Source of the DNA: an uncultured Gemmatimonadales bacterium
GTDB lineage: Bacteria; Gemmatimonadota; Gemmatimonadetes; Gemmatimonadales; GWC2-71-9
Direction: 5' to 3'
DNA: 64,000 bases
Assembly (NCBI GenBank): GCA_963711915.1
Contig: CAVQGA010000003.1
Span: 73,231 to 137,230 of the forward strand
Shown here: positions 1 to 64,000 of the stretch, piece after piece
Layout of the letters: every line of letters starts with the position of its first letter
Position numbering within the stretch: the first letter of the stretch is position 1
Notes under the pieces: model-generated
The model's input: the letters and a program-made list of their open reading frames with translations, nothing else
Told to the model about the DNA's origin: nothing
The model's database searches: none
Program-made: the position numbers and the translations under genes

Positions 1-619
1 GAGCCGGATCGGCTTCACGTTGCGCGCCGGAGCCGGCCGAATCCTGCCCTACGGCAACAGCATCCCGGCGGCGGGCGACGAGTCGCCGTTCGTGAGCCTG
101 CTTCGGTTACGCGACGTCACGTTCACGGCCGGCGGCAGCCGGGACGTCAGAGGGTGGGGCACGCTCCTGCTCGGTCCCAAGCTGCCCCAGGTCCAGCTCC
201 AGGCCAGCGGCGACACCACGGTGGCCGTCTCCGACAGGTACACGCCGGTCGGCGGCCTCGCACGGCTGGTCGGCAGCGTGGAGCTCCACTTCCCGATGCC
301 GGTGCTGAGCGAGGCATTCCAGCCGTATCTGTTCTATGACGCCGGCCGGATCTGGATCCCGGACTCGCGGTTCGCGCTCGACGCCGGGGAGCTGGATCAG
401 GACGGATACTACCAATCGGTCGGCGTGGGGATCGGCTACGCAACGGTCATCGGGGCGATCCAGGTCGCCTTGGGCTACAAGTTGAACCCGTCGGCCATCG
501 ACCTGAGGTCGCCGCAGGACGTGCTCGACGCGCTCGAGGCCGGGACGCCGATCGACGCGGCCCCCACGTCGGCGTCGCGCCGATTTCACCTGCACTTCTC
601 CATCGGCACCAGCTTCTGA
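1..619 (+). CDS. Omp85/BamA-TamA family outer-membrane protein, C-terminal beta-barrel part (5' end upstream of window)
   Basis: The frame is open from nt 2, with no stop before the listed TTG at 20. Translation carries Omp85 barrel motifs (GGSRDVRGW, FYDAGRIW, GVGIGY). It ends in the aromatic OMP signature ...HFSIGTSF*. Confidence 0.75.
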   Translation, partial: SRIGFTLRAGAGRILPYGNSIPAAGDESPFVSLLRLRDVTFTAGGSRDVRGWGTLLLGPKLPQVQLQASGDTTVAVSDRYTPVGGLARLVGSVELHFPMPVLSEAFQPYLFYDAGRIWIPDSRFALDAGELDQDGYYQSVGVGIGYATVIGAIQVALGYKLNPSAIDLRSPQDVLDALEAGTPIDAAPTSASRRFHLHFSIGTSF

Positions 620-673
620 AGGCGCGGTGACCCCCGCCACGGCACCTCCACCCCCCTCGCCCCACTCTGCAGC

Positions 674-1354
674 ATGTCACCGCCCCCCGCCCTCGGTCAC
701 CGCATCTTTCTGCTCTCCCCGGCGCACACCGGCGGCAAGCGCGCCACGCTCCTGCTGGGTGGGCGCGGCCGGTTTCCCCTGGCCCAGCGGCTGCAGGCAG
801 GCGACACGGTCACCCTGGGGGAGGCGTTCAGTTTTCTGAGCGGCCTCTACTTTCGCGGCAAGCTGACCTACGCCCGGCGCTTCGCGCACCCGCCTCCAGG
901 CGTCCTCGGCGTTCGGGTCATCACCAGCAATCGCGGCCTCCTCCCGGCGGACGCCGAGCTCACGCTGGACGAGCTGCGTGCTTTCGCGGACACCGAGATC
1001 CGATCCGATGAGCCGCGCTATCGCGACCCGCTGCAGCGGGACCTCGCGGCCATCGACAGCGCGGTGGTGCCGGGTGACGCGCCGCCCGAGCTCGTACTCC
1101 TGGGCAGCGTGGCGACCGGCAAGTACGTGGACGTGCTGACCGCGGCCGCGGGCTCACGGGTGCTGTTTCCGGCCGAGTTCGTGGGCCGGGGCGACATGAG
1201 CCGAGGCGCGCTCCTGCTCCGGGCAGCGCGTGAGGGCCGCGAGCTCGAGTGCAGGGCAGTCCTGACGACCGCGCGCCGCGGCCCGCGTCCGAGAAAGGCA
1301 TCCGATGGCGACGACACGCCCGCCGCGCTCCTCGCGGATACCGTCCGGGGTTGA
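674..1354 (+). CDS. conserved hypothetical protein, 226 aa, no signal peptide; family not recognised
   Basis: ATG-initiated ORF with protein-like composition (IFLLSPAHTGGKRATLLL ... LLGSVATGKYVDVL ... FVGRGDMSRGALLLR). Its last 50 nt overlap the LigD-Pol gene start on the same strand. Confidence 0.6.
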   Translation: MSPPPALGHRIFLLSPAHTGGKRATLLLGGRGRFPLAQRLQAGDTVTLGEAFSFLSGLYFRGKLTYARRFAHPPPGVLGVRVITSNRGLLPADAELTLDELRAFADTEIRSDEPRYRDPLQRDLAAIDSAVVPGDAPPELVLLGSVATGKYVDVLTAAAGSRVLFPAEFVGRGDMSRGALLLRAAREGRELECRAVLTTARRGPRPRKASDGDDTPAALLADTVRG

Positions 1355-2249
1355 CGACGCCGTCGTCCGCCTCGGACGACGAAGCGTCGCGCTGACCCAT
1401 CTGGACAAGACCTTCTGGCCCGAGCGGGGCTACACCAAGCGTGACCTGCTGCAGTACTACGCCGACGTGTCGGCCGTCCTCCTGCCGCACCTGCGCGACC
1501 GCGCGATGGTGATGAAGCGCTATCCGAACGGCATTCACGGCAAGTGCTTCTTCATGAAGCGGACACCGCCGCGGCACCCGGAATGGCTGGAGACTTGCAC
1601 CATCGCCCACAAGGCTGCGGGCCGAATCGCGTTTCCGATGGTCCAGGACCTCGCCTCGCTTCTCTGGGTGGTGAACCTGGGATGCATCGACCTGAATCCC
1701 TGGTATGCACGCTGCGACGACACCGGCCGGCCGGATGCCGTCAATTTCGATCTCGATCCGGGGCCGGGCGCGGGATTCGGGCGCGTGCGCGAGACCGCGC
1801 TCGTCGTGCGTGACGCGCTCGAGTCGCTCGGCATGCGCCCGCTGGTGAAGACGACCGGCTCGAGCGGCATGCACGTCTACGTGCCGATCGTCCGGGGCCC
1901 GCTGCAGAAGGCGGTCTGGGGGTTCGCCAAGCGGCTGGCGCAGGAGCTCGAGCGGCGGCATCCGAAGCTGATCACGGCGGAGTACCGGATCGCGAAGCGT
2001 CCTCGCGGGCGGGTGCTGGTCGACTACAACCAGAACGCGTGGGGACGGACGCTCGCGTCGATCTACTCGGTCCGGCCCACGCGCGAGGCGACGGTCTCGG
2101 CACCGGTCACGTGGCAGGAGGTCGAGCGGGGCGTCGAGATCGGCGACTTCCGGTTGGCGACGTTCCCAGCGCGGGTCCGCCGGCTCGGAGACCTCTGGCA
2201 GCCCCTGCTCGCCACCCGCGGCCGGTTCCGGCTGGAGCCACTGGTATGA
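1305..2249 (+). CDS. stand-alone LigD polymerase/primase (PolDom, AEP) domain protein
   Basis: Matches LigD Pol motifs: LTHLDKTFWPERGYTKRDLLQYYADV, KRYPNGIHGKCFFMKR, NFDLDPGPG, KTTGSSGMHVYVPI. The stop overlaps the next start (ATGA at 2246-2249). Confidence 0.9.
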   Translation: MATTRPPRSSRIPSGVDDAVVRLGRRSVALTHLDKTFWPERGYTKRDLLQYYADVSAVLLPHLRDRAMVMKRYPNGIHGKCFFMKRTPPRHPEWLETCTIAHKAAGRIAFPMVQDLASLLWVVNLGCIDLNPWYARCDDTGRPDAVNFDLDPGPGAGFGRVRETALVVRDALESLGMRPLVKTTGSSGMHVYVPIVRGPLQKAVWGFAKRLAQELERRHPKLITAEYRIAKRPRGRVLVDYNQNAWGRTLASIYSVRPTREATVSAPVTWQEVERGVEIGDFRLATFPARVRRLGDLWQPLLATRGRFRLEPLV

Positions 2250-3247
2250 GCCTGCCACTGCGGCTCTCCTACGCACCGATGGAGGCCGAGAGAGCGGCCG
2301 AGCTGCCGAGTGGCGCCGCGTGGCAGTACGAGCCCAAGTGGGACGGCTTCCGCGCGCTCGCGTTCCGGGACCACGAGGTGATCCATCTCCAGAGCAAGGC
2401 GGGCAAGCCGCTGGCCCGGTACTTCCCCGACGTGGTGGAGACGCTCGGGGCGCTGGAGTCTTTGCGGTTCGTGCTGGACGGCGAGATCGTCATTCCGGTG
2501 CACGGCCGGCTCTCGTTCGACGAGCTGCTGCTCAGGGTGCATCCCGCGGCGAGCCGGGTGCGTACGCTGGTGGAGGCCCACCGGGCACGCATGGTGGTGT
2601 TCGACCTGCTGGTGGATGACCGCGGCCGCTCGCTGGTGGATCTCCCGCTCGAGGTTCGCCGGGAGCGGCTCGAGGCATTCGCCAAGCGGTTCTTCCCGGC
2701 CGACGGTTCGATCCAGCTCTCGCGCGCCACGCGGCAGCTTCGGACCGCGCGGACCTGGCTGGCCCGCGGCGGGGACGGCGACCTCGACGGTGTGGTGGCG
2801 AAGCGGCTCGACCTGCCGTACCGTACCGGCGAGCGCGACGGGATGCTCAAGGTCAAGCGCCAGCGGACGGCGGACTGCGTCGTCGGGGGCTTTCGATATG
2901 CGTCCAAGGGTGGCGGCATCGGCTCGCTGCTCCTGGGATTGTTCGACCCCGAGGGCCGGCTCGACCACGTGGGCTTCTGCTCCAACCTGGGCGCGGAGTC
3001 CCGCCTCGGCCTGCGCGAGAAGGTCGAGCGCCTGCGCCGGCCGCCGGGATTCACCGGGCGGGCGCCCGGAGGGCCGAGCCGGTGGAGCACCGAGCGCTCG
3101 GCGCAGTGGGAGCCGCTCAGCCCGACGCTGGTCGTCGAGGTCGGGTACGACCACGTGTCCCACGGCAGGTTCCGCCACGGCACGAAGTTCCTGCGCTGGC
3201 GGCCGGACAAGGCCGCACGACAATGCACGCTGGAGCAGATCGCATGA
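2246..3247 (+). CDS. ATP-dependent DNA ligase, short LigC / LigD-ligase-domain type (333 aa)
   Basis: I place the start at the internal ATG at 2246 (MSLPLRLSY...). The upstream part of listed ORF 2039-3247 is Arg/Pro-rich junk. Ligase motifs are present: YEPKWDGFR (KxDG), VLDGEIV, LDGVVAKR, MLKVKRQRTADCVVGG. Confidence 0.9.
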   Translation: MSLPLRLSYAPMEAERAAELPSGAAWQYEPKWDGFRALAFRDHEVIHLQSKAGKPLARYFPDVVETLGALESLRFVLDGEIVIPVHGRLSFDELLLRVHPAASRVRTLVEAHRARMVVFDLLVDDRGRSLVDLPLEVRRERLEAFAKRFFPADGSIQLSRATRQLRTARTWLARGGDGDLDGVVAKRLDLPYRTGERDGMLKVKRQRTADCVVGGFRYASKGGGIGSLLLGLFDPEGRLDHVGFCSNLGAESRLGLREKVERLRRPPGFTGRAPGGPSRWSTERSAQWEPLSPTLVVEVGYDHVSHGRFRHGTKFLRWRPDKAARQCTLEQIA

Positions 3248-3903
3248 AGAAGACGGAGCGGACGAAGAAGACATCGGGATCGTCGGCGCGGCTGGTGGAG
3301 TACCGGCGGAAGCGGGACTTTGCCCGCACGGCCGAGCCCAGGGGCGGCCGTCGCAAGGCGGCGCGAAAGCTTCAATACGTGATTCAGAAGCACGCGGCGA
3401 GCCACCTGCATTTCGACCTCCGGCTGGAGCTGGACGGCGTCATGAAGAGCTGGGCGGTACCCAAGGGACCGAGCCTCGATCCTTCGGTCAAGCGGCTCGC
3501 GATGCAGGTGGAGGATCACCCGGTCGAATACAACACGTTCGAGGGCACGATTCCCAAGGGCGAATACGGCGGCGGTACGGTGATGGTGTGGGACCGGGGC
3601 ACCTACAGCTACGGCGGCGACGACGAGGGCGACCCCGTCGAGGCGCTCCGGCACGGCTACGAGAAAGGCGACTTCAAGGTCGAGCTCCACGGCAAGCGCC
3701 TGAAGGGCTCGTGGGTACTGGTGCGAACCCGCCGCGGCGACCCGAAGCGGGCCCAGTGGCTCCTCATCAAGCATCGCGACGAGGCGGCGGAGCCTGGGTC
3801 GGACGTGGTCGAGGAGTTCCAGACCTCCGCGGCGACAGGCCGGACGATGGACGAGATCGCGGCTGGCAGGAAGGCGCGTGCCCGACGAGGAGCGGCATCG
3901 TGA
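3244..3903 (+). CDS. stand-alone LigD 3'-phosphoesterase (PE) domain protein
   Basis: The start ATG at 3244 overlaps the ligase stop (ATGA). PE motifs are present: YRRKRDFARTAEP, HLHFDLRLELDGVMKSWAVPKGPS, VEDHPVEYNTFEGTIPKGEYGGGTVMVWDRG. Confidence 0.9.
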   Translation: MKKTERTKKTSGSSARLVEYRRKRDFARTAEPRGGRRKAARKLQYVIQKHAASHLHFDLRLELDGVMKSWAVPKGPSLDPSVKRLAMQVEDHPVEYNTFEGTIPKGEYGGGTVMVWDRGTYSYGGDDEGDPVEALRHGYEKGDFKVELHGKRLKGSWVLVRTRRGDPKRAQWLLIKHRDEAAEPGSDVVEEFQTSAATGRTMDEIAAGRKARARRGAAS

Positions 3904-4502
3904 GGCGGGCGCCCGTGCTCGGCCTCGTGCTCGTTACCGCGCTGGCCCCGGCGTGCGGCAGAGATCGCTCCGGCGGCGACGCCGTCGCTCGCGACGCGAG
4001 CGCTTCGGTCGACTCGACGAAGTTCGGCGACGACCGCGCCGCCCAGGGGGACACCGCACGGATCGCGCCCGACGTCATCCTGCTGGAGGGCCTGGTCGAC
4101 CAGTACGAACGTCTCGACGTGGTGATGGACGAGCTGGCCGGGCCCACGAGCGGAAGTCCCGTCCAGGGCCATGCATCGAGCGGAGATCGGCACGAGGATG
4201 CCGCCAAGGCCCGGCTGCTCGACCTGCTGCAGCGGGAATTCGGGGAGCGCTATCAGCCACGGACGCCCGCGAAGACGGCGCGCCTCACCGATTCGATCGG
4301 CCGTCTGCCGCACGACGCCGGCACCCATGCCCTGGACGCCCTCGTGCTGACCCACCACCGCCGGGTCGCCCGCTCGATTGCCGCCGGGCTCCCCTCGGTG
4401 CGGAACGCCCGGGTCCGGGCGGAGCTGGTCGACCTGTCCGAACGGCTCCGACAGGAGATCGAAAAGCTGAGCGCCCGGCGGCCGCCTAGCGGATCCGGAT
4501 GA
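3900..4502 (+). CDS. putative secreted/lipo-protein, helical, HH-containing (possibly DUF305/DUF4142-like four-helix bundle)
   Basis: Only the last ~200 codons of listed ORF 2616-4502 look coding. A GTG at 3900 overlaps the PE stop (GTGA). The N-terminus VRRAPVLGLVLVTALAPAC is signal-peptide-like with a weak lipobox. Confidence 0.55.
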   Translation: MRRAPVLGLVLVTALAPACGRDRSGGDAVARDASASVDSTKFGDDRAAQGDTARIAPDVILLEGLVDQYERLDVVMDELAGPTSGSPVQGHASSGDRHEDAAKARLLDLLQREFGERYQPRTPAKTARLTDSIGRLPHDAGTHALDALVLTHHRRVARSIAAGLPSVRNARVRAELVDLSERLRQEIEKLSARRPPSGSG

Positions 4503-6246
4503 GCTTTGCCTTCGAGGGCACGTCGTTGCCGTTGAGGATGAACAGCATGTACCAGCCCGGCGGCGCCAGGTTCCGGCTCGCCGGCGCCGTCACGGTGACG
4601 CCGCCCGTCGCCGGCTTGAAGGTGAGCCACATGAACCGCTGGGTGTAGTTGAAGGCGTGGGTGGCCGAGCCGATCGCGATCAGGCTCACCTTGCTCACCG
4701 TGGCAGCCGACGGGGTGGAGACCAGGAACGACGACCCGTACACAGCCGAGCTCGGGGCGCTGGAGATCGTCGGCCGCGTGCCCTTGAACAGATAGGGCGG
4801 GGAGTAGAACTCGGCGCTCTTCTCGTCCGGTGCCGCCGTGCCGTCGGCGAGCAGCGCGTTGCCGCTGCCGGCGTGGAGCACCCGTCCGTCGGGCAGCAGC
4901 AGAGTCGTCGAGTGGTACGTCCGGTTGACGGCATTGCTGGCCACCTGAGTCCAGCCGCCGGTGCCCGGATTCCAGATCTCGGCCACCCGCACGGCCAGGC
5001 TGGGCTCGTTGAAGCTGGTGCCTCGGCTTCCGCCGGTGACCAGAACTTCCCCCGTGGGCAGCATGGTGGCGTTGAGATGCCGGCGGGGGTAGGCCATCGG
5101 CTTCGCCCACTGCCACTTGGGAGACGCCTGGTTCAAGTCGATCGTCTCCGCCGTGGGTGTGGTGCGCCCGCCACCGGCGTACAAAATCTTGCCCGGCAGA
5201 TACATGACCGCCGCACCATAGTCCCGGGTGCCGTAGAGCCGCGTGGCGACGAACCCCCAGTTCCCCGTCCCCGAAGTGTTGAGGTACCGAGTGGTGCTCG
5301 CCTCCCCCGCGTAGAAGACCTTCCCGTTCGGCGCCACGAAGGTCCGCGGATAGTACGGCAGCGACTTGCTCGCGGTCGTCAGGCTCCGCCAGGAGGTGCC
5401 GTTCCACACCTCGGGGATCGTCGCGTCCGCCCCGTTCTGGTCGCGGCCGGCCATGACGACGATCTGGCCGTTGGGCAGCTCCGTGGCGGTCGGGTACCAC
5501 CGGCCGTACGCCATCGGCGGTGCGCTGCTCCACGCGCGGCTCGACGGAGTGTAGATGTTCCCGTCGGGCAGCCCGTGGTCGTCGCTGATGTGCCCGCCGG
5601 CCACGAACAGCCGGCCGTCCGGGAGAAAGGCGTGCCCCGAACAGAAGATCCAGCTCGGCAGCGGCTTGACCGTGAACGAGCCGGTGGCGGGATCGAACTC
5701 GTACGGATCGCCGAACTTGCCCCACGCCAGGACCTTGCCGGTAGACAGCAGGTGCATGTGCACTGCCACGAGCGGCCAGGGAACCGGCGCGCTCCACTGC
5801 CCCGCCGTACTGGTCGCAGCGATGGCGAACGAGGGGTTGCCGGTGATGGGAGCGCAGGCGGTCCGCTCGTTGTCCCGGACGGTCAGCAACTGGTCGCCGC
5901 GGTAGACCGCGAGCCGGCCCTCGTGCTGGACGGAGAGCTTCACTTCGCTGAAGGCCGGATCCCCGGCGGGCGCCGGCCGCAGGGCTTGCTCGCCCTGCTC
6001 GTCGGTGCCCTGGACCCGCCACGTCACGCGCACGCCGAACGGGTGCGCGTTGATCAGGACGAATCGGTTGCCGCAGACGTAGAGCGCCCGGATCGGGGCC
6101 GTGTCGTCGGACTGCGCCGCGGGCTCGCCTGCGACGGACCCCGGGGGCGCCGGTGGGCCCGCGTCCCGGTCGCACGCGGCCAGGAGAATGAGCGCCAAGC
6201 TGAGGAGCCCGCGGGGGATGCGGCGACAGCGGGTCGGTCGTGGCAT
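4486..6246 (-). CDS. galactose oxidase / glyoxal oxidase-like lipoprotein (kelch beta-propeller + C-terminal DUF1929/E-set)
   Basis: I place the start at the ATG at 6246 (MPRPTRCRRIPRGLLSLALILLAAC, lipobox LAAC). Kelch-like repeats are present (GKVLAWG, DGRLFVAGGH, NGQIVVMAGR, GEVLVTGG). The tail GWYMLFILNGNDVPSKAKLIRI is typical of this family. Confidence 0.8.
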   Translation of the reverse strand: MPRPTRCRRIPRGLLSLALILLAACDRDAGPPAPPGSVAGEPAAQSDDTAPIRALYVCGNRFVLINAHPFGVRVTWRVQGTDEQGEQALRPAPAGDPAFSEVKLSVQHEGRLAVYRGDQLLTVRDNERTACAPITGNPSFAIAATSTAGQWSAPVPWPLVAVHMHLLSTGKVLAWGKFGDPYEFDPATGSFTVKPLPSWIFCSGHAFLPDGRLFVAGGHISDDHGLPDGNIYTPSSRAWSSAPPMAYGRWYPTATELPNGQIVVMAGRDQNGADATIPEVWNGTSWRSLTTASKSLPYYPRTFVAPNGKVFYAGEASTTRYLNTSGTGNWGFVATRLYGTRDYGAAVMYLPGKILYAGGGRTTPTAETIDLNQASPKWQWAKPMAYPRRHLNATMLPTGEVLVTGGSRGTSFNEPSLAVRVAEIWNPGTGGWTQVASNAVNRTYHSTTLLLPDGRVLHAGSGNALLADGTAAPDEKSAEFYSPPYLFKGTRPTISSAPSSAVYGSSFLVSTPSAATVSKVSLIAIGSATHAFNYTQRFMWLTFKPATGGVTVTAPASRNLAPPGWYMLFILNGNDVPSKAKLIRIR

Positions 6247-6422
6247 GCCAGGCTCTTCGAGGGAATGAACTGCAGTATATCCCCCGTTCCGCCTACTGAT
6301 CGTGAGTTGACTCACCGTTTCCCCCCTCCCGTGTGAGGCCCGACACCGCCCCCGGGGCGGCGCATCGCCATATGGAGGCCGTCACGCGAACCGCCGCCAG
6401 GACACTCGACTCCGGAGGAACG

Positions 6423-7067
6423 ATGCCAGCGACAACCCGGGTGGGACTGCTGCTCCTGCTCGCCGCCTGTGGCGGCGGGCGCGATCGGGCGAGCACCACG
6501 GACACCACCGCCATGTCCTCCCCTGCGCCTGCGAGCCAGCCGGACACCCAGCCCGCCGCTGCCCCCGCCGACACCGCGATGGCCCCGGCCCCCAAGATCC
6601 AGCCCGACACGACCGCCCGGAAAAGCTCGAGCGTCAAGCCGAGCGCGCGGCCGGCGCAGGATACCTCGAAAGCCGCGGCACAGGACACCTCGAAGGCCGC
6701 GGCCAAGGCCGCCGCGAAGCCCGCAGCCAAGCCCGCGGCCCCGGCGGCAGCCGCCGCGGGCGGCGGCCCGACCCCGCAGCAGATCGCCCTGGGCGACAGC
6801 ATCTTTCACGGGCAAGTCGCCGGCGGCACCTGCACGGCCTGCCATGGCCAGGACGCCAAGGGCACCGCCGTGGCCCCCGACCTGACGGACCAGCAGTGGA
6901 TCAACGGGGATGGCAGCTACAACTTCATCGTGCACACGGTGACGACCGGTGTGCCGCAGCCCAAGCAACACCCGGCGCCGATGCCCCCCAAGGGCGGCGC
7001 AACGCTAAGCGACGACCAGGTCAAGGCAGTCGCGGCCTACGTCTTCTCGCTGAGTCACAAGAGCTGA
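6423..7067 (+). CDS. lipoprotein c-type cytochrome (class I) with long Ala/Pro/Lys-rich linker
   Basis: Start at ATG 6423 (MPATTRVGLLLLLAACGGG, lipobox). Haem motif CTACHG is present. The distal Met region reads PAPMPPKG...QVKAVAAYVFSL. Confidence 0.85.
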   Translation: MPATTRVGLLLLLAACGGGRDRASTTDTTAMSSPAPASQPDTQPAAAPADTAMAPAPKIQPDTTARKSSSVKPSARPAQDTSKAAAQDTSKAAAKAAAKPAAKPAAPAAAAAGGGPTPQQIALGDSIFHGQVAGGTCTACHGQDAKGTAVAPDLTDQQWINGDGSYNFIVHTVTTGVPQPKQHPAPMPPKGGATLSDDQVKAVAAYVFSLSHKS

Positions 7068-7091
7068 GGGCGAGGCGGTGCCCGCCGGCGT

Positions 7092-8198
7092 TCACTGGCC
7101 GGCGGGCACCGTCAGCAGCGGTCCCGCCGCTCGGCTCTGGGCCGACTGCAGCGAGAAGAGGGTAGAGAGCAGCCCGAAGGTGGACTTGGCGTCGAGGTCG
7201 GTGTCGTCCACCCAGAACCAGTGATCGCGGTACCGCACGGTGATGAACGCCTTCGCCGGACGCGCCTCGGACGACCGCACCCGAAAGATCCCTCCCGTAA
7301 GACTGTGCCAGTCGGCGGCGCCGCCGTTCGGCATCCGGGTCTCGGTTACCAGGCCGGCGCGGACGTCGGCCTCGGGCACCTCGACTGTCTGCGAGAGGTA
7401 GTACATCGCGCCGAGCAGCGAGCGCAGGCGGATCCTGAGCGCATCCGGCCGGTCGCTGGTGCCGTCGTCGGGCGCCACGTCCAGCGTGGCCGAGGCCCCC
7501 TCGACGCCGAGCAGCGCACGCAGGCTGTCGAGGGCGGCGGCACCGGTGCGATCCTCGGCGGGGCCGGGCAGGATCCGAAGCCGCCCCTCCGGCCGACCGT
7601 CCGGGGCCCGCACGGTTTGAAGCCGGCCTTCCGCCTGGAGCACCCGCAGCAGGTGCGCCGCCGCATGGAACCGCGAGTCCAGCCGGACTTGAACCGGCGT
7701 GGGTCCGGCGGCGGCGGGCAGGTTCGGCAGACCGTTCATGCCGTTCGCGCAGCACAGCAGGATGCGCTCCACGCTCCAGCCCGACGCGGACAGGAGCATC
7801 AAGGTCTGGCCCGGCACCGGCTCGAGCAGGCGCCGCACGAACTCCTCTCCCTGCAGCGGCTGATACGTGATGGTCGGACTTTCGGCGAAGTCGGCGGCCA
7901 GGCTCGGCCCCAGCGTGCTCGGCTCGTCGTGGTTCACGCCGATCGACGCGGCCGCCCCGGCATGCCGAACCACCTGATACTGCGCCAGCACGGTCCCGAC
8001 TTCCAGGAAAAAGGGCGTGTCGCGATACCTCAGCCGCACCAGGTTGAGGAGCAGCTGCTCGTTCCACGATTGCGCGATGCGCTCGTTGTAGTCGAAGCGG
8101 GCCGGGGGAATAGTGCCCGGGCCATAGTTGGTCACGCAGCCGGCGGCCAGCGCGGCGAGGACCGAGAGAGCCGGGCGGAGACGGGAAGATCGGGGCAT
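7092..8198 (-). CDS. conserved hypothetical lipoprotein (368 aa)
   Basis: ATG ORF with signal peptide plus lipobox (LSVLAALAAGC) and protein-like composition (NLVRLRYRDTPFFLEV, YRDHWFWVDDTDLDAKSTFGLL). Family not recognised. Confidence 0.7.
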   Translation of the reverse strand: MPRSSRLRPALSVLAALAAGCVTNYGPGTIPPARFDYNERIAQSWNEQLLLNLVRLRYRDTPFFLEVGTVLAQYQVVRHAGAAASIGVNHDEPSTLGPSLAADFAESPTITYQPLQGEEFVRRLLEPVPGQTLMLLSASGWSVERILLCCANGMNGLPNLPAAAGPTPVQVRLDSRFHAAAHLLRVLQAEGRLQTVRAPDGRPEGRLRILPGPAEDRTGAAALDSLRALLGVEGASATLDVAPDDGTSDRPDALRIRLRSLLGAMYYLSQTVEVPEADVRAGLVTETRMPNGGAADWHSLTGGIFRVRSSEARPAKAFITVRYRDHWFWVDDTDLDAKSTFGLLSTLFSLQSAQSRAAGPLLTVPAGQ

Positions 8199-8342
8199 GG
8201 GTGACCCCTATCTTAAGCCCGCTCTGCCCGGTTCCGATACTGCTTGCTTCGCCTGTCACTGCCTCGCCGTTGGGGACGCGACGTCCGCTGACTCTGCGGA
8301 TGACTGTGACCGTCCTGACCCTGCCGCCTTCGCCGGGCAGGG

Positions 8343-9407
8343 CTAGCGTTGCAGCTGCGCGAGCACGCCCTGAATGCGCTTCTGCTGATCGGGGGCCTGC
8401 ACCATCGCCAGCGCCTTGGAGTAGTTCTCCACGGCCAGCTTCTTCTGTCCCTGTGTGGCGTAGGCCTCGGCCAGGCTGTCGTAGGTGTTCCACGACTTCG
8501 GGTGATCGGCGACGTTCTTCCGAAAGACGGTGATCGCCGAGTCGACCTTCCCCTGCCCCATGAGCAGGTAGCCGTAGGTGTTGAGGTCCGGCTCGGCGGC
8601 CACGGCGAGCGAGCGCCGGGCCGTGGCCGCGGCGCCCGCGGCGTCGCCGCGCTGGCTCAGGAGCGCGGCCTTCACGCGCAGGTTGGTGAAGTTCTCGTTC
8701 AGCCCGATCGAGCGGTCGGCCCAGGCGGTCGCCTCGTCGAGGTTCACGCCGTTGCCTGCGCACCACGCCGCGGCCTGGCTCCACGGTTGCCAGTTGAATC
8801 GGCCCAGACCGCGGAGCTGTTCGCGCAAACTGTCCACCACGACGGCCCTGGTGTCCACGGCGATGTGGAACGGCACGGTCAGCTTCTCCCAGCGGAGCGT
8901 CGCGACGACGGTGCTGTCGGAGGGGTCGTCGAAGGTGTAGGCCAGGCGCTCGTGCATCTCGCCCGGCGCCGGCGTCGCGCTCACCCGGAGCGCGTCTTCC
9001 TTCGGGTCGTAGCTGAAGCTGCCCCACGCATTGGCTTCCCGGCTGACGACGATCGTCCAGTCGCCGCGGGGGGCGGGCACCATGTGGAGGCCATACCGCC
9101 CCGCCGCCAAGGGGCGGCCCTGGATCGTGACCGGCGAGGTGAAGCTGATCACGGTGTTTTCGTTGGCGCCCGCGCGCCAGACGGTGTCGAACGGCACGAG
9201 GTGACCCCAAATTTCGCGCCCGTTCACGGCGGGCCGGTCGTACTGGATCGCGACCTCGGTGAGGCCGATCGTCTGACTCACCGAGGCCCGCGGGCTCTGC
9301 TTCGGAAGTACCAGGGGCGGTGCCTGCGCCGGCAAGGTGGAGGCCGGGGCGAGCGACACGAGGCCGGCCAGGACGCAGGCCAGAGGAAGCGGGAGGATGC
9401 GGGGCAT
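8343..9407 (-). CDS. DUF2911 domain protein with C-terminal TPR repeats, secreted
   Basis: Start at internal ATG 9407 (MPRILPLPLACVLAGLVSLAPA). DUF2911 signature present: VSQTIGLTEVAIQYDRPAVNGREIWG..VPFDTVWRAGANENT, GRYGLHMVP. TPR-like helical repeats lie at the C-terminus. Confidence 0.8.
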   Translation of the reverse strand: MPRILPLPLACVLAGLVSLAPASTLPAQAPPLVLPKQSPRASVSQTIGLTEVAIQYDRPAVNGREIWGHLVPFDTVWRAGANENTVISFTSPVTIQGRPLAAGRYGLHMVPAPRGDWTIVVSREANAWGSFSYDPKEDALRVSATPAPGEMHERLAYTFDDPSDSTVVATLRWEKLTVPFHIAVDTRAVVVDSLREQLRGLGRFNWQPWSQAAAWCAGNGVNLDEATAWADRSIGLNENFTNLRVKAALLSQRGDAAGAAATARRSLAVAAEPDLNTYGYLLMGQGKVDSAITVFRKNVADHPKSWNTYDSLAEAYATQGQKKLAVENYSKALAMVQAPDQQKRIQGVLAQLQR

Positions 9408-9586
9408 GCAGGCTCGCTGTCTTGGGGATGCTCTCCCTACGGTATCACCCCGCGCCAGGTTCCCGTCGACGCGGTCGGCCGCGTTGAATCGGGAGCCGGG
9501 GGGCGATAAGATGCGGCGGTCCACCCCCGCGGGTTTCGCGCGCGCCAGGAAGGCGGCCTCCTCGTCGGCTCCATGACTGTCCTTCG

Positions 9587-10853
9587 ATGAACATCGCGAC
9601 GGCGCCGGACGGCGCCAGCGCCGTCGTCCGCCTCACCGGGCGGCTGGACGGTGAGGCGGCCCTCCAGCTGGCCGACGTGCTCGAGCGCCTCCTCCGCGAC
9701 GGCCGCCGGTCCGTGCTGCTCGACATGAGCGGGGTGACCTACCTCAGCTCCCCCGGTACCCTGGCGTTGCAGCAGGCGCACCAGGATTACCTGGCCGCGC
9801 GGGGCGAGCTCCGGGTGACCTCGCCCTCGCGGGCGACGACCGAGGCCCTCACCGCGGCGGACCTGCTGCCCCGCCTCCTGGGCCAGTCCCCATCCGCCGG
9901 AGACGCCGCCGACGCCGGCCCGTCGCTGGAGCACACGCGAGACGACTGGCGCCTGCCTGCCACGCTCGCCGCACGGGGTAGCTACGAGGTCTCCTCCCGC
10001 GATCCGGCGGCCGAGCTCTACTGCCGCGTGCATGGACGCGCCGAGGCCGCGGTGCGCAGCTGGATCGACTCCAGCGACTACCGGTCGTTCGAGTTTCCCG
10101 AGGCGTCGTTCGGTCTCGGCATCGGCGCGCTCGGCACGGACCGGGTGCAGGCCGCCCCGCGGCTCGGCGAGGTCCTCGCGGCCGGCGGCGCCGTCGCCCA
10201 CCTGCCGACCGAGGGTGGCCAGGTGCCGGACTTCGACGTCGGGCTCGGCGGTCGGGTCCCGACGGCCCAACTGGTCTCCGGGCTCGTCTGCGGCGGCGGC
10301 TTCTCGCTGCTCAAGCGGTTCTCGAGCCCCTCGGAAGATCGAGCCGATTGCGCTCTCGGAGCTCGCCGGCGCCAGCCTGGAAGGCGTGAGCAGCCAGACC
10401 GCGGGTCTGGTGATGGTGGCCGAGACCACCGGCCTGGTGGGCGCCTGGCTCCGCCGGAGCCCGGGCATCGTGCTCTCCAGCATGTATCTCGACGTGCAGG
10501 GGGTGCGCGCGTGGCTCGGCACCACGCCGCAGCCGATCCACCAGGGCACGACCGTGCTGCTGGCCGGTGTCGTCTCCCGACGCCCGGACCCGCTGCTGGC
10601 GCCACATCTCCGTCCGCTCGCGGCGGGTTCCGAGCTCGTGGGCCATCTGCATGCGGTGGTGTTCACGTACCGGCCGGTCCCGCAGCGCACCGTGGTGCTC
10701 CGCTCGCTCGTCACCCGCTTGTTCGCCCAGCAGCGCGTCCGCGGCCTCCTCCACCTGCTCGGCGACGACCGCGGCGCCGCCGGCGCCGGGCAGAGCGCGT
10801 TTCGCCGCGGCCTGTGCTGGAGCGGGCCGATCACGCGCGTGAGCGCGGCGTGA
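9587..10853 (+). CDS. STAS (anti-sigma-antagonist-like) domain fused to an unassigned ~300-aa region; reading frame broken by an apparent 1-nt insertion near 10327-10330
   Basis: The N-terminus VVRLTGRLDGEAALQLADVLERLL..VLLDMSGVTYLSSPGTLAL is STAS-like. The frame of 9587 turns into Arg/Pro junk after ~10330. From there the frame of listed ORF 10032-10853 becomes protein-like (KIEPIALSELAGASLEGV...) and ends at TGA 10851-10853. Confidence 0.6.
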
Positions 10854-11788
10854 ACCTGCTCGTCGGCGCCCTCTCCATGGGCTTCCTGCTCTCGCTCCTC
10901 ACGCTGGGCGTGTTCATCACGTACCGGGTGATGGGGCGGCTCGACCTGACGACCGACGGCTCCTTCGGGCTCGGCGGCGCGGTCGCGGCGGCGCTGGTGG
11001 GGACCGGGGTGCATCCGATCGTGGCGACCGTCGCCGCCGCCGCCGCCGGGTGGCTGGCCGGCGCCACCACCGGGCTGATCTACGTCGTCTTCGGGATCGA
11101 CACGCTGCTGGCCGGCATCCTCGTCACCACCGCGCTCTACACCGTGCAGCTCTGGATCATGGGCGGCGGCGACCGGTCCCTCGGGTCGGCCAACACCCTG
11201 CCCGACGTCGCCGAGCGCGTGTGGCACGCCCTGCGCCTGCCGGAGACGATCGAGCTGTTCGAAACGACGGTGCACGCCTCACTGCTGTCGTCGCTGGTGG
11301 TGTTCGTGGTCTTCGTGCTGTTCAGCATCTGGGTGCTCGCGCGGTTTCTGCGCACCGATCTCGGTCTCGCCATGCGAGCCGCCGGGGGCAACGCGCAGGC
11401 GGCCCGCGCGCTCGGACTCGACACCGGCCTCATGGTGACACTGAGCCTGGTGCTCGCCAACGGCCTGGTGGCGCTGGCGGGCGCGCTGTTCGCGCAGTAT
11501 CAGGGCTTCTCGAACGTGTCGATGGGGATGGGCATGATCGTGACCGGGCTCGCCTGCCTGGTGCTTGGCGAGGGGCTGCTGGGGCGCCGAAGCCTCCGGC
11601 GGCAGATCCTCGGCACGCTCACCGGGACCGTCGTCTTCCGCCTGCTGGTCGCGGTCGCGCTGGTGGCCGGACTGCCGTCCGACGCCCTCAAGCTCTCGAC
11701 GGCGGTCTTCGTGCTCGGCGCGCTGGGCGTGCCCGCGATCATCGGGCGGATCCGGCGACGGGCGGCACGGGCGGGAGACGCCGCATGA
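10850..11788 (+). CDS. ABC transporter permease (COG4120-type, branched-chain/BMP-like permease fold)
   Basis: A GTG at 10850 overlaps the preceding stop (GTGA). The product is multi-TM (VNLLVGALSMGFLLSLLTLGVFITYRVMGRLDLTTDGSFGLGGAV...). It corresponds to the last 313 codons of listed ORF 9587-11788. Confidence 0.85.
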   Translation: MNLLVGALSMGFLLSLLTLGVFITYRVMGRLDLTTDGSFGLGGAVAAALVGTGVHPIVATVAAAAAGWLAGATTGLIYVVFGIDTLLAGILVTTALYTVQLWIMGGGDRSLGSANTLPDVAERVWHALRLPETIELFETTVHASLLSSLVVFVVFVLFSIWVLARFLRTDLGLAMRAAGGNAQAARALGLDTGLMVTLSLVLANGLVALAGALFAQYQGFSNVSMGMGMIVTGLACLVLGEGLLGRRSLRRQILGTLTGTVVFRLLVAVALVAGLPSDALKLSTAVFVLGALGVPAIIGRIRRRAARAGDAA

Positions 11789-12612
11789 GCGAGCCGATCC
11801 TCCAGCTCGACAATCTCCACGTCACCTTCGCGGCCGGCACGCCCAACGAGCAGCGGGCGTTGCAGGGCGTGGACCTCACGATGGAGGCACGGGGCTTCGT
11901 CGTGGTCCTCGGCAGCAACGGCTCGGGGAAATCCACCCTGCTCAACGCCATCGCGGGCTCGCTGCCGCTCGACCGGGGCACGGTGCGCATCGCGGGGCGG
12001 GACGTGACCCACTGGCCCGAGTCGCGCCACGCGTCGCTGGTCGGCCGCGTGTTCCAGAACCCGATGTCGGGCAGCATCCCGGACCTGACGATCGCGGAGA
12101 ATCTGGCGGTGGCGAGTCGGCGCGGCCGGCGGCACGGCGTCCTCCTGAGCGCGCTCGGCCGGACCCGGCGGCGCGAGCTGGCGGACCGGGTGCGCGAGCT
12201 CGGGCTCGGCCTCGAGGACCGCCTGGACAGCCCGGTCGGCGCGCTCTCGGGCGGTCAGCGCCAGGCGCTCACGATGCTCATGGCGACGCTCGTCCGCCCC
12301 GAGCTGCTCCTGCTCGACGAGCACACGTCGGCGCTCGACCCGCGCAGCACCGAGCAGGTCGTGCAGCTGACCGAAGCGATCGTCCGTCGGGAGGGGCTCA
12401 CCACGCTGATGGTGACCCACTCGATGCAACAGGCCGTCGCGATGGGAGACCGGGTCGTGCTGATGCACCAGGGGCGGATCGTGGAGAACATCACCGGCGC
12501 GCGCAAGCGCCGGCTCCGGGTGGAGGATCTGCTGGACACCTTCGACCGGCTGCGCACCAGCGACCTGGTGGACCAGTCATCGGCGGAGATGCTGCGGCGG
12601 CTGTACATCTGA
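11785..12612 (+). CDS. ABC transporter ATP-binding protein (COG1101-type)
   Basis: An ATG at 11785 overlaps the permease stop (ATGA). Walker A GSNGSGKST, signature LSGGQRQAL and Walker B LLLLDEHTSALD are all present. Confidence 0.9.
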   Translation: MSEPILQLDNLHVTFAAGTPNEQRALQGVDLTMEARGFVVVLGSNGSGKSTLLNAIAGSLPLDRGTVRIAGRDVTHWPESRHASLVGRVFQNPMSGSIPDLTIAENLAVASRRGRRHGVLLSALGRTRRRELADRVRELGLGLEDRLDSPVGALSGGQRQALTMLMATLVRPELLLLDEHTSALDPRSTEQVVQLTEAIVRREGLTTLMVTHSMQQAVAMGDRVVLMHQGRIVENITGARKRRLRVEDLLDTFDRLRTSDLVDQSSAEMLRRLYI

Positions 12613-12661
12613 TGGGCGGCGTGGTAGCGTAGACCTTCACTCCCACGAATCCGGAACGACC

Positions 12662-13210
12662 ATGCACGATCCGCTCACACGGCGGCAGTTCGTCGGTACC
12701 CTGGCGGCGAGCGTGGCGGCCACCTGGGTGGCCGGGCCATGGAGCCCCGAATTCGCCACCGCGGGACGCGTGCTCGCCGCGTCGCAGCTGCGCGAGCTCG
12801 AGGCCATCACGGCGCTGATCCTTCCCACCGACGATACGCCCGGCGCCCGGGAGGCGCGCGTCGTGGACTTCATCGACCGGAGCCTGGCGTCGTTCGCCGC
12901 GGATCAGCGGCCGCTCTTCGATGCCGGGCTGGGCAGTCTCAATGCCCGGGTCGCGGAGCGGCATCCCGGCACCGCGAGCTTCGCCGATCTCGGCGCGGCG
13001 GACGCCACCGCCCTGCTGGCCGAACTCGAGCGCGAACAGTCCGAGTTCTTCGAGACGGTCCGGGTCGCCGCCATCACCGGATTTCTGGCGAACCCGGAGT
13101 ACGGCGGCAACGCCGGCAAGGTCGGCTGGCACCTGATCGGGTTCGACGACCGCTTCGTGTGGTCCGCGCCGTTCGGCTGGTACGACGCCGACGCCTCGCA
13201 CGATCGGTAG
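12662..13210 (+). CDS. gluconate 2-dehydrogenase subunit 3 family protein (Tat-exported small subunit of GMC-type dehydrogenases)
   Basis: Twin-arginine signal TRRQFVGTLAAS. Family motifs LILPTDDTPGAREARVVDFIDRSL and FLANPEYGGN are present. Confidence 0.8.
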   Translation: MHDPLTRRQFVGTLAASVAATWVAGPWSPEFATAGRVLAASQLRELEAITALILPTDDTPGAREARVVDFIDRSLASFAADQRPLFDAGLGSLNARVAERHPGTASFADLGAADATALLAELEREQSEFFETVRVAAITGFLANPEYGGNAGKVGWHLIGFDDRFVWSAPFGWYDADASHDR

Positions 13211-13232
13211 CCGCGCGCCCGGCCTTCCGGCG

Positions 13233-14345
13233 TCACCACGTCAGCGTGTACTGCCCCCCTAGCGTGAACAGCGTCTCGTTCGCGTGCAGGTCGTCGCTCG
13301 GCGTGGTGTTGGGCCAGGCGCTCTGGTGAGTCGAGATCCCCAGCGTGAGCGCGAAGTCGTCCACCATATGGACGCTCGCGCTGAGCCGTTCGAGCGCATC
13401 GCGCCGCCGCGAGACGATCGCCCCGCCGCCGAACGCGAAGGTCTTTTCGGCGCTGATGCTCACCGGCATGCGGACCTCGGTGAGGTTGCCGTTGAGACTG
13501 ATGCGCGTGCTCACGACCTGCAGCGTCTGCACCCCGTCGTTGTAGATGCCGAGCTGCGAGCTGGCGGTGACGCCCCGGAGCATGAGGCTCGGGCCCAGGC
13601 CCGCGCGCCAGGCCGTCCGGTTGGCCAGGACCGGACTCTGTCCCTCGGGAAGCCACTCGTCCCGGTCCGCGTCCAGGTGCAGCGCCACGCCGTAGCTCAG
13701 GTCGCCCGCCCGCTTCACCACCCGCGACAGATCCAGCGCCGCGCCCCGTTCGCCTCGGCCGGCGTATCCCTCCACCCGGCCGGTCCAGCGCCGGTCGAGC
13801 CACTCCCCGTGGGCCGACCAGATCCCGCTGTTCAGCGCTTCGCGGAACAGCACGGCGCTGCGCGAGCCGACCACGGAGCGCCGCGCGAACACGGTGTTGT
13901 ACCCGAGCGTGAGCGCCACCGTGCGGGGGTTTTGCTCGGGCAGCTCGATCGGGATCTCGTGGTAGATCTCGCGGCAGTGGCCCCGGGTGCAGGTCCGGAT
14001 CAGCGCGGGCTTCATCAGCCGGGAGAGCAGCTCCCCGTGCCAGCGCTCGGCGAAGCCGCCGGTCGCGGTCGAGTCGCCGAAATCCGGCGCCAGCCGCACC
14101 CGCAGCACATCGCCATGGCCCCAGTACCGGTCGAGCCCGTTCTCCGACTCGAAGACGATGCTGTCCGCCTCGGGGCTTTGGATCGTGAGCTGGACCGACT
14201 GCCCCGCCGTCGGCACCGCGGGCTCGAGCCGGATGGTGACCGGCTGCGGGCCATCGGCGATGCGGGTGGTCTGCGCCGGGACGGCACAGGCCGCCAACGC
14301 GACCGCCGCGGCGGCGGACCCCGCGATCCGGGAAAGGTGGCTCAT
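13233..14345 (-). CDS. hypothetical secreted / outer-membrane-like protein (371 aa)
   Basis: Start at internal ATG 14345 (MSHLSRIAGSAAAAVALAACAVPAQ, signal peptide). The C-terminal half has alternating beta-strand-like sequence and ends ...FTLGGQYTLTW*. Confidence 0.55.
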   Translation of the reverse strand: MSHLSRIAGSAAAAVALAACAVPAQTTRIADGPQPVTIRLEPAVPTAGQSVQLTIQSPEADSIVFESENGLDRYWGHGDVLRVRLAPDFGDSTATGGFAERWHGELLSRLMKPALIRTCTRGHCREIYHEIPIELPEQNPRTVALTLGYNTVFARRSVVGSRSAVLFREALNSGIWSAHGEWLDRRWTGRVEGYAGRGERGAALDLSRVVKRAGDLSYGVALHLDADRDEWLPEGQSPVLANRTAWRAGLGPSLMLRGVTASSQLGIYNDGVQTLQVVSTRISLNGNLTEVRMPVSISAEKTFAFGGGAIVSRRRDALERLSASVHMVDDFALTLGISTHQSAWPNTTPSDDLHANETLFTLGGQYTLTW

Positions 14346-14469
14346 CAACGTATGGTCGTGGGAGGGAAGACGACGCCGCTGCTTCCAGCCCACAGTGTAG
14401 CGCCCGGTACGCAACACGGCCAGGGGGAGCGCTGGCGGGATCATCCGCTCAGCGCAACATTGTGCGCTC

Positions 14470-14939
14470 ATGTGCTTCCACCCATGCCTCGCCATCGCCG
14501 CTACCCTCCTCGTGTCGCGTTCCATCGCCGGCCGGCAGGCCGATTCGACTCCCCGGGTGCCGCGGGAATCGCGGTTCGTGCGGCTCGCGCATTTTCGCAT
14601 GCACTATGGGATCTACGGTCGAGATCGGCCGCTGGTGCGCCTGCATGGTCGCGCCTCGACGAGCCAGGCGTCGCTCGGGGTCGGGGACAGGCCCCGAGAC
14701 GCGCACGACCCTGCCGGGACCGGGTCATGATCGCGGACGGCATCGACCGGCTGGACCGGCTCGAGATCCGGGACGCGGAGTTCGTGGGTTGGGAGGACGG
14801 GAGCATGGTCGCGCCGATGCTTGCAGTGCGACGACTCTGCCTCGTTCGCCGACGGATGGGGTGGGGGGCAAGCGCCGTGCCCGGGGCCAGGGCTCTCACG
14901 CCGGCGACCCGGGCCATGATCGACGCCCGGCGGCGGTGA
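14470..14939 (+). pseudogene. degenerate, truncated alpha/beta-hydrolase remnant
   Basis: Frame 1 reads FVRLAHFRMHYGIYGRDRPLVRLHG (the usual '..HY..G.G.PLVLLHG' N-terminus) and then stops at 14728-14730. Frame 0 continues DRLDRLEIRDAEFVGWEDGSMVA, the nucleophile-elbow region with GWEDG in place of GHSxG. It ends at 14939 without the C-terminal half. Confidence 0.45.
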
Positions 14940-15691
14940 TCCCCGCGGTGGCGCGGCTGTGGATCGGCACCTCGGGTTACGTCTATCGCCACTGGCGCGG
15001 GGGCGTGTTCTATCCGGCCGGTCTCCGGACCGCGGACGAGCTCGCTTGGTACGCCACCCGCTTTCGCACCGTCGAGCTGAACAACCCGTTCTACCGGGTG
15101 CCGACCCGCGAGACGTTCACCCGGTGGCGGGACAGCGTGCCCGAGGGGTTTGTCTTCGCGGTGAAGGTCAACCGGGCGATCACCCATTTCCGGCGGCTCC
15201 GCCACGCGGACGAGCCGATGGGCACGTTCCTCGGCCTCGCGACCATCCTCGGCTCAGGGCTCGGCCCACTCCTGGTACAGCTCCCGCCTGACCTCCCCCT
15301 CGATCTGGCGCTGCTCGAGAAGTTCCTCGTGTCCCTGCCGGCGGCGCACCGTTGGGTCGTCGAGTTCCGGCACCCGAGCTGGCAGGTGCCCGAAGCGTAC
15401 GACGCGCTCGGCCGGCGAGCGGTCGCACTCTGCATCCCGGTGGGTGGGCGGGTGACGCCGGACCTGGTCACGACGGCGGCGTTCACGTATGTGAGGATGC
15501 ATGCCGGCGCGGGCCTCGGCGGGGCCTTCGACGACGAGGCGCTTCGGGCGTGGGCGGGCCGGCTCCGGGCGGTGAACCGGTCCGGGAAGGACGTCTACGT
15601 CTATTTCAACAACGACCGGCACGGCCATGCCCCGCGCGACGCGGCGAGGCTCCTGGACCTGATGGAAGGCGGATTGAAACGGGGCGGATGA
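14936..15691 (+). CDS. DUF72 (YecE-like) family protein
   Basis: Conserved DUF72 N-terminus LWIGTSGYVYRHWRGGVFYP and FRTVELNNPFYR. The start is a GTG at 14936 or 14948. The upstream part of listed ORF 14462-15691 is junk. Confidence 0.85.
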   Translation: MIPAVARLWIGTSGYVYRHWRGGVFYPAGLRTADELAWYATRFRTVELNNPFYRVPTRETFTRWRDSVPEGFVFAVKVNRAITHFRRLRHADEPMGTFLGLATILGSGLGPLLVQLPPDLPLDLALLEKFLVSLPAAHRWVVEFRHPSWQVPEAYDALGRRAVALCIPVGGRVTPDLVTTAAFTYVRMHAGAGLGGAFDDEALRAWAGRLRAVNRSGKDVYVYFNNDRHGHAPRDAARLLDLMEGGLKRGG

Positions 15692-15817
15692 AGCGCCCCG
15701 GCGGTGATGCCCGGGGGACGTGCCCACCTATCCGGTCATGCCGCTCCCCATCGCGTCAGACGCACGATCGTCGATCGGCCGGTGGCGGAGGCCGCCGGTC
15801 CGCGGTAGTATCCGGCT

Positions 15818-18277
15818 GTGCCCGAGTCTCCCGCGTCGCCGGCACCACGCAGTCTCCTCGCCTACCTGATGACGCTGGCGGCGCTGGCCGCCGTCTACTA
15901 CGTCGCCGCCCGCCTCGGGCTTCGCTACGCCTCCATCGCGCAGAGCATCTCACTGGTCTGGCCGCCCACCGGCCTCGCGCTCGCCGCCCTCGGAGCACTC
16001 GGGCTCCGCTACTGGCCGGGCGTCGCGCTCGGGGCCTTCCTCGCCAACCTGACGACACCGCTCGCCCCCGCGACCGCCGCCGGGATCGCGCTGGGCAACA
16101 CGCTCGAGGCGGTGGCGGCCGCATGGCTCCTGTGCCGGACGTCAGGGGCGCCGCCCCGGCTCGACACGACGCGGGCCGTTCGCGCACTGCTCGGGGCGGC
16201 GCCCCTCGGCGCCGCCATCAGCGCGGCGGTCGGCGTCCTGAGCCTCACGGTCGCCGGCGTGCTGCCGGTATCGCGCGCGGCCGGAAGCATGGCGGTCTGG
16301 TGGACCGGCGACGTGCTCGGCGCGCTGATCGTGGCACCGCCGATCTTCGCCTGGGTGCTCGCGCGGCCGTCGCGCGAGAGCGCCCGGGGCCCGCTGGAGA
16401 TCACCCTGCTCTGTCTCGGTACGGCGGTCGCGGCCGAGATGGTCCTGGGCCGGCTGCTCCCGGCGGCGCTGCTCCGCCAGGTGGACTACCTCTATCTGCT
16501 CTTTCCCTTCGTGATCTGGGCGGCGCTCCGCTTCGGGATCCGGGGCGCGTCACTCATGACGCTGACGGTCGCGGTGGTCGCCGTCTCGCACGTTGCGCAC
16601 GGCGGCGGACCGTTCATCGGGGCCACCGCGGGCCGCACCCTGTTCGCCTCCGCCTGCTACCTGGCGGTCGTGGCCATCACCGGCCTCGCGCTCGCCGCGG
16701 CCGTCGCCCACGAGCGCGAGCAGGCCACGGCCGTGCTCGCCGACCGCGAAGCACAGCTCCGCGTCGCGCTCGACGCCGCCCGGATGGGCATCTGGTCCTG
16801 GTCATCCACCGACAATCGGCTGGTGTGGGACGATACGCTGCGCCGGCTCTACGGTCTCGCGCCGGGCGACACCGTCGCGGGCTACGATGACTTCCTCTCA
16901 CGGGTCCACCCCGACGACCGCGCCATGGTGGATCAGACCGTGCGCCACGCCCTCGCGGACGGCGGCCGCCTGGACTACGAGTTCCGGATCTGCCTGCCCG
17001 ACGGGCAGGTGCGATGGATCGCCGACAAAGGGCGCGTCGTCACGGGGGCTGACGGCCTGCCGGTCGGGATGACCGGGGCCTGCCACGACGTGACCGATCG
17101 CCGGACGGCCGAAGAGCAGCTCCGCCTGGCGCACCGCATGGAGTCGGTCGGGCGGCTGGCCGGCGGTGTCGCTCACGAGACCAACAACCAGATGAGCGTC
17201 GTGATCGGCGCCTCCGAGTTCGTGCTCGGCCGGTCCGACGTCCCGCCGGCCGTGCGGGCCGATGTCGAGTCCATCCGCAGCGCCGCCCAGCGCACCGCGG
17301 CGGTCACGGCGCAGCTGCTCGCCTTCAGCCGGCGCCAGGTCCTGAAGCCCCAGGTCCTCGACCTCAACGCCGTGCTCGAGCGCTTCCAACCGGTGCTGCG
17401 GCGGGTCATGGGCGAGGATTGCACGGTTCACCTGCTCCCGGGACGGGACGTCGGGAACATCATGGCCGATCCCGGCCAGCTCGAGCAGGTGCTGCTCAAC
17501 CTCGCCCTCAACGCGCGGGACGCGATGCCACGCGGCGGCGCCCTCACGATCGAGACCGCCGCCGTCGAGCTCACCGAGCGGACGATCGAGCTTCGCCACG
17601 CGGTCGCGGTGCGCCCCGGCAGGTACGCGCGGCTCGCGGTGACCGACAGCGGCCACGGCATGGACCGGGCAACGCTCTCGCGCATCTTCGAGCCGTTCTT
17701 CACGACCAAGGGAATCGGAGAGGGGACCGGCCTGGGGCTCGCGACGGTGTACGGCATCGTCAAGCAGTCCGAGGGCTATGTCTGGGCCTACAGCGAGCCG
17801 GGCCACGGGGCCACCTTCAAGGTGTACCTGCCGCTCACCGGGCTCGGCCCCCAACCCGCGGAGCCGCATGTCGAGCGCCAGCCGATGGCATCGGGCGAGC
17901 TGATCCTGGTGGTCGAGGACGAGGCCCCCGTGCGGCAGATCGCCGCCCGGGTGCTCTCCGAGGCGGGCTACCGCGTACTTCAGGCGGAGGGCGGCAGGCA
18001 TGCGCTCGAGCTGGTGCGCCGCACCGAGACCCCCATCGATCTCGTGCTCACCGACGTCGTCATGCCGTCGATGAGCGGGCCGGAGCTGGCCGCCGCGATC
18101 GCCGAGCTGCGTCCCGGTCTGCCGGTGCTCTTCACCTCCGGCTACACCGATGCGGAGATCTTCCGCCGCGGCCTGCTCGCTCCGGATGCCGCTTTTCTCT
18201 CCAAGCCGTTCACCGCGGCGGGCCTGGTGCTGGCGGTACAGGAGCGCCTCGGCGACGCGTCGGCAAAACCTGAATGA
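15818..18277 (+). CDS. hybrid sensor histidine kinase: MASE1 membrane domain - PAS - HisKA - HATPase_c - receiver
   Basis: GTG start. MASE1-like N-terminus (YYVAARLGLRYASIAQSISLVWPPTGLALAAL), PAS (WSWSSTDNRLVWDD), H-box GGVAHETNNQM, G2 box GTGLGLATVYGIV, and REC (ILVVEDE..DLVLTDVVMP). Confidence 0.9.
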   Translation: MPESPASPAPRSLLAYLMTLAALAAVYYVAARLGLRYASIAQSISLVWPPTGLALAALGALGLRYWPGVALGAFLANLTTPLAPATAAGIALGNTLEAVAAAWLLCRTSGAPPRLDTTRAVRALLGAAPLGAAISAAVGVLSLTVAGVLPVSRAAGSMAVWWTGDVLGALIVAPPIFAWVLARPSRESARGPLEITLLCLGTAVAAEMVLGRLLPAALLRQVDYLYLLFPFVIWAALRFGIRGASLMTLTVAVVAVSHVAHGGGPFIGATAGRTLFASACYLAVVAITGLALAAAVAHEREQATAVLADREAQLRVALDAARMGIWSWSSTDNRLVWDDTLRRLYGLAPGDTVAGYDDFLSRVHPDDRAMVDQTVRHALADGGRLDYEFRICLPDGQVRWIADKGRVVTGADGLPVGMTGACHDVTDRRTAEEQLRLAHRMESVGRLAGGVAHETNNQMSVVIGASEFVLGRSDVPPAVRADVESIRSAAQRTAAVTAQLLAFSRRQVLKPQVLDLNAVLERFQPVLRRVMGEDCTVHLLPGRDVGNIMADPGQLEQVLLNLALNARDAMPRGGALTIETAAVELTERTIELRHAVAVRPGRYARLAVTDSGHGMDRATLSRIFEPFFTTKGIGEGTGLGLATVYGIVKQSEGYVWAYSEPGHGATFKVYLPLTGLGPQPAEPHVERQPMASGELILVVEDEAPVRQIAARVLSEAGYRVLQAEGGRHALELVRRTETPIDLVLTDVVMPSMSGPELAAAIAELRPGLPVLFTSGYTDAEIFRRGLLAPDAAFLSKPFTAAGLVLAVQERLGDASAKPE

Positions 18278-18558
18278 CGCTGGCCCGGGCGGCCACTCGT
18301 GGTGCTCCGGGCCGTCGCCGGCGACGAGGTCGAAGCTCACCGGGCTCGGCCGGCCGGCGCCGGCGGTGGCGAAGGCGAGTTCCGTCTTGACGGCCCAGGT
18401 CCACGCCTTATAGTGGTGGTCACTCAGAAGCTGTGAAACCCGACGTGGCTCGTATGGTCGCCCATGCGTCGGGCCGAGCTAATCGCGAAACCGGCTGAGC
18501 AGTGGTCTGTTCGGCCAGTGTTTTGTCTTGCTACGCTTCGCGATATCCGGAGGGACCG

Positions 18559-18882
18559 ATGTACGCGACCATCCGCCGCTATGCGGTGAAGGATCCGTCC
18601 AAGGCCAAGGCCGCCTTTGCCGACCTCAAGCCGCGCCTCGAGAAGAAGTTCACGCCCACCCTTCACGACGTGCCCGGTTTTCACTGCTACTACGTGCTCA
18701 CGTCGAACGACCGCGAGCTCGTGACCGTTTCAATCTTCGAGACCCGTGATGGCGCCCAGGAATCCACGCGCCGCGCAGCCGAATTCGTCCGCACCGACCC
18801 GATCAAGGACCAGATCGGAGCGCCGGAAATCATTGAGGGTGAGTTGATCCTCAGCAAGGAAGCGGTGGTCGGAGCGCACTAA
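18559..18882 (+). CDS. small ABM/Dabb-like (antibiotic biosynthesis monooxygenase fold) protein
   Basis: An internal ATG at 18559 is preceded by GGAGGGA. MYATIRRYAV...VTVSIFETRDGAQES fits the ferredoxin-like ABM pattern. The functional call is tentative. Confidence 0.6.
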   Translation: MYATIRRYAVKDPSKAKAAFADLKPRLEKKFTPTLHDVPGFHCYYVLTSNDRELVTVSIFETRDGAQESTRRAAEFVRTDPIKDQIGAPEIIEGELILSKEAVVGAH

Positions 18883-18915
18883 CCGACGCCACCAGCCGCC
18901 GTGAGCGAAGCGAAA

Positions 18916-18951
18916 GGGGGTATGGAAGCATCATACCCCCATCGTTTCGTT
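18916..18951. terminator. hairpin terminator between convergent genes (ABM-like + / MFS -)
   Basis: Perfect 9-bp stem GGGGGTATG (18916-18924) / CATACCCCC (18932-18940) with a 7-nt loop, followed by the T-rich ATCGTTTCGTT. Confidence 0.55.
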
Positions 18952-18988
18952 GCGCCCGACGCATGCCGTCCGCACGCATTCGCCCGTC

Positions 18989-20458
18989 CTAGCATCGCCC
19001 CCGATGGTCCACGCAGCCATGGTGTGGACTCGGATGGATTGAGTGCGGAAGCGTGGCGCCGCGGCGGATGGTGACCAGCGCCAGCACCGACCCGCCGAGG
19101 CAGAGTCCGGCCGCGATCCCCATCGCCCGGGCGTATCCCGCCGGATCGCTCGGGCCGCTCATCCCCGCCGCCAGCGGCAGCACGGCCGTGGCGAGCAGGC
19201 CGGCCACCCGCGCGGCCGCGTTGTTCACCGCTGACGCGATTCCCCCTTGCCCCTCCTCCACGGCGCCGAGCACCGCGGCCGTGAGCGGCGCCACCAGGAA
19301 CGCCAGCCCCAGCCCGAAGACCGCGATGCCGGGTAGCACGCCGCTCACGTAGCTCACGCCCGGCCGCACTCGCTCCAGCAGCAGCATGCCGCCCGCCGCG
19401 ACCAGGGACCCGACGGCGATCGGCCAGCGCGGTCCAAATCGCTGTCCCAGGCGGCCCGCGGTCGGCGAAAGGGCGAGCATCAACAGGTTCACGGGGAGCA
19501 GGGCTGCCCCGGCCGCAAGCGCCCGGTAGCCGAGGCCATCCTGCAACTGCAGCGTCAGGAGGAAGAACAGCCCCCCCAGCGCCGCATACACCAGCAGAGT
19601 CACCGCGTTGGTGCCGCTGAACTGCGCCGAGCGGAACATCGCGAGCGGAAGCATCGGCTCGGCCGTCCGCCGCTCATGCACCAGGAACGCGCCCAGCAGC
19701 GCCACGCCCGCGCACGCCAACGCGGGGACGAGCGCCGAGTGCGCGCGGCCATGCGGCGCGGCGATCAGCGCCCAGGTCAGCGTGCCGAGCCCAAGCGTCA
19801 CGAGCCCCGTGCCGCGGAGGTCCAGGTGACGGCCGCGCTCGGGCGAGGCGAACCCGGCTGGCACCCGGGCCGCGGTGATCCAGAGCGCGATGATCCCGAA
19901 CGGCAGCGGGACGGCAAAGACCCATCGCCAGGACAGCGCGTCCACCACCCAGCCGCCCACGAGCGGCCCGAGAGCGGTGGACACCGCGGACCACGCCGAC
20001 CAGCGGCCGATCGCCGCGCCGCGGTCGCCGGGATGGATGGTCGCGTTGAGCAGCGCCAGCGTATTCGGAACCAGGATGGCGCCCGCCGCCCCTTGCACCA
20101 GGCGGATCGCGAGCAGGAGCGTAGCGCTCGGTGCGAGCGCCGCCAGCGCGCTTGCGCCGGTGAAGCCGGCCAGACCCGCCATCAGCACCCGGCGGTGGCC
20201 GTACAGATCGCCCAGCGAGCCGCCGATCAGCATCAGGGCGCTGAGCGTCAGCAGGTAGCTGTTCACCACCCACTGCAGTCCGTCGAGCTGCATGTGGAGG
20301 TCGCGGCCAATCGCGGGGAGCGCGACGGTGACGACGGTGCTCTCGATGAACACCGCGCCCGAGCTCAGCACCGCGCCCGCGACCGTCCAGCGGCCCGCCG
20401 CGGAAGCGAGGCGGACGAAGCGTGGAGCGGCGGCGGGCGCGGAGGCCGGACGAGGCAT
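18989..20458 (-). CDS. MFS transporter, DHA2/EmrB-like (14-TM drug:H+ antiporter type)
   Basis: Start at internal ATG 20458. Motifs LPAIGRDLHMQLDGLQWVVNSYLLTLSALMLIGGSLGDLYGHRRV are present, with many TM segments. Confidence 0.85.
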   Translation of the reverse strand: MPRPASAPAAAPRFVRLASAAGRWTVAGAVLSSGAVFIESTVVTVALPAIGRDLHMQLDGLQWVVNSYLLTLSALMLIGGSLGDLYGHRRVLMAGLAGFTGASALAALAPSATLLLAIRLVQGAAGAILVPNTLALLNATIHPGDRGAAIGRWSAWSAVSTALGPLVGGWVVDALSWRWVFAVPLPFGIIALWITAARVPAGFASPERGRHLDLRGTGLVTLGLGTLTWALIAAPHGRAHSALVPALACAGVALLGAFLVHERRTAEPMLPLAMFRSAQFSGTNAVTLLVYAALGGLFFLLTLQLQDGLGYRALAAGAALLPVNLLMLALSPTAGRLGQRFGPRWPIAVGSLVAAGGMLLLERVRPGVSYVSGVLPGIAVFGLGLAFLVAPLTAAVLGAVEEGQGGIASAVNNAAARVAGLLATAVLPLAAGMSGPSDPAGYARAMGIAAGLCLGGSVLALVTIRRGATLPHSIHPSPHHGCVDHRGRC

Positions 20459-20707
20459 GGCGTATTCTATCGCCACCGCCCTAGGAGCGGGCGGGTAGCC
20501 CCTCGGACCCACGCCAGGTCGGAAGAGCCGGGCGCGGCCCCGCGGCCAGCCGGTCCAGCGACCACGCGCCGCTGCCCTCAAGCATCACGATGCCGGCGAG
20601 CGCGATCAGGTGATACTCGATCCCCCCTGTTCGGCGCCACCCCAACGACGAACGGCCGCCCCACCCGGAGGTGAGGCGGCCGTCGCCGTCGTGCCGATCG
20701 GGTGAAC

Positions 20708-21265
20708 CTAGAAGCGCACCCCGACCGTGATCGGGATCATGTAAGCGGTCTTCTCGGCGCCGGTCGTCGGATCGGTCAGGCTCTTGAACATCGCGTGGAA
20801 GCGCCCTTCGGCGAACAGCTGGGCCTTGCCCATGCCGAAGTTGAACCCCGCGCCGGCGTTCAGACCGAACTTGGTGCTGGCATCCGACGAGCCCACCCCG
20901 GTGATCGTGGTCTTGCCATTGTACAGGCCCAGGCCGCCGATCAGGTACGGGCGCGCCATGCTGGCGCCGGGGAACGCGAACACCGCGTTCGCCGTGCCGC
21001 CGAGCAGGCGGCTGTGGCCATCGATCCCGCCGTCCAGACCGAACCGGGTGTAGAACGCGTCCAGCTGGAACCCGACCGGGCTGACCGGCGGCTGCACGCG
21101 CACCAGCGCGCTGCCGCTCCAGCCGGTCCCGTACGCATCTGCCAGCGTGCCACTGGGCACCACCAGGCCCCCGCCGACGCCGAAGCTCAGGCCCTGCGCC
21201 TGCGCGGCCTGGGCGCTCAGCATGACGGCGAGACCGACGACCGCACCACGGATCATGTGCTTCAT
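20708..21265 (-). CDS. small outer-membrane beta-barrel protein (OmpA-like barrel / porin family)
   Basis: Start at ATG 21265 (MKHMIRGAVVGLAVMLSAQAAQAQG signal peptide). Gly/aromatic-rich alternating strands end ...PITVGVRF*. Confidence 0.8.
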   Translation of the reverse strand: MKHMIRGAVVGLAVMLSAQAAQAQGLSFGVGGGLVVPSGTLADAYGTGWSGSALVRVQPPVSPVGFQLDAFYTRFGLDGGIDGHSRLLGGTANAVFAFPGASMARPYLIGGLGLYNGKTTITGVGSSDASTKFGLNAGAGFNFGMGKAQLFAEGRFHAMFKSLTDPTTGAEKTAYMIPITVGVRF

Positions 21266-21525
21266 TAGGGTTGCCTCACACAGAGTGGCGGAATGAAAGC
21301 TCGCGGAGACGAGCGGAACACCGGATGGGTGGTCGGCAAAGGGTCTGCCAGGGGACGTTCCAGGCCGAACTGCGCCGCGGTAACTTTCGGCGGAGCGGCA
21401 GGTTGCCCTATCGAACGGCGGCGAAGCGTCACGCTCCTGGGCGGCGGGTTTTTCGACGGGTGCGAGGGATTGCAGAGCGTGATGCACGAGGTCTGGAGAG
21501 GCGCAAGGCGCGTCGCGCTCCCCTC

Positions 21526-23166
21526 ATGCCGCGAGTGAGCCCTGGTGTCACCGACGTGGCACTGCTGTCCCACCTCTTGTCGCGAGGCCTCGTGGCCGTT
21601 TTCGAGCTCGTCATCACGCTGCTGCTGGTGGGCGCCGTGCTCTCGGCGGTGGCGCGCCGGCTCCACGCGCCGTATCCGGCGCTGCTCGCGCTGGCCGGGG
21701 CGGCGCTGGCGCTGCTCCCGGGGACGCCGAGCATCACGCTCGATCCCGAGCTCGCCCTCACCCTGCTGGTGGCGCCGGTGCTGCTCGACGCCGCCTTCGA
21801 TTCCTCGCCTCGCGATCTCAAGCGCAACTGGCGCGCGGTGACCGGCCTCGCGCTGGTGGCGGTGGCGCTCACGGTCACGGCCGTGGCACTCGTGGCCCGG
21901 TGGCTCATCCCCGAGCTTCCCTGGCCCGCCGCGATCGCGCTCGGCGCCATTGTCGCGCCGCCCGACGCCGCGGCGGCCACCGCCGTGCTGCGGCAGCTCC
22001 GCCCGCCTCACCGCATCCTTGTGATCCTCGAGGGCGAGAGTCTGTTCAACGACGCGAGCGCGCTGTTGATCTACCGGCTCGCGGTCGGCGCCGTGGCGAC
22101 CGGCACGTTCCGGGGCTGGAGCGCGGTGCCGATGCTGCTGCTGGTCGCCGCAGGCAGCGCCGTGCTCGGGGCCGTGCTCTCCCGGGTCATTCTCTATACC
22201 ACGCCGAGGATCCGCGACGTCCCCACCGCGGTGATCGTGCAGTTCCTGGGAACCTTCGCGGTCTGGATGGTGGCCGACCGCCTGGGACTCTCGGCCATCA
22301 TCGCCGTCGTGGTGTTCGCCATTCTGGTTGCGCGCTCGGCGCCCGATCTCATCCCGGCCCGGCTCAGGATCCAGAGCTACGCGGTCTGGGAGGTCGTGGT
22401 GTTCGTGCTCAACGTCCTCGCCTTCATCCTCATCGGACTGCAGCTCAAGCCGATCCTGCAGCGCCTGAGCGCGGCCGAGCTCGCGCGGTACGCCGTGGCG
22501 GCCGCGGCGATCTGCGCTGCGGTGATCGTCGTCCGGATCGTCTGGGTGACGATCTACACCGCGGTCGGCCGCTGGAGCGGCGCCGCCGTCAGTTCCCGGG
22601 CTGCGACGGTGGTCGCCTGGTGCGGGATGCGGGGCATCGTCACCCTCGCGGCCGCGTTGGCACTGCCCACCGGGAGCGACGGGACGCCGCCGTTCCCATT
22701 TCGCGATTTCATCCTGTTCACCGCCTTCTGCGTCGTGCTCGGAACCCTCGTGGCCCAGGGCCTGACCCTCCGCCCGCTCATGCGACGGCTCGGCCTCCGC
22801 GACGACGGCTCGGTGGAGCGCGAGGTCCGGCTCGCGCGCGTGGCGACGACCCGGGCGGGACTCGTGGCCCTCGACGCCGCCGGTCCCGACAGCGAGATGG
22901 TCGGGTTTCTCCGCCGGAAATACCAGGCCCGGCTCCGGCGGGCCGAGCGCGCCGGGACCGAGCCCGATCCGACGGAACAGGACGGCTGGAACGAGTACCA
23001 CGGCGTGCTGCGGCGGGCACAGACCGACGAGCGCCGGACGCTCTCGGACCTCAGGGCCCGGGGCGTCATCGGCGACGACGCGTTTCACCGGCTGGAGGAG
23101 GAGCTGGACTGGGCCGAGGTGAATGCGGAGGCGCGGAGCGGCACCACACCGGGCGACGAGCCCTGA
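21526..23166 (+). CDS. Na+/H+ antiporter (CPA1/NhaP type) with cytoplasmic C-terminal tail
   Basis: Start at internal ATG 21526. Multi-TM region with LALTLLVAPVLLDAAF, ESLFNDASALLIY and GMRGIVTLAAAL motifs. Confidence 0.85.
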   Translation: MPRVSPGVTDVALLSHLLSRGLVAVFELVITLLLVGAVLSAVARRLHAPYPALLALAGAALALLPGTPSITLDPELALTLLVAPVLLDAAFDSSPRDLKRNWRAVTGLALVAVALTVTAVALVARWLIPELPWPAAIALGAIVAPPDAAAATAVLRQLRPPHRILVILEGESLFNDASALLIYRLAVGAVATGTFRGWSAVPMLLLVAAGSAVLGAVLSRVILYTTPRIRDVPTAVIVQFLGTFAVWMVADRLGLSAIIAVVVFAILVARSAPDLIPARLRIQSYAVWEVVVFVLNVLAFILIGLQLKPILQRLSAAELARYAVAAAAICAAVIVVRIVWVTIYTAVGRWSGAAVSSRAATVVAWCGMRGIVTLAAALALPTGSDGTPPFPFRDFILFTAFCVVLGTLVAQGLTLRPLMRRLGLRDDGSVEREVRLARVATTRAGLVALDAAGPDSEMVGFLRRKYQARLRRAERAGTEPDPTEQDGWNEYHGVLRRAQTDERRTLSDLRARGVIGDDAFHRLEEELDWAEVNAEARSGTTPGDEP

Positions 23167-23337
23167 CGACCGGCGCCGAGCGAGCCGGCCAGCCTGGCGA
23201 GGTCGGTCTCGCCGCTTGAGCGGGCGCCATTCGCTTGCACTTCGCGTGCAGCTCGGGAGCTGCCGCTGGCGCTCCTTCTCCGGCACTTTCAGATTACGAG
23301 CGCATGCCCTCCGTCCCGCGCCTTTTCAGGAGCGTTC

Positions 23338-23960
23338 ATGGCCACCGTCCAGCCCCAGGCACACGAACCCGGCGTCTCCCGCGCACTCGCGATGCTCGAG
23401 TCGCTGCTCATCCCCGGCGAGGAGCTCGAGAGCCACGCGATTCAGCGCCGGCTGTTCGCCCTGGCGCACCGGCGCGTGATCGTGGGAGCCACGAGCGGAC
23501 GGCTGATCGTCCTCACCCGCGGCCTCTTCGGCGGCTTCACGCCCCAGGACGTGCGCTGGCAGGACCTGCGGGATGCCCAGCTTCGGGCCGGCGTCTTCGG
23601 CGCCACCCTCACCGTCTCGTCGCTCGGCGGGGCGGATATGGCGGTGGCCGAATCGCCGCGCCGGACGATCCAGGTGGACGGACTCCGGAAGGCCGAGGCG
23701 GAAGAGGTGTACCGCGCGTGCCAGACGCAGGAGCAGGCGTGGCGGGAGAAACGCCGCGTTCGGGAGCTCGAGGAGCTCCGGGCCAAGTCCGGCGGGATCA
23801 GCCTCGGCGGAGGTCTGGGCGGCAACGCCACCGGCGGCGCACCGGGAGACCCGACGCAGGCGCCCGCCGCGCGGCTGCAGCGGGCCAAGGAGATGCGCGC
23901 GCAGGGCCTCCTGACCGACGCCGAATTCGAGCAGGTGAAGGCGCGGATCCTGGCCGACCT

Positions 23961-23964
<4 letters not shown>
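23338..23964 (+). CDS. bacterial PH (bPH_2/YdbT-like) domain protein with C-terminal SHOCT motif
   Basis: The PH-like region reads GEELESHAIQRRLFALAHRRVIVGATSGRLIVLTRGLFGGF..QDVRW. A Gly-rich linker follows. The C-terminal LQRAKEMRAQGLLTDAEFEQVKARILADL is a SHOCT-type helix pair. Confidence 0.7.
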
Positions 23965-25502
<1,538 letters not shown>

Positions 25503-25578
25503 TGCTGGCGCGGCGCGCGCCTCGTCGCCATTGTTGTGCGCTCAACCTACCGTTCCCTGTCATGTTTATGGAGGTGCC

Positions 25579-26460
25579 ATGTTGGTGCATCGGCTCCCGG
25601 CCCCGCTGTGTGTCCTGGCCGCCCTGCTCGTGGGCTGCAAGTCCGACCGCCCCGCCGCCGAGGCGGCGTCACCGGCGTCTACCCCTGCCACCGCGTCCGC
25701 GGATGCGGCGCCGGCCCCCGTCACCGTCACCGCGACCGACTATAAGCTCGATCTTCCCGATACGATCCCAGCGGGTGCGGTGACTCTGCATCTCGTCAAC
25801 CGCGGCCAGCAGATGCACCATGCGGTGGTCGTCCGGCTCGAGGACGGGAAGACGCTGGCCGACTTTCAGCAGGTCATGAAGCACGAGGGGCCGCCGCCCT
25901 CGTGGGTCCGGTTCGTCGGGGGCCCGAACGGCATCGTCCCCGGGCAGGAGGCCACGTCCACGGCGGCGTTCACCGCGGGGAACTATGTCGTGATGTGCCT
26001 CATCCCCGGCGCCGACGGGGTGCCTCACATGATGAAGGGGATGGTGCATCCGTTCACGGTTACCGGCACCGCCAGCGCGGCCGCCTCGGCCCTCCCCGCC
26101 GCCGACGACACCGTCCGGATGGCTGAGTACAGCTTCGAGCCGACGGGCCCGCTGACGGCCGGCCGTCACGTTGTCCTCGTGCAGAACGCCGGCCAGCAGC
26201 CGCACGAGCTCGTGGTCCTGAAGCTCGCCCCGGGCAAGCACGTCACCGACTTCGGTACGTGGGCGACCACCGGTGGAATGAAGGGCCCGCCCCCGGCCAT
26301 GCCTGTCGGGGGGATCGGCTTCATCGAGCCTGCCGGGAGCGCGACCTTCTCGGCCGATCTCGCCCCGGGCAGCTACGGCCTCATCTGCTTCGTGCCGGAT
26401 GCCAAGGACGGCAAGCCGCACCTGGTACACGGCATGATGAAGGAGTTCACGGTGGAGTAG
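25579..26460 (+). CDS. lipoprotein with two tandem cupredoxin-like domains (putative Cu-binding)
   Basis: GGAGG lies 5 nt upstream of ATG 25579. Lipobox LLVGC. There are two homologous ~115-aa halves. Each carries His...Cys-x9/10-His-x4-Met (MCLIPGADGVPHMMKGM and ICFVPDAKDGKPHLVHGM). Confidence 0.65.
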   Translation: MLVHRLPAPLCVLAALLVGCKSDRPAAEAASPASTPATASADAAPAPVTVTATDYKLDLPDTIPAGAVTLHLVNRGQQMHHAVVVRLEDGKTLADFQQVMKHEGPPPSWVRFVGGPNGIVPGQEATSTAAFTAGNYVVMCLIPGADGVPHMMKGMVHPFTVTGTASAAASALPAADDTVRMAEYSFEPTGPLTAGRHVVLVQNAGQQPHELVVLKLAPGKHVTDFGTWATTGGMKGPPPAMPVGGIGFIEPAGSATFSADLAPGSYGLICFVPDAKDGKPHLVHGMMKEFTVE

Positions 26461-26544
26461 CCCCACGGACTACTCCCCGATCGGGCCATTCGCTTATACT
26501 CAGGGAGACCACCCCCGACACCAGCGAACGTCACCGAGCAGGCT

Positions 26545-29424
26545 TTGCCGGCCCTGACCACGCCCGACCGCGCCGATACGCTGCGACGCATCCGACGGCT
26601 GCCCGTGCTGGGCGCGGTCGCCGCCTTGGCATTCGGGCTGGCGGTGCTGGCGAGCTACACCTTCGCCATCGACCGCCTGCTTCCGCTGCCCCGCTTGCTC
26701 CTGCCGACGCAGCCGCTGGCCGCCGTCCTGTTCGTGCTCACCGGCACCAGCCTGCTGGCCCTGCAGACCGGCCTGCCTCGCCTTCAACGCTACGCGGCCA
26801 TCCTCGCCACGCTGATTGCGGCGGCGGTCCTCGTCGAGTATGTGCTCGGCGTGGACCTGGGCGTGGACCTGCTGATCTACCCGGCCACCGCCCTGGAGAT
26901 GAGCCGGGTCTTCCCCGGCCGTCCCGCCCCGGTCACCACCGCCGCATTCCTGCTGCTGGGCCTCGCGCTCGTGATCGTGGCCCTGAGGCCCGGCGACCGG
27001 CCCCGGCGCACCCACACGGGCATCGTCCTCGCCGCCATCGTCCTGCCGATGGTGCCGATCGTCGGGCACCTGTTGCACGTGCCCGAGCTGCACACCTTCG
27101 TGCTCCGGATCGGCACGGCGCTGCCCACGGCACTGGTGCTCCTGCTCCTGGCTGTCGGCGTCGGCACGGCCACGCACGAGCCCGCTGTCGTGAGCCTGAT
27201 GCGCGGCCGGGACCCGGGCACGACCCTGCTCCGGCTCCTGCTGCCGCTGGCTGTGCTGCTGCCGCTGTTCTTCGCGGCGGCCAGCGTCGGGGCACTTCAT
27301 CTCGGCCTGTACGAGATCCACGTCGGCCTCGTGGTGTTCGTCTCCGGCTGCATCGGGATGTTCCTCGGGTTCGCGTTCTGGATCGTGGACATGGTGCGCC
27401 GCGCGGACGCCGAGCGCCGCGCGGCCGACCGCGCGCAGACCGAGCTCGCCATCCAGGACCACCGGCTCCGGGCGGAGACCGCGGCGGCCGTCGCCGCGCG
27501 CGAGGGGGAGCGCCAGACCCGGGAGCTGCTGACCATCCTGAGTCACGCCCCGGTGATGGCGCGCGGACTCGACGGGCGCGTTCGATTCTGGAGCGCCGGC
27601 GCCGAGCGGCTGTACGGCTGGACCGCGGAGCAGGCGACCGGCGCGCTGGCCCGGACCCTGCTCCCCACCGCGTTTCCCACGCTCGAGCGCGAGGCGGAGG
27701 CGGCCCTGCTCGAGCACGGCGAATGGCACGCCGAGCTGAGCCGCCGGGCGCGCGACGGAACGGTCGTCCAGGTGGCGAGCCACTGGATCCTACATCGCGA
27801 CGAGATCGGGCGGCCCGACGCGGTGATCGAAGTGGACAAGGACGTCACGGAACAGCTCCGGGCCCAGGATGCATTCCAGCGGGGCGAGGCGCGCTATCGG
27901 GCGCTGGTGGCGGCGACCGCCCGCGTCGTGTGGACCACGTCCGCCGACGGAAAGCGGTCGATCGAGCTCGGGCAGTGGCTCGCGTTCACCGGGCAGACGG
28001 CCCTGGAGGCCGACTGGGGAGGCTGGCTCCGGGCCATCCACCCCGACGATCAGTCGGAGGCGACGCGGATCTGGGAGGAGTCGGTGCGCGAGCGGCGGCC
28101 GATGCTGACCGAGCACCGGCTTCGGCGCCGGGATGGAGAATATCGCCACATGGAAGTCCGCGCGGTGCCGGTGCTGGACGAACAGGGCGTCGTGCGGGAG
28201 TGGGTCGGCGCGCACGCGGACATCACCGACCGGGTGAAGGCGCAGGAGCAGCTGGGGCAGGCGCAGAAGCTCCAGGCCGTCGGCACCCTGGCCGGCGGCG
28301 TGGCGCATGAGGTGAACAACCAGCTCATGGCGGTGCTCGGCTTCGGCGACTTCGTGCTCAAGGAGCTGGGCGCCGAGCACCCCCAGACGGCGGACGTCGA
28401 GGAGATGATCCGGGGCGCGACCCGCGCCGCGCGCGTGGCCCAACAGCTCCTCACGTTCAGCCGGCGGCAGGTGAACCAGACCCGCCTGCTCAGCCTGCAC
28501 GCGGCGATCGAAGGCCTCTCACCCGTGCTCGAGCGGCTGCTCGGCGCCGACAAGGCGCTCGTCGTGCTCGAGCCGCGGAGCCAGCGCCAGGTGCTGGCCG
28601 ACCCGACGCAGGTGGACCAGGTGCTCATCAACCTGGCCGCCAACGCCCGCGACGCGATGGGCACCGGCGGGCGGCTCACCATCGGCATCGACGACGTGAC
28701 CCTGGACGCGTCGTATGCCCGGGCGCACACCCTCAACCGGCTCATCCCCGGGCCCTACGTGCGCCTCACGGTGTCGGATACCGGCTGCGGCATGGACGCC
28801 CCCACGCTGGCCAAGATCTTCGAGCCGTTCTTCACCACCAAGCCCGTGGGGGCGGGCACCGGGCTCGGGCTCTCGACCGTCTACGGCATCGTGAAGCAGC
28901 ACGACGGATTCATCTGGGCCTACAGCGAGCCCGGGCTGGGCACCGCGCTGAAGGTCTACCTCCCGGCCGCGGCCGCGGATGCGCTCGACGACGAGGGGTC
29001 GACGGCCGATCCGATCGGGGAGCGCCCCTCCGGGCTGGACGCGCACATCGTGCTGGTGGTGGAGGACGAGCCGTCGGTCCGGAACCTGGTCCGGCGCTCG
29101 CTCGAGGCGGTGGGGCTGACCGTGCTCGAGGCCACCAATGGACGGCAGGCGCTGGAGACCGTGGCCACCATGCGGGAGCCGCCCAGCCTGGTGCTCACTG
29201 ACGTGATCATGCCGGGTCTCAACGGCCGAGAACTGAGCGAGGCGCTGGCGCTGACCCAGCCGGATCTGCCGGTGCTCTTCATGTCGGGCTACACCGGCGA
29301 CGACGTGCTGGCGCGGAGCCTGCTCCCCGCCACGGCGCCATTCATCCAGAAGCCGTTCGCGCCGGAGGAGCTGGTCACGCGTGTGCGGATGCTGCTGGCC
29401 GGGGTGGCCGAAGCGAGGCGCTGA
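26545..29424 (+). CDS. hybrid sensor histidine kinase: multi-TM N-terminus - 3x PAS - HisKA - HATPase_c - receiver
   Basis: The listed start is a TTG and the exact start is uncertain. About 8 TM helices are followed by PAS repeats. H-box GGVAHEVNNQL, GTGLGLSTVYGIVKQHDGFIW, and REC (VLVVEDEPSVRN..LVLTDVIMPGLNG). Confidence 0.9.
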   Translation: MPALTTPDRADTLRRIRRLPVLGAVAALAFGLAVLASYTFAIDRLLPLPRLLLPTQPLAAVLFVLTGTSLLALQTGLPRLQRYAAILATLIAAAVLVEYVLGVDLGVDLLIYPATALEMSRVFPGRPAPVTTAAFLLLGLALVIVALRPGDRPRRTHTGIVLAAIVLPMVPIVGHLLHVPELHTFVLRIGTALPTALVLLLLAVGVGTATHEPAVVSLMRGRDPGTTLLRLLLPLAVLLPLFFAAASVGALHLGLYEIHVGLVVFVSGCIGMFLGFAFWIVDMVRRADAERRAADRAQTELAIQDHRLRAETAAAVAAREGERQTRELLTILSHAPVMARGLDGRVRFWSAGAERLYGWTAEQATGALARTLLPTAFPTLEREAEAALLEHGEWHAELSRRARDGTVVQVASHWILHRDEIGRPDAVIEVDKDVTEQLRAQDAFQRGEARYRALVAATARVVWTTSADGKRSIELGQWLAFTGQTALEADWGGWLRAIHPDDQSEATRIWEESVRERRPMLTEHRLRRRDGEYRHMEVRAVPVLDEQGVVREWVGAHADITDRVKAQEQLGQAQKLQAVGTLAGGVAHEVNNQLMAVLGFGDFVLKELGAEHPQTADVEEMIRGATRAARVAQQLLTFSRRQVNQTRLLSLHAAIEGLSPVLERLLGADKALVVLEPRSQRQVLADPTQVDQVLINLAANARDAMGTGGRLTIGIDDVTLDASYARAHTLNRLIPGPYVRLTVSDTGCGMDAPTLAKIFEPFFTTKPVGAGTGLGLSTVYGIVKQHDGFIWAYSEPGLGTALKVYLPAAAADALDDEGSTADPIGERPSGLDAHIVLVVEDEPSVRNLVRRSLEAVGLTVLEATNGRQALETVATMREPPSLVLTDVIMPGLNGRELSEALALTQPDLPVLFMSGYTGDDVLARSLLPATAPFIQKPFAPEELVTRVRMLLAGVAEARR

Positions 29425-29427
29425 CCG

Positions 29428-29706
29428 TCAGGCGGTCAGCACGCCGAGGCCGGCTTCGAGCGCGCCGGCGGCCCGCGGATCCTGGGACAGTCGGAGCGGC
29501 CGGGCGAGCCGTGGACCCGCGCCCCCGCGGAACTCGAAATGCCCGCCGGCGAGTGTGCGCACTCCCAGCGCGAAGCCTGCGCTCGGCTGCAGTAGGCGGC
29601 AGGCCAGGACCCGCTCCGCCAACTCCGCCGCCGTTTCCCACGTCCCCGGCTCGATGCCCGGATAATGGTGAGCGTACTCGGGCTTGAGTCGGGCTTCGCG
29701 GGTCAT
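29428..29706 (-). CDS. hypothetical small protein (92 aa)
   Basis: ATG ORF convergent with the kinase. The N-terminal half is protein-like (MTREARLKPEYAHHYPGIEPGTWETAAELAERVLA). No family recognised. Confidence 0.4.
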   Translation of the reverse strand: MTREARLKPEYAHHYPGIEPGTWETAAELAERVLACRLLQPSAGFALGVRTLAGGHFEFRGGAGPRLARPLRLSQDPRAAGALEAGLGVLTA

Positions 29707-29910
29707 GGGGGACCTCCGCTGCGGGCGCTGTAGGGGTGGATGAGGAACGCCAATCTAGGCCTTCGGAGCGCCGGTTCAAGCGCTCACTTTTGTTCGGGCC
29801 GCGCTTCCGGTGTGTGCATCGCGTGTTGAGCGTAACCTCCATGCCGACAGCCGCGTGGGGCGGGCATGTACATCTGTGGACGATGTGGACGGGGAAAAGT
29901 GGAATCGTGG

Positions 29911-30436
29911 CCTAGCGCTGCGAGCGCACCAGCCGCGCCCAGCGCTCCTGGAACCGCTCCCAGACACTTCGCGCGAGCGGCGCGGTCCTCGTCGAATACC
30001 CGCGCCTGCTCGCGCGCAAACCCCGGGTCGAGCGCGTTGAGGTTGGCCTCGTCGTTCAGCCGGAACGACCGGTCGTCGAAGTTCGTGGACCCCACCGAGA
30101 CCCAGATGTCGTCCACCACCATGACCTTGGCGGCACGCCGGCCCGGGCTCGCTCGGACAGCGCCTCGCCGAACTGGCGGCCCACGCTCCCGGACCAGTAG
30201 ATGTAGGTCTCGAAGTCGATGCTCCGCCGGGCCGACCGGATCGCCCCGAGCATGGCGGGGAAGACCTCATCGCCGTTGAGCAAGGTGGTGACCTTGTTGC
30301 CCGCGACCATCGGGGGGCCCAGGAGGTTGCCCATGACGCGGACGAACTGCGAGTCGCCCGTGGAGTAGGTATGGCCGAGGTGGGGAACGGCGGGCGGGAT
30401 GGGAGCCGTGAGGTTGGACCAGAGGAGCACGAGCAC
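29911..30436 (-). pseudogene. cardiolipin synthase / phospholipase D family gene with large internal deletion and frameshifts
   Basis: The Cls-like N-terminal part (GNKVTTLLNGDEVFPAMLGAIRSARRSIDFETYIYW..ALSERARAGV) abuts the end of the second HKD region in another frame (AKVMVVDDIWVSVGSTNFDDRSFRLNDEANL). A third frame gives the natural tail SVWERFQERWARLVRSQR*. Both HKD catalytic His residues are missing. Confidence 0.6.
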
Positions 30437-30492
30437 CGCTGTGGCGGCGGCTGCGCCACCACCCCAGCGAGCCCGTGTGCGCCAGAGGGCCG

Positions 30493-30711
30493 TCAGCGCG
30501 CCGCTTTGACCAGCCGCTTGACCTGCTTCCCGGCGGCCTTCCGGACGGCCTTGCCGGTCACCCGTGCCCGTTTGGCCGCGACCTTCTTCAGCTCGGTCGC
30601 CTTGCGCCGCACCTTCGGGCTCTTCACGGCCTTCTCGACCGCTTTCTGCACCAGGGCGCTCGCCGCGAGCGCCACTGCCGCCTTCGCCAGCCGTTTGGTC
30701 CTGCCTGCCAT
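30493..30711 (-). CDS. small, extremely basic Lys/Ala-rich protein (72 aa), histone-H1-like composition
   Basis: An internal ATG at 30711 is preceded by GGAGA at about -9. Sequence: MAGRTKRLAKAAVALAASALVQKAVEKAVKSPKVRRKATELKKVAAKRARVTGKAVRKAAGKQVKRLVKAAR. Confidence 0.55.
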   Translation of the reverse strand: MAGRTKRLAKAAVALAASALVQKAVEKAVKSPKVRRKATELKKVAAKRARVTGKAVRKAAGKQVKRLVKAAR

Positions 30712-30848
30712 GAGGGTCTCCGTGTGAGAGTACTCCCCAATCTCGGTACGCCCGGGGCTCGGCGGGGTGAGGGCCGTCACGTCACCCGCCGGCGGTTGCG
30801 GGACAGAGGCCGAGCCGGAAGATTGCAGCATCACATCAGGAGGGTGCG

Positions 30849-31244
30849 ATGGGCGAGCGGTTGTCAGGACTGCTCCAGTTCGGCGATCTGGCGCTCCTCT
30901 TCATGCGCCTTCTCGTCGGGGCGATCTTCGTCTGGAGCGGCGCGAGCCATGCGCGCGACCCGGTGGCGCGCGGCAAGAGCATCGGCATGAGCCCGGGATT
31001 CACCCGCTTCCTCGGCGTGGCGGAGCTGGCCGGCGGCCTTGGCGTGGCCGTCGGTGTGCTGCCCCAGGTCGCCGCGCTCGGGCTCATCCTGGTGATGCTC
31101 GGCGCGATCCAGAAGAAGATCGCCGTCTGGCGCACCGGCTTCTGGGGGAAGCACGGTACCGACGGCTGGCACTACGACCTGATGCTGGTGGCGATGCTGC
31201 TGGTGATCGCGACGACGGGGGGCGGGAGGTACGTGGTGTGGTGA
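30849..31244 (+). CDS. DoxX family membrane protein
   Basis: Strong SD (AGGAGGG) before ATG 30849. Four TM helices with the DoxX pattern LLFMRLLVGAIFVWSG..FLGVAELAGGLGV. Confidence 0.85.
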   Translation: MGERLSGLLQFGDLALLFMRLLVGAIFVWSGASHARDPVARGKSIGMSPGFTRFLGVAELAGGLGVAVGVLPQVAALGLILVMLGAIQKKIAVWRTGFWGKHGTDGWHYDLMLVAMLLVIATTGGGRYVVW

Positions 31245-31347
31245 GGGAGTCATTCGAAGCGGCAGGCCATCCCGGGCCCGATCGCTGCGCTCAGCGAACG
31301 GGCTCAGGATGACACCACGGGCCGGCATCGGCCCGCGGCGAGCTTGG

Positions 31348-31908
31348 TCACCGGTGCGCCGCGTCGGCCCCCTTCTTGAACAGTGCGGCGTACTTGCCGT
31401 ACCCCTCCGCCTCCAGCTTGTCCACCGGCACGAACCTGAGCGCCGCCGAGTTCATGCAGTAGCGCAGCCCGGTCGGCGCCGGGCCGTCGTCGAAGACGTG
31501 CCCCAGGTGCGAGTCGGCCCGGGCCGAGCGCACCTCGGTCCGATCCTCGGCCATCTGGTGGTCGTCGCGGGTCTTCAGGCTGCCGGGCTCGAGCGGCCGC
31601 GTGAAGCTCGGCCACCCCGTGTGGGAGTCGTACTTGTCCAGCGAGCTGAAGAGCGGCTCGCCCGACACCACGTCCACGTAGATCCCCGCGGCATGGTTGT
31701 CCCAGTAGGCGTTGCTGAACGGCCGCTCGGTCCCCTCGTGCTGGGTCACCGCGTACTGCTCGGGCGTGAGCCGCTGCTTGAGCTCCGCGTCGCTTGGCTT
31801 GTTGAAGGTCATCGCGCTCCATCCCGTGGTATGAGTCTGTGCCGCCAGGCCGCCGCTCCCCATCAACAGTGCCGCCGCGGCGATGCCGAGCATTCTAGTC
31901 GCCTTCAC
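31348..31908 (-). CDS. peptide-methionine (R)-S-oxide reductase MsrB with signal peptide
   Basis: GTG start overlapping the msrA stop (GTGA). Motifs [31 protein letters not shown]. The N-terminus [24 protein letters not shown] is signal-like. Confidence 0.9.
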
Positions 31909-32561
31909 TTGGTCGCTCCCTTCGAGGCCAGGTCGCCCCAGAGTTCCTGCAGCCGGGCGTCGCGCCGGCAGCCGATCCGGTACGCCTCGTACCGGACCGG
32001 GTTCTTCCGGTAGTACTGCTGGTGATATTCCTCGGCCGGGTAGAATGGCGTGGCCGGCTCGATCGCCGTGACGATCGGGCTCCGGAACCGGTGCGACTGG
32101 TCCAGCGCACGCTTCGACGCCTCCGCCGAGCGCCGCTGCTCGGCGTCATGGTAAAAGATGATCGAGCGGTACTGCGGCCCGTAATCGCAGAACGCCGAGT
32201 TGACGGTCAGCGGGTCGATGTGGTGCCAGTAGACGTCGAGCAGCTGCTCGTAGGAGATCATGGCCGGATCGTAGCTCAGCTGCACCGACTCCGCGTGACC
32301 GGTCTGGCCGGTCTCCACATCCTCGTACGTTGGCTTCGCCCTGGTGCCGCCGGCGTATCCGGCCGTGACGGTGAGGACGCCCGGCACCCCGTCGAACGCC
32401 TTCTGCATGGACCAGAAGCAGCCCCCGGCGAAGGTGGCGACGCTCGAACCGGCCTTGGGGCCGGGTGCCGCCGCGCCGCCGGCAGGTCGTGGGGTCAGGA
32501 AAAACACCCCGAGGAGGGCGAGTCCGGCAAGGCCGGCGGTGCGCAGGGTCAGGCGAAGCAT
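31905..32561 (-). CDS. msrA: peptide-methionine (S)-S-oxide reductase MsrA with signal peptide
   Basis: Catalytic motif GGCFWSM, plus GYAGG..PTYEDV and [12 protein letters not shown]-terminal hydrophobic signal present. Confidence 0.9.
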
Positions 32562-32755
32562 CCGGAAGCTCCAGGTTGATTTCGTCTACTAAACGTCGCT
32601 GGACGGCGAACGGATCCCTGCGGCACTCGACGGCGGGCGCGCCCCGGTGCATCTTGCGTGAACCCGTCGGCTAAATGCTCACCTGGCAATGTGATCGCTC
32701 CGTTCGCGCCGGCTGCAGCGCGAGGACCGTAATGACCCGCATTCCAGCCTGACCC

Positions 32756-34222
32756 GTGGCTACCCAGTCGGACGCACCCACGCCTGAGGTCGCGGCGGCC
32801 CCGACGGAGATTTCGGGGCTCCGCGGGGCACACCTGGCCGCCCGGGTCCGGCAGGCGCTCTACCGGGTGCCGCCGGCCGAGCTCGCCGCCGCCTTCCGGC
32901 GGATGCGCGAGGGGGCGGTGGCCCGGCACATGGACTACTTCATGGATGGGGTCGTCCATTCGATCCGCGTCTTCCCCTGCCCCATCACCCTCCTGCCCGA
33001 GCAGGTCGGCTACGTCCATCGCGTCGTCCGTACCCTGCACGACGCGCTGATCCGGATGCCCGAGCTCTACCAGGCGGATGCCCAGGTCCGGAGCATTCTC
33101 CGGCTCGAGCCGGAGGAGGAGGCATGGCTGCGAGACTGCTGGACCCCCGCCGTCCAGGCACGCACTCCGGTGTTCGACCGGCTGGACGCGCTGGTGGACT
33201 ACACCAGCCCCACCTGGAAGGATACGCTCAAGTTCATCGAGCCGAACCTCACCGGCATCGGCGGCCTGCATCTGGTGCCCTCGGTCGAGGAGGTGGTGAG
33301 CGAGGCGATCGTGCCGTTGCTGGTGGCACACGATCCGGAACTCCGGATCGAGCGGCTCACCGACGCCCGCGAGCTGCTCTTCGGCGAGTTCCGCGCCCAC
33401 CTCGAAGCCATCGGGCGGCCGGGCGGCCGGGTGTGCTTCATCGAGCCCAAGTACGAGCTGGAGGGCATCGACGAGCAACGCCGGCTGCTGGAGTATTTCC
33501 GCGACCGGCACGGGATGGAATCGCTCCACGCCGACCCCGCGGAGCTCCGGATGCGGGGCCAGGAGGTGTACTGCGAGGGTCACCGGGTCGACCTGGTGTA
33601 CCGGGACTACAGCGTGCTCGATCTCGCCGAGCTGGAGCGGAACGGGGTGGACGTGACCCCGATGCGGACGCTCTTCCGGGAGAACCGCGTGATCAGCTCC
33701 ATCGGGGCGGAGCTGGACCACAAGAGCTGCTGGGAGATTCTGAGCGACCCCGAGATCGCCGCCCGGCACTTCGGCGACGATGCCTGCCGCTGCTTCCACC
33801 GGCACGTGCTCTGGACCCGCGTGCTGTCCGACCGCTACACCGCCCTCCCGTCGGGAGAGACCGGAGACCTGCTGGAGTTCGCCCGGCGCGGGCACGAGTC
33901 GCTGGTGCTCAAGCCCTCGCGCGGCTACGGCGGCGACGGCGTGCTCATCGGAGGCACGCTGAGCGCCGCGGAGTGGGAGCGGGCGCTGGGCGCGGCGCTG
34001 GCGGACGACGAGCTCTGGGTGGTGCAGAGCCTCGCGCAAATCCCCGTCCTCGAGGTTCCGACGCTCACGCCCGACGGGACGCTCGAGCCGGAGATGTTCT
34101 ACCACGTGATGGGCTACGCGTCGGGACCGGACGGGCTCGCGATATTGGCCCGCGCGTCGCAGCGTCAGGTGGTCAACGTGGCGCAGCGCGGCGGCATGGC
34201 CGCGGTCATGTCCGTCACCTGA
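32756..34222 (+). CDS. ATP-grasp-fold protein (circularly-permuted / glutathionylspermidine-synthase-like), function unknown
   Basis: 488-aa GTG ORF. FDRLDALVDY..LKFIEPNLTGIGGL and LVLKPSRGYGGDGVLIG resemble pre-ATP-grasp/ATP-grasp elements. The gene is real. The family call is tentative. Confidence 0.55.
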   Translation: MATQSDAPTPEVAAAPTEISGLRGAHLAARVRQALYRVPPAELAAAFRRMREGAVARHMDYFMDGVVHSIRVFPCPITLLPEQVGYVHRVVRTLHDALIRMPELYQADAQVRSILRLEPEEEAWLRDCWTPAVQARTPVFDRLDALVDYTSPTWKDTLKFIEPNLTGIGGLHLVPSVEEVVSEAIVPLLVAHDPELRIERLTDARELLFGEFRAHLEAIGRPGGRVCFIEPKYELEGIDEQRRLLEYFRDRHGMESLHADPAELRMRGQEVYCEGHRVDLVYRDYSVLDLAELERNGVDVTPMRTLFRENRVISSIGAELDHKSCWEILSDPEIAARHFGDDACRCFHRHVLWTRVLSDRYTALPSGETGDLLEFARRGHESLVLKPSRGYGGDGVLIGGTLSAAEWERALGAALADDELWVVQSLAQIPVLEVPTLTPDGTLEPEMFYHVMGYASGPDGLAILARASQRQVVNVAQRGGMAAVMSVT

Positions 34223-34255
34223 TCCACTCACTCCCTCGCCACTCGGAGGCCCGCC

Positions 34256-34816
34256 ATGGTGTCGCTCGGCTCGCTCTGGCTCCCCATCGTTCTCTCGGCG
34301 GTGCTCGTGTTCGTGCTCAGCAGCATCGTCCACATGGTCCTCGGCTACCACCGGAGCGACTACACCCGGCTCCCGAACGAGGACGCCGTCCGCGCCGCCA
34401 TTCGGAGCGGCAATCCGGCGCCCGCCCAGTACATCATCCCCTACGCGGTGGGCCCCAAGGAGATGGAATCGCCGGAGATGAAGCAGAAAGTGGCCGAGGG
34501 GCCGCTCGGGGTGCTCAACATCCGGCCGGCCGGCAAGACCGGCATGGGCCCGAGCCTCGTGCAGTGGTTCATCTTCAGCCTCGTGGTGTCGTTCTTCGTC
34601 GCCTACGTCGCGACCCACGCCCTGCCGCCCGGGGCCCCGTACCTGAAGGTGTTTCAGATCGTGGGCGCCGTGGGGCTTCTCGCCTACGCCGCCGGGCAGG
34701 TGCCGGCCGCGATCTGGATGGGCAAGCCCTGGCCCGTGGCGACCAAGGAGGTCGTCGACGGATTGCTCTACGGATTGGCGACGGCGGGAACGTTCGGGTG
34801 GCTCTGGCCCCGCTGA
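34256..34816 (+). CDS. hypothetical integral membrane protein (186 aa, ~4 TM)
   Basis: ATG ORF 34 nt after the ATP-grasp gene. Hydrophobic segments LWLPIVLSAVLVFVLSSIV, LVQWFIFSLVVSFFVAYV, IVGAVGLLAYAAG and LLYGLATAGTFGWLW. Confidence 0.7.
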   Translation: MVSLGSLWLPIVLSAVLVFVLSSIVHMVLGYHRSDYTRLPNEDAVRAAIRSGNPAPAQYIIPYAVGPKEMESPEMKQKVAEGPLGVLNIRPAGKTGMGPSLVQWFIFSLVVSFFVAYVATHALPPGAPYLKVFQIVGAVGLLAYAAGQVPAAIWMGKPWPVATKEVVDGLLYGLATAGTFGWLWPR

Positions 34817-34897
34817 CGCGGTGACGCGGCGGGGGGAGGGCCGGCCGCCGGCTCCCTCCCCTTGCCGGCCTATCCTCTCTATACTGTTCATTCCGCG

Positions 34898-37800
34898 ATG
34901 ACGTACCGGCTCACGGCACCCGAGGTCCTCCCATCGATCCGCTCCGACCGCCCCGCTGGCTCCGCCGTCTCCTCGCACGCCGCACAGACGCCCGCGAAGA
35001 CCTGCTGACTGGACCGATCCGCGGCGAGCTGCTCGGCGCCGAACGCCTCGCCGAACGCGCCCGGGCGGTCGCCGCGGGGCAGCGCCTGACCGCCCCGATC
35101 CAGGGCCGGCGGGGCACGCCGCTGCTCGGACGTCTCAACGGCACCCGCCGGATCCTGGAGAGCGCGCATGACCGGCTGACCGCGGCGGCGGATGAGGGCG
35201 CCGACGTGGGACCCGCCGGGGAGTGGCTGCTCGACAACTACCACGTGCTGCAGGAACACATCGGCGAGGTGCGCGAGAGCCTGCCTCGCGGCTACTACCG
35301 CGAGCTGCCGGAGCTGGCCACGGGCCCGCTGGCCGGCTACCCCCGGGTCTACGAGCTCGCGATCGTGCTGATCTCGCACAGCGAGGGCCGGATCGGGCTC
35401 GACAATCTCGGCGGGTTCTTCGCCGCCTTCCAGGAGGTCGCGGCGCTCACGATCGGCGAGCTCTGGGCGGTACCGGCGATGCTCCGCCTCGGCCTGATCG
35501 AGAACGTCCGCCGGATGGCGCTACGCACCGTTGGCCGCCTGGACGAGCTCGAGGCCGCCGACGAAGCGGCGGCGGCGATCGCGCGGGCGGGCGAGGCCGT
35601 GGGTTCGGGTCTCGACGCCGAGCTCGACCGGTTCGTGTCCGAGGGGCCGCCCCTCACGCCGACCTTCGTCTCCCGGTTCCTGCAGCAGCTCCGCGTCGAG
35701 GGTGGCGCCATGCCCGCGATCCTCCGGGTGGAGCAATGGATCGCGGAGGAGGCCCTCGGCGCCGAGGAGGCCACGGCCCGGGCCACCCAGCGCCTGGCGC
35801 TCACCCAGGTCGTCATGGCAAACAGCATCACCAGCCTCCGTACCATCGCCCGGATGGACTGGAAGACGTTCGTCGAGGGCCAGAGCCGCGTCGAGGCGAT
35901 CCTGAGGGAGGATCCGTCAGGCTTCTATCCGCGGATGACGTTCGCCACGCGCGACGGCTACCGGCACGTGGTCGAACAGATCGCGCGGCGCACCCGGCGG
36001 TCCGAGCCGGCGGTGGCCCAGCTCGCGATCGACCGGTCGCGCGCCGCGTTCCGCCAGGAGACGGAGGATCCGCGCCTGGCGCACGTCGGCTACTACCTCA
36101 TCGACGACGGTCTCCCCGAGCTGGAACGAGCCACCGGTTACCGACCTCCCGTCGGGGACGCCGTGCAGCGCTGGGTGCGGCGCCGCCCCGACGCGGTATT
36201 CATGGGCGGGGTGCTGTCGGCTACCGCGGCGGCGCTCGCGGCGGTCCTGTGGCTGGGCGGGCCCGCCGTTCGGGCGGAGTGGGTGGTCGTGCTGATCCTG
36301 GCGCTGATCCCCGCCAACGACATCGCGGTGAACGTCATCAACCAGCTGGTCACGGCCTTCCTCCCGCCCCGCACGCTCCCCAAGCTGGACCTCCACGAGC
36401 ACGGCGTGCCTCCCGAGTTTCGCACGGCGGTCGTGATCCCGACCCTGTTCGGCAGCGTGGACGCCGTGCGTGAAGCGCTGGAGAACCTCGAGGTGCAGTT
36501 CCTGGCCAACCGTGAGGCGCACCTCCACTTCGCGGTGCTGAGCGATTTCACCGACGCCTCCACCGAGACCCGCCAGGACGACGATGCCATCGTGGCCGCG
36601 GCCGTCGAGGGGGTGCGGGCACTCAACGCCCGGTACGCCGAGGGCCGGGAGGACGCGTTCTACCTCTTCCATCGTCCCCGGCGCTGGAACCCGCACGAGA
36701 GCGTGTGGATGGGCTGGGAGCGGAAGCGCGGCAAGCTGGCGGAGTTCAACCGGTTCGTGCTGACCGGCCGGCAGGAGGGCTTCAGTGTCGTGGCGGGCGA
36801 CCTGGAACCGATCCGGAGCGTGCGTTACGTGATCACGCTCGACGCGGACACGGTGCTTCCGCCTGACGCCGCGCCGCTCCTGGTCGGGGCGCTCGCGCAC
36901 CCGCTCAACCGTGCCGTGTACGATCCGGCGCTCGGCCGGGTCGTACGCGGCTACGGCATTCTGCAGCCCCGGGTCGGCGTGTCGCTCCCCAGCGCGCACC
37001 GCTCGGTGTTCGCGTCGATCCACTCGGGGCACCCGGGCGTGGACCCCTATACCACCGCCGTGTCGGACGTGTACCAGGACCTGTTCGGCGAGGGCAGCTT
37101 CACCGGCAAGGGCGTCTACGACGTCGCGGCGTTCGAGCAGGCGACGCACGGCCGCTTTCCCGAGAACACCCTCCTGTCGCACGACCTCATCGAGGGGAAC
37201 TACGCGCGCGCCGGCCTGGCCACCGACGTCATCGTGTATGACGACTATCCGGCGCGCTACCTCAGCTTCTCCCGCCGAAAGCACCGGTGGATCCGGGGCG
37301 ACTGGCAGCTCCTGCCGTGGCTCACGCCCCGCGTCCCCGGACCCGGGGGACGGGAGCGGAACCGGCTGTCGCTGCTCTCGCGCTGGAAGATCGTGGACAA
37401 TCTGCGCCGGAGCGTGACCGAGCCGGCGCAGCTCGTCTTCCTGGCCGTGGGCTGGACCCTGCTCGCGGTGTCGCCGGTCCGCTGGACCCTGCTCGGGCTC
37501 GGCGCGGTGGCGGCGCCGTGGATCGTCGCGCTGGTGCTTGCCCTGATTCGTCCGCCGCTCGACAAGTCGTGGCGCGCGTACTATGGCGCGGTGGCGCGCG
37601 ACGCCGTCACCAGCGCCCAGCAGGTGAGCCTCGCGCTGGTGTTTCTCCCCCACCAGGCGTGGGTCTCGGCCGATGCGATCGTCCGGACGCTCTGGCGCAT
37701 GGCGGTATCCCAGCGCCACATGCTGCAATGGCAGACGGCGTCGCAGATCGAGCGCGGCCTCACGAATTCGGCGCGCCTCGCCTGGCGCGCGATGTGGCCC

Positions 37801-40800
37801 GCCGTGGCGATCGCGGCCCTGTTGCTCGTGGCGGTCTGCTGGCGCGTGTGGCACCAGGCCCTGCCGCCCTGGTCGGTCGCCGTCGCGGTGGTGCCCCTGC
37901 TGCTCGCGTGGATGGCGTCACCGTCGGCGGCGTACGCGCTCGGCGTTCCGATGGTCCACCGCGACCACCGGCTGCCGACGGACAGCCGGCGCCAGGCGCT
38001 GCGCTACGCGCTCCTGCACTGGCGCTACTTCGACCGGTTCGTCACGGCGGAGACCGCGTGGCTCGCGCCGGACAATTACCAGGAGACCCCCGAGCCGGTC
38101 GTGGCGATGCGCACCTCGCCGACCAACATCGGGCTGCAGCTGCTGGCCACCGTGAGTGCCCGGGACCTGGGCTTCATCACGCTCGACGACATGGCCCGGC
38201 GGCTGGAGCTCGCCCTTCGGTCGCTGGAGCGGATGCGGCGTTTCCGAGGCCACTTCTACAACTGGTACGACCTGCGCGATCTCAGCGTGCTGGAGCCGGC
38301 CTACGTGTCCACGGTGGACAGCGGCAACCTGGCCGGCCATCTGATCGCGCTCCGCCAGGCGTGCCTCGGGATGCTCGACGAGCCGGTCGCGGACGGCCGC
38401 CTCTGGCGCGCGCTCGAGATCGCCGTTGCGCTCGCGGAGGAGCGGCTCCGGCCGCTGGCCCAGGCCGGCGCCGCCGCCCGGCAGCTCCAGGCCGCGCGCA
38501 CCGCCCTGACGGAGTCCCGGCGCCAACCGACCTCGATCCCGGCCCTCGCTGCGGTCACGAACCCGCTGGAGCTCGCGCGCACCGAGCTCGCCGCCGCGGC
38601 ACTGCCGCCCGACGAGCTCCGTGCCGCGACCGAGTGGATAACGTGGAGTCTGGGCCTGATTGCGGCGCACTGCGCGTGGGCGGAACAGGTCGACGCGCCG
38701 CAGTTCGTGACCCTGCGCGAGCTCATCCCCGACTCCCCCAACGCGGCCCGGCTCATGCGCCGGCTCGAGGCGATCGCGGGACGGGCCTACAGCTACGCCA
38801 TGGAGATGGACTTCCGGTTCCTGTTCGACGATGCCCGGAAGCTGTTCGCCATCGGGTTCCAGGAGAGTACCCACGCGCTCGACGGCTCGTACTACGATCT
38901 GCTCGCCTCCGAGGCGCGGCTGGCGAGCTTCGTCGCGGTGGCCAAGAACGACGTGCCGGCCGACCACTGGTTCCGTCTGGGCCGGACGATGACCTATGCC
39001 GCCGGCGCGCCGTCGATGGTGTCCTGGAGCGGCAGCATGTTCGAGTATCTGATGCCGGTCCTCGTGATGCGGGCGTTCCCGTTCACCCTGCTCGCCCAGA
39101 CCTACGACGGGGCGCTCGACCGGCACGTGGCGTATGGTGCCGAGCGCGGAGTCCCCTGGGGAGTGAGCGAGAGCGCCTACAACCTCCGCGACCGGCATCT
39201 CACCTACCAGTATCGTCCGTTCGGCGTGCCTGATCTGGCCCTCAAGCGCGGGCTCGGGCGCGACCTGGTGGTCGCGCCCTACGCCTCGGTGCTGGCGTCC
39301 ATGATCGATCCCCAGCGCGCGCTCGCCAACCTCACGCAGCTCGAGGCCACCGGCGCGCTCGGCCCCTACGGCTTCCGGGATGCACTCGACTATACCCGGC
39401 CCGAGGCCGGCCGCCGCTACGCGGTGGTCGGGACGTTCATGGCGCACCACCTCGGCATGGGGCTCATCGCGCTGACCAACACGCTGACCGCGCAGGTCTG
39501 GCAGCGCCGGTTCCATACCGACCCGGTGGTGCGCTCGGCCGAGCTGCTCCTGCACGAGCGGATCCCGCGCCGCCTGGTGCTGCAGGAGCCGCAGGCCGCC
39601 CGGCCGGACGAGGCGCTGCCCGAGGCCGAGGTCGAGCGGCCGTCGGTGCGCGAGATCGACGCGCCTGACTCGCCCGCCCCGCACGTCGCCCTGCTCGGGC
39701 ACCTGCCCTACACCATCATGGTGAGCCACTGCGGCGGCGGGTACAGTCGCTACGAGTCGCTGGCGGTCAGCCGGTGGCACTCCGACGGGACCCGCGACGC
39801 CACGGGACAGTTCTGCTACGTGAAGGACGTGGCGAGCGGCCGCGTGTGGTCGGCCGCGCACCAGCCCGTCTGCGCGCCCGCGGATTGGTACCACGCGTTC
39901 CTGGCGACCGACCGCGTCACCTTTCACCGCGCCGACGGCCGGATCGAGACCCGCACGGAGATCGCGGTGGTCCCCGAGGATTCGGCCGAAGTGCGCCGCG
40001 TCACGGTGACCAACAACGGCGACGAGACGCGCGAGATCGAGCTCACGAGCTACGGCGAGATCGTGCTCGCGCCGCCCGAGGCGGACCGCGCGCACCCGGC
40101 GTTCGGCAACCTGTTCATCGAGACCGAGTGGCACGAGTGGTGTAGCGCGATCACCGCGACCCGGCGCCCGCGCTCGGCGAAAGAGCAGCCGCTCTGGTGC
40201 GTACACGTGGTCGATACGGGCGCGGAGCGCGTCGGCGAGGTGAGCTGCGAGACCGACCGCGCCCGGTTCATCGGCCGCGGCCGCTCGACCCGCGACCCGG
40301 CCGCGCTCGAGACCGGCGGGCCGCTGTCGGGCACGGCCGGCGCGGTGCTCGATCCCGTGTTCGCGCTCCGGACGCGGGTCCGGCTCCAGCCCGGACAATC
40401 GGCGTCGGTGGCGTTCACCACCCTGGTCGCCCCCACCCGTGACCGCGCGTTCGAGCTGGCCGACCGCTACCACGACCCGCACGCGGCACAGCGCGCGCTC
40501 GACCTCGCGTGGACCTCGAGCCAGGTGGAGCTCCGCGAGCTGAGCATCACGCCGGCCGAAGCGGCCGTGTTCCAGGAGCTCGCCGGGCACCTCTTCTACG
40601 GCAGCCCGTCGCTGCGGGCGCCCCAGGCCGAGCTCCGCCGGAATCGCGGCTCCCAACCGCAGCTCTGGGGCGTCGGCGTCTCGGGCGACTGGCCCATCGT
40701 CCTGGCCACGATCGATTCGGGGGACGGGCTGCCCACCCTGCGCCAGCTCCTGGCGGCGCACCGCTACTGGCGCCGCCGCGGCATGACCGTGGACCTGGTC

Positions 40801-43679
40801 ATCCTCAACGCGCATCCGCCGAGCTACCTCCAGGACCTGGGCGACCGCATCACCGCCGCGGTGTTCGCCTCGGGCGATGCCGGCGTGGTCGACCGCTCCG
40901 GCGGCGTCTTCGTCCGGCGGACGGACCTGTTGGCCGCGGACGCGCTCCTCATGCTGCGCGCCACGGCCCGGGTCCACATTCCGTGCGACGGGCGGCCTCT
41001 GGGCCGGATCCTGGTCAGCGCGATGGCCGCGGTCGAGCCGCTGGACGACGAGCTCGACGCGCACCTCCCCGAGACCCGGGCGCCCATGCGGAGCGACTCG
41101 CGCGTGATCCGGGCGGTCCGGCGGATCGGCGCCCGCCTCCCGGCACTGCTCGCGCCGCTCTCCGTCCCGCACCCGCATCCCAAGCCGGCCACGCGCTCGG
41201 CGGCCCCGGCGCCGCCGCCGGGGTTCGACAACGGTTTCGGGCGGCTCGATCCTGAAGGCGACTACGAGCTGCTGGTGGCCGGCGACCGGGTCCCTCCGGC
41301 ACCGTGGGCCAACATCATCGCCAACGCGCACGGCGGCTTCGTCGTGACCGAACGGGGCGGCGGGTTCACCTGGGCGGAGAACAGCTACTTCTTCCGCCTG
41401 ACGCCATGGCACAACGACCCCGCGGCCGACCCGGTGAGCGAGGCGCTCTACCTGCGCGACGCCGAATCGGACGAGCTCTGGTGCGCCACCCCGGGACCAG
41501 TCCGGGTGGACACGCCCTACACGGTGAGGCACGGCGCGGGGCGCTCGACCTTCGAGCATGCGCGCGGCGGCATCGCGACCCACTACACCCTCGGGATGGC
41601 GGACGACGCCCCGGTCAAGCTCGGCCTGCTTCGGGTGACCAACACGGGTGAGCGCCCGCGGCGCCTGGACGTGACGTCCTACGTCGAGTGGACGCTCGGC
41701 GTGATGCGTGAGCATACCCAGCACCAGATCTGCACCAGCTTCGACCGCGTCCACGGCGCGATCCTGGCGAGGAACACCTTCGACCCGCAGTTCGCGGGCT
41801 GGACGGCGTTTCACGCCATCACCGAGCCGGTCACGGGGTTCACGGGCGGCAGGCGCGAGTTCCTGGGGCGGAACGGCGCCACCCAGGATCCGGCGGCCCT
41901 GTGCGTGGACGCTCCGCTCTCGGGGACGACCGGCGCGGGTATCGACCCGTGCGCCGCCCTACAGTGCGTGCTCGAGCTCGAGCCCGGCCAGACCCGGGAG
42001 CTGGCGATCCTGCTCGGCGCGGCGCCGGAAGAGAGCGCCGCGGGCCGGGCCCTCGAGGAGCTCCGCGACGTCGGCCGCGCCCGGGCCTCGCTCGACCGGT
42101 CAGCCGCGCGCTGGCGCGAGCGGCTCTCGGTCGTCACCGTGCGAACGCCCGAGCCCGCGTTCGACGCGATGATCAACCGGTGGACCCTGTATCAGGCGCT
42201 CGCCTGCCGGATGTGGGCCCGCTCGGCGCTCTATCAGAGCAGCGGGGCCTACGGGTTCCGCGATCAGCTTCAGGACGTGATGGCCTTCGTCTACGCCGAG
42301 CCGGCGCTGGCACGCGAGCATATCCTGCGCGCCGCCGGCCGCCAGTTTCTGGAAGGAGACGTGCAGCACTGGTGGCACCCGCAGACTGGACGCGGTGTGC
42401 GGACCCGGTTCTCCGACGACCTCGCCTGGCTGCCCTATGTGGCGGACCACTACATTCGCACCACCGGGGACGCCTCGGTGCTGGACGAGTACGTGCCCTT
42501 CCTCAGCATGCCGGAGCTCAAGCCGGAGGAGGACGAGGTCTATGACCTGCCGCAGGTCACCGACGAGCACGGCAGCGTGTACGAGCACTGCCTCCGAGCT
42601 CTCCGCCGCGCGTCCACGGCGGGAAGCCATGGCCTCCCGCTCATCGGCATCGGGGACTGGAACGACGGCATGAACCGCGTGGGGGTGGAGGGCCGGGGCG
42701 AAAGCGTGTGGCTGGCGTGGTTTCTGGTCACCACCCTGCGCGCGTTCAGCGCGCACGCGGAGGCGCGGGGCGACCACGGCGTCGCGCGCGAGATGCGGCG
42801 GCAGGCCGACGCCTACGTCACCGCGGTCGAGGCCCACGGGTGGGACGGCGGTGGTACCGGCGCGCCTACTTCGATGATGGCACGCCGCTCGGCTCGCTCG
42901 GAAGCGACGAGTGCCGCATCGACTCGATCGCGCAGAGCTGGAGCGTCATCTCCGGCGCCGGCGACCCGGCGCGCCGCGCGCTCGCGATGCGCTCGCTCGA
43001 GGAGCATCTCGTGCGCGAGGACGCGCGGCTCGTGATGCTGCTGACGCCGCCGTTCGACGCGACCCCCAAGGATCCCGGGTACATCAAGGGCTACCTGCCG
43101 GGCGTCCGGGAAAACGGCGCGCAGTACACCCACGCCGCGCTCTGGGCGGTGCTCGCGACCGCGCTCCAGGGCAATAGCGACCGCGCCTTCGAGCTGTTCC
43201 AGATGCTCAACCCCCTCACCCACGCGCGCACGCCGGCCGAGGTGGCGACCTACAAGGTGGAGCCCTATGTGGTGGCCGCCGACGTGTACACGGCCGAAGG
43301 GCAGCTGGGGCGCGGGGGCTGGACCTGGTACACCGGCTCCGCGAGCTGGATGTATCGAGTCGGGTTGGAAGGCATTCTCGGGCTGGACAAGCGGGGAGAG
43401 ACCCTGTTCGTGACGCCACGCGCACCGGCGGCATGGCCGGAGTACACCATCGAGTACCGGCACGGCGCGAGCCTCTACGTCATCGTCGTCCGGTCCGAGG
43501 ACGGCGGGGGGGCGGCCCTCACCATCGACGGGGTCGTCGCGACGGAACCGGGCATCCCGCTGGTGGACGACGGCCGGCAACACGCGGTCACGGTCCGGCG
43601 CGCGCTATCGGCCGAGGCCGAGTCGGCCGGCGCGACGAGGCCGGACGCCGAGCGTCAGACGACCGTCAGCTCCGATTGA
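34898..43679 (+). CDS. cgs: cyclic beta-1,2-glucan synthase (Cgs/NdvB/ChvB family: GT84 + GH94 domains), frame interrupted by two apparent 1-nt indels
   Basis: Listed ORF 35206-43035 plus the frame-0 ORF 42708-43679 together give a ~2900-aa protein. It carries VIPTLFGSVDAV, ITLDADTVLPPDA, RWIRGDWQLLPW, DWNDGMNRVG and RENGAQYTHAALW. The conserved N-terminus (LLTGPIRGELLGAERLAERA) lies upstream of 35206 with no in-frame start. An ATG at 34898 sits in the adjacent frame. Confidence 0.85.
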
Positions 43680-44833
43680 TACTCTCGCGGCGTGATGACG
43701 ATCTCCAGCTCTCCTATCACCACGTTGACTTCGCTCCGGACGCCGGTCTCCTCCGGGAGATAGACACCCGGCTCCACCGAGAAGCCCACCCCCGGAATCA
43801 GCAGTCGGTCGTCGCGCGTCTCGGTGTCGTCGATCGGGGGGCCGAAGCCGTGCAAGCCATACCGGTCGATCGAGTGGCCGGTGCGCGACACCGTGAAGTC
43901 GAGATAGCCCGCCTCCGCGATGACCCGTTTGGCCGCCGCGTCGCCCTCGGCGCCCTGAACCGGCTCGCCGGCGCGCACCCGCCCGCCGATCAGTCCCAGC
44001 GCGGCGTCGCGCGCGGATCGCACCACCTGCCACAGGCGGGCGTCGCGCTCGCTCGGCGGGCCGATGGCCGCCATCCAGGTCTGGTCGGCGTAGATCCCGT
44101 CCGGCTCCTTGGCCCAGAGATCCACCAGCAGCAGCGCGCCGGACACGATCGGCGCGCTCACCGCGGCGGTCGGGTCGTAATGCGCCCGCGCCGCGTTGGG
44201 GCCCCAGCTCACGCTCGGGCCGCTGTCCGTCACCAGCCCCGCGCGGTCGAACCGCTCCCGGATCCACACCGCGAGCTGGTGCTCGGTCATCGGCGCGCCG
44301 CGAGCCGCCGCGGCGCCGGCGAGCGCCATCCCCTCGCGCGCGATCGCCGCGATCGCCTCCGCCGCGCGCCGATGGGAGGCGAGGTCCTCAGCGCTCCACA
44401 CGGCGCAGTAGCGCGTCACCAGCTCGGCCGACGTCGTGAGCGTCGCGCCCAGGCCGCGCAGGAGCTCGAACACGCCGGCCGGCACGCCGTCCAGGTAGGG
44501 GATCGCGCCGTTCGGTGAGTAGTCCACCGCCAGGCGCTTGCCGCGCACCAGGGCGCCCAGCCCGGCCGTGAGCTGGTCGCGCTGGACCCACAGCCGCTTG
44601 GGCCACGCCGCGGGCCACCCGCGCCAGAGCTCGGCGTCGACGCCATGCACCAGCGCGGTGGGCGGCCCGGCGGGCGGAATCAGGACGTACACCCGCCGGC
44701 TGCCCACGATCTCGCCACCGAGCACCGCCGCGGCGATCGGGTTCCGCCCGCGGAAATCGAACAGCAGCCAGCCGTCCACGCCCGCCGCGGCGACCAGCGG
44801 TTGCAACCGGGCCAGCTCGGCCGGTCCGATCAC
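43655..44833 (-). CDS. M24 family metallopeptidase (Xaa-Pro aminopeptidase-like)
   Basis: Only the last 393 codons of listed ORF 43655-46570 are protein-like. A GTG at 44833 overlaps the upstream stop (GTGA). Motifs LLLVDLWA, TGHSIDRYGLHG, GFSVEPGVY, RSEVNV. Confidence 0.8.
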   Translation of the reverse strand: MIGPAELARLQPLVAAAGVDGWLLFDFRGRNPIAAAVLGGEIVGSRRVYVLIPPAGPPTALVHGVDAELWRGWPAAWPKRLWVQRDQLTAGLGALVRGKRLAVDYSPNGAIPYLDGVPAGVFELLRGLGATLTTSAELVTRYCAVWSAEDLASHRRAAEAIAAIAREGMALAGAAAARGAPMTEHQLAVWIRERFDRAGLVTDSGPSVSWGPNAARAHYDPTAAVSAPIVSGALLLVDLWAKEPDGIYADQTWMAAIGPPSERDARLWQVVRSARDAALGLIGGRVRAGEPVQGAEGDAAAKRVIAEAGYLDFTVSRTGHSIDRYGLHGFGPPIDDTETRDDRLLIPGVGFSVEPGVYLPEETGVRSEVNVVIGELEIVITPREYQSELTVV

Positions 44834-46530
44834 CGGCCCGCGCCGGTGGCCGGCGACGCCAGCTTCGCCCGCTCCACCCAGCGGGTGTCGATGAAGAAGT
44901 CCTCGTCCACGCGGAAGGCGTCGGGGCGCTCGAGCGCCAGCGTCGTCGTCTGCCATTGCTCGGTGGGCGTGAGCCGCATCTCCCGCTCGGGCCCGACCAC
45001 CACGTCCACCGGCATCGCGAAGCCGGGCACGACGTCCGCCCAGCGGTACGTGAGGGCCGTGCCCTCGAGATGGTACTCGAGCGCGGGCAGCTTGGTCGTG
45101 GTGAGGTACTGCGCGAACACCTTGCCGAGGTCCACCCCCGCTTTCGCGCTGATGTACTCCTGCACCTGGCGGCCGGTCACGATCCGGTGCCGGAACTCGG
45201 CGTTGAGCCCCCGCAGAATGGCCCGCCACGTCGTGTCGTTCGCGATCACCTGGCGGATGGTGTGCAGCATGTTGCCGCCCTTGTAGTACATGTCGGCCGA
45301 GCCCTCGACGTTCACCCCGTAGGGCCCGACGATCGGCTTGTCGTTCTTGACGTTCTTGCGCGCACCGCGGACGTAGGCCGCGCCGGCCGCCTTGCCGTAC
45401 TGGCACTCGGTGAAGATCGACTCCGAGTAGTTGGCGAAGCTCTCGTGCACCCACATGTCCGCCACGTCCGCCGTGGTGATGTTGTTGCCCCACCACTCGT
45501 GGGCGCTCTCGTGGATGACGATGAAGTCCCAGGTGAGGCCCCAGCCGGTCCCCGAGAGATCGGTGCCCTTGTACCCGTTGTGGTAGCCGTTGCCGTACGC
45601 GACCGCGCTCTGGTGCTCCATCCCGAGGTGCGGCGCCTCGATCAGCTGGTAGCCGTCGGCATACCACGGATAGGGCCCGAACCAGTGCTCGAAGCACTGG
45701 AGCATCGGCTTCACCTGGCGCCACTGCTCGCGCGCGGCGTCGAGGTGGGCGGCGAGCGGCCAGAAATCGAGCGTGAGGTGTCCGGCTTCGCCCTCGAACG
45801 CGTCGGAGAACTGGGCGTAGCGGCCCACGTACGGCGCGACGTCGTAATTGTTGATCGGATTGGTGACGAACCACTCCCAGGTGGACCAGCCGTCGGCCCC
45901 GCGCTCGATGCCGCGGAGCCGGCCGTTGCCAACGGCCGTCAGCGAATCGGGAACCGTGAGGGCCACCCGCTGGCTGTCCGGCTCGTCGGCCTGCGTGTCC
46001 TTGTTCGGCCACCAGACGCTGGCGCCCAGGCCCTGGCAGGCGGTGGAGATCCAGGACCCGCCGTCGGGGTCCCGGGCCCAGATGAGCCCGCCATCCCAGG
46101 GCGGCCGCACGGCCACTCGCGGTCGGCCGTGATAGTAGACCGTGACAGTCTTGAGCGCGCCCTTGGACTGCCGTGACCCCGGGGTCACGAAGAACGCATT
46201 TCCATCCCGGCGGTAGACCAGCCGCCGCCCGTCCTGGACCACGCTGTCGATTTCGAGCGGAACCTGGAGGTCGATCTGCATGTCGCGCGAGGACCCCTTC
46301 ACCCGGTAGGTGATGCCATTCCAGCCCCGAAGCGTGCTGTCCGAGGGGTCGAGCCTCACGTGCAGATCGTAGAACACGACGTCCCACCAGGCCCGCTCGG
46401 GTGTGATGCTTCCCCGGAGCGTATCGGCGTGGGTGTAGGCGGCCTCCTGAGCGGTGACGCGGGCGAGGGGGAGGCCGGCCAGCAGCACAGCCAGGCGGCA
46501 CAGGTGACGAACGCGCTGGGGGATGGTCAT
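44830..46530 (-). CDS. M1 family zinc metallopeptidase (aminopeptidase N-like), secreted
   Basis: Signal peptide MTIPQRVRHLCRLAVLLAGLPLARVTAQ. Zinc motif HESAHEWWGN...WVHESFANY. Confidence 0.9.
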   Translation of the reverse strand: MTIPQRVRHLCRLAVLLAGLPLARVTAQEAAYTHADTLRGSITPERAWWDVVFYDLHVRLDPSDSTLRGWNGITYRVKGSSRDMQIDLQVPLEIDSVVQDGRRLVYRRDGNAFFVTPGSRQSKGALKTVTVYYHGRPRVAVRPPWDGGLIWARDPDGGSWISTACQGLGASVWWPNKDTQADEPDSQRVALTVPDSLTAVGNGRLRGIERGADGWSTWEWFVTNPINNYDVAPYVGRYAQFSDAFEGEAGHLTLDFWPLAAHLDAAREQWRQVKPMLQCFEHWFGPYPWYADGYQLIEAPHLGMEHQSAVAYGNGYHNGYKGTDLSGTGWGLTWDFIVIHESAHEWWGNNITTADVADMWVHESFANYSESIFTECQYGKAAGAAYVRGARKNVKNDKPIVGPYGVNVEGSADMYYKGGNMLHTIRQVIANDTTWRAILRGLNAEFRHRIVTGRQVQEYISAKAGVDLGKVFAQYLTTTKLPALEYHLEGTALTYRWADVVPGFAMPVDVVVGPEREMRLTPTEQWQTTTLALERPDAFRVDEDFFIDTRWVERAKLASPATGAGR

Positions 46531-46832
46531 CCGATGTGAGCCTCGAGGCGGCCGAGAGCCGGTGTCGCACGCGGAAACGGGCGGGCTACACTACGGGGGT
46601 GCGATCGACCCGTTTCAGTGAACCGTGAGCCAGTATGAAAGTCGCATTCGCAGGTCTGGGCAACGTGGGCCACCCGGTGACGACCCACGTCCTCTCGGCC
46701 GGCCACACGTCGCCGGTCCACAATCGCGGCCGGAGCGCGCCGGTCGACCGTATCGCCACCCCTCGCCCTAGCACTCCGGCGTCCGGGCCCCCACATTGGA
46801 ACACCTCGCCGAGCAGGCACAGGAGGTCCGCC

Positions 46833-47717
46833 ATGACCGCCCCCGAGACATCCGCGGCGCCCGCCGCCCCCGCCCGCAAGCCCCGGGACGATGAGATCGA
46901 CGTGTATGGGTTCACCCACCCGGGGAAGGTCCGGAAGGAGAACCAGGATCACTTCCTGATCTGCGCCCTCCGAAAACAGATGGTGGTGCAGCAGACCAGC
47001 CTGCCCACGCCCGACAGCCTCATGGCCGAGAGCCAGCGTCTCGCGCTGCTCATGATGGTGGCGGACGGCGTCGGCGGCGGGGCCAAGGGCGAGGAGGCGA
47101 GCCGGCTCGCCCTCGAGGCCGTCAGCCAGTACGTCGCCCGCAGCATGCGCTGCTACTATGCCGCCGGCTCGGCGCACGACGAGGAGTTCTTCGAAGCGCT
47201 CGAGACCGTCGCCGCCCAATGCCACGCCGAGCTGCTGAGACGGGGCGAGGAGAACGCCGAATACCGCGGGATGGCCACCACGCTGACGCTCTACCTGGGC
47301 GTCTGGCCCCGCGCGTTCCTCCTCCAGGTCGGCGACAGCCGCTGCTACCTGCTGCGCGACGGCGAGCTGACCCAGATCACCCGCGACCAGACGATGGCGC
47401 AGGAGCTGATCGATCTCGGCGTCCTGACCCGGAGCGACGCTTCCACCACCAAGCTGGCACACACGCTGTCGAGCTCGATCGGCGGCCGCCAGACCGCGCC
47501 CGCCGTCACCCGGATGGACCTCGCGTGGGGCAACGTCGTTCTGCTCTGCAGCGACGGACTCACCCGGCACGTCCCCGACGACCGGATCCGGGAACACCTC
47601 CGCACCATGACGTCCGCCAAGCAGGTGTGCGAGGACCTCGTGCACGAGGCGCTGGCGGACGGCGGGAGCGACAACATTACCGTCATCGTCCGCCGGGCGC
47701 TGGCAAGCGAGACTTGA
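46833..47717 (+). CDS. PP2C-family Ser/Thr protein phosphatase
   Basis: AGGAGG lies 7 nt upstream of ATG 46833. Motifs GFTHPGKVRKENQDHF, MVADGVGG, LLCSDGLT, GGSDNITVIV. Confidence 0.85.
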   Translation: MTAPETSAAPAAPARKPRDDEIDVYGFTHPGKVRKENQDHFLICALRKQMVVQQTSLPTPDSLMAESQRLALLMMVADGVGGGAKGEEASRLALEAVSQYVARSMRCYYAAGSAHDEEFFEALETVAAQCHAELLRRGEENAEYRGMATTLTLYLGVWPRAFLLQVGDSRCYLLRDGELTQITRDQTMAQELIDLGVLTRSDASTTKLAHTLSSSIGGRQTAPAVTRMDLAWGNVVLLCSDGLTRHVPDDRIREHLRTMTSAKQVCEDLVHEALADGGSDNITVIVRRALASET

Positions 47718-47771
47718 GCCGCCTAGGCGGACGGGGCACACGGCGCCATCTTTGGGCCCTGAACCCAGACC

Positions 47772-48010
47772 ATGCCTGAGCTCGCGGCCCGGCTCCAGAT
47801 GGCTCTATCCGACCGAGACCGCCTCGAAGGCGAGACTGATGCCGGAGGCATGGCCACGGTCTACCTGTGAGGAGTTCAGACACGCCCGGCGCGTGGCCTC
47901 CGACGACCGCCGCTTCGTCATGCGCCGGGGCGTCACACCGGCAAGAGGAGAGTGAATTGATTCTAATGGAGAACTGGTTCGAGGAGCTGAAGGCCCGGAC
48001 CCGCAAGTGA
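47772..48010 (+). pseudogene. deletion remnant of a Ser/Thr protein kinase gene (first ~30 and last ~15 codons only)
   Basis: 47772-47870 reads MPELAARLQMALSDRDRLEGETDAGGMATVYL*, which is the kinase N-terminus plus glycine loop. 47966-48010 reads MENWFEELKARTRK*, a C-terminal tail I take to be typical of long kinases of this lineage. About 2-3 kb of coding sequence between them is absent. Confidence 0.5.
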
Positions 48011-48031
48011 GCTGACCCCGCACCGACCCGT

Positions 48032-48528
48032 ATGTCCTATATCGAGTGCCCCGACTGTGGCCAGAAGGCACTAAGCGTCGCGACCCGATGCCCTCGCTGC
48101 GGCCACAACTACCCTCCGCAATCGGTCTGGAGTCAGGCGTCGACGCCCGCGCGGCGGCGGAGCCGGCGCAGCCCGCGCGAGGGCTGCCCGCACCGCTGCC
48201 GGCCGCCCCGCTGCCGGCCGGCCCGCCGCCGGTCGCCACCGGCGGCAGCGCCCCCGCGGTGCCCACGCTTCCGGCGCCGCCCGCCACGCGATCGCCGGGT
48301 CCCGGGCCGTCCGGGACGCGGAAGATTCGACGCTACGCCCGAACCTGGGTCAATGTGCGGGAAGCTCGCGCCCGCGGCGCGGCCGCCGTGCTGGTGCTCC
48401 GTCCCGGCGAAGCGGTGGTGGTGGATTCACTCCGGCGCGGCTGGTACCGCGTGTTGGCCGACGGCGCGCCCGTCGGCTATGTTCATCGCTCGAATCTCGA
48501 TTCCGGTCCCACGTCCACTCAGCCCTGA
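48032..48528 (+). CDS. zinc-ribbon + Pro-rich linker + bacterial SH3 domain protein, with an apparent frameshift in the linker
   Basis: The frame of 48032 reads MSYIECPDCGQKALSVATRCPRCGHNYP (4-Cys ribbon) and then junk. The frame of 48046 reads a Pro/Ala linker, then ARTWVNVREARARGAAAVLVLRPGEAVVVDSLRRGWYRVLADGAPVGYVHRSNL (SH3_3-like), ending at 48528. Confidence 0.55.
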
Positions 48529-49061
48529 GCGCCACCGTCTCCCGCGAACGCGGTGCCGCCGCCTCCCGACCGCAATCGCATGATCCCGACTCCTGCTGCT
48601 CAGTCTCGCGCTGGCGGTGCTCCGCCCCGGCACACCCGCCGCCCTGGCGGGGCGGGTGACGCCACGGCGACCGGAAGATCCCGAGCACCCAAGACCCGCG
48701 GTCCTCGTCCGGCGCGCTCTCCGGGCGGTCGAGGGGCCAGGGCCGGAACCTCACGGGACCCACGTGGCCCTGAGAGCGGCGCTGCTGTTGGGAGCGGGAT
48801 ACGTCGTGATACGGCTGGTTCACGAAAGGAGATCGCACACCGAATAGAGCCGACTCGAGCGCCGTTGAGCCGAACGGTTCGCGTGAGCTGCAGGATGGAC
48901 TCCAGGCCCTGGACCCGTTCCCGCGCGTGGCGAGGAACGCGATCCGTGTGACGGTGGACCAAACCGGCTGAAACTGCCCTCCCGGCTGAGCGTAGGTCTA
49001 GAAGGACCCCCAACCACCGAACTTCGCGCAGTTCACATTCGCAACGCCGCCGGAGGACCCA

Positions 49062-50588
49062 ATGCCACCCGCATGGACCCCGCCACCCATCCGCTTCGCT
49101 GCGGCCGCCCTGCTGACCCTGCTGGCCGCCTGCGGCGCCAGGAAGCCCGAACCCGATACCGCCAGCGCCAGCGCCACCGTGACCGACACGGCCGCCGGGA
49201 CCTGGGAGAAGAACAAGGACGCCGTGCCCGTCACCAGCGGCTCGGACGAGGCCCGCAAGCTCTACCTCCAGGGCCGCACGCTCTCGGAGAACCTCCGCGC
49301 GCACGACGGCCGGCAGCTGTACGAGCAAGCGGTCGCGAAGGACCCCTCGTTCGCCATGGCGCACTATCAGCTCGCCGTCAATTCGGCTACCGCCAAGGAT
49401 TTCTTCGCGCACGTGAAGGAGGCGGTCGCGCTCTCGCCCAAGGTTTCCGAAGGCGAGCGGCTGACGATTCTGGCGCTGGAGGCGGGCGGCAACGCCAACC
49501 CCGCGAAGGCGCTCGAGTACTCCAAGGAGCTGGTGGCGAAGTATCCCGGTGACGAGCGCGCCCACTTCACCCTGGGCAACGCCTATTTCGGCCAGCAGCA
49601 ATACGCCGAGGCGATCGCCGAATACCAGAAGTCGACCGCCATCAATCCGAGTTTCTCGCCCGCCTACAACTTGCTCGGCTACGCCTACCGCGCACTCGAG
49701 CGCTACGACGAAGCCGAGGTGGCCTTCAAGAAGTACATCGAGCTCATCCCGGACGATCCCAATCCGTACGATTCCTACGCCGAGCTGCTGATGAAGACCG
49801 GCCGGTTCGACGAATCGATCGCGCAGTACCGGAAGGCGCTCGCGGTCGATCCTCACTTCTCCAACTCGCGGGTCGGGATCGCCACCAATCTCATGCTCCA
49901 GGGCAAACATGCCGAAGGTGCGGCGGAGATGGACAGGTTCTACGCGGCCGCGCGCGACGACGGCGACCGGCGCTTCGCGCTGTTCGCCAAGAGCGTGATC
50001 CTGGTGGATGGCGGGAAGACCGATGCGGCGGTCAAGGAGGTCGAGAGGGAGTACGCTCTCGACGAGCGTCTGGCCGATTCCGCCAACATGAGCGGCGATG
50101 CCCAGCTCGTCGGCAACATCCTGCTCGACGCCGGCCGCTCCGATGCCGCGGCCAAGCGTTTCTCGCAGGCGCTCGATCTGGTCGAGAAGTCGAGCTTGTC
50201 GGATGAAGTGAAGCAGGACACCCGGCTCGCCGATCACTATAACCGCGCTCGCGTGGCCCTCGCGAAGGGGGAGGTGGCGACCGCGAAGACGGAGGCCAAG
50301 ACCTACGCCGATGGCGCCAGCGCCCGCCGGAACTCCTTCCGTGTCCGGCAGGCCCACGAGCTGATGGGCAGCATCGCGCTGCAGGAGAAGCAGTACGACG
50401 ACGCCATCACGCACCTGGGTCAGGCGAACCAGCAGGATCCGCAGGTGGTCTACCTGACGGCGTTGGCCTATGCCGGCAAGGGCGATGGGGCCAAGGCCAA
50501 GACGCTGGCGGCGAAGGCGGCGAACGCCAACGTGCTCCCGTTGGCCAGCTACGCGTTCGTGCGGGAGAAGGCGAAGAAGATGTCCTGA
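49062..50588 (+). CDS. TPR-repeat lipoprotein (508 aa)
   Basis: Lipobox LTLLAAC. Repeated TPR consensus (AHFTLGNAYFGQQQYAEAIAEYQKSTAINPSFSPAYNLLGYAY...). Confidence 0.8.
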   Translation: MPPAWTPPPIRFAAAALLTLLAACGARKPEPDTASASATVTDTAAGTWEKNKDAVPVTSGSDEARKLYLQGRTLSENLRAHDGRQLYEQAVAKDPSFAMAHYQLAVNSATAKDFFAHVKEAVALSPKVSEGERLTILALEAGGNANPAKALEYSKELVAKYPGDERAHFTLGNAYFGQQQYAEAIAEYQKSTAINPSFSPAYNLLGYAYRALERYDEAEVAFKKYIELIPDDPNPYDSYAELLMKTGRFDESIAQYRKALAVDPHFSNSRVGIATNLMLQGKHAEGAAEMDRFYAAARDDGDRRFALFAKSVILVDGGKTDAAVKEVEREYALDERLADSANMSGDAQLVGNILLDAGRSDAAAKRFSQALDLVEKSSLSDEVKQDTRLADHYNRARVALAKGEVATAKTEAKTYADGASARRNSFRVRQAHELMGSIALQEKQYDDAITHLGQANQQDPQVVYLTALAYAGKGDGAKAKTLAAKAANANVLPLASYAFVREKAKKMS

Positions 50589-51237
50589 GTGTGTCGTGCG
50601 ATCCCGGCCGGGGCAAGAGCGCCCCGGCGGGACACCCGGTACGCATCGGGGAAACTCGGTGATTGACACCCACGGTACCGGGCCCTACTCATGGAGGGTA
50701 CCTCGCGGGAGAGGAGGACTCCACGGCCTTCGCCGAGACTCGGGTACCCACGAAGCGATCGCCGGCCCATGAATCGATCCTACCGCAGGCTGACCGCATA
50801 CCGCAGGACCACGTGAGAAGCTCGACAGCCCGGAACGACCGGGACTGACGAACTCGAGAGCGGCACGACCGCCGCGAGCCGTTAGGCGCCGGGGACCATC
50901 GGAATGGTCTCCGGTTTTCGTGTTCGGACGACGTGCGATCATCTCCGTCGGCGGTCCCGCGGGCCGGCGCGCCGACTGAGCGGCAGCCGCGACTGCGGTC
51001 GCCGGACATTTGATTCGGCGGTGGGGCGCCGGCCGGAACTCGGCCGGTGCCCTCGTCGCTCGGTGGAACCTTGGCCGTCCCCCTCTCCACACCATCCCAT
51101 CTGGACGCCGGGATCCGGCTGGTTCGTCGGACGGCGGCGCTTGCCTCCGCCTCGCCCGCATGAGAGATTTGTCTCTACCCTCCCCTTCAACAGCGAATTC
51201 GGTCGGCGCGCGCTCGGTGCCCTCCTGGGGTCCTGCG

Positions 51238-53972
51238 ATGCACCCTGGACGTCTCTCTGCACCATCGCCGTCCTCGGCCTGGCCTCCGTGGTCATCTGGT
51301 CGGGATGTGGCGGCGGCGCTGACATCGCGGAGCCCGCCGTCGGCACCCTGGAGATCACCACCGAGACCTCCGGCCCCGAGGCGGACGCCGACGGTTACGC
51401 CGTCAGCCTCGACGGGGCCGCGGCCCAACCGGTCGGCGTCAACGCGACGGTTCGGTATGCGGGGCTGGACGTGGGTGCGCATACCGTGGAGCTCACGAAC
51501 CTCGCGCCCAATTGCACCCTCGCCGGCGACGCCCGGCTCGACGTCACCGTCTCGGCCGGGGCGGTAGCGGCGGCCCGGTTCACGGTGGCCTGCGTCCCGA
51601 CGACGGGCTCCATCCAGGTCACCACCATCGCCGGCGTCCCCGCGGATCCTGATGGCTACACCCTCCTGCTCGATGGGGTCGCGGGCCAGTCCATCCCAGC
51701 CAGCGCCACGCTGACGCTCCAGAGCGTCGCGCCGGGTACTCACACCGTGGGGCTCGCCGACATCGCCCAGAGCTGCAGCGTCGAAGGCGAGAATCCCCGT
51801 GCCGTGTCCGTGATCGCGGGCCTGGCGACCATGGTCGCGATCTCCGTGAGCTGCACGCCGCCCCCGCCGGGCACCGGCAACCTCACGGTCACCACCGCGA
51901 CCACCGGCGCCAGCCCCGATCCCGACGGATACACCGTATCGCTGGATGGAGGATCTCCTCGTGCCGTCGCCGACGGCGCCGGCGTGACGTTCGACGGCCT
52001 CGAGCCTCGGTCCCACACCCTGCGCCTCGGCGGCGTCGCGTCCAACTGCGACGTTCAGGGTCAGAATCCCCGCTCCGTCACCGTCGCCGAGGGCGCGACC
52101 GCCGTCGCCGCGTTCAATGTGACGTGCACCGCGACGACCGGGAGCCTCTCCATCACCATCGCTGGGCTCCCGGGCGGCACCAACGCGAGCGTGACCGTCA
52201 CCGGTCCGAACGGGTTCAACCAGCCGGTCACGGGCACCGGGACGCTGTCCGACCTCCAGCCCGGGGGCTACACCGTGGCGGCCGCCGCGGTGACGAGCGC
52301 CGGCACGACGTACACGCCTTCCCCGGCCAGCAGGACCGTGACCGTCGCCGCCGTGGGCACCGCCAGCGCGACCGTCACGTATAGCGGCGCCGCCGCGCCG
52401 ACGCTCAACCTCCGGATCGACGGCTGGTCGCTGTCGCAGAGTGTCCAGAATCCCGCCGGCGACGTGCCGCTGGTCGACAATCGCGATGGATACCTGCGCG
52501 TGTTCGTGCTGGCGAATCGGGCGAACACGGCGAAGCCGCCGGTCCGGGTACGCTTGTATCGGAACGGCGGGCTGATCGCGACTTTCACGATCCCGGCCCC
52601 GGGCGCATCGGTGCCCACCAGCCGCGACGAGGGCCGCCTGTCCAGCACATGGAATATGAAGATTCCGCGAACGCTCATCACGCCGGGCTTCGGCGTGCTC
52701 GCCGACGTGGACCCGGGCGGCGCGATCCCGGAACAGGACGAGACCGACAACGTCTTTCCGGCGTCCGGCACTCCCGAGACCGAGACCGTGCGCTCGGTCC
52801 CGTTACTCGCGATCAGCTTCATCCCCGTGAGACAGGGAGCCAGCGGTCCATTGGGAGATGTCACGCTCGCGAACAGGCCACAGTACTTCGACCTCACGCG
52901 CCGCATGCATCCGACCGCGGTCACCGACGCCAGCGTCCACCTTCCCTACTCCACCGATCAGGAGCTCCAGCCCGGCGACGCGAACGGAGGGTGGGGCAAC
53001 CTTCTCGACGACATCGAAGCTCTGCGGGTAGCCGAAGGCAGCGACCGCAACTACTACGCGGTGGTGCACGTGGACTATGCCGCGGGGATCGTCGGGCTCG
53101 GCCTGCCCGGCGGCCTGTCGGCGGTCGGCTACGACGCCGACCCCGACCGGGCTCGGGTGATGGCCCACGAGCTGGGGCACAACTGGGGCCGGATGCACTC
53201 GCCCTGCGGATCGCCCGGCGGCGTCGATCCGGATTATCCCTATGCCGGCGGTTTGATCGGCGTGTACGGCCTGGACATGCGCGACGGCATCCTCAAGCCG
53301 CCGACGTCGCCCGACATCATGGGTAATTGCACCAACAGCCCTTGGGTGAGCGACTACACCTACCGGGGAGTGCTCGACTTTCGCGCCGCCGCCTCGGCGA
53401 GAGCAGCGGCGACCGCCGCGGTGGACGCGGTTGCCCAGCCCTGTCTGCTGGTCTGGGGCCGCATCGTCGATGGACGCCCGATACTCGAGCCGGCATTCGA
53501 GGTGACCACGCGACCGAGCCTCCCCAAGGCCCCGGGGCCGTACACGGTGCAGGGCCTCGCGGCGGACGGATCGAGGGTCTTCGACCTCGCATTCGACGCG
53601 GCAGCCGTGGCCGACGACCCGCGCGGCTCGCGGCACTTCGCGTTCGCCGTGCCGCTCGGTGCCGCCGGTGGACGGATCGAGCACCTGCGACTCGCTGGAC
53701 CGGGCGGGGCCGCGGACGTCGAGCGCACGGTCGCACCGGCCGCTGCCGCGCCGACGGCGGAACCGGTGACCGCCCGCCGCGTCCCGGGTGGCGTCGTCCT
53801 GCGCTGGGACGCGGTTGCCCATCCGATGCTGATGGTGCGCGACCCCGATACCGGCCAGGTTCTGTCCTTCGCTCGAGGCGGCGAAGCCGAAATCGCGACC
53901 GCCAAGGGGGAGCTGAGCATCGCCGCGTCCGATCAGGTGAGGAGCCAGGCGGCGCGCGTAATCGTCCGGTGA
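51238..53972 (+). CDS. secreted metzincin-type zinc metalloprotease with three tandem ~88-aa N-terminal domains; start region frame-shifted/uncertain
   Basis: HELGHNWGRMH (HExxHxxGxxH) in the C-terminal half. The coding-like sequence begins at the signal-peptide-like CTIAVLGLASVVIWSGCGGG. It has no in-frame ATG/GTG/TTG nearby. ATG 51238 is in the +1 frame. Confidence 0.75.
51342..52135 (+). repeat. three tandem intragenic domain repeats (~264 bp each) inside the metalloprotease gene
   Basis: The units begin GTLEITTETSGPEADADGYAVSLDG, GSIQVTTIAGVPADPDGYTLLLDG and GNLTVTTATTGASPDPDGYTVSLDG. Each ends with a ...NC..G.NPR.V.V..G......F.V.C pattern. Confidence 0.6.
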
Positions 53973-53992
53973 CCGACCAGAAAGCCGGGGAG

Positions 53993-54052
53993 TTGACGGC
54001 GTTTCAGCCTGGTACTAAGATATATCGTAAGCTATATCGCATCGACATATCG
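53993..54052 (+). promoter_or_regulatory. putative sigma70-type promoter and AT-rich direct-repeat operator upstream of the PadR operon
   Basis: TTGACG (53993-53998), a 17-nt spacer, then TAAGAT (54016-54021). This overlaps three direct repeats: TATATCG (54021-54027), TATATCG (54033-54039) and ATATCG (54047-54052). GGGAGG lies before ATG 54073. Confidence 0.4.
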
Positions 54053-54072
54053 TGGCTTAGGGAGGCCATCCC

Positions 54073-54642
54073 ATGTGCAGTCAGCGTAGCGGGTTCGATT
54101 TCGGCGCCGCCTTCCCCTTCTGGGGTCGCGGCTGGGGTACCTGGGGACCGGGCAAGGGGCGGGGGCGGCGCCAGATGTTCGAGGCCGGCGAGATCAAGTT
54201 CGTCATCCTCCGTCTCCTCAAGGAAAAGCCCCGTCACGGATACGAGGTCATCAAGGACCTCGAAGAGCGTATGGGCGGGTGCTATACGCCGTCGCCGGGC
54301 ACCGTGTATCCCACCCTCCAGATGCTCGAAGACCAGGGGTACGTGCGCGGCGTCGAAGCCGAGGGGAAGAAGGTGTACGAGGTCACTCCCGAGGGCCTGA
54401 AGTACCTCGAGGAGCATCGCGATTTGCTCGACGAAATCGTGGACCGCGTGCGGGAGACCGTGCGGGACTTCACGGGCGGCGCCGTAGGCGAGTTGCAGTC
54501 CGAGTTCGCCCGCCTCGCGCGCGGCACGTTCCGCCACGCCTGGCGGCGCGGCCCGGACGATCCGGCGGTCAAGCGCGTGGCGGAGATTCTCAAGCAGGCG
54601 GCCGACGACATCGAACGCGCCTGGCAGACCACAACGCTCTAG
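54073..54642 (+). CDS. PadR family transcriptional regulator with Gly/Trp-rich N-terminal extension
   Basis: The winged-helix core reads IKFVILRLLKEKPRHGYEVIKDLEERMGGCYTPSPGTVYPTLQMLEDQGYV. Confidence 0.9.
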   Translation: MCSQRSGFDFGAAFPFWGRGWGTWGPGKGRGRRQMFEAGEIKFVILRLLKEKPRHGYEVIKDLEERMGGCYTPSPGTVYPTLQMLEDQGYVRGVEAEGKKVYEVTPEGLKYLEEHRDLLDEIVDRVRETVRDFTGGAVGELQSEFARLARGTFRHAWRRGPDDPAVKRVAEILKQAADDIERAWQTTTL

Positions 54643-54918
54643 ATGCTCGAGGGTGATACGATGTGGTTCGGATTCATGTGGTGGTGGATCATTCCGCTCG
54701 TGTTCTTTCTCATGCTGCGGGATCGAGGCCAGCGGCGCTGGAGACGGCGGGAGGCGTGGAACGGGGACGGGCAAAACGTGGCCGAGCTTCGGCAGGTGGT
54801 CGAGAAGCAGCGCGGTTACATCGAGGACCTGGAGTCGCGGCTGACGCGGGTAGAGGACGGGCTGGAGTTCGCCGAGCGTCTGCTGGCGGAGCGGGGCGCG
54901 GCCCCTCAGCCGTCATGA
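54643..54918 (+). CDS. small membrane protein with coiled-coil tail (PadR-operon partner)
   Basis: ATG immediately after the padR stop (TAGATG). The alternative start is ATG 54661. TM segment MWFGFMWWWIIPLVFFLML is followed by ELRQVVEKQRGYIEDLESRLTRVEDGLEFAERLL. Confidence 0.6.
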   Translation: MLEGDTMWFGFMWWWIIPLVFFLMLRDRGQRRWRRREAWNGDGQNVAELRQVVEKQRGYIEDLESRLTRVEDGLEFAERLLAERGAAPQPS

Positions 54919-54925
54919 CGCGAGC

Positions 54926-55402
54926 TCACGGACTTCGAGGCGCCGTCACCGGCGCCTCGAGGTGCGTGGTGCTCACCGGACCGACACCCTGGATCTGCAG
55001 CACAGTGCCGCGCGGCGCCCACCAGAAGTAGGGCGTGCCCCGTGGAACGAGGAGGAAGCTCTCGGGGCCGAGCGGGCGGACGCCTTGGAGATCGAACCGA
55101 GAACCGCGACCGGCGTAGAGCGCGCCCTTCAGGACGGTGAGGTGCAGCTCCCGGTCCTCCGATCGCGGAGGCGCCCGGAAGTTCCGGCCGAAGGCCAAAC
55201 GCTCCGCGAACAACCCCGGCCGGCGGCGGTCCCCAGCCAGGCGCTGGATTTTCGGCGCCACCGTATCGCCAGGGGATACATGCGGCGTGCGGCCCTGCGC
55301 CACGACCGTCATGGTTCCGGCCCCGAGCCAGACACCGAGGGCCGCCACGGCCACTGCGACGCCGCGGAAAGGGAAACCCGTCTGAGCTGCGCACCTGGGC
55401 AT
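54926..55402 (-). CDS. putative secreted cupin-fold protein
   Basis: Start at internal ATG 55402 with a signal-like GVAVAVAALGVWLGAG. LHLTVLKGALYAG...FLLVPRGTPYFWWAPRGTVLQIQGVGP resembles a cupin barrel. The usual His ligands are not obvious. Confidence 0.5.
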   Translation of the reverse strand: MPRCAAQTGFPFRGVAVAVAALGVWLGAGTMTVVAQGRTPHVSPGDTVAPKIQRLAGDRRRPGLFAERLAFGRNFRAPPRSEDRELHLTVLKGALYAGRGSRFDLQGVRPLGPESFLLVPRGTPYFWWAPRGTVLQIQGVGPVSTTHLEAPVTAPRSP

Positions 55403-55485
55403 CAGCCGCTCGACTCCACCCGAAATTCGCCGAACTGCAATCACGGTTTGCTCGCCTTGATCGACGCCGCGCCCGCTCGATCGCC

Positions 55486-56544
55486 TTACGAGCGCGGCTC
55501 GCCGGCGAGCCGCGCCAGCCGACCCCGCGCGGCGTCCACCGCCGGCCGGAGCCGGGCGTCGCACGCGCCCCACAGCCGCACGAAGCGCGAGTAGCTGTCG
55601 ATCGCCTTCTGCTTCTCGCCCTGGCGCTCGTAGATGTCGCCGAGACGCAGCGCGGTCTGCGCCCGAAATGCCATCTCATCGGGCGTGCCGCCGAAGCCGT
55701 GGGCCAGCCAGCGCAGGGCCTCGCCGTCATCGCCAATGCCCAGCAGCGCCTCGGCGCGGAGGAAGCGGACGTAGTCCTCGCTGAACGGCGTCCTGCCGCT
55801 CAGATCCAGCGGCACCTCGCCGCCGCGAACAGCATCGAGCACCTTGAGCGCGTCCGCGGGGCGGCGCGCGCCGAGCGCGACATCGGCTCGGACGGCGGCC
55901 GCGAGCGATCGTACGACGGGCCGGTTTCCGTCCGCCACCTGTGCCGCCTCAAGCTGCGCCGCCGCTTTGAGGGCGGCCTCCGCCCGGCCCAACCGTGAAT
56001 CCAGCAATCCGAGGACGTAGAGCTGAACCTGGGGCAGCATCTCGTTCGCGGGCCCGGGGCCGGCCGGCTCCGTGGCCGCCTCCCAGCCCGCGACGTCCGC
56101 CCGGATCGCCTCGAGCTCCGCGCGGGGTACGGCCAGGAATGGCAGCGTGGCCAGGAGCCCGCGCGAGATCCGAGCCCCCGGATCCGTCGCGCCCCGCTCC
56201 CCCGCGGTCAGCGCGCTATCCGCCGCCGTCCAGCGGCCCTGCGCGATCAGATTCGTGGCGAGCACCACGTTGGTGCGCGCGCGACGCTCGGTCCGCGCCG
56301 CGGCCGCCCGCGCGAACGGCTCGGCCACGTCCGGCCGCCCAAGCCACTCGCCGATCTGCCAGACGGCGTTGACCACTTCCCCCGGCGACACCGCCCCGCC
56401 GGCCTCGCCCAGCAACCGCCTCACCGTCGCGCTGTCGCCCTGCGCCACGGCGAACATCGCGCTGTCGGCGTAGTCTTTCCCTACACGCCCGACCAGCGAG
56501 TCGGCCCTTGCAAGATCATCCTCGCGCACGGCGAGGTGCATCAT
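55486..56544 (-). CDS. TPR-like helical-repeat protein; in-frame continuation of the upstream kinase ORF after a TGA
   Basis: Starts ATG ATG at 56544-56539, one codon after the kinase stop and in the same frame. The product has helical-repeat composition. Confidence 0.7.
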   Translation of the reverse strand: MMHLAVREDDLARADSLVGRVGKDYADSAMFAVAQGDSATVRRLLGEAGGAVSPGEVVNAVWQIGEWLGRPDVAEPFARAAAARTERRARTNVVLATNLIAQGRWTAADSALTAGERGATDPGARISRGLLATLPFLAVPRAELEAIRADVAGWEAATEPAGPGPANEMLPQVQLYVLGLLDSRLGRAEAALKAAAQLEAAQVADGNRPVVRSLAAAVRADVALGARRPADALKVLDAVRGGEVPLDLSGRTPFSEDYVRFLRAEALLGIGDDGEALRWLAHGFGGTPDEMAFRAQTALRLGDIYERQGEKQKAIDSYSRFVRLWGACDARLRPAVDAARGRLARLAGEPRS

Positions 56545-56547
56545 GGG

Positions 56548-58611
56548 TCATATGGGACAGAGAAACTCGGGGTCGAGCTTGACGATGCCGTCGAAGACGG
56601 CCCGCGATTCCTCGACCGGCCGGCCGCGAAGCGGGTTGTAGGTATACAGTGTGGTGGCGAGTTGCCACTGAGCCTCGAGGTCGTCGGGGTAGTCCTGCAG
56701 GATGTCGCGGTACCCGCGCTCGGCCTCGTCGGCCTTGCCCGCCGCGAGTGCGGCGAACGAGGACAGGAGCCGCTGGTCCCGTGCGCTCAGGCGTCCGCCA
56801 AGGGCCACGGCCCGCGCGACGTTCGGCCGGATGAGCGCCTCGCGTCCAGCCCACGCCGCCGCCACCGCCAGCCGGTAGTAGGCCAGCGCGAAGGTGCTGT
56901 CGATCTGTACCGCCCCCTGGAACCCCGCGAATGCCGAGTCGAACTGTCCGCGCCTGAGATCCCGCTCGGCGTCGAGGTAGCTCTTGAGCGCCGCGAGCGA
57001 CCGCGTGGTCACGGCGGCCGTCTGCAGCAGCCGGGATCCTGGGCCGCGCCGCTGACCGACCATGAGGTCCCCGGCAAGGCGGTCGACCAGCTCGAAAAGC
57101 TGTGTCGTGTCGCCGCTCACGCTCGCCTGCGAGAGCAGGGCCGGCTGGGCCGGGGCCCCGTTGTACAGGCTCGCATCGATCCGCACCTGGTTGCCGATCG
57201 CGTTCACGTTGCCGAGCACGAAGAGTCCGGCGCCGAGCCGGCGTGCCAGGCGGCGGCCCTCGTCCAGATCCGCCACGCCGCCGCCCTGCTCGTGCGCCGC
57301 GGCGAGCACCGTGGCACCGTTCACGCTTCGAAGCTCGCCGGCGCCGTCGAGGTTGCGGCTCAGCAGATCCACCAGCCCCTGGGCCAGGAAGTCGAGACTC
57401 TTCCCACCGTGCACCGCGAACGGCAGCACGGCGAGATGGTTCGCGGCCATGGGAGTCGCGGGCGCTGGGCGCAGCTTCCACCAGCCGAGCAGCGCCGCCG
57501 CGATGACCGCCACGCCGGCCAGCGCCGCGCCGAGCCACCGGTGGCGCTTGATCGCCGCCACGCCGCCGGCCGCCACTGGGGAGACCACCGCGGTCGCGCC
57601 GCTGGTGGTCCCCGTCGCCTGCTCCATCGCCTGGGAGAACTGCGCGGCCGTGGCGTACCGGTCGGCCGGCACCACCGCCAGCGCCTTCGTCACCACCTGG
57701 TCCACGGCGTCCGGGACCGTCGGGCGTCCGGCGCGCACGCTCGGCACGGGCTCCGTGAGACGCTTCATCAGGATCGCCTGCACCGTCGGCCCGGTGTACG
57801 GCTGCTCGCCCGCCAGCATCTCGAAGATCACCGCGCCCAGACTGTAGATATCGGAGCGGGCGTCGAGCGCCCGGTCCCCGGTGGCTTGCTCGGGACTCAT
57901 GTACGCCGGTGTGCCGACGCTCATTCCGGTCTGGGTGAGCTGGTCGTCCCCGTCGCCGGCGGCGCCGAGCGCGCGGGCAATGCCGAAATCCGCGACGAGC
58001 GTGTTGCCGTCGCGGGTGAGCAGCAGGTTCTCCGGCTTGATGTCACGGTGAATCACGCCGTGCTCGTGAGCATATTGCAGCGCTTGCGCGGCCTGACGGC
58101 CGATCCGGAGCGCGTCCTCGAGCGCGAGCTGCCGCTCGCGCCGAAGCCGCTCGCGCAGCGTCTCGCCCTCGACGAACGGCATGCTGAACCAGAGATGCCC
58201 GGCGGTCTCGCCCGAGTCGTGGACCGTCAGGATGTGCGGGTGCTGGAGCCGCGCGGCCAGCCGGATCTCGCGCTGGAACCGCTCCGGGCCGAGCGATTGC
58301 GCCAGATCCGGGTGCAGGACCTTGAAGGCGACGGGGCGGTCGTGCTTGAGGTCGGTCGCGAGGAAGACGGTGGCCATGCCCCCGCGACCGAGCTCGCGCA
58401 CGAGGAGATACTGGCCCGCCAACCCGTCCTGGAGCTGCGCGCGCAAGTCGGGCAAGGGGCCTTGGGCGTGAGGGATGGAGCCGATGTCAGTGGCCCAAAG
58501 AATACCGCCGATCCGAAGCGGGTGGTAGCGTCGCCGACCCGAGGGATGCCGCTCCACGGTTCGGTGTGCCGGGCTCCCGTCAATCGCCATCGGTGACGCT
58601 CCATAGCCCAA
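56548..58611 (-). CDS. Ser/Thr protein kinase with TM segment and periplasmic/TPR-like region, terminated by an in-frame TGA
   Basis: Motifs GRGGMATVFLATDLKHDRPVAFKVL, HRDIKPENLLL, DFGIARAL, GTPAYMSPEQ. TM segment WLGAALAGVAVIAAALLGWW. The exact start (58611 vs 58590) is uncertain. Confidence 0.85.
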   Translation of the reverse strand: MGYGASPMAIDGSPAHRTVERHPSGRRRYHPLRIGGILWATDIGSIPHAQGPLPDLRAQLQDGLAGQYLLVRELGRGGMATVFLATDLKHDRPVAFKVLHPDLAQSLGPERFQREIRLAARLQHPHILTVHDSGETAGHLWFSMPFVEGETLRERLRRERQLALEDALRIGRQAAQALQYAHEHGVIHRDIKPENLLLTRDGNTLVADFGIARALGAAGDGDDQLTQTGMSVGTPAYMSPEQATGDRALDARSDIYSLGAVIFEMLAGEQPYTGPTVQAILMKRLTEPVPSVRAGRPTVPDAVDQVVTKALAVVPADRYATAAQFSQAMEQATGTTSGATAVVSPVAAGGVAAIKRHRWLGAALAGVAVIAAALLGWWKLRPAPATPMAANHLAVLPFAVHGGKSLDFLAQGLVDLLSRNLDGAGELRSVNGATVLAAAHEQGGGVADLDEGRRLARRLGAGLFVLGNVNAIGNQVRIDASLYNGAPAQPALLSQASVSGDTTQLFELVDRLAGDLMVGQRRGPGSRLLQTAAVTTRSLAALKSYLDAERDLRRGQFDSAFAGFQGAVQIDSTFALAYYRLAVAAAWAGREALIRPNVARAVALGGRLSARDQRLLSSFAALAAGKADEAERGYRDILQDYPDDLEAQWQLATTLYTYNPLRGRPVEESRAVFDGIVKLDPEFLCPI

Positions 58612-58719
58612 GCCGGCCCGCCCCGGGGCGCTGGTCCCCGGATGGCGACTTGCGGCAGGCGGTCAGGCGTCATACGAATAGAGCACCGACTTGCGACTCC
58701 TCCCCCGCTCCGGTGACAC

Positions 58720-59640
58720 GTGAGCACGCCACTCTCCCGCAGAGACCTCCTGGCCCGGGCAGCCGCGTTCGCCGCCGCGCTCGCGCTCCCGGCCCGGCCG
58801 GCCGGAGAGCATCCCCGGCGGTTCGGCGATCCCGATCGCGAGCGCCTCGCCGACTGGACCGGCGCGCTTCGCACGGCGGGGCCGCCTCGACCGGACGCCC
58901 CGTTCGGCAGTGCCGTGGTGCGTGTGGGCGAGCTTGCCGCGGGCACGCCGTATGAGCCCGGCACCCTGGATGCCTACCTCAGAGCCGGCGCCCGGCCGCC
59001 GCGGACCGAGCCGCTCACGCTCTCGCTGACGCGGTTCGACTGCGTGACGCTGGTGGAATCCTGCCTGGCGGTGGCGAGGGTGGCGGCGGCGGGAGGTGCC
59101 CCAACCTGGGACCAGTTCGGCCGGGCGATCGAGCGCATGCGCTACCGCGGCGGCCGGCGCCGCGGCTACACCTCACGCCTGCACTATTTCAGCGAGTGGA
59201 TCTCCGACGGGGAGCGGCGCGGGCTGGTCCGGGACTGCGGGGCGGAGCTGGGCGGCGTGGAGGACGCGCGTCCGCTCCGGTTCATGACCGGTCATCGGGC
59301 GAGCTACCCTGCGCTGGCCGACGCCGGAATGTTCCAGGAAATTGCCGCCATCGAGCGGCGTCTGGACAGCCACGCCCGTCGCGTGATTCCGACCAAGCGC
59401 ATTCCCCAGGTGGTGGATCGGATCGAGAGCGGTGACGTACTCGCGTTCGCGACCGACATTCCTGGGCTGGACGTGACGCACGCCGCCATTGCCTATAGAG
59501 ACGCCGGCGGCGTGCTGCGCGTGCTCCACGCCCCGCTATCGGGCGGAGTCGTGCAGATCACGCGGACGACCCTCCCCGAGTACGTCGCGGCCATTCGCCA
59601 TGCAACCGGGATCCTGGTCGCAAATCCGCTCTGGGGCTAG
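58720..59640 (+). CDS. DUF1460 (amidase-like) family protein with Tat-type signal
   Basis: GTG start. SRRDLLARAAAFAAALALPA signal. RFDCVTLVESCLAVAR and SRLHYFSEWI are typical of DUF1460. Confidence 0.75.
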   Translation: MSTPLSRRDLLARAAAFAAALALPARPAGEHPRRFGDPDRERLADWTGALRTAGPPRPDAPFGSAVVRVGELAAGTPYEPGTLDAYLRAGARPPRTEPLTLSLTRFDCVTLVESCLAVARVAAAGGAPTWDQFGRAIERMRYRGGRRRGYTSRLHYFSEWISDGERRGLVRDCGAELGGVEDARPLRFMTGHRASYPALADAGMFQEIAAIERRLDSHARRVIPTKRIPQVVDRIESGDVLAFATDIPGLDVTHAAIAYRDAGGVLRVLHAPLSGGVVQITRTTLPEYVAAIRHATGILVANPLWG

Positions 59641-59704
59641 GAGTCCGGCTCGGCGGATGAGACGCCCCGGCCCCAAGCCTGTGCCGCCCCCTGGAGCTAT
59701 GACC

Positions 59705-60145
59705 TCAGGTGACGCCGATCTGATCCAGCAGCGTCGCCATGTCGAAGTAGTGCCGCTGCGCCTTCGCCTTGTCTCCCACGATCTCCATCACGATGCAGGC
59801 CCGGACCTCGATGGGCCTCCCGGTGGCCGCGATCGAACCCTTGGGCGTCTGCAGCGGTCCGGTATGGCTGCCCTTCCAGGTCGCTTCCAGCACCACGGTA
59901 TTCCCGCTCACCAGGGCGCTGTGGATGGTGGCCTTGGAATCGGGGAGTGCCTGGGCCCAGCCGCGCCAGGCGGCGATGGCCTCATCGGCTCCCTGCAGCT
60001 TGCGCCGGGTGCCGACTTCGTCGCAGACGAAGTCCGAGGTAATGCTGGCCTTGACTCGATCCCAGTCTTTGTCGTTGTAGGCGAGAATGGGAGCCTTCGC
60101 CGTCTCGATGAGCGCCTGCGGTGAGAGTGCGGTCGCTTGTGCCAT
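59705..60145 (-). CDS. SnoaL-like / ester-cyclase (NTF2 fold) protein
   Basis: Internal ATG 60145 preceded by GAGGAGG. The pattern ILAYNDKDWDRV...WRGW..ALPD...GNTVVLEATWKGSHTGPL...GRPIEVRACIVMEI matches the family. Confidence 0.75.
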   Translation of the reverse strand: MAQATALSPQALIETAKAPILAYNDKDWDRVKASITSDFVCDEVGTRRKLQGADEAIAAWRGWAQALPDSKATIHSALVSGNTVVLEATWKGSHTGPLQTPKGSIAATGRPIEVRACIVMEIVGDKAKAQRHYFDMATLLDQIGVT

Positions 60146-60244
60146 GCTGCCTCCTCGGGGGTGGGGCGACAACATTCATTCCGGTACTGCGGGTGTCAAT
60201 CGCCGTAGCGGCCGGCGCCCGGTCTCGCTCTCTGGGGCGGAGCG

Positions 60245-60570
60245 ATGCGCGGGCTGATGCCGGGAATCGAGCCGAGGATCAAGGTCAACGTGCTGTATGT
60301 GGCAGGGCTTGATCTCGAGCGGGCGCGGCCGGAGGTCGACCCCCTCAACTTCCTCCCCCGGATCCGGATCCCGACGCTGATGCTCGACGGCCGCGACGAT
60401 TTTCTTCTTCCCCGTGGAGACCTCCCAGGTGCCGATGCTTCGCCTGCTGGGCACGCCGCCGGACCAGAAGCGGTACTGTGGTGGAGGGACGGCGCCATTC
60501 TGTCGCACGCACCCGGCTGATCCAGGAGACGCTGACGTGGCTGGGCAAGTATCAGCCGCTGCCGCGGTAG
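60245..60570 (+). pseudogene. 3'-terminal remnant of an S9/alpha-beta-hydrolase gene with two 1-nt frame disruptions
   Basis: Three frames join to read ...DPLNFLPRIRIPTLMLDGRDDFLLP | VETSQVPMLRLLGTPPDQKRY | VVEGRRHSVARTRLIQETLTWLGKYQPLPR*. The breaks are at the CCCC run 60410-60413 and at T 60477. There is no room for the N-terminal catalytic part. Confidence 0.45.
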
Positions 60571-60585
60571 CCTCGGGCCCGGCGC

Positions 60586-61281
60586 TCACGACGGCGAAAG
60601 GACCGTTCGACACCAGCTCGCGACCGTAACCGCCAGCTCGCCCATCACTTCGTCCTCGCTTCGGCCCGAGCGCTTGAGAACCTCGAACGCGTGGTCCGCG
60701 CCGTCGATCACGTGGAGCGTAGCTCGCGGCCCCAGGCGATCGCAGACACCGGTCATGAGGTCCAGCTCCGCCAGCGCGTCGCGCGTGCCCTGGAGAAAGA
60801 GCATCGGAAGCTCCACGGCTCCAAGATGATCCGCCCGGCGCTCGGCCGGTTGCTTCGCCGGATGGAGCGGAAAGCCAAGGAATGTGAGGGCCGCGACGCC
60901 GGGCAGCGGCCGGCGCGCCTGGGCGTTCGACGTCATCCGGCCGCCGAGCGATTTCCCACCGGCGACAAGCGCCAACCCCGGGAGAGCCTCCCGGGCCGTG
61001 TCCACCGCCGCCCGGACCGTAGCTTCGAGCATGCCGGGCGGGTCGGGGCGCCGGCCACCCGACTCCATGTAGGGAAACTGATACCGAAGCGTGGCCAGGC
61101 CGCGCTCGGACAACTCTCGTGCGATCCGCTCCATGAACCGATGCCGCATCCCCGCGCCCGCACCGTGCGCCAGTACGTAGCCCGCCCAGGCGTCCGGCGG
61201 ACGGAGGAGGATGGCGGAGACTCTGCCGATGGTGGCGCTGACTTCTATCTGGAGGTCCATGTGACCTGAAGGTTCATGCAT
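60586..61281 (-). CDS. alpha/beta hydrolase (COG3571 / KANL3-Tex30-like predicted hydrolase)
   Basis: Start at ATG 61281 (or 61260). Motifs LAHGAGAGMRHRFM, LRYQFPYME, GGKSLGGRM, FLGFPLHP, LFLQGTRD. Confidence 0.8.
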   Translation of the reverse strand: MHEPSGHMDLQIEVSATIGRVSAILLRPPDAWAGYVLAHGAGAGMRHRFMERIARELSERGLATLRYQFPYMESGGRRPDPPGMLEATVRAAVDTAREALPGLALVAGGKSLGGRMTSNAQARRPLPGVAALTFLGFPLHPAKQPAERRADHLGAVELPMLFLQGTRDALAELDLMTGVCDRLGPRATLHVIDGADHAFEVLKRSGRSEDEVMGELAVTVASWCRTVLSPS

Positions 61282-61309
61282 TCGAGTGCCCCAGCGTTTC
61301 GGCCCCACC

Positions 61310-61393
61310 GTCATCCCGAACGCCAGCGAGGGACCTGGCGTGGGAATGGCTCGGACTCGGCCGCAGCAGGTCCCTCGCTGCGCTCGGGATGAC
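61310..61393. repeat. long imperfect inverted repeat (REP/MITE-like palindromic element) in the LigD-hydrolase intergenic region
   Basis: The left arm GTCATCCCGAACGCCAGCGAGGGACCTG (61310-61337) pairs with the right arm CAGGTCCCTCGCTGCGCTCGGGATGAC (61367-61393). That gives 26 paired bases with one mismatch, one bulge and a 29-nt loop. Confidence 0.6.
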
Positions 61394-61400
61394 GGACCCA

Positions 61401-61485
61401 CTTGCTTTCCTTGCCTCCTCCGCCTTCTCCGTCCTCTCCGTCCTCTCCGCCCTCCCCTACCCCACCTCCTCCACCAACTTTCCCA
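61401..61485. repeat. polypyrimidine/polypurine tract with 9-nt direct repeats spanning the LigD stop codon
   Basis: The + strand reads CTTGCTTTCCTTGCCTCCTCCGCCTTCTCCGTCCTCTCCGTCCTCTCCGCCCTCCCCTACCCCACCTCCTCCACC. TCTCCGTCC occurs twice, plus TCTCCGCCC. On the coding (-) strand this is a run of GGAGG-like purine motifs. Confidence 0.5.
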
Positions 61486-64000
61486 ACGCCGCCACCAGGT
61501 CCGGCGACAGCTCGAGCACTGCCGCCAGCGGATCCTCGTCCAGCTTCCGCATCCGCCCCGGCACCGTCTTGATGGTGTGCCGCCGGATATCCAGCGTGCG
61601 GTTGATCTCTCGCCACTTGAGGGGCACCGACACCGGCGCTCCCGGGAGCGGTCTCGCGCTGTACGGCGCCACGATCAGCTTCCCGGACCCGTTTTGGAGA
61701 TAGTCCACGTAGACCCGCCCGTCGCGCTGCGACACCTGGCGTGTGATGGTGGCGATCTTCGGCAGCTGCTCGACCAGGCATCGCGCGAGCAGCTCTCCCA
61801 GCGAGCGCGACTGCTGGTGCGTGCACTGCCGGCCCAGCGGCACGAGGAGGTGCAGTCCGGTCGACCCGCTGCTCTTGACCAGTACCGGCAGCCCGATCCG
61901 GTCGCACAGCTTTCGCGCGGCCAGGGCCAGCTCGACCACGTGCTCGAACGGTGCGCCCTTCGGATCGAGATCCAGCACGCACCAGTCCGGCCGCTCGAGC
62001 GTCGGGGCCCTGCTCGACCACAGGTGCAGCGGAATCGCGCCCAGGTTGATCACGTACAGCAGCGACGCCTCGTCGTCGCAGATGAAATAGTCGATCTCCC
62101 GTTGGGTATCCTCGCTCCACATCCGCTCGGTCCGGATCCACTCCGGCGCGAACCCCGGCGCGTCCTTCTGAAAGAAGGACTTGCCTCCGATCCCGTCGGG
62201 GTAGCGCGTGAGCACCACTGGCCGATTCCGGAGATAGGCCAGCAACCACGGTGCGATCGCGCGATAGTACTCGATGAGATCGCCCTTGGTGTAGCCGTCC
62301 TCGGGCCAGAAGACCTTCGTGAGATTGGAGAAGACGGTCTGACGGTCGGGCGGCCGGACGGTCGGCGGGGCCGGTTCGACATCCTCGCTCACGGCGTGCC
62401 GCTTTGCGGCCGCCGCACCCTTCCGACTGTCTGACCGCTCGACCGTCCGACCGCCCGACCGCACACACTCCTCCGGCGGCTTGTCGTCCCTGAAACGCAG
62501 GAACACCGGCTGCCTCAACACCTCCTCGTCGGTCCACTCGGTGTACTCGACCTCGCATACCAGCGTCGGATCCACCCAGGTCGTTTCCTTCGCGCCCATG
62601 ATCGGGCCCGAGCAGGGCGCGTCGGCGCGCCGACCGTCCCGCAGGGTCTTGCTCACCTCCGCCAGCTGCTTGTCCGTGAAACCGCTGCCCGCGCGGCCGG
62701 CGTACACGAGCTCGCCGTCCACGTAGTCGGCCAGTTGCAGGGCGCCGAAGCCGCCGCGGGATCCCTTGGGCGCGGTGAACCCGACCACCACGAAGTCGCC
62801 CGTCTTCCGTGCGCGGACCTTGAGCCACGCCGGCGAGCGGCCCGCGCGGTAGGGCGCACTGGCCTTCTTGGCCACCACGCCCTCCAGCCCGAGCCGCTCC
62901 GCCTCTCGGTACAGGGCTTCGCCCTCCTCTTCGACGTGCTCCAGGTACCGCAGTGGTCCCAGCGGAGGCAGGACTCGCCGGAGGACGGCCTTCCGGGCCG
63001 TCAGCGGCAGCGGCCGGAGGTCGAAATCCTCGAAGCCGAGCAGGTCGAAGGCGTAGTAGGTGACGGGGATGTTGACGGCGGCGTGACGGATGTCGATCGG
63101 GCGGCGGAGGCGCGCTCGTCCCTGCAGCCGCTGAAAGCTCGGACGGCCGGTCTCGTCGAGCGCCACCACCTCGCCGTCGAGTACCAGCCGGTCGAACGGG
63201 AGCGCGGCCATCGGGCGCAGGAGCTCGGGGAAGCTCGCCGAGTAGTCGTTGCCGTTCCGGGTGAGCAGCCGGGGATCGCCGCCGGTGCGCGTCGCCAGCA
63301 CCCGGTAGCCATCGAGCTTGGGCTCGAACAGCCAGCCCGCGCGCGAGAACACCCGCTCGGCCGGCTCGGCGAGCATGAGCTTGACCGTCGCCGGATCGAT
63401 CGGCCGCCGAGGCGCCCCCAGCCGGACGAGCTCGCTCCGGATGCCGTCGCCACGGTCCCGGCCCCTGCCGAGATCTTCGACGGTGAGCCCGGACAGCACC
63501 GACGCGGCGGGAAACGCGTCCGGCTCCGGCGAGGCCCAGGCGTCCCGCTCCTTGATGAGCAGCCAGTCCTTGTCGGACTTCTTCAACTTCACCAGCGTCC
63601 AGAGCCCGTGCAGCTTGTAGCCGTCGAGCTCGAACAGGAGCTTGCCCTTCGCGAGCCCCTCCAGCGGATCGCCCACAGGCGTCCAGCGGCCGCGGTCCCA
63701 CACGATCACGGCCCCCGCGCCGTAGTTGCCGGCGGGGATCAGGCCCTCGAAGTCGCCGTACTCGAGCGGATGGTCTTCGACGTGGACCGCGAGCCGTTTC
63801 TCCGCCTGATTGTAGGACGGCCCTTTCGGCACCGCCCAGGAGCGGAGCACACCCTCCATCTCGAGCCGGAGATCGAAGTGCAGCCGCCGGGCGTCGTGCA
63901 GGTGCACGACAAACAGGCCGCCGCTCTCGCCGCCTTCGGCGACGGCGCCGGCCGGCTCGGGGGTGCGCTCGAGCGCCCGCTTGGCGCGGTAGGCGTCGAG
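61457..64000 (-). CDS. ligD: multidomain DNA ligase D (PE - ligase - polymerase order), 5' end beyond window
   Basis: PE: HFDLRLEMEGVLRSWAVPKGPS, VEDHPLEYGDFEGLIPAGNYGAG. Ligase: FEPKLDGYRVLA, VLDGEVVAL, LEGVVAKKASAPYRAGRSPAWLKVRA. Pol: FSNLTKVFWPEDGYTKGDLIEYY, RYPDGIGGKSFFQKD, VLDLDP, KSSGSTGLHLLVPL. The frame stays open upstream of the listed Met at 63907 to the window edge (...YRAKRALERTPEP...). Confidence 0.9.
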   Translation of the reverse strand, partial: LDAYRAKRALERTPEPAGAVAEGGESGGLFVVHLHDARRLHFDLRLEMEGVLRSWAVPKGPSYNQAEKRLAVHVEDHPLEYGDFEGLIPAGNYGAGAVIVWDRGRWTPVGDPLEGLAKGKLLFELDGYKLHGLWTLVKLKKSDKDWLLIKERDAWASPEPDAFPAASVLSGLTVEDLGRGRDRGDGIRSELVRLGAPRRPIDPATVKLMLAEPAERVFSRAGWLFEPKLDGYRVLATRTGGDPRLLTRNGNDYSASFPELLRPMAALPFDRLVLDGEVVALDETGRPSFQRLQGRARLRRPIDIRHAAVNIPVTYYAFDLLGFEDFDLRPLPLTARKAVLRRVLPPLGPLRYLEHVEEEGEALYREAERLGLEGVVAKKASAPYRAGRSPAWLKVRARKTGDFVVVGFTAPKGSRGGFGALQLADYVDGELVYAGRAGSGFTDKQLAEVSKTLRDGRRADAPCSGPIMGAKETTWVDPTLVCEVEYTEWTDEEVLRQPVFLRFRDDKPPEECVRSGGRTVERSDSRKGAAAAKRHAVSEDVEPAPPTVRPPDRQTVFSNLTKVFWPEDGYTKGDLIEYYRAIAPWLLAYLRNRPVVLTRYPDGIGGKSFFQKDAPGFAPEWIRTERMWSEDTQREIDYFICDDEASLLYVINLGAIPLHLWSSRAPTLERPDWCVLDLDPKGAPFEHVVELALAARKLCDRIGLPVLVKSSGSTGLHLLVPLGRQCTHQQSRSLGELLARCLVEQLPKIATITRQVSQRDGRVYVDYLQNGSGKLIVAPYSARPLPGAPVSVPLKWREINRTLDIRRHTIKTVPGRMRKLDEDPLAAVLELSPDLVAALGKLVEEVG

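Follow-up and report, generated by a model that had tools for sequence, protein, structure and literature searches.

X226, the 226-aa product of the open reading frame at 674..1354 (+) of the window, is the first gene of a four-gene operon with a stand-alone polymerase, ligase and phosphoesterase of the DNA repair kind. The window is the whole 64-kb stretch of DNA that was analysed. With moderate confidence, and going by genomic context, sequence conservation and distant homology, we propose that X226 attaches to lesions or strand breaks in DNA, which it probably also processes, in a form of gap and nick repair that does not depend on Ku.

To our knowledge, LigC, Prim-Pol and PE occur widely as stand-alone modules, and outside mycobacteria little has been learned about the factors that assist them. 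X226 is a conserved fourth component beside such modules, present in at least 599 GTDB species that include dominant soil phyla. This makes it a testable candidate for lesion recognition or end cleaning in Ku-independent repair. X226 appears to be distantly related to the DUF6884/YaaA superfamily, and its linkage is the first genomic setting to offer that superfamily a strong functional clue.

The gene and its operon

The reading frame starts with ATG and ends with a TGA at 1352-1354. Its GC content by codon position is 0.77/0.56/0.86, which resembles that of neighbouring genes with Pfam domains, and is unlike that of the antisense reading frames that overlap it. Because of this coding GC3 of 0.86, and the thousands of homologues described below, X226 is taken to be a real gene. 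A preliminary description of this DNA had already proposed the 226-aa frame at 674-1354, and all four peptide strings it quoted are indeed present in the product. From the family alignment A1, the AlphaFold2 model and the Foldseek and hhalign matches given below, X226 can be described as a basic alpha/beta protein and a probable divergent member of the DUF6884/YaaA superfamily.

The second gene, at 1305..2249 (+), encodes a stand-alone LigD-type primase-polymerase (Prim-Pol, here Pol; PF21686 at 5e-87, TIGR02778). It is followed at 2246..3247 (+) by a stand-alone ATP-dependent DNA ligase of the LigC type (Lig; NF006078/PRK08224, PF01068, PF04679), and at 3244..3903 (+) by a stand-alone protein with the LigD 3'-phosphoesterase domain (PE; PF13298 at 3e-45, TIGR02777 at 220 bits).

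ATG 1305 is the sole start codon upstream of the conserved N-terminus of Pol, and the stop codon of X226 occupies 1352-1354. The 50-nt overlap between the two genes, also noted in the preliminary description, is therefore real. The junction of Pol and Lig is an ATGA overlap, as is that of Lig and PE (gcATGAag at 3244-3247). X226, Pol, Lig and PE form a translationally coupled operon of four genes, every one of which overlaps its predecessor.

The ligase scores 417 bits against NF006078/PRK08224, an NCBIfam equivalog with a cut-off of 296, and it fails the NCBIfam model for the LigD ligase domain. For Pol, the best PDB matches are the M. smegmatis Prim-PolC structures 5OP0/6SA0 at 4e-54, and the match to the M. 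tuberculosis LigD PolDom is weaker at 8e-46. Judged by sequence, Pol is somewhat nearer to Prim-PolC than to the LigD polymerase domain, and the operon partners of X226 are stand-alone modules of the LigC/Prim-PolC kind.

A consensus scan of window positions 1-4600 returned no promoters or terminators. The end of an Omp85-family gene lies upstream of the operon.

The X226 family

A word-indexed search with X226 gave at least 7,999 significant matches among the 8,000 candidates scored. Those with a name are all called 'hypothetical protein', and have no Pfam domain. At E<=1e-3, an exhaustive search of representatives clustered at 50% identity yielded at least 1,463 of these clusters. The species count given above comes from a scan in which each GTDB species was represented by a single genome. 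Among the carriers are Gemmatimonadales, Verrucomicrobiota (Chthoniobacterales, Udaeobacter and others) and Acidobacteriota, and further Tepidisphaeraceae, Methylomirabilota/Rokubacteria, Dormibacterota and Limnocylindria. On plasmids, tblastn over 72,556 records found no homologue at E<=1.

Neither Pfam (2025 copy) nor NCBIfam (June 2026) contains a model that X226 matches or that covers the family. PDB sequence searches, both with X226 alone and with the family profile, gave chance-level matches only. The preliminary description could not assign a named family, and for these three resources that remains true. A literature search found no paper that describes the family, its linkage to Lig, Pol or PE, or the fusions to polynucleotide kinase (PNK). 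By its sequences, X226 is a large unnamed bacterial family of its own, and it merits its own Pfam/NCBIfam model.

Members are 40-50% identical in pairwise comparison. Conservation was assessed in A1, an alignment of 78 family members. It has 12 invariant positions (S15, P16, A17, S56, L58, Y59, F60, R61, K63, Y66, G88 and G144) and 26 near-invariant ones, including R23, S145, K150, Y151, R177 and the GRGDMSRG loop. Conserved polar residues that cluster are S15, S56, Y59, R61, K63, Y66, K150, Y151 and R177. In the motifs only one position is acidic (D174, 83%), and neither Cys nor His is conserved. This conserved core has a basic character: its median pI is 10.0 and its median net charge +7.

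Genomic linkage

Linkage was measured by tblastn of the Pol, ligase and PE proteins of the window against 80 GTDB loci. These are the best-scoring loci, 51-70% identical to the X226 of the window; more distant members were sampled via the representative list only. For 76 of the 80 there was enough sequence to judge the 3.5 kb downstream, and these are called evaluable.

A Pol, LigC-type Lig or PE gene lies within 3.5 kb downstream of X226, on the same strand, in 52 of the 76 evaluable loci. Three further loci have one of these genes immediately upstream of X226, or convergent with it. Downstream of X226, 24 of the 76 have no Pol, Lig or PE gene. The counts rest on tblastn because the ad hoc GC3-based caller that was used for gene calls in the loci missed X226 in 14 of them.

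The linkage spans four phyla (Gemmatimonadota, Verrucomicrobiota, Acidobacteriota and Methylomirabilota), in which the flanking genes otherwise differ by lineage. The downstream architecture varies as well. Verrucomicrobiota have X226-Lig (19 loci), and Acidobacteriota have X226-Pol-Lig (6 loci) or X226-Pol (2 loci). Gemmatimonadales have X226-PE (7), X226-Pol (6), X226-Pol-PE (5), X226-Pol-Lig-PE (3), X226-Pol-Lig (2) and X226-Lig (1). Co-directional adjacency to a LigC-type ligase and/or a Prim-Pol is found across lineages.

A genome has only a few copies of the Pol, Lig and PE repair genes, so chance adjacency to X226 is negligible. The other recurrent neighbours (response regulator, TonB/ExbBD, PurD, CBS, HxlR) are each confined to a single lineage.

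Some loci hold further repair genes. One with no Pol, Lig or PE after X226 (L050) has a DUF72 gene and a glycosylase gene of the UDG superfamily downstream, another (L073) has a UDG gene downstream of X226, and in a third (L063) a gene for an ExoIII-type endonuclease comes after Pol. No PNK-like kinase was found in the window or across 84 X226 loci.

The preliminary description had offered X226 as a candidate accessory factor for end joining. The linkage in 52 of 76 loci partly supports a repair accessory, and the link to ligD-type genes holds over four phyla, much more strongly than the sequence by itself could show. The Ku and NHEJ side of the proposal is not supported: the partners are of the LigC/Prim-PolC type, and enrichment near ku is not seen (1 of 84 loci).

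Fold and remote relatives

AlphaFold2 on A1 gives a confident model, with a pLDDT of 92.9 and a pTM of 0.87. Strands alternate with helices, and a long helix at 48-70 bears the invariant SxLYFRGKxxY. The predicted structure is a compact soluble alpha/beta domain without a long hydrophobic helix.

Against PDB, Foldseek finds nothing better than E 0.13 for this model. The weak matches are generic alpha/beta domains, namely vWA, SRP-GTPase, HAD and methyltransferase, and the YaaA structure 5CAJ is not among the 50 PDB matches listed.

A second Foldseek run compared the model with predicted viral structures, not solved ones. Its first match is a DUF6884 protein of Caulobacter phage Kronos (E 3.4e-4, TM 0.48/0.56, rmsd 4.0, 186 columns). 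Next come a DUF6884 protein of Mycobacterium phage Mendokysei (E 7.2e-4), a phage protein named YaaA (E 1e-3, TMt 0.60), and gp8 of Burkholderia phage KS14 (E 3.2e-3), itself a DUF6884 protein. These four have probabilities of 0.99-1.00. For the Kronos and Mendokysei models the probability is 1.00, with a TM of 0.45-0.56 to X226. The fifth match, an unnamed entry, is at E 0.047, and from the sixth onward E is >0.1.

DUF6884 is also the sole Pfam family matched by more than one member of A1. These matches are weak (4 of 78 members, best E 0.024), and X226 of the window does not match Pfam DUF6884 (PF21818) even at E<=5. The idea that the weakly matching members carry 'SALYF' was wrong, since 0 of the 8 tested do.

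For a comparison of profiles, twelve phage DUF6884 proteins, gathered starting from KS14 gp8, were aligned as A3. Pfam assigns each of the twelve to DUF6884, the best at E 5.5e-41. In hhalign, A1 against A3 gives E 2.9e-5, a probability of 73.7% and a score of 38.4. The reversed control scores 11.9, and 30 block-shuffled controls reach at most 26.1 (median 16). The same test gives E 2.4e-6 for YaaA against DUF6884, which is an accepted remote pair.

The confident core of this alignment spans 51 columns. In it, L58-Y59 of X226 falls on the invariant L-Y of DUF6884, and V-I-T-x-x-R-G88-L-x-x-x-D falls on I-L-S-A-x-H-G-L-V-x-x-D. At the place of the DUF6884 LSAxxG, X226 has an invariant G88 and a T84 that is 86% conserved; the Ser-Ala is not kept. 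Relaxed hhalign settings extend the alignment in order, pairing LLGS..KY with L.G..Y and GRGDMSRG with GIGYQR.

DUF6884 (PF21818) includes B. subtilis YfjM and many proteins of actinophages and Caulobacter phages. It supplies the best fold matches of X226, which is likewise a small basic alpha/beta protein. The elements that align in order are the LY on the helix after the first strand, the hairpin I-[LT]-S/x...G-[LF]-[LIV]..D ('LSAxxG' in DUF6884, 'ITxxRG' in X226), L-[LV]-G...Y, and G-x-G...R..L; the full ordered match is seen with relaxed alignment settings or by eye.

There are clear differences too. The CxxxK of DUF6884 (invariant C10 and K14) is absent. X226 has the invariant S15-P16-A17 in its place, followed by G21 and R23, so that there is no Cys after the first strand and no conserved Lys at +4. 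The S-x-L-Y-F-R-G-K-x-x-Y helix and the GRGDMSRG loop are X226's own, and X226 is some 50-70 residues longer than the DUF6884 domain.

YaaA (DUF328, UPF0246) would belong to the same superfamily as X226 by way of DUF6884. Common to both are S-P-A after the N-terminal strand and a loop resembling RGxMSR. At 258 aa YaaA is longer than X226, which lacks the lysine of the YaaA SPAK, and the YaaA genes examined lie near peroxidase genes, not ligase or polymerase genes.

Direct membership of YaaA was considered and dropped. By eye, the motifs SPA, LSGLY, L[AG]S..Y and RGxMSR match in order, but profile tests are not significant, and the 'LSGLY' match conflicts with the hairpin register supported by the DUF6884 alignment. 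Neither X226 of the window nor its relatives match YaaA (PF03883) in Pfam. With hhalign, X226 reaches E 0.15 against a single YaaA sequence; against an alignment of 15 the value is E 0.11, and the aligned segments are short. Searches with hmmsearch in both directions found nothing significant, and the global mode of hhalign failed too.

The profile and model comparisons support placing X226 in the DUF6884/YaaA superfamily, as a family apart that has no model yet. The relation is remote, and since the YaaA comparison is not significant and CxxxK is not kept, X226 is placed outside either Pfam family. The earlier statement that the protein cannot be placed is correct for Pfam and NCBIfam, and gives way at this remote level, where AlphaFold/Foldseek and hhalign point to a DUF6884/YaaA relative.

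The fold of E. coli YaaA (5CAJ) was new when solved, and has a strongly basic depression or cleft; the protein co-purifies with duplex DNA, its loss raises mutation rates under peroxide stress, and it protects against peroxide-linked DNA damage (PMC4834066). Pfam curators describe DUF6884 as a distant relative of YaaA that has the basic cleft in common, with CxxxK after the first strand and LSAxxG as its motifs (PMC11701544). In an AlphaFold3 model, YfjM of B. subtilis flips a nucleotide into a conserved pocket (PMC11701544). This same DUF6884 protein is enriched on DNA baits with abasic sites and RNA bases (PMC10220248, PMC11701544).

Kinase fusions

Four independent long members of the family carry a P-loop kinase (Pfam AAA_33). 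The kinase lies at the N-terminus of P0134 and P0143, and at the C-terminus of P0153 and P0157. Among solved structures, those closest to the fused kinase come from mammalian PNKP (its kinase domain, 9e-13), T4 Pnk and Clostridium thermocellum Pnkp; of the NCBIfam models, TIGR01663, 'polynucleotide phosphatase/kinase', fits it best. With P0143 as the seed, a search found at least 115 full-length X226-kinase clusters at 90% identity.

Fusion genes are present on several independent contigs, and their neighbours are not conserved. X226 plus a polynucleotide 5'-kinase would therefore make a self-contained unit. Fusions of X226 to GNAT, MurJ or ligase were set aside as probable read-through, fragment or frameshift calls. 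A DUF763 gene comes after one X226-kinase fusion gene.

These fusions mirror the combination of a kinase with a second end-processing domain in PNKP, T4 Pnkp and bacterial Pnkp. They differ in the partner domain: X226 does not belong to the HAD phosphatases or the metallophosphoesterases, and it lacks acid and metal motifs. The DxDxT motif of the PNKP-type HAD is absent, as the first strand is followed by S-P-A with no conserved Asp there. X226 of the window is itself unfused.

Proposed role

In the role we propose, X226 would bind damaged DNA, which could mean abasic or ribonucleotide sites, nicks, short gaps, or the termini of these. Binding would be through the basic surface and a conserved pocket of Ser, Tyr, Lys and Arg, without a metal-binding acidic cluster. 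Once bound, X226 may mark the site, or clean it chemically. By recruiting the other enzymes or readying the site, it would allow the separate PE to trim, Pol to fill and the ligase to seal. The system would be independent of Ku, with single-strand breaks or excision intermediates as its substrates. In other lineages, X226 and a PNKP-like 5'-kinase in one chain would form a self-contained end-healing protein.

DNA binding, lesion specificity and any catalysis are inferred from genomic context, sequence conservation and distant homology. For DNA binding, the argument draws on the core pI of ~10, and on the DNA association of YaaA and YfjM.

Judging by the degree and kind of residue conservation, catalysis appears somewhat likelier than pure scaffolding. 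Conserved Ser, Tyr, Lys and Arg without a metal-binding cluster point to metal-independent chemistry. Our favoured guess is that this would take place at the lesion or at a 5' terminus, for example by a lysine-based lyase. The same residues could instead serve the binding of a ligand or partner.

More specifically, and only tentatively, X226 might be a metal-independent enzyme of strand-break or base excision repair (BER): either a lysine-dependent AP/5'-dRP lyase or a lesion processor that flips bases. We regard this as possible rather than probable. A speculative example is an AP or 5'-dRP lyase acting via K63 or K150, which would fill a step that is missing from the gene sets. If X226 is such an enzyme, it would form, together with stand-alone Prim-Pol, LigC and PE or fused to a 5'-kinase, a compact route of repair that needs no Ku and is common among soil bacteria. 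Through its homology it would also show what the DUF6884/YaaA superfamily does at the molecular level.

Counting against the proposed role are the 24 of 76 loci without a downstream repair gene, the kinase fusions, which stand alone without conserved neighbours, and the remoteness of the DUF6884 relation.

Alternative explanations

X226 could be a non-catalytic adaptor which tethers the separate Pol, Lig and PE, and the fused kinase, on DNA. It would then replace the covalent fusion of the multidomain LigD, like a small XRCC1-like scaffold. X226 is what stand-alone Pol, Lig or PE have in common in every combination, the gene boundaries are translationally coupled, and the protein is basic. But 12 invariant and 26 near-invariant positions, with clustered polar residues, are more like an active site or ligand pocket, and the X226-kinase fusions occur without Pol, Lig or PE nearby, which leaves the adaptor rather unlikely. 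It is improbable that X226 substitutes for Ku, binding double-strand ends and promoting synapsis for NHEJ. The idea derives from its place upstream of ligD-type genes, a frequent place of ku, and from its basic character; Ku is lacking in the window and in 83 of 84 loci, which leaves room for such a substitute. Likeness to bacterial Ku (PF02735) goes no further than adjoining ligD-type genes and a presumed DNA-binding role. There is no similarity in sequence or fold: the Ku core domain has no Pfam or NCBIfam match in X226, and the model is a parallel alpha/beta sandwich for which the Ku80 vWA domain is only 29th in the Foldseek PDB list, at E 1.9. A query with an M. tuberculosis Ku sequence found no Ku gene in the 64-kb window. 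With this query alone, a Ku-like gene (7e-44) lies within 8 kb of X226 in 1 of 84 loci, which would place X226 and Ku together in one locus. The partners are of the LigC/Prim-PolC type, which has been tied experimentally to excision and gap repair (PMC5663958), and UDG, the ExoIII-like enzyme and the PNKP-like kinase act on single-strand lesions. The linked genes and the type of ligase and polymerase therefore favour excision, nick and gap repair over Ku-dependent joining of double-strand breaks. The preliminary description's framing of the position as that of ku is not sustained, with Ku absent from the window, a ligase of the LigC type and a Pol nearest to Prim-PolC.

The usual partner of a polynucleotide kinase domain is a 3'-phosphatase domain, whose fold varies. 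X226 fills the phosphatase position in abundant kinase fusions, in both domain orders, and might thus be a new 3'-end-healing phosphatase or phosphodiesterase, the counterpart of the phosphatase half of PNKP/Pnkp. We think this quite improbable: none of the motifs DxDxT, metallophosphoesterase, HD, 2H, Cys-X5-Arg and catalytic His occurs in X226, and it is often directly paired with PE, an existing source of 3'-phosphoesterase activity. Lastly, X226 might have nothing to do with DNA, and act for example in small-molecule or nucleotide metabolism with a Rossmann-like fold, its adjacency to repair genes reflecting shared regulation. The Foldseek PDB matches listed, all at E >0.1, do include nucleotide-binding and other alpha/beta domains, and a third of loci have no repair neighbours. 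Yet the linkage persists in four phyla amid otherwise unrelated neighbours, fusion to a polynucleotide kinase is common, and the best relatives by fold and profile are DNA-associated families, which makes a role away from DNA very improbable indeed.

Relation to LigC/Prim-PolC repair

If X226 does act in Ku-independent gap and nick repair, a close known system is the mycobacterial LigC/Prim-PolC complex. This complex functions in base excision repair, fills short gaps and seals nicks; BER enzymes are among its interaction partners, and in some mycobacteria its genes share an operon with FPG (PMC5663958). Lig and Pol of the window are of that type. The BER genes that adjoin X226 in some loci likewise recall the position of FPG in some mycobacteria (PMC5663958).

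An X226-like component was not found in the searched parts of PMC5663958. The window operon further differs by the addition of a stand-alone PE gene, and the hosts of X226 are Gemmatimonadota, Verrucomicrobiota and Acidobacteriota.

Neighbours of the X226 gene

In one clade of Gemmatimonadales, the gene directly upstream of X226 (the 226-aa protein that opens the repair operon) encodes a single-domain response-regulator receiver of about 156 aa, on the same strand. This arrangement is found in locus L023 (1384-1851) and in 12 further Gemmatimonadales loci (for example L022, L026 and L044), and across these 13 loci the receivers are 76-97% identical to one another. The receiver protein could regulate the X226 operon in that clade. 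The window differs: an Omp85 gene lies upstream of X226, in place of the receiver gene.

A conserved small protein of roughly 116-137 aa, for which Pfam gives no match, is encoded in six Gemmatimonadales loci (L013 8678-9025, L020 8684-9043, L024 9571-9981, L058, L055 and L012). In five of the six it follows X226, or in L024 the polymerase gene Pol; in L012 its gene lies at a distance of about 3.5 kb and in the opposite orientation. It may belong to the operon as an additional, lineage-specific component.

Several Gemmatimonadales loci also have a small gene between X226 or Pol and the 3'-phosphoesterase (PE) gene (L015 8668-9075, L032 1931-2344, L027, L017 and L038). Its product resembles DUF6496, a weak match with E-values of 6e-5 to 2e-4, at or just under the gathering score.

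A Ku-like gene is found near X226 in only one of 84 loci, L076 (10038-10883), where it lies co-directionally, some 1.4 kb downstream. It matched in tblastn at 7e-44, the query being a Mycobacterium tuberculosis Ku sequence.

The window carries a DUF72 (YecE-like) gene at 15008-15664 on the plus strand (PF01904, 3e-66), about 11 kb downstream of the repair operon. In locus L050 the order is X226, DUF72, UDG, with the DUF72 gene directly between the other two. The two occurrences could reflect an association that is recurrent but loose, or could be due to chance.

Fusions and phage contexts

P0143 is a family member in which X226 is fused to an N-terminal PNKP-like kinase. On its JGI contig, the fusion gene (139-1257) is followed by a DUF763 gene (1254-2522, 422 aa) that it overlaps by 4 nt. 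The DUF763 gene is absent from the other kinase-X226 fusion loci examined.

DUF6884, a remote superfamily relative of X226, is also carried by phages. In a protein of Myxococcus phage Mx4 (L115 586-1548), DUF6884 forms the N-terminal domain (8.9e-37) and is combined with a DndB-like domain (5e-15), of a type linked to the sulfur modification of DNA. The DUF6884 gene of Rosebushvirus mycobacteriophages adjoins a RuvC-like resolvase gene. Both add a DNA-related context for the DUF6884/YaaA superfamily.

The window and a second assembly

An ENA contig, L001, encodes an X226 protein identical to that of the window. The match extends across X226, Pol and the ligase, and ends about 91 residues into PE: L001 has a PE gene call of just 94 aa (12571-12855), and in the window the gene spans 3244-3903. 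Here two assemblies of a single organism disagree, through a difference in assembly or a chimeric join.

A minus-strand gene at 4486-6315 converges on the repair operon. Its 608-aa product has Glyoxal_oxid_N, Kelch repeats and a galactose-oxidase-like E-set domain, and from these looks like a glyoxal/galactose-oxidase-type enzyme. It is overlapped on both strands by spurious long ORFs, which are usual in a genome of 70% GC. At 6333-7067, on the plus strand, lies the gene for a 244-aa c-type cytochrome. Its Cytochrome_CBB3/Cytochrom_C domain (residues 166-240) is preceded by a long, low-complexity linker that is rich in Ala, Pro and Lys, and in which 'AQDTSKAAA' is repeated.
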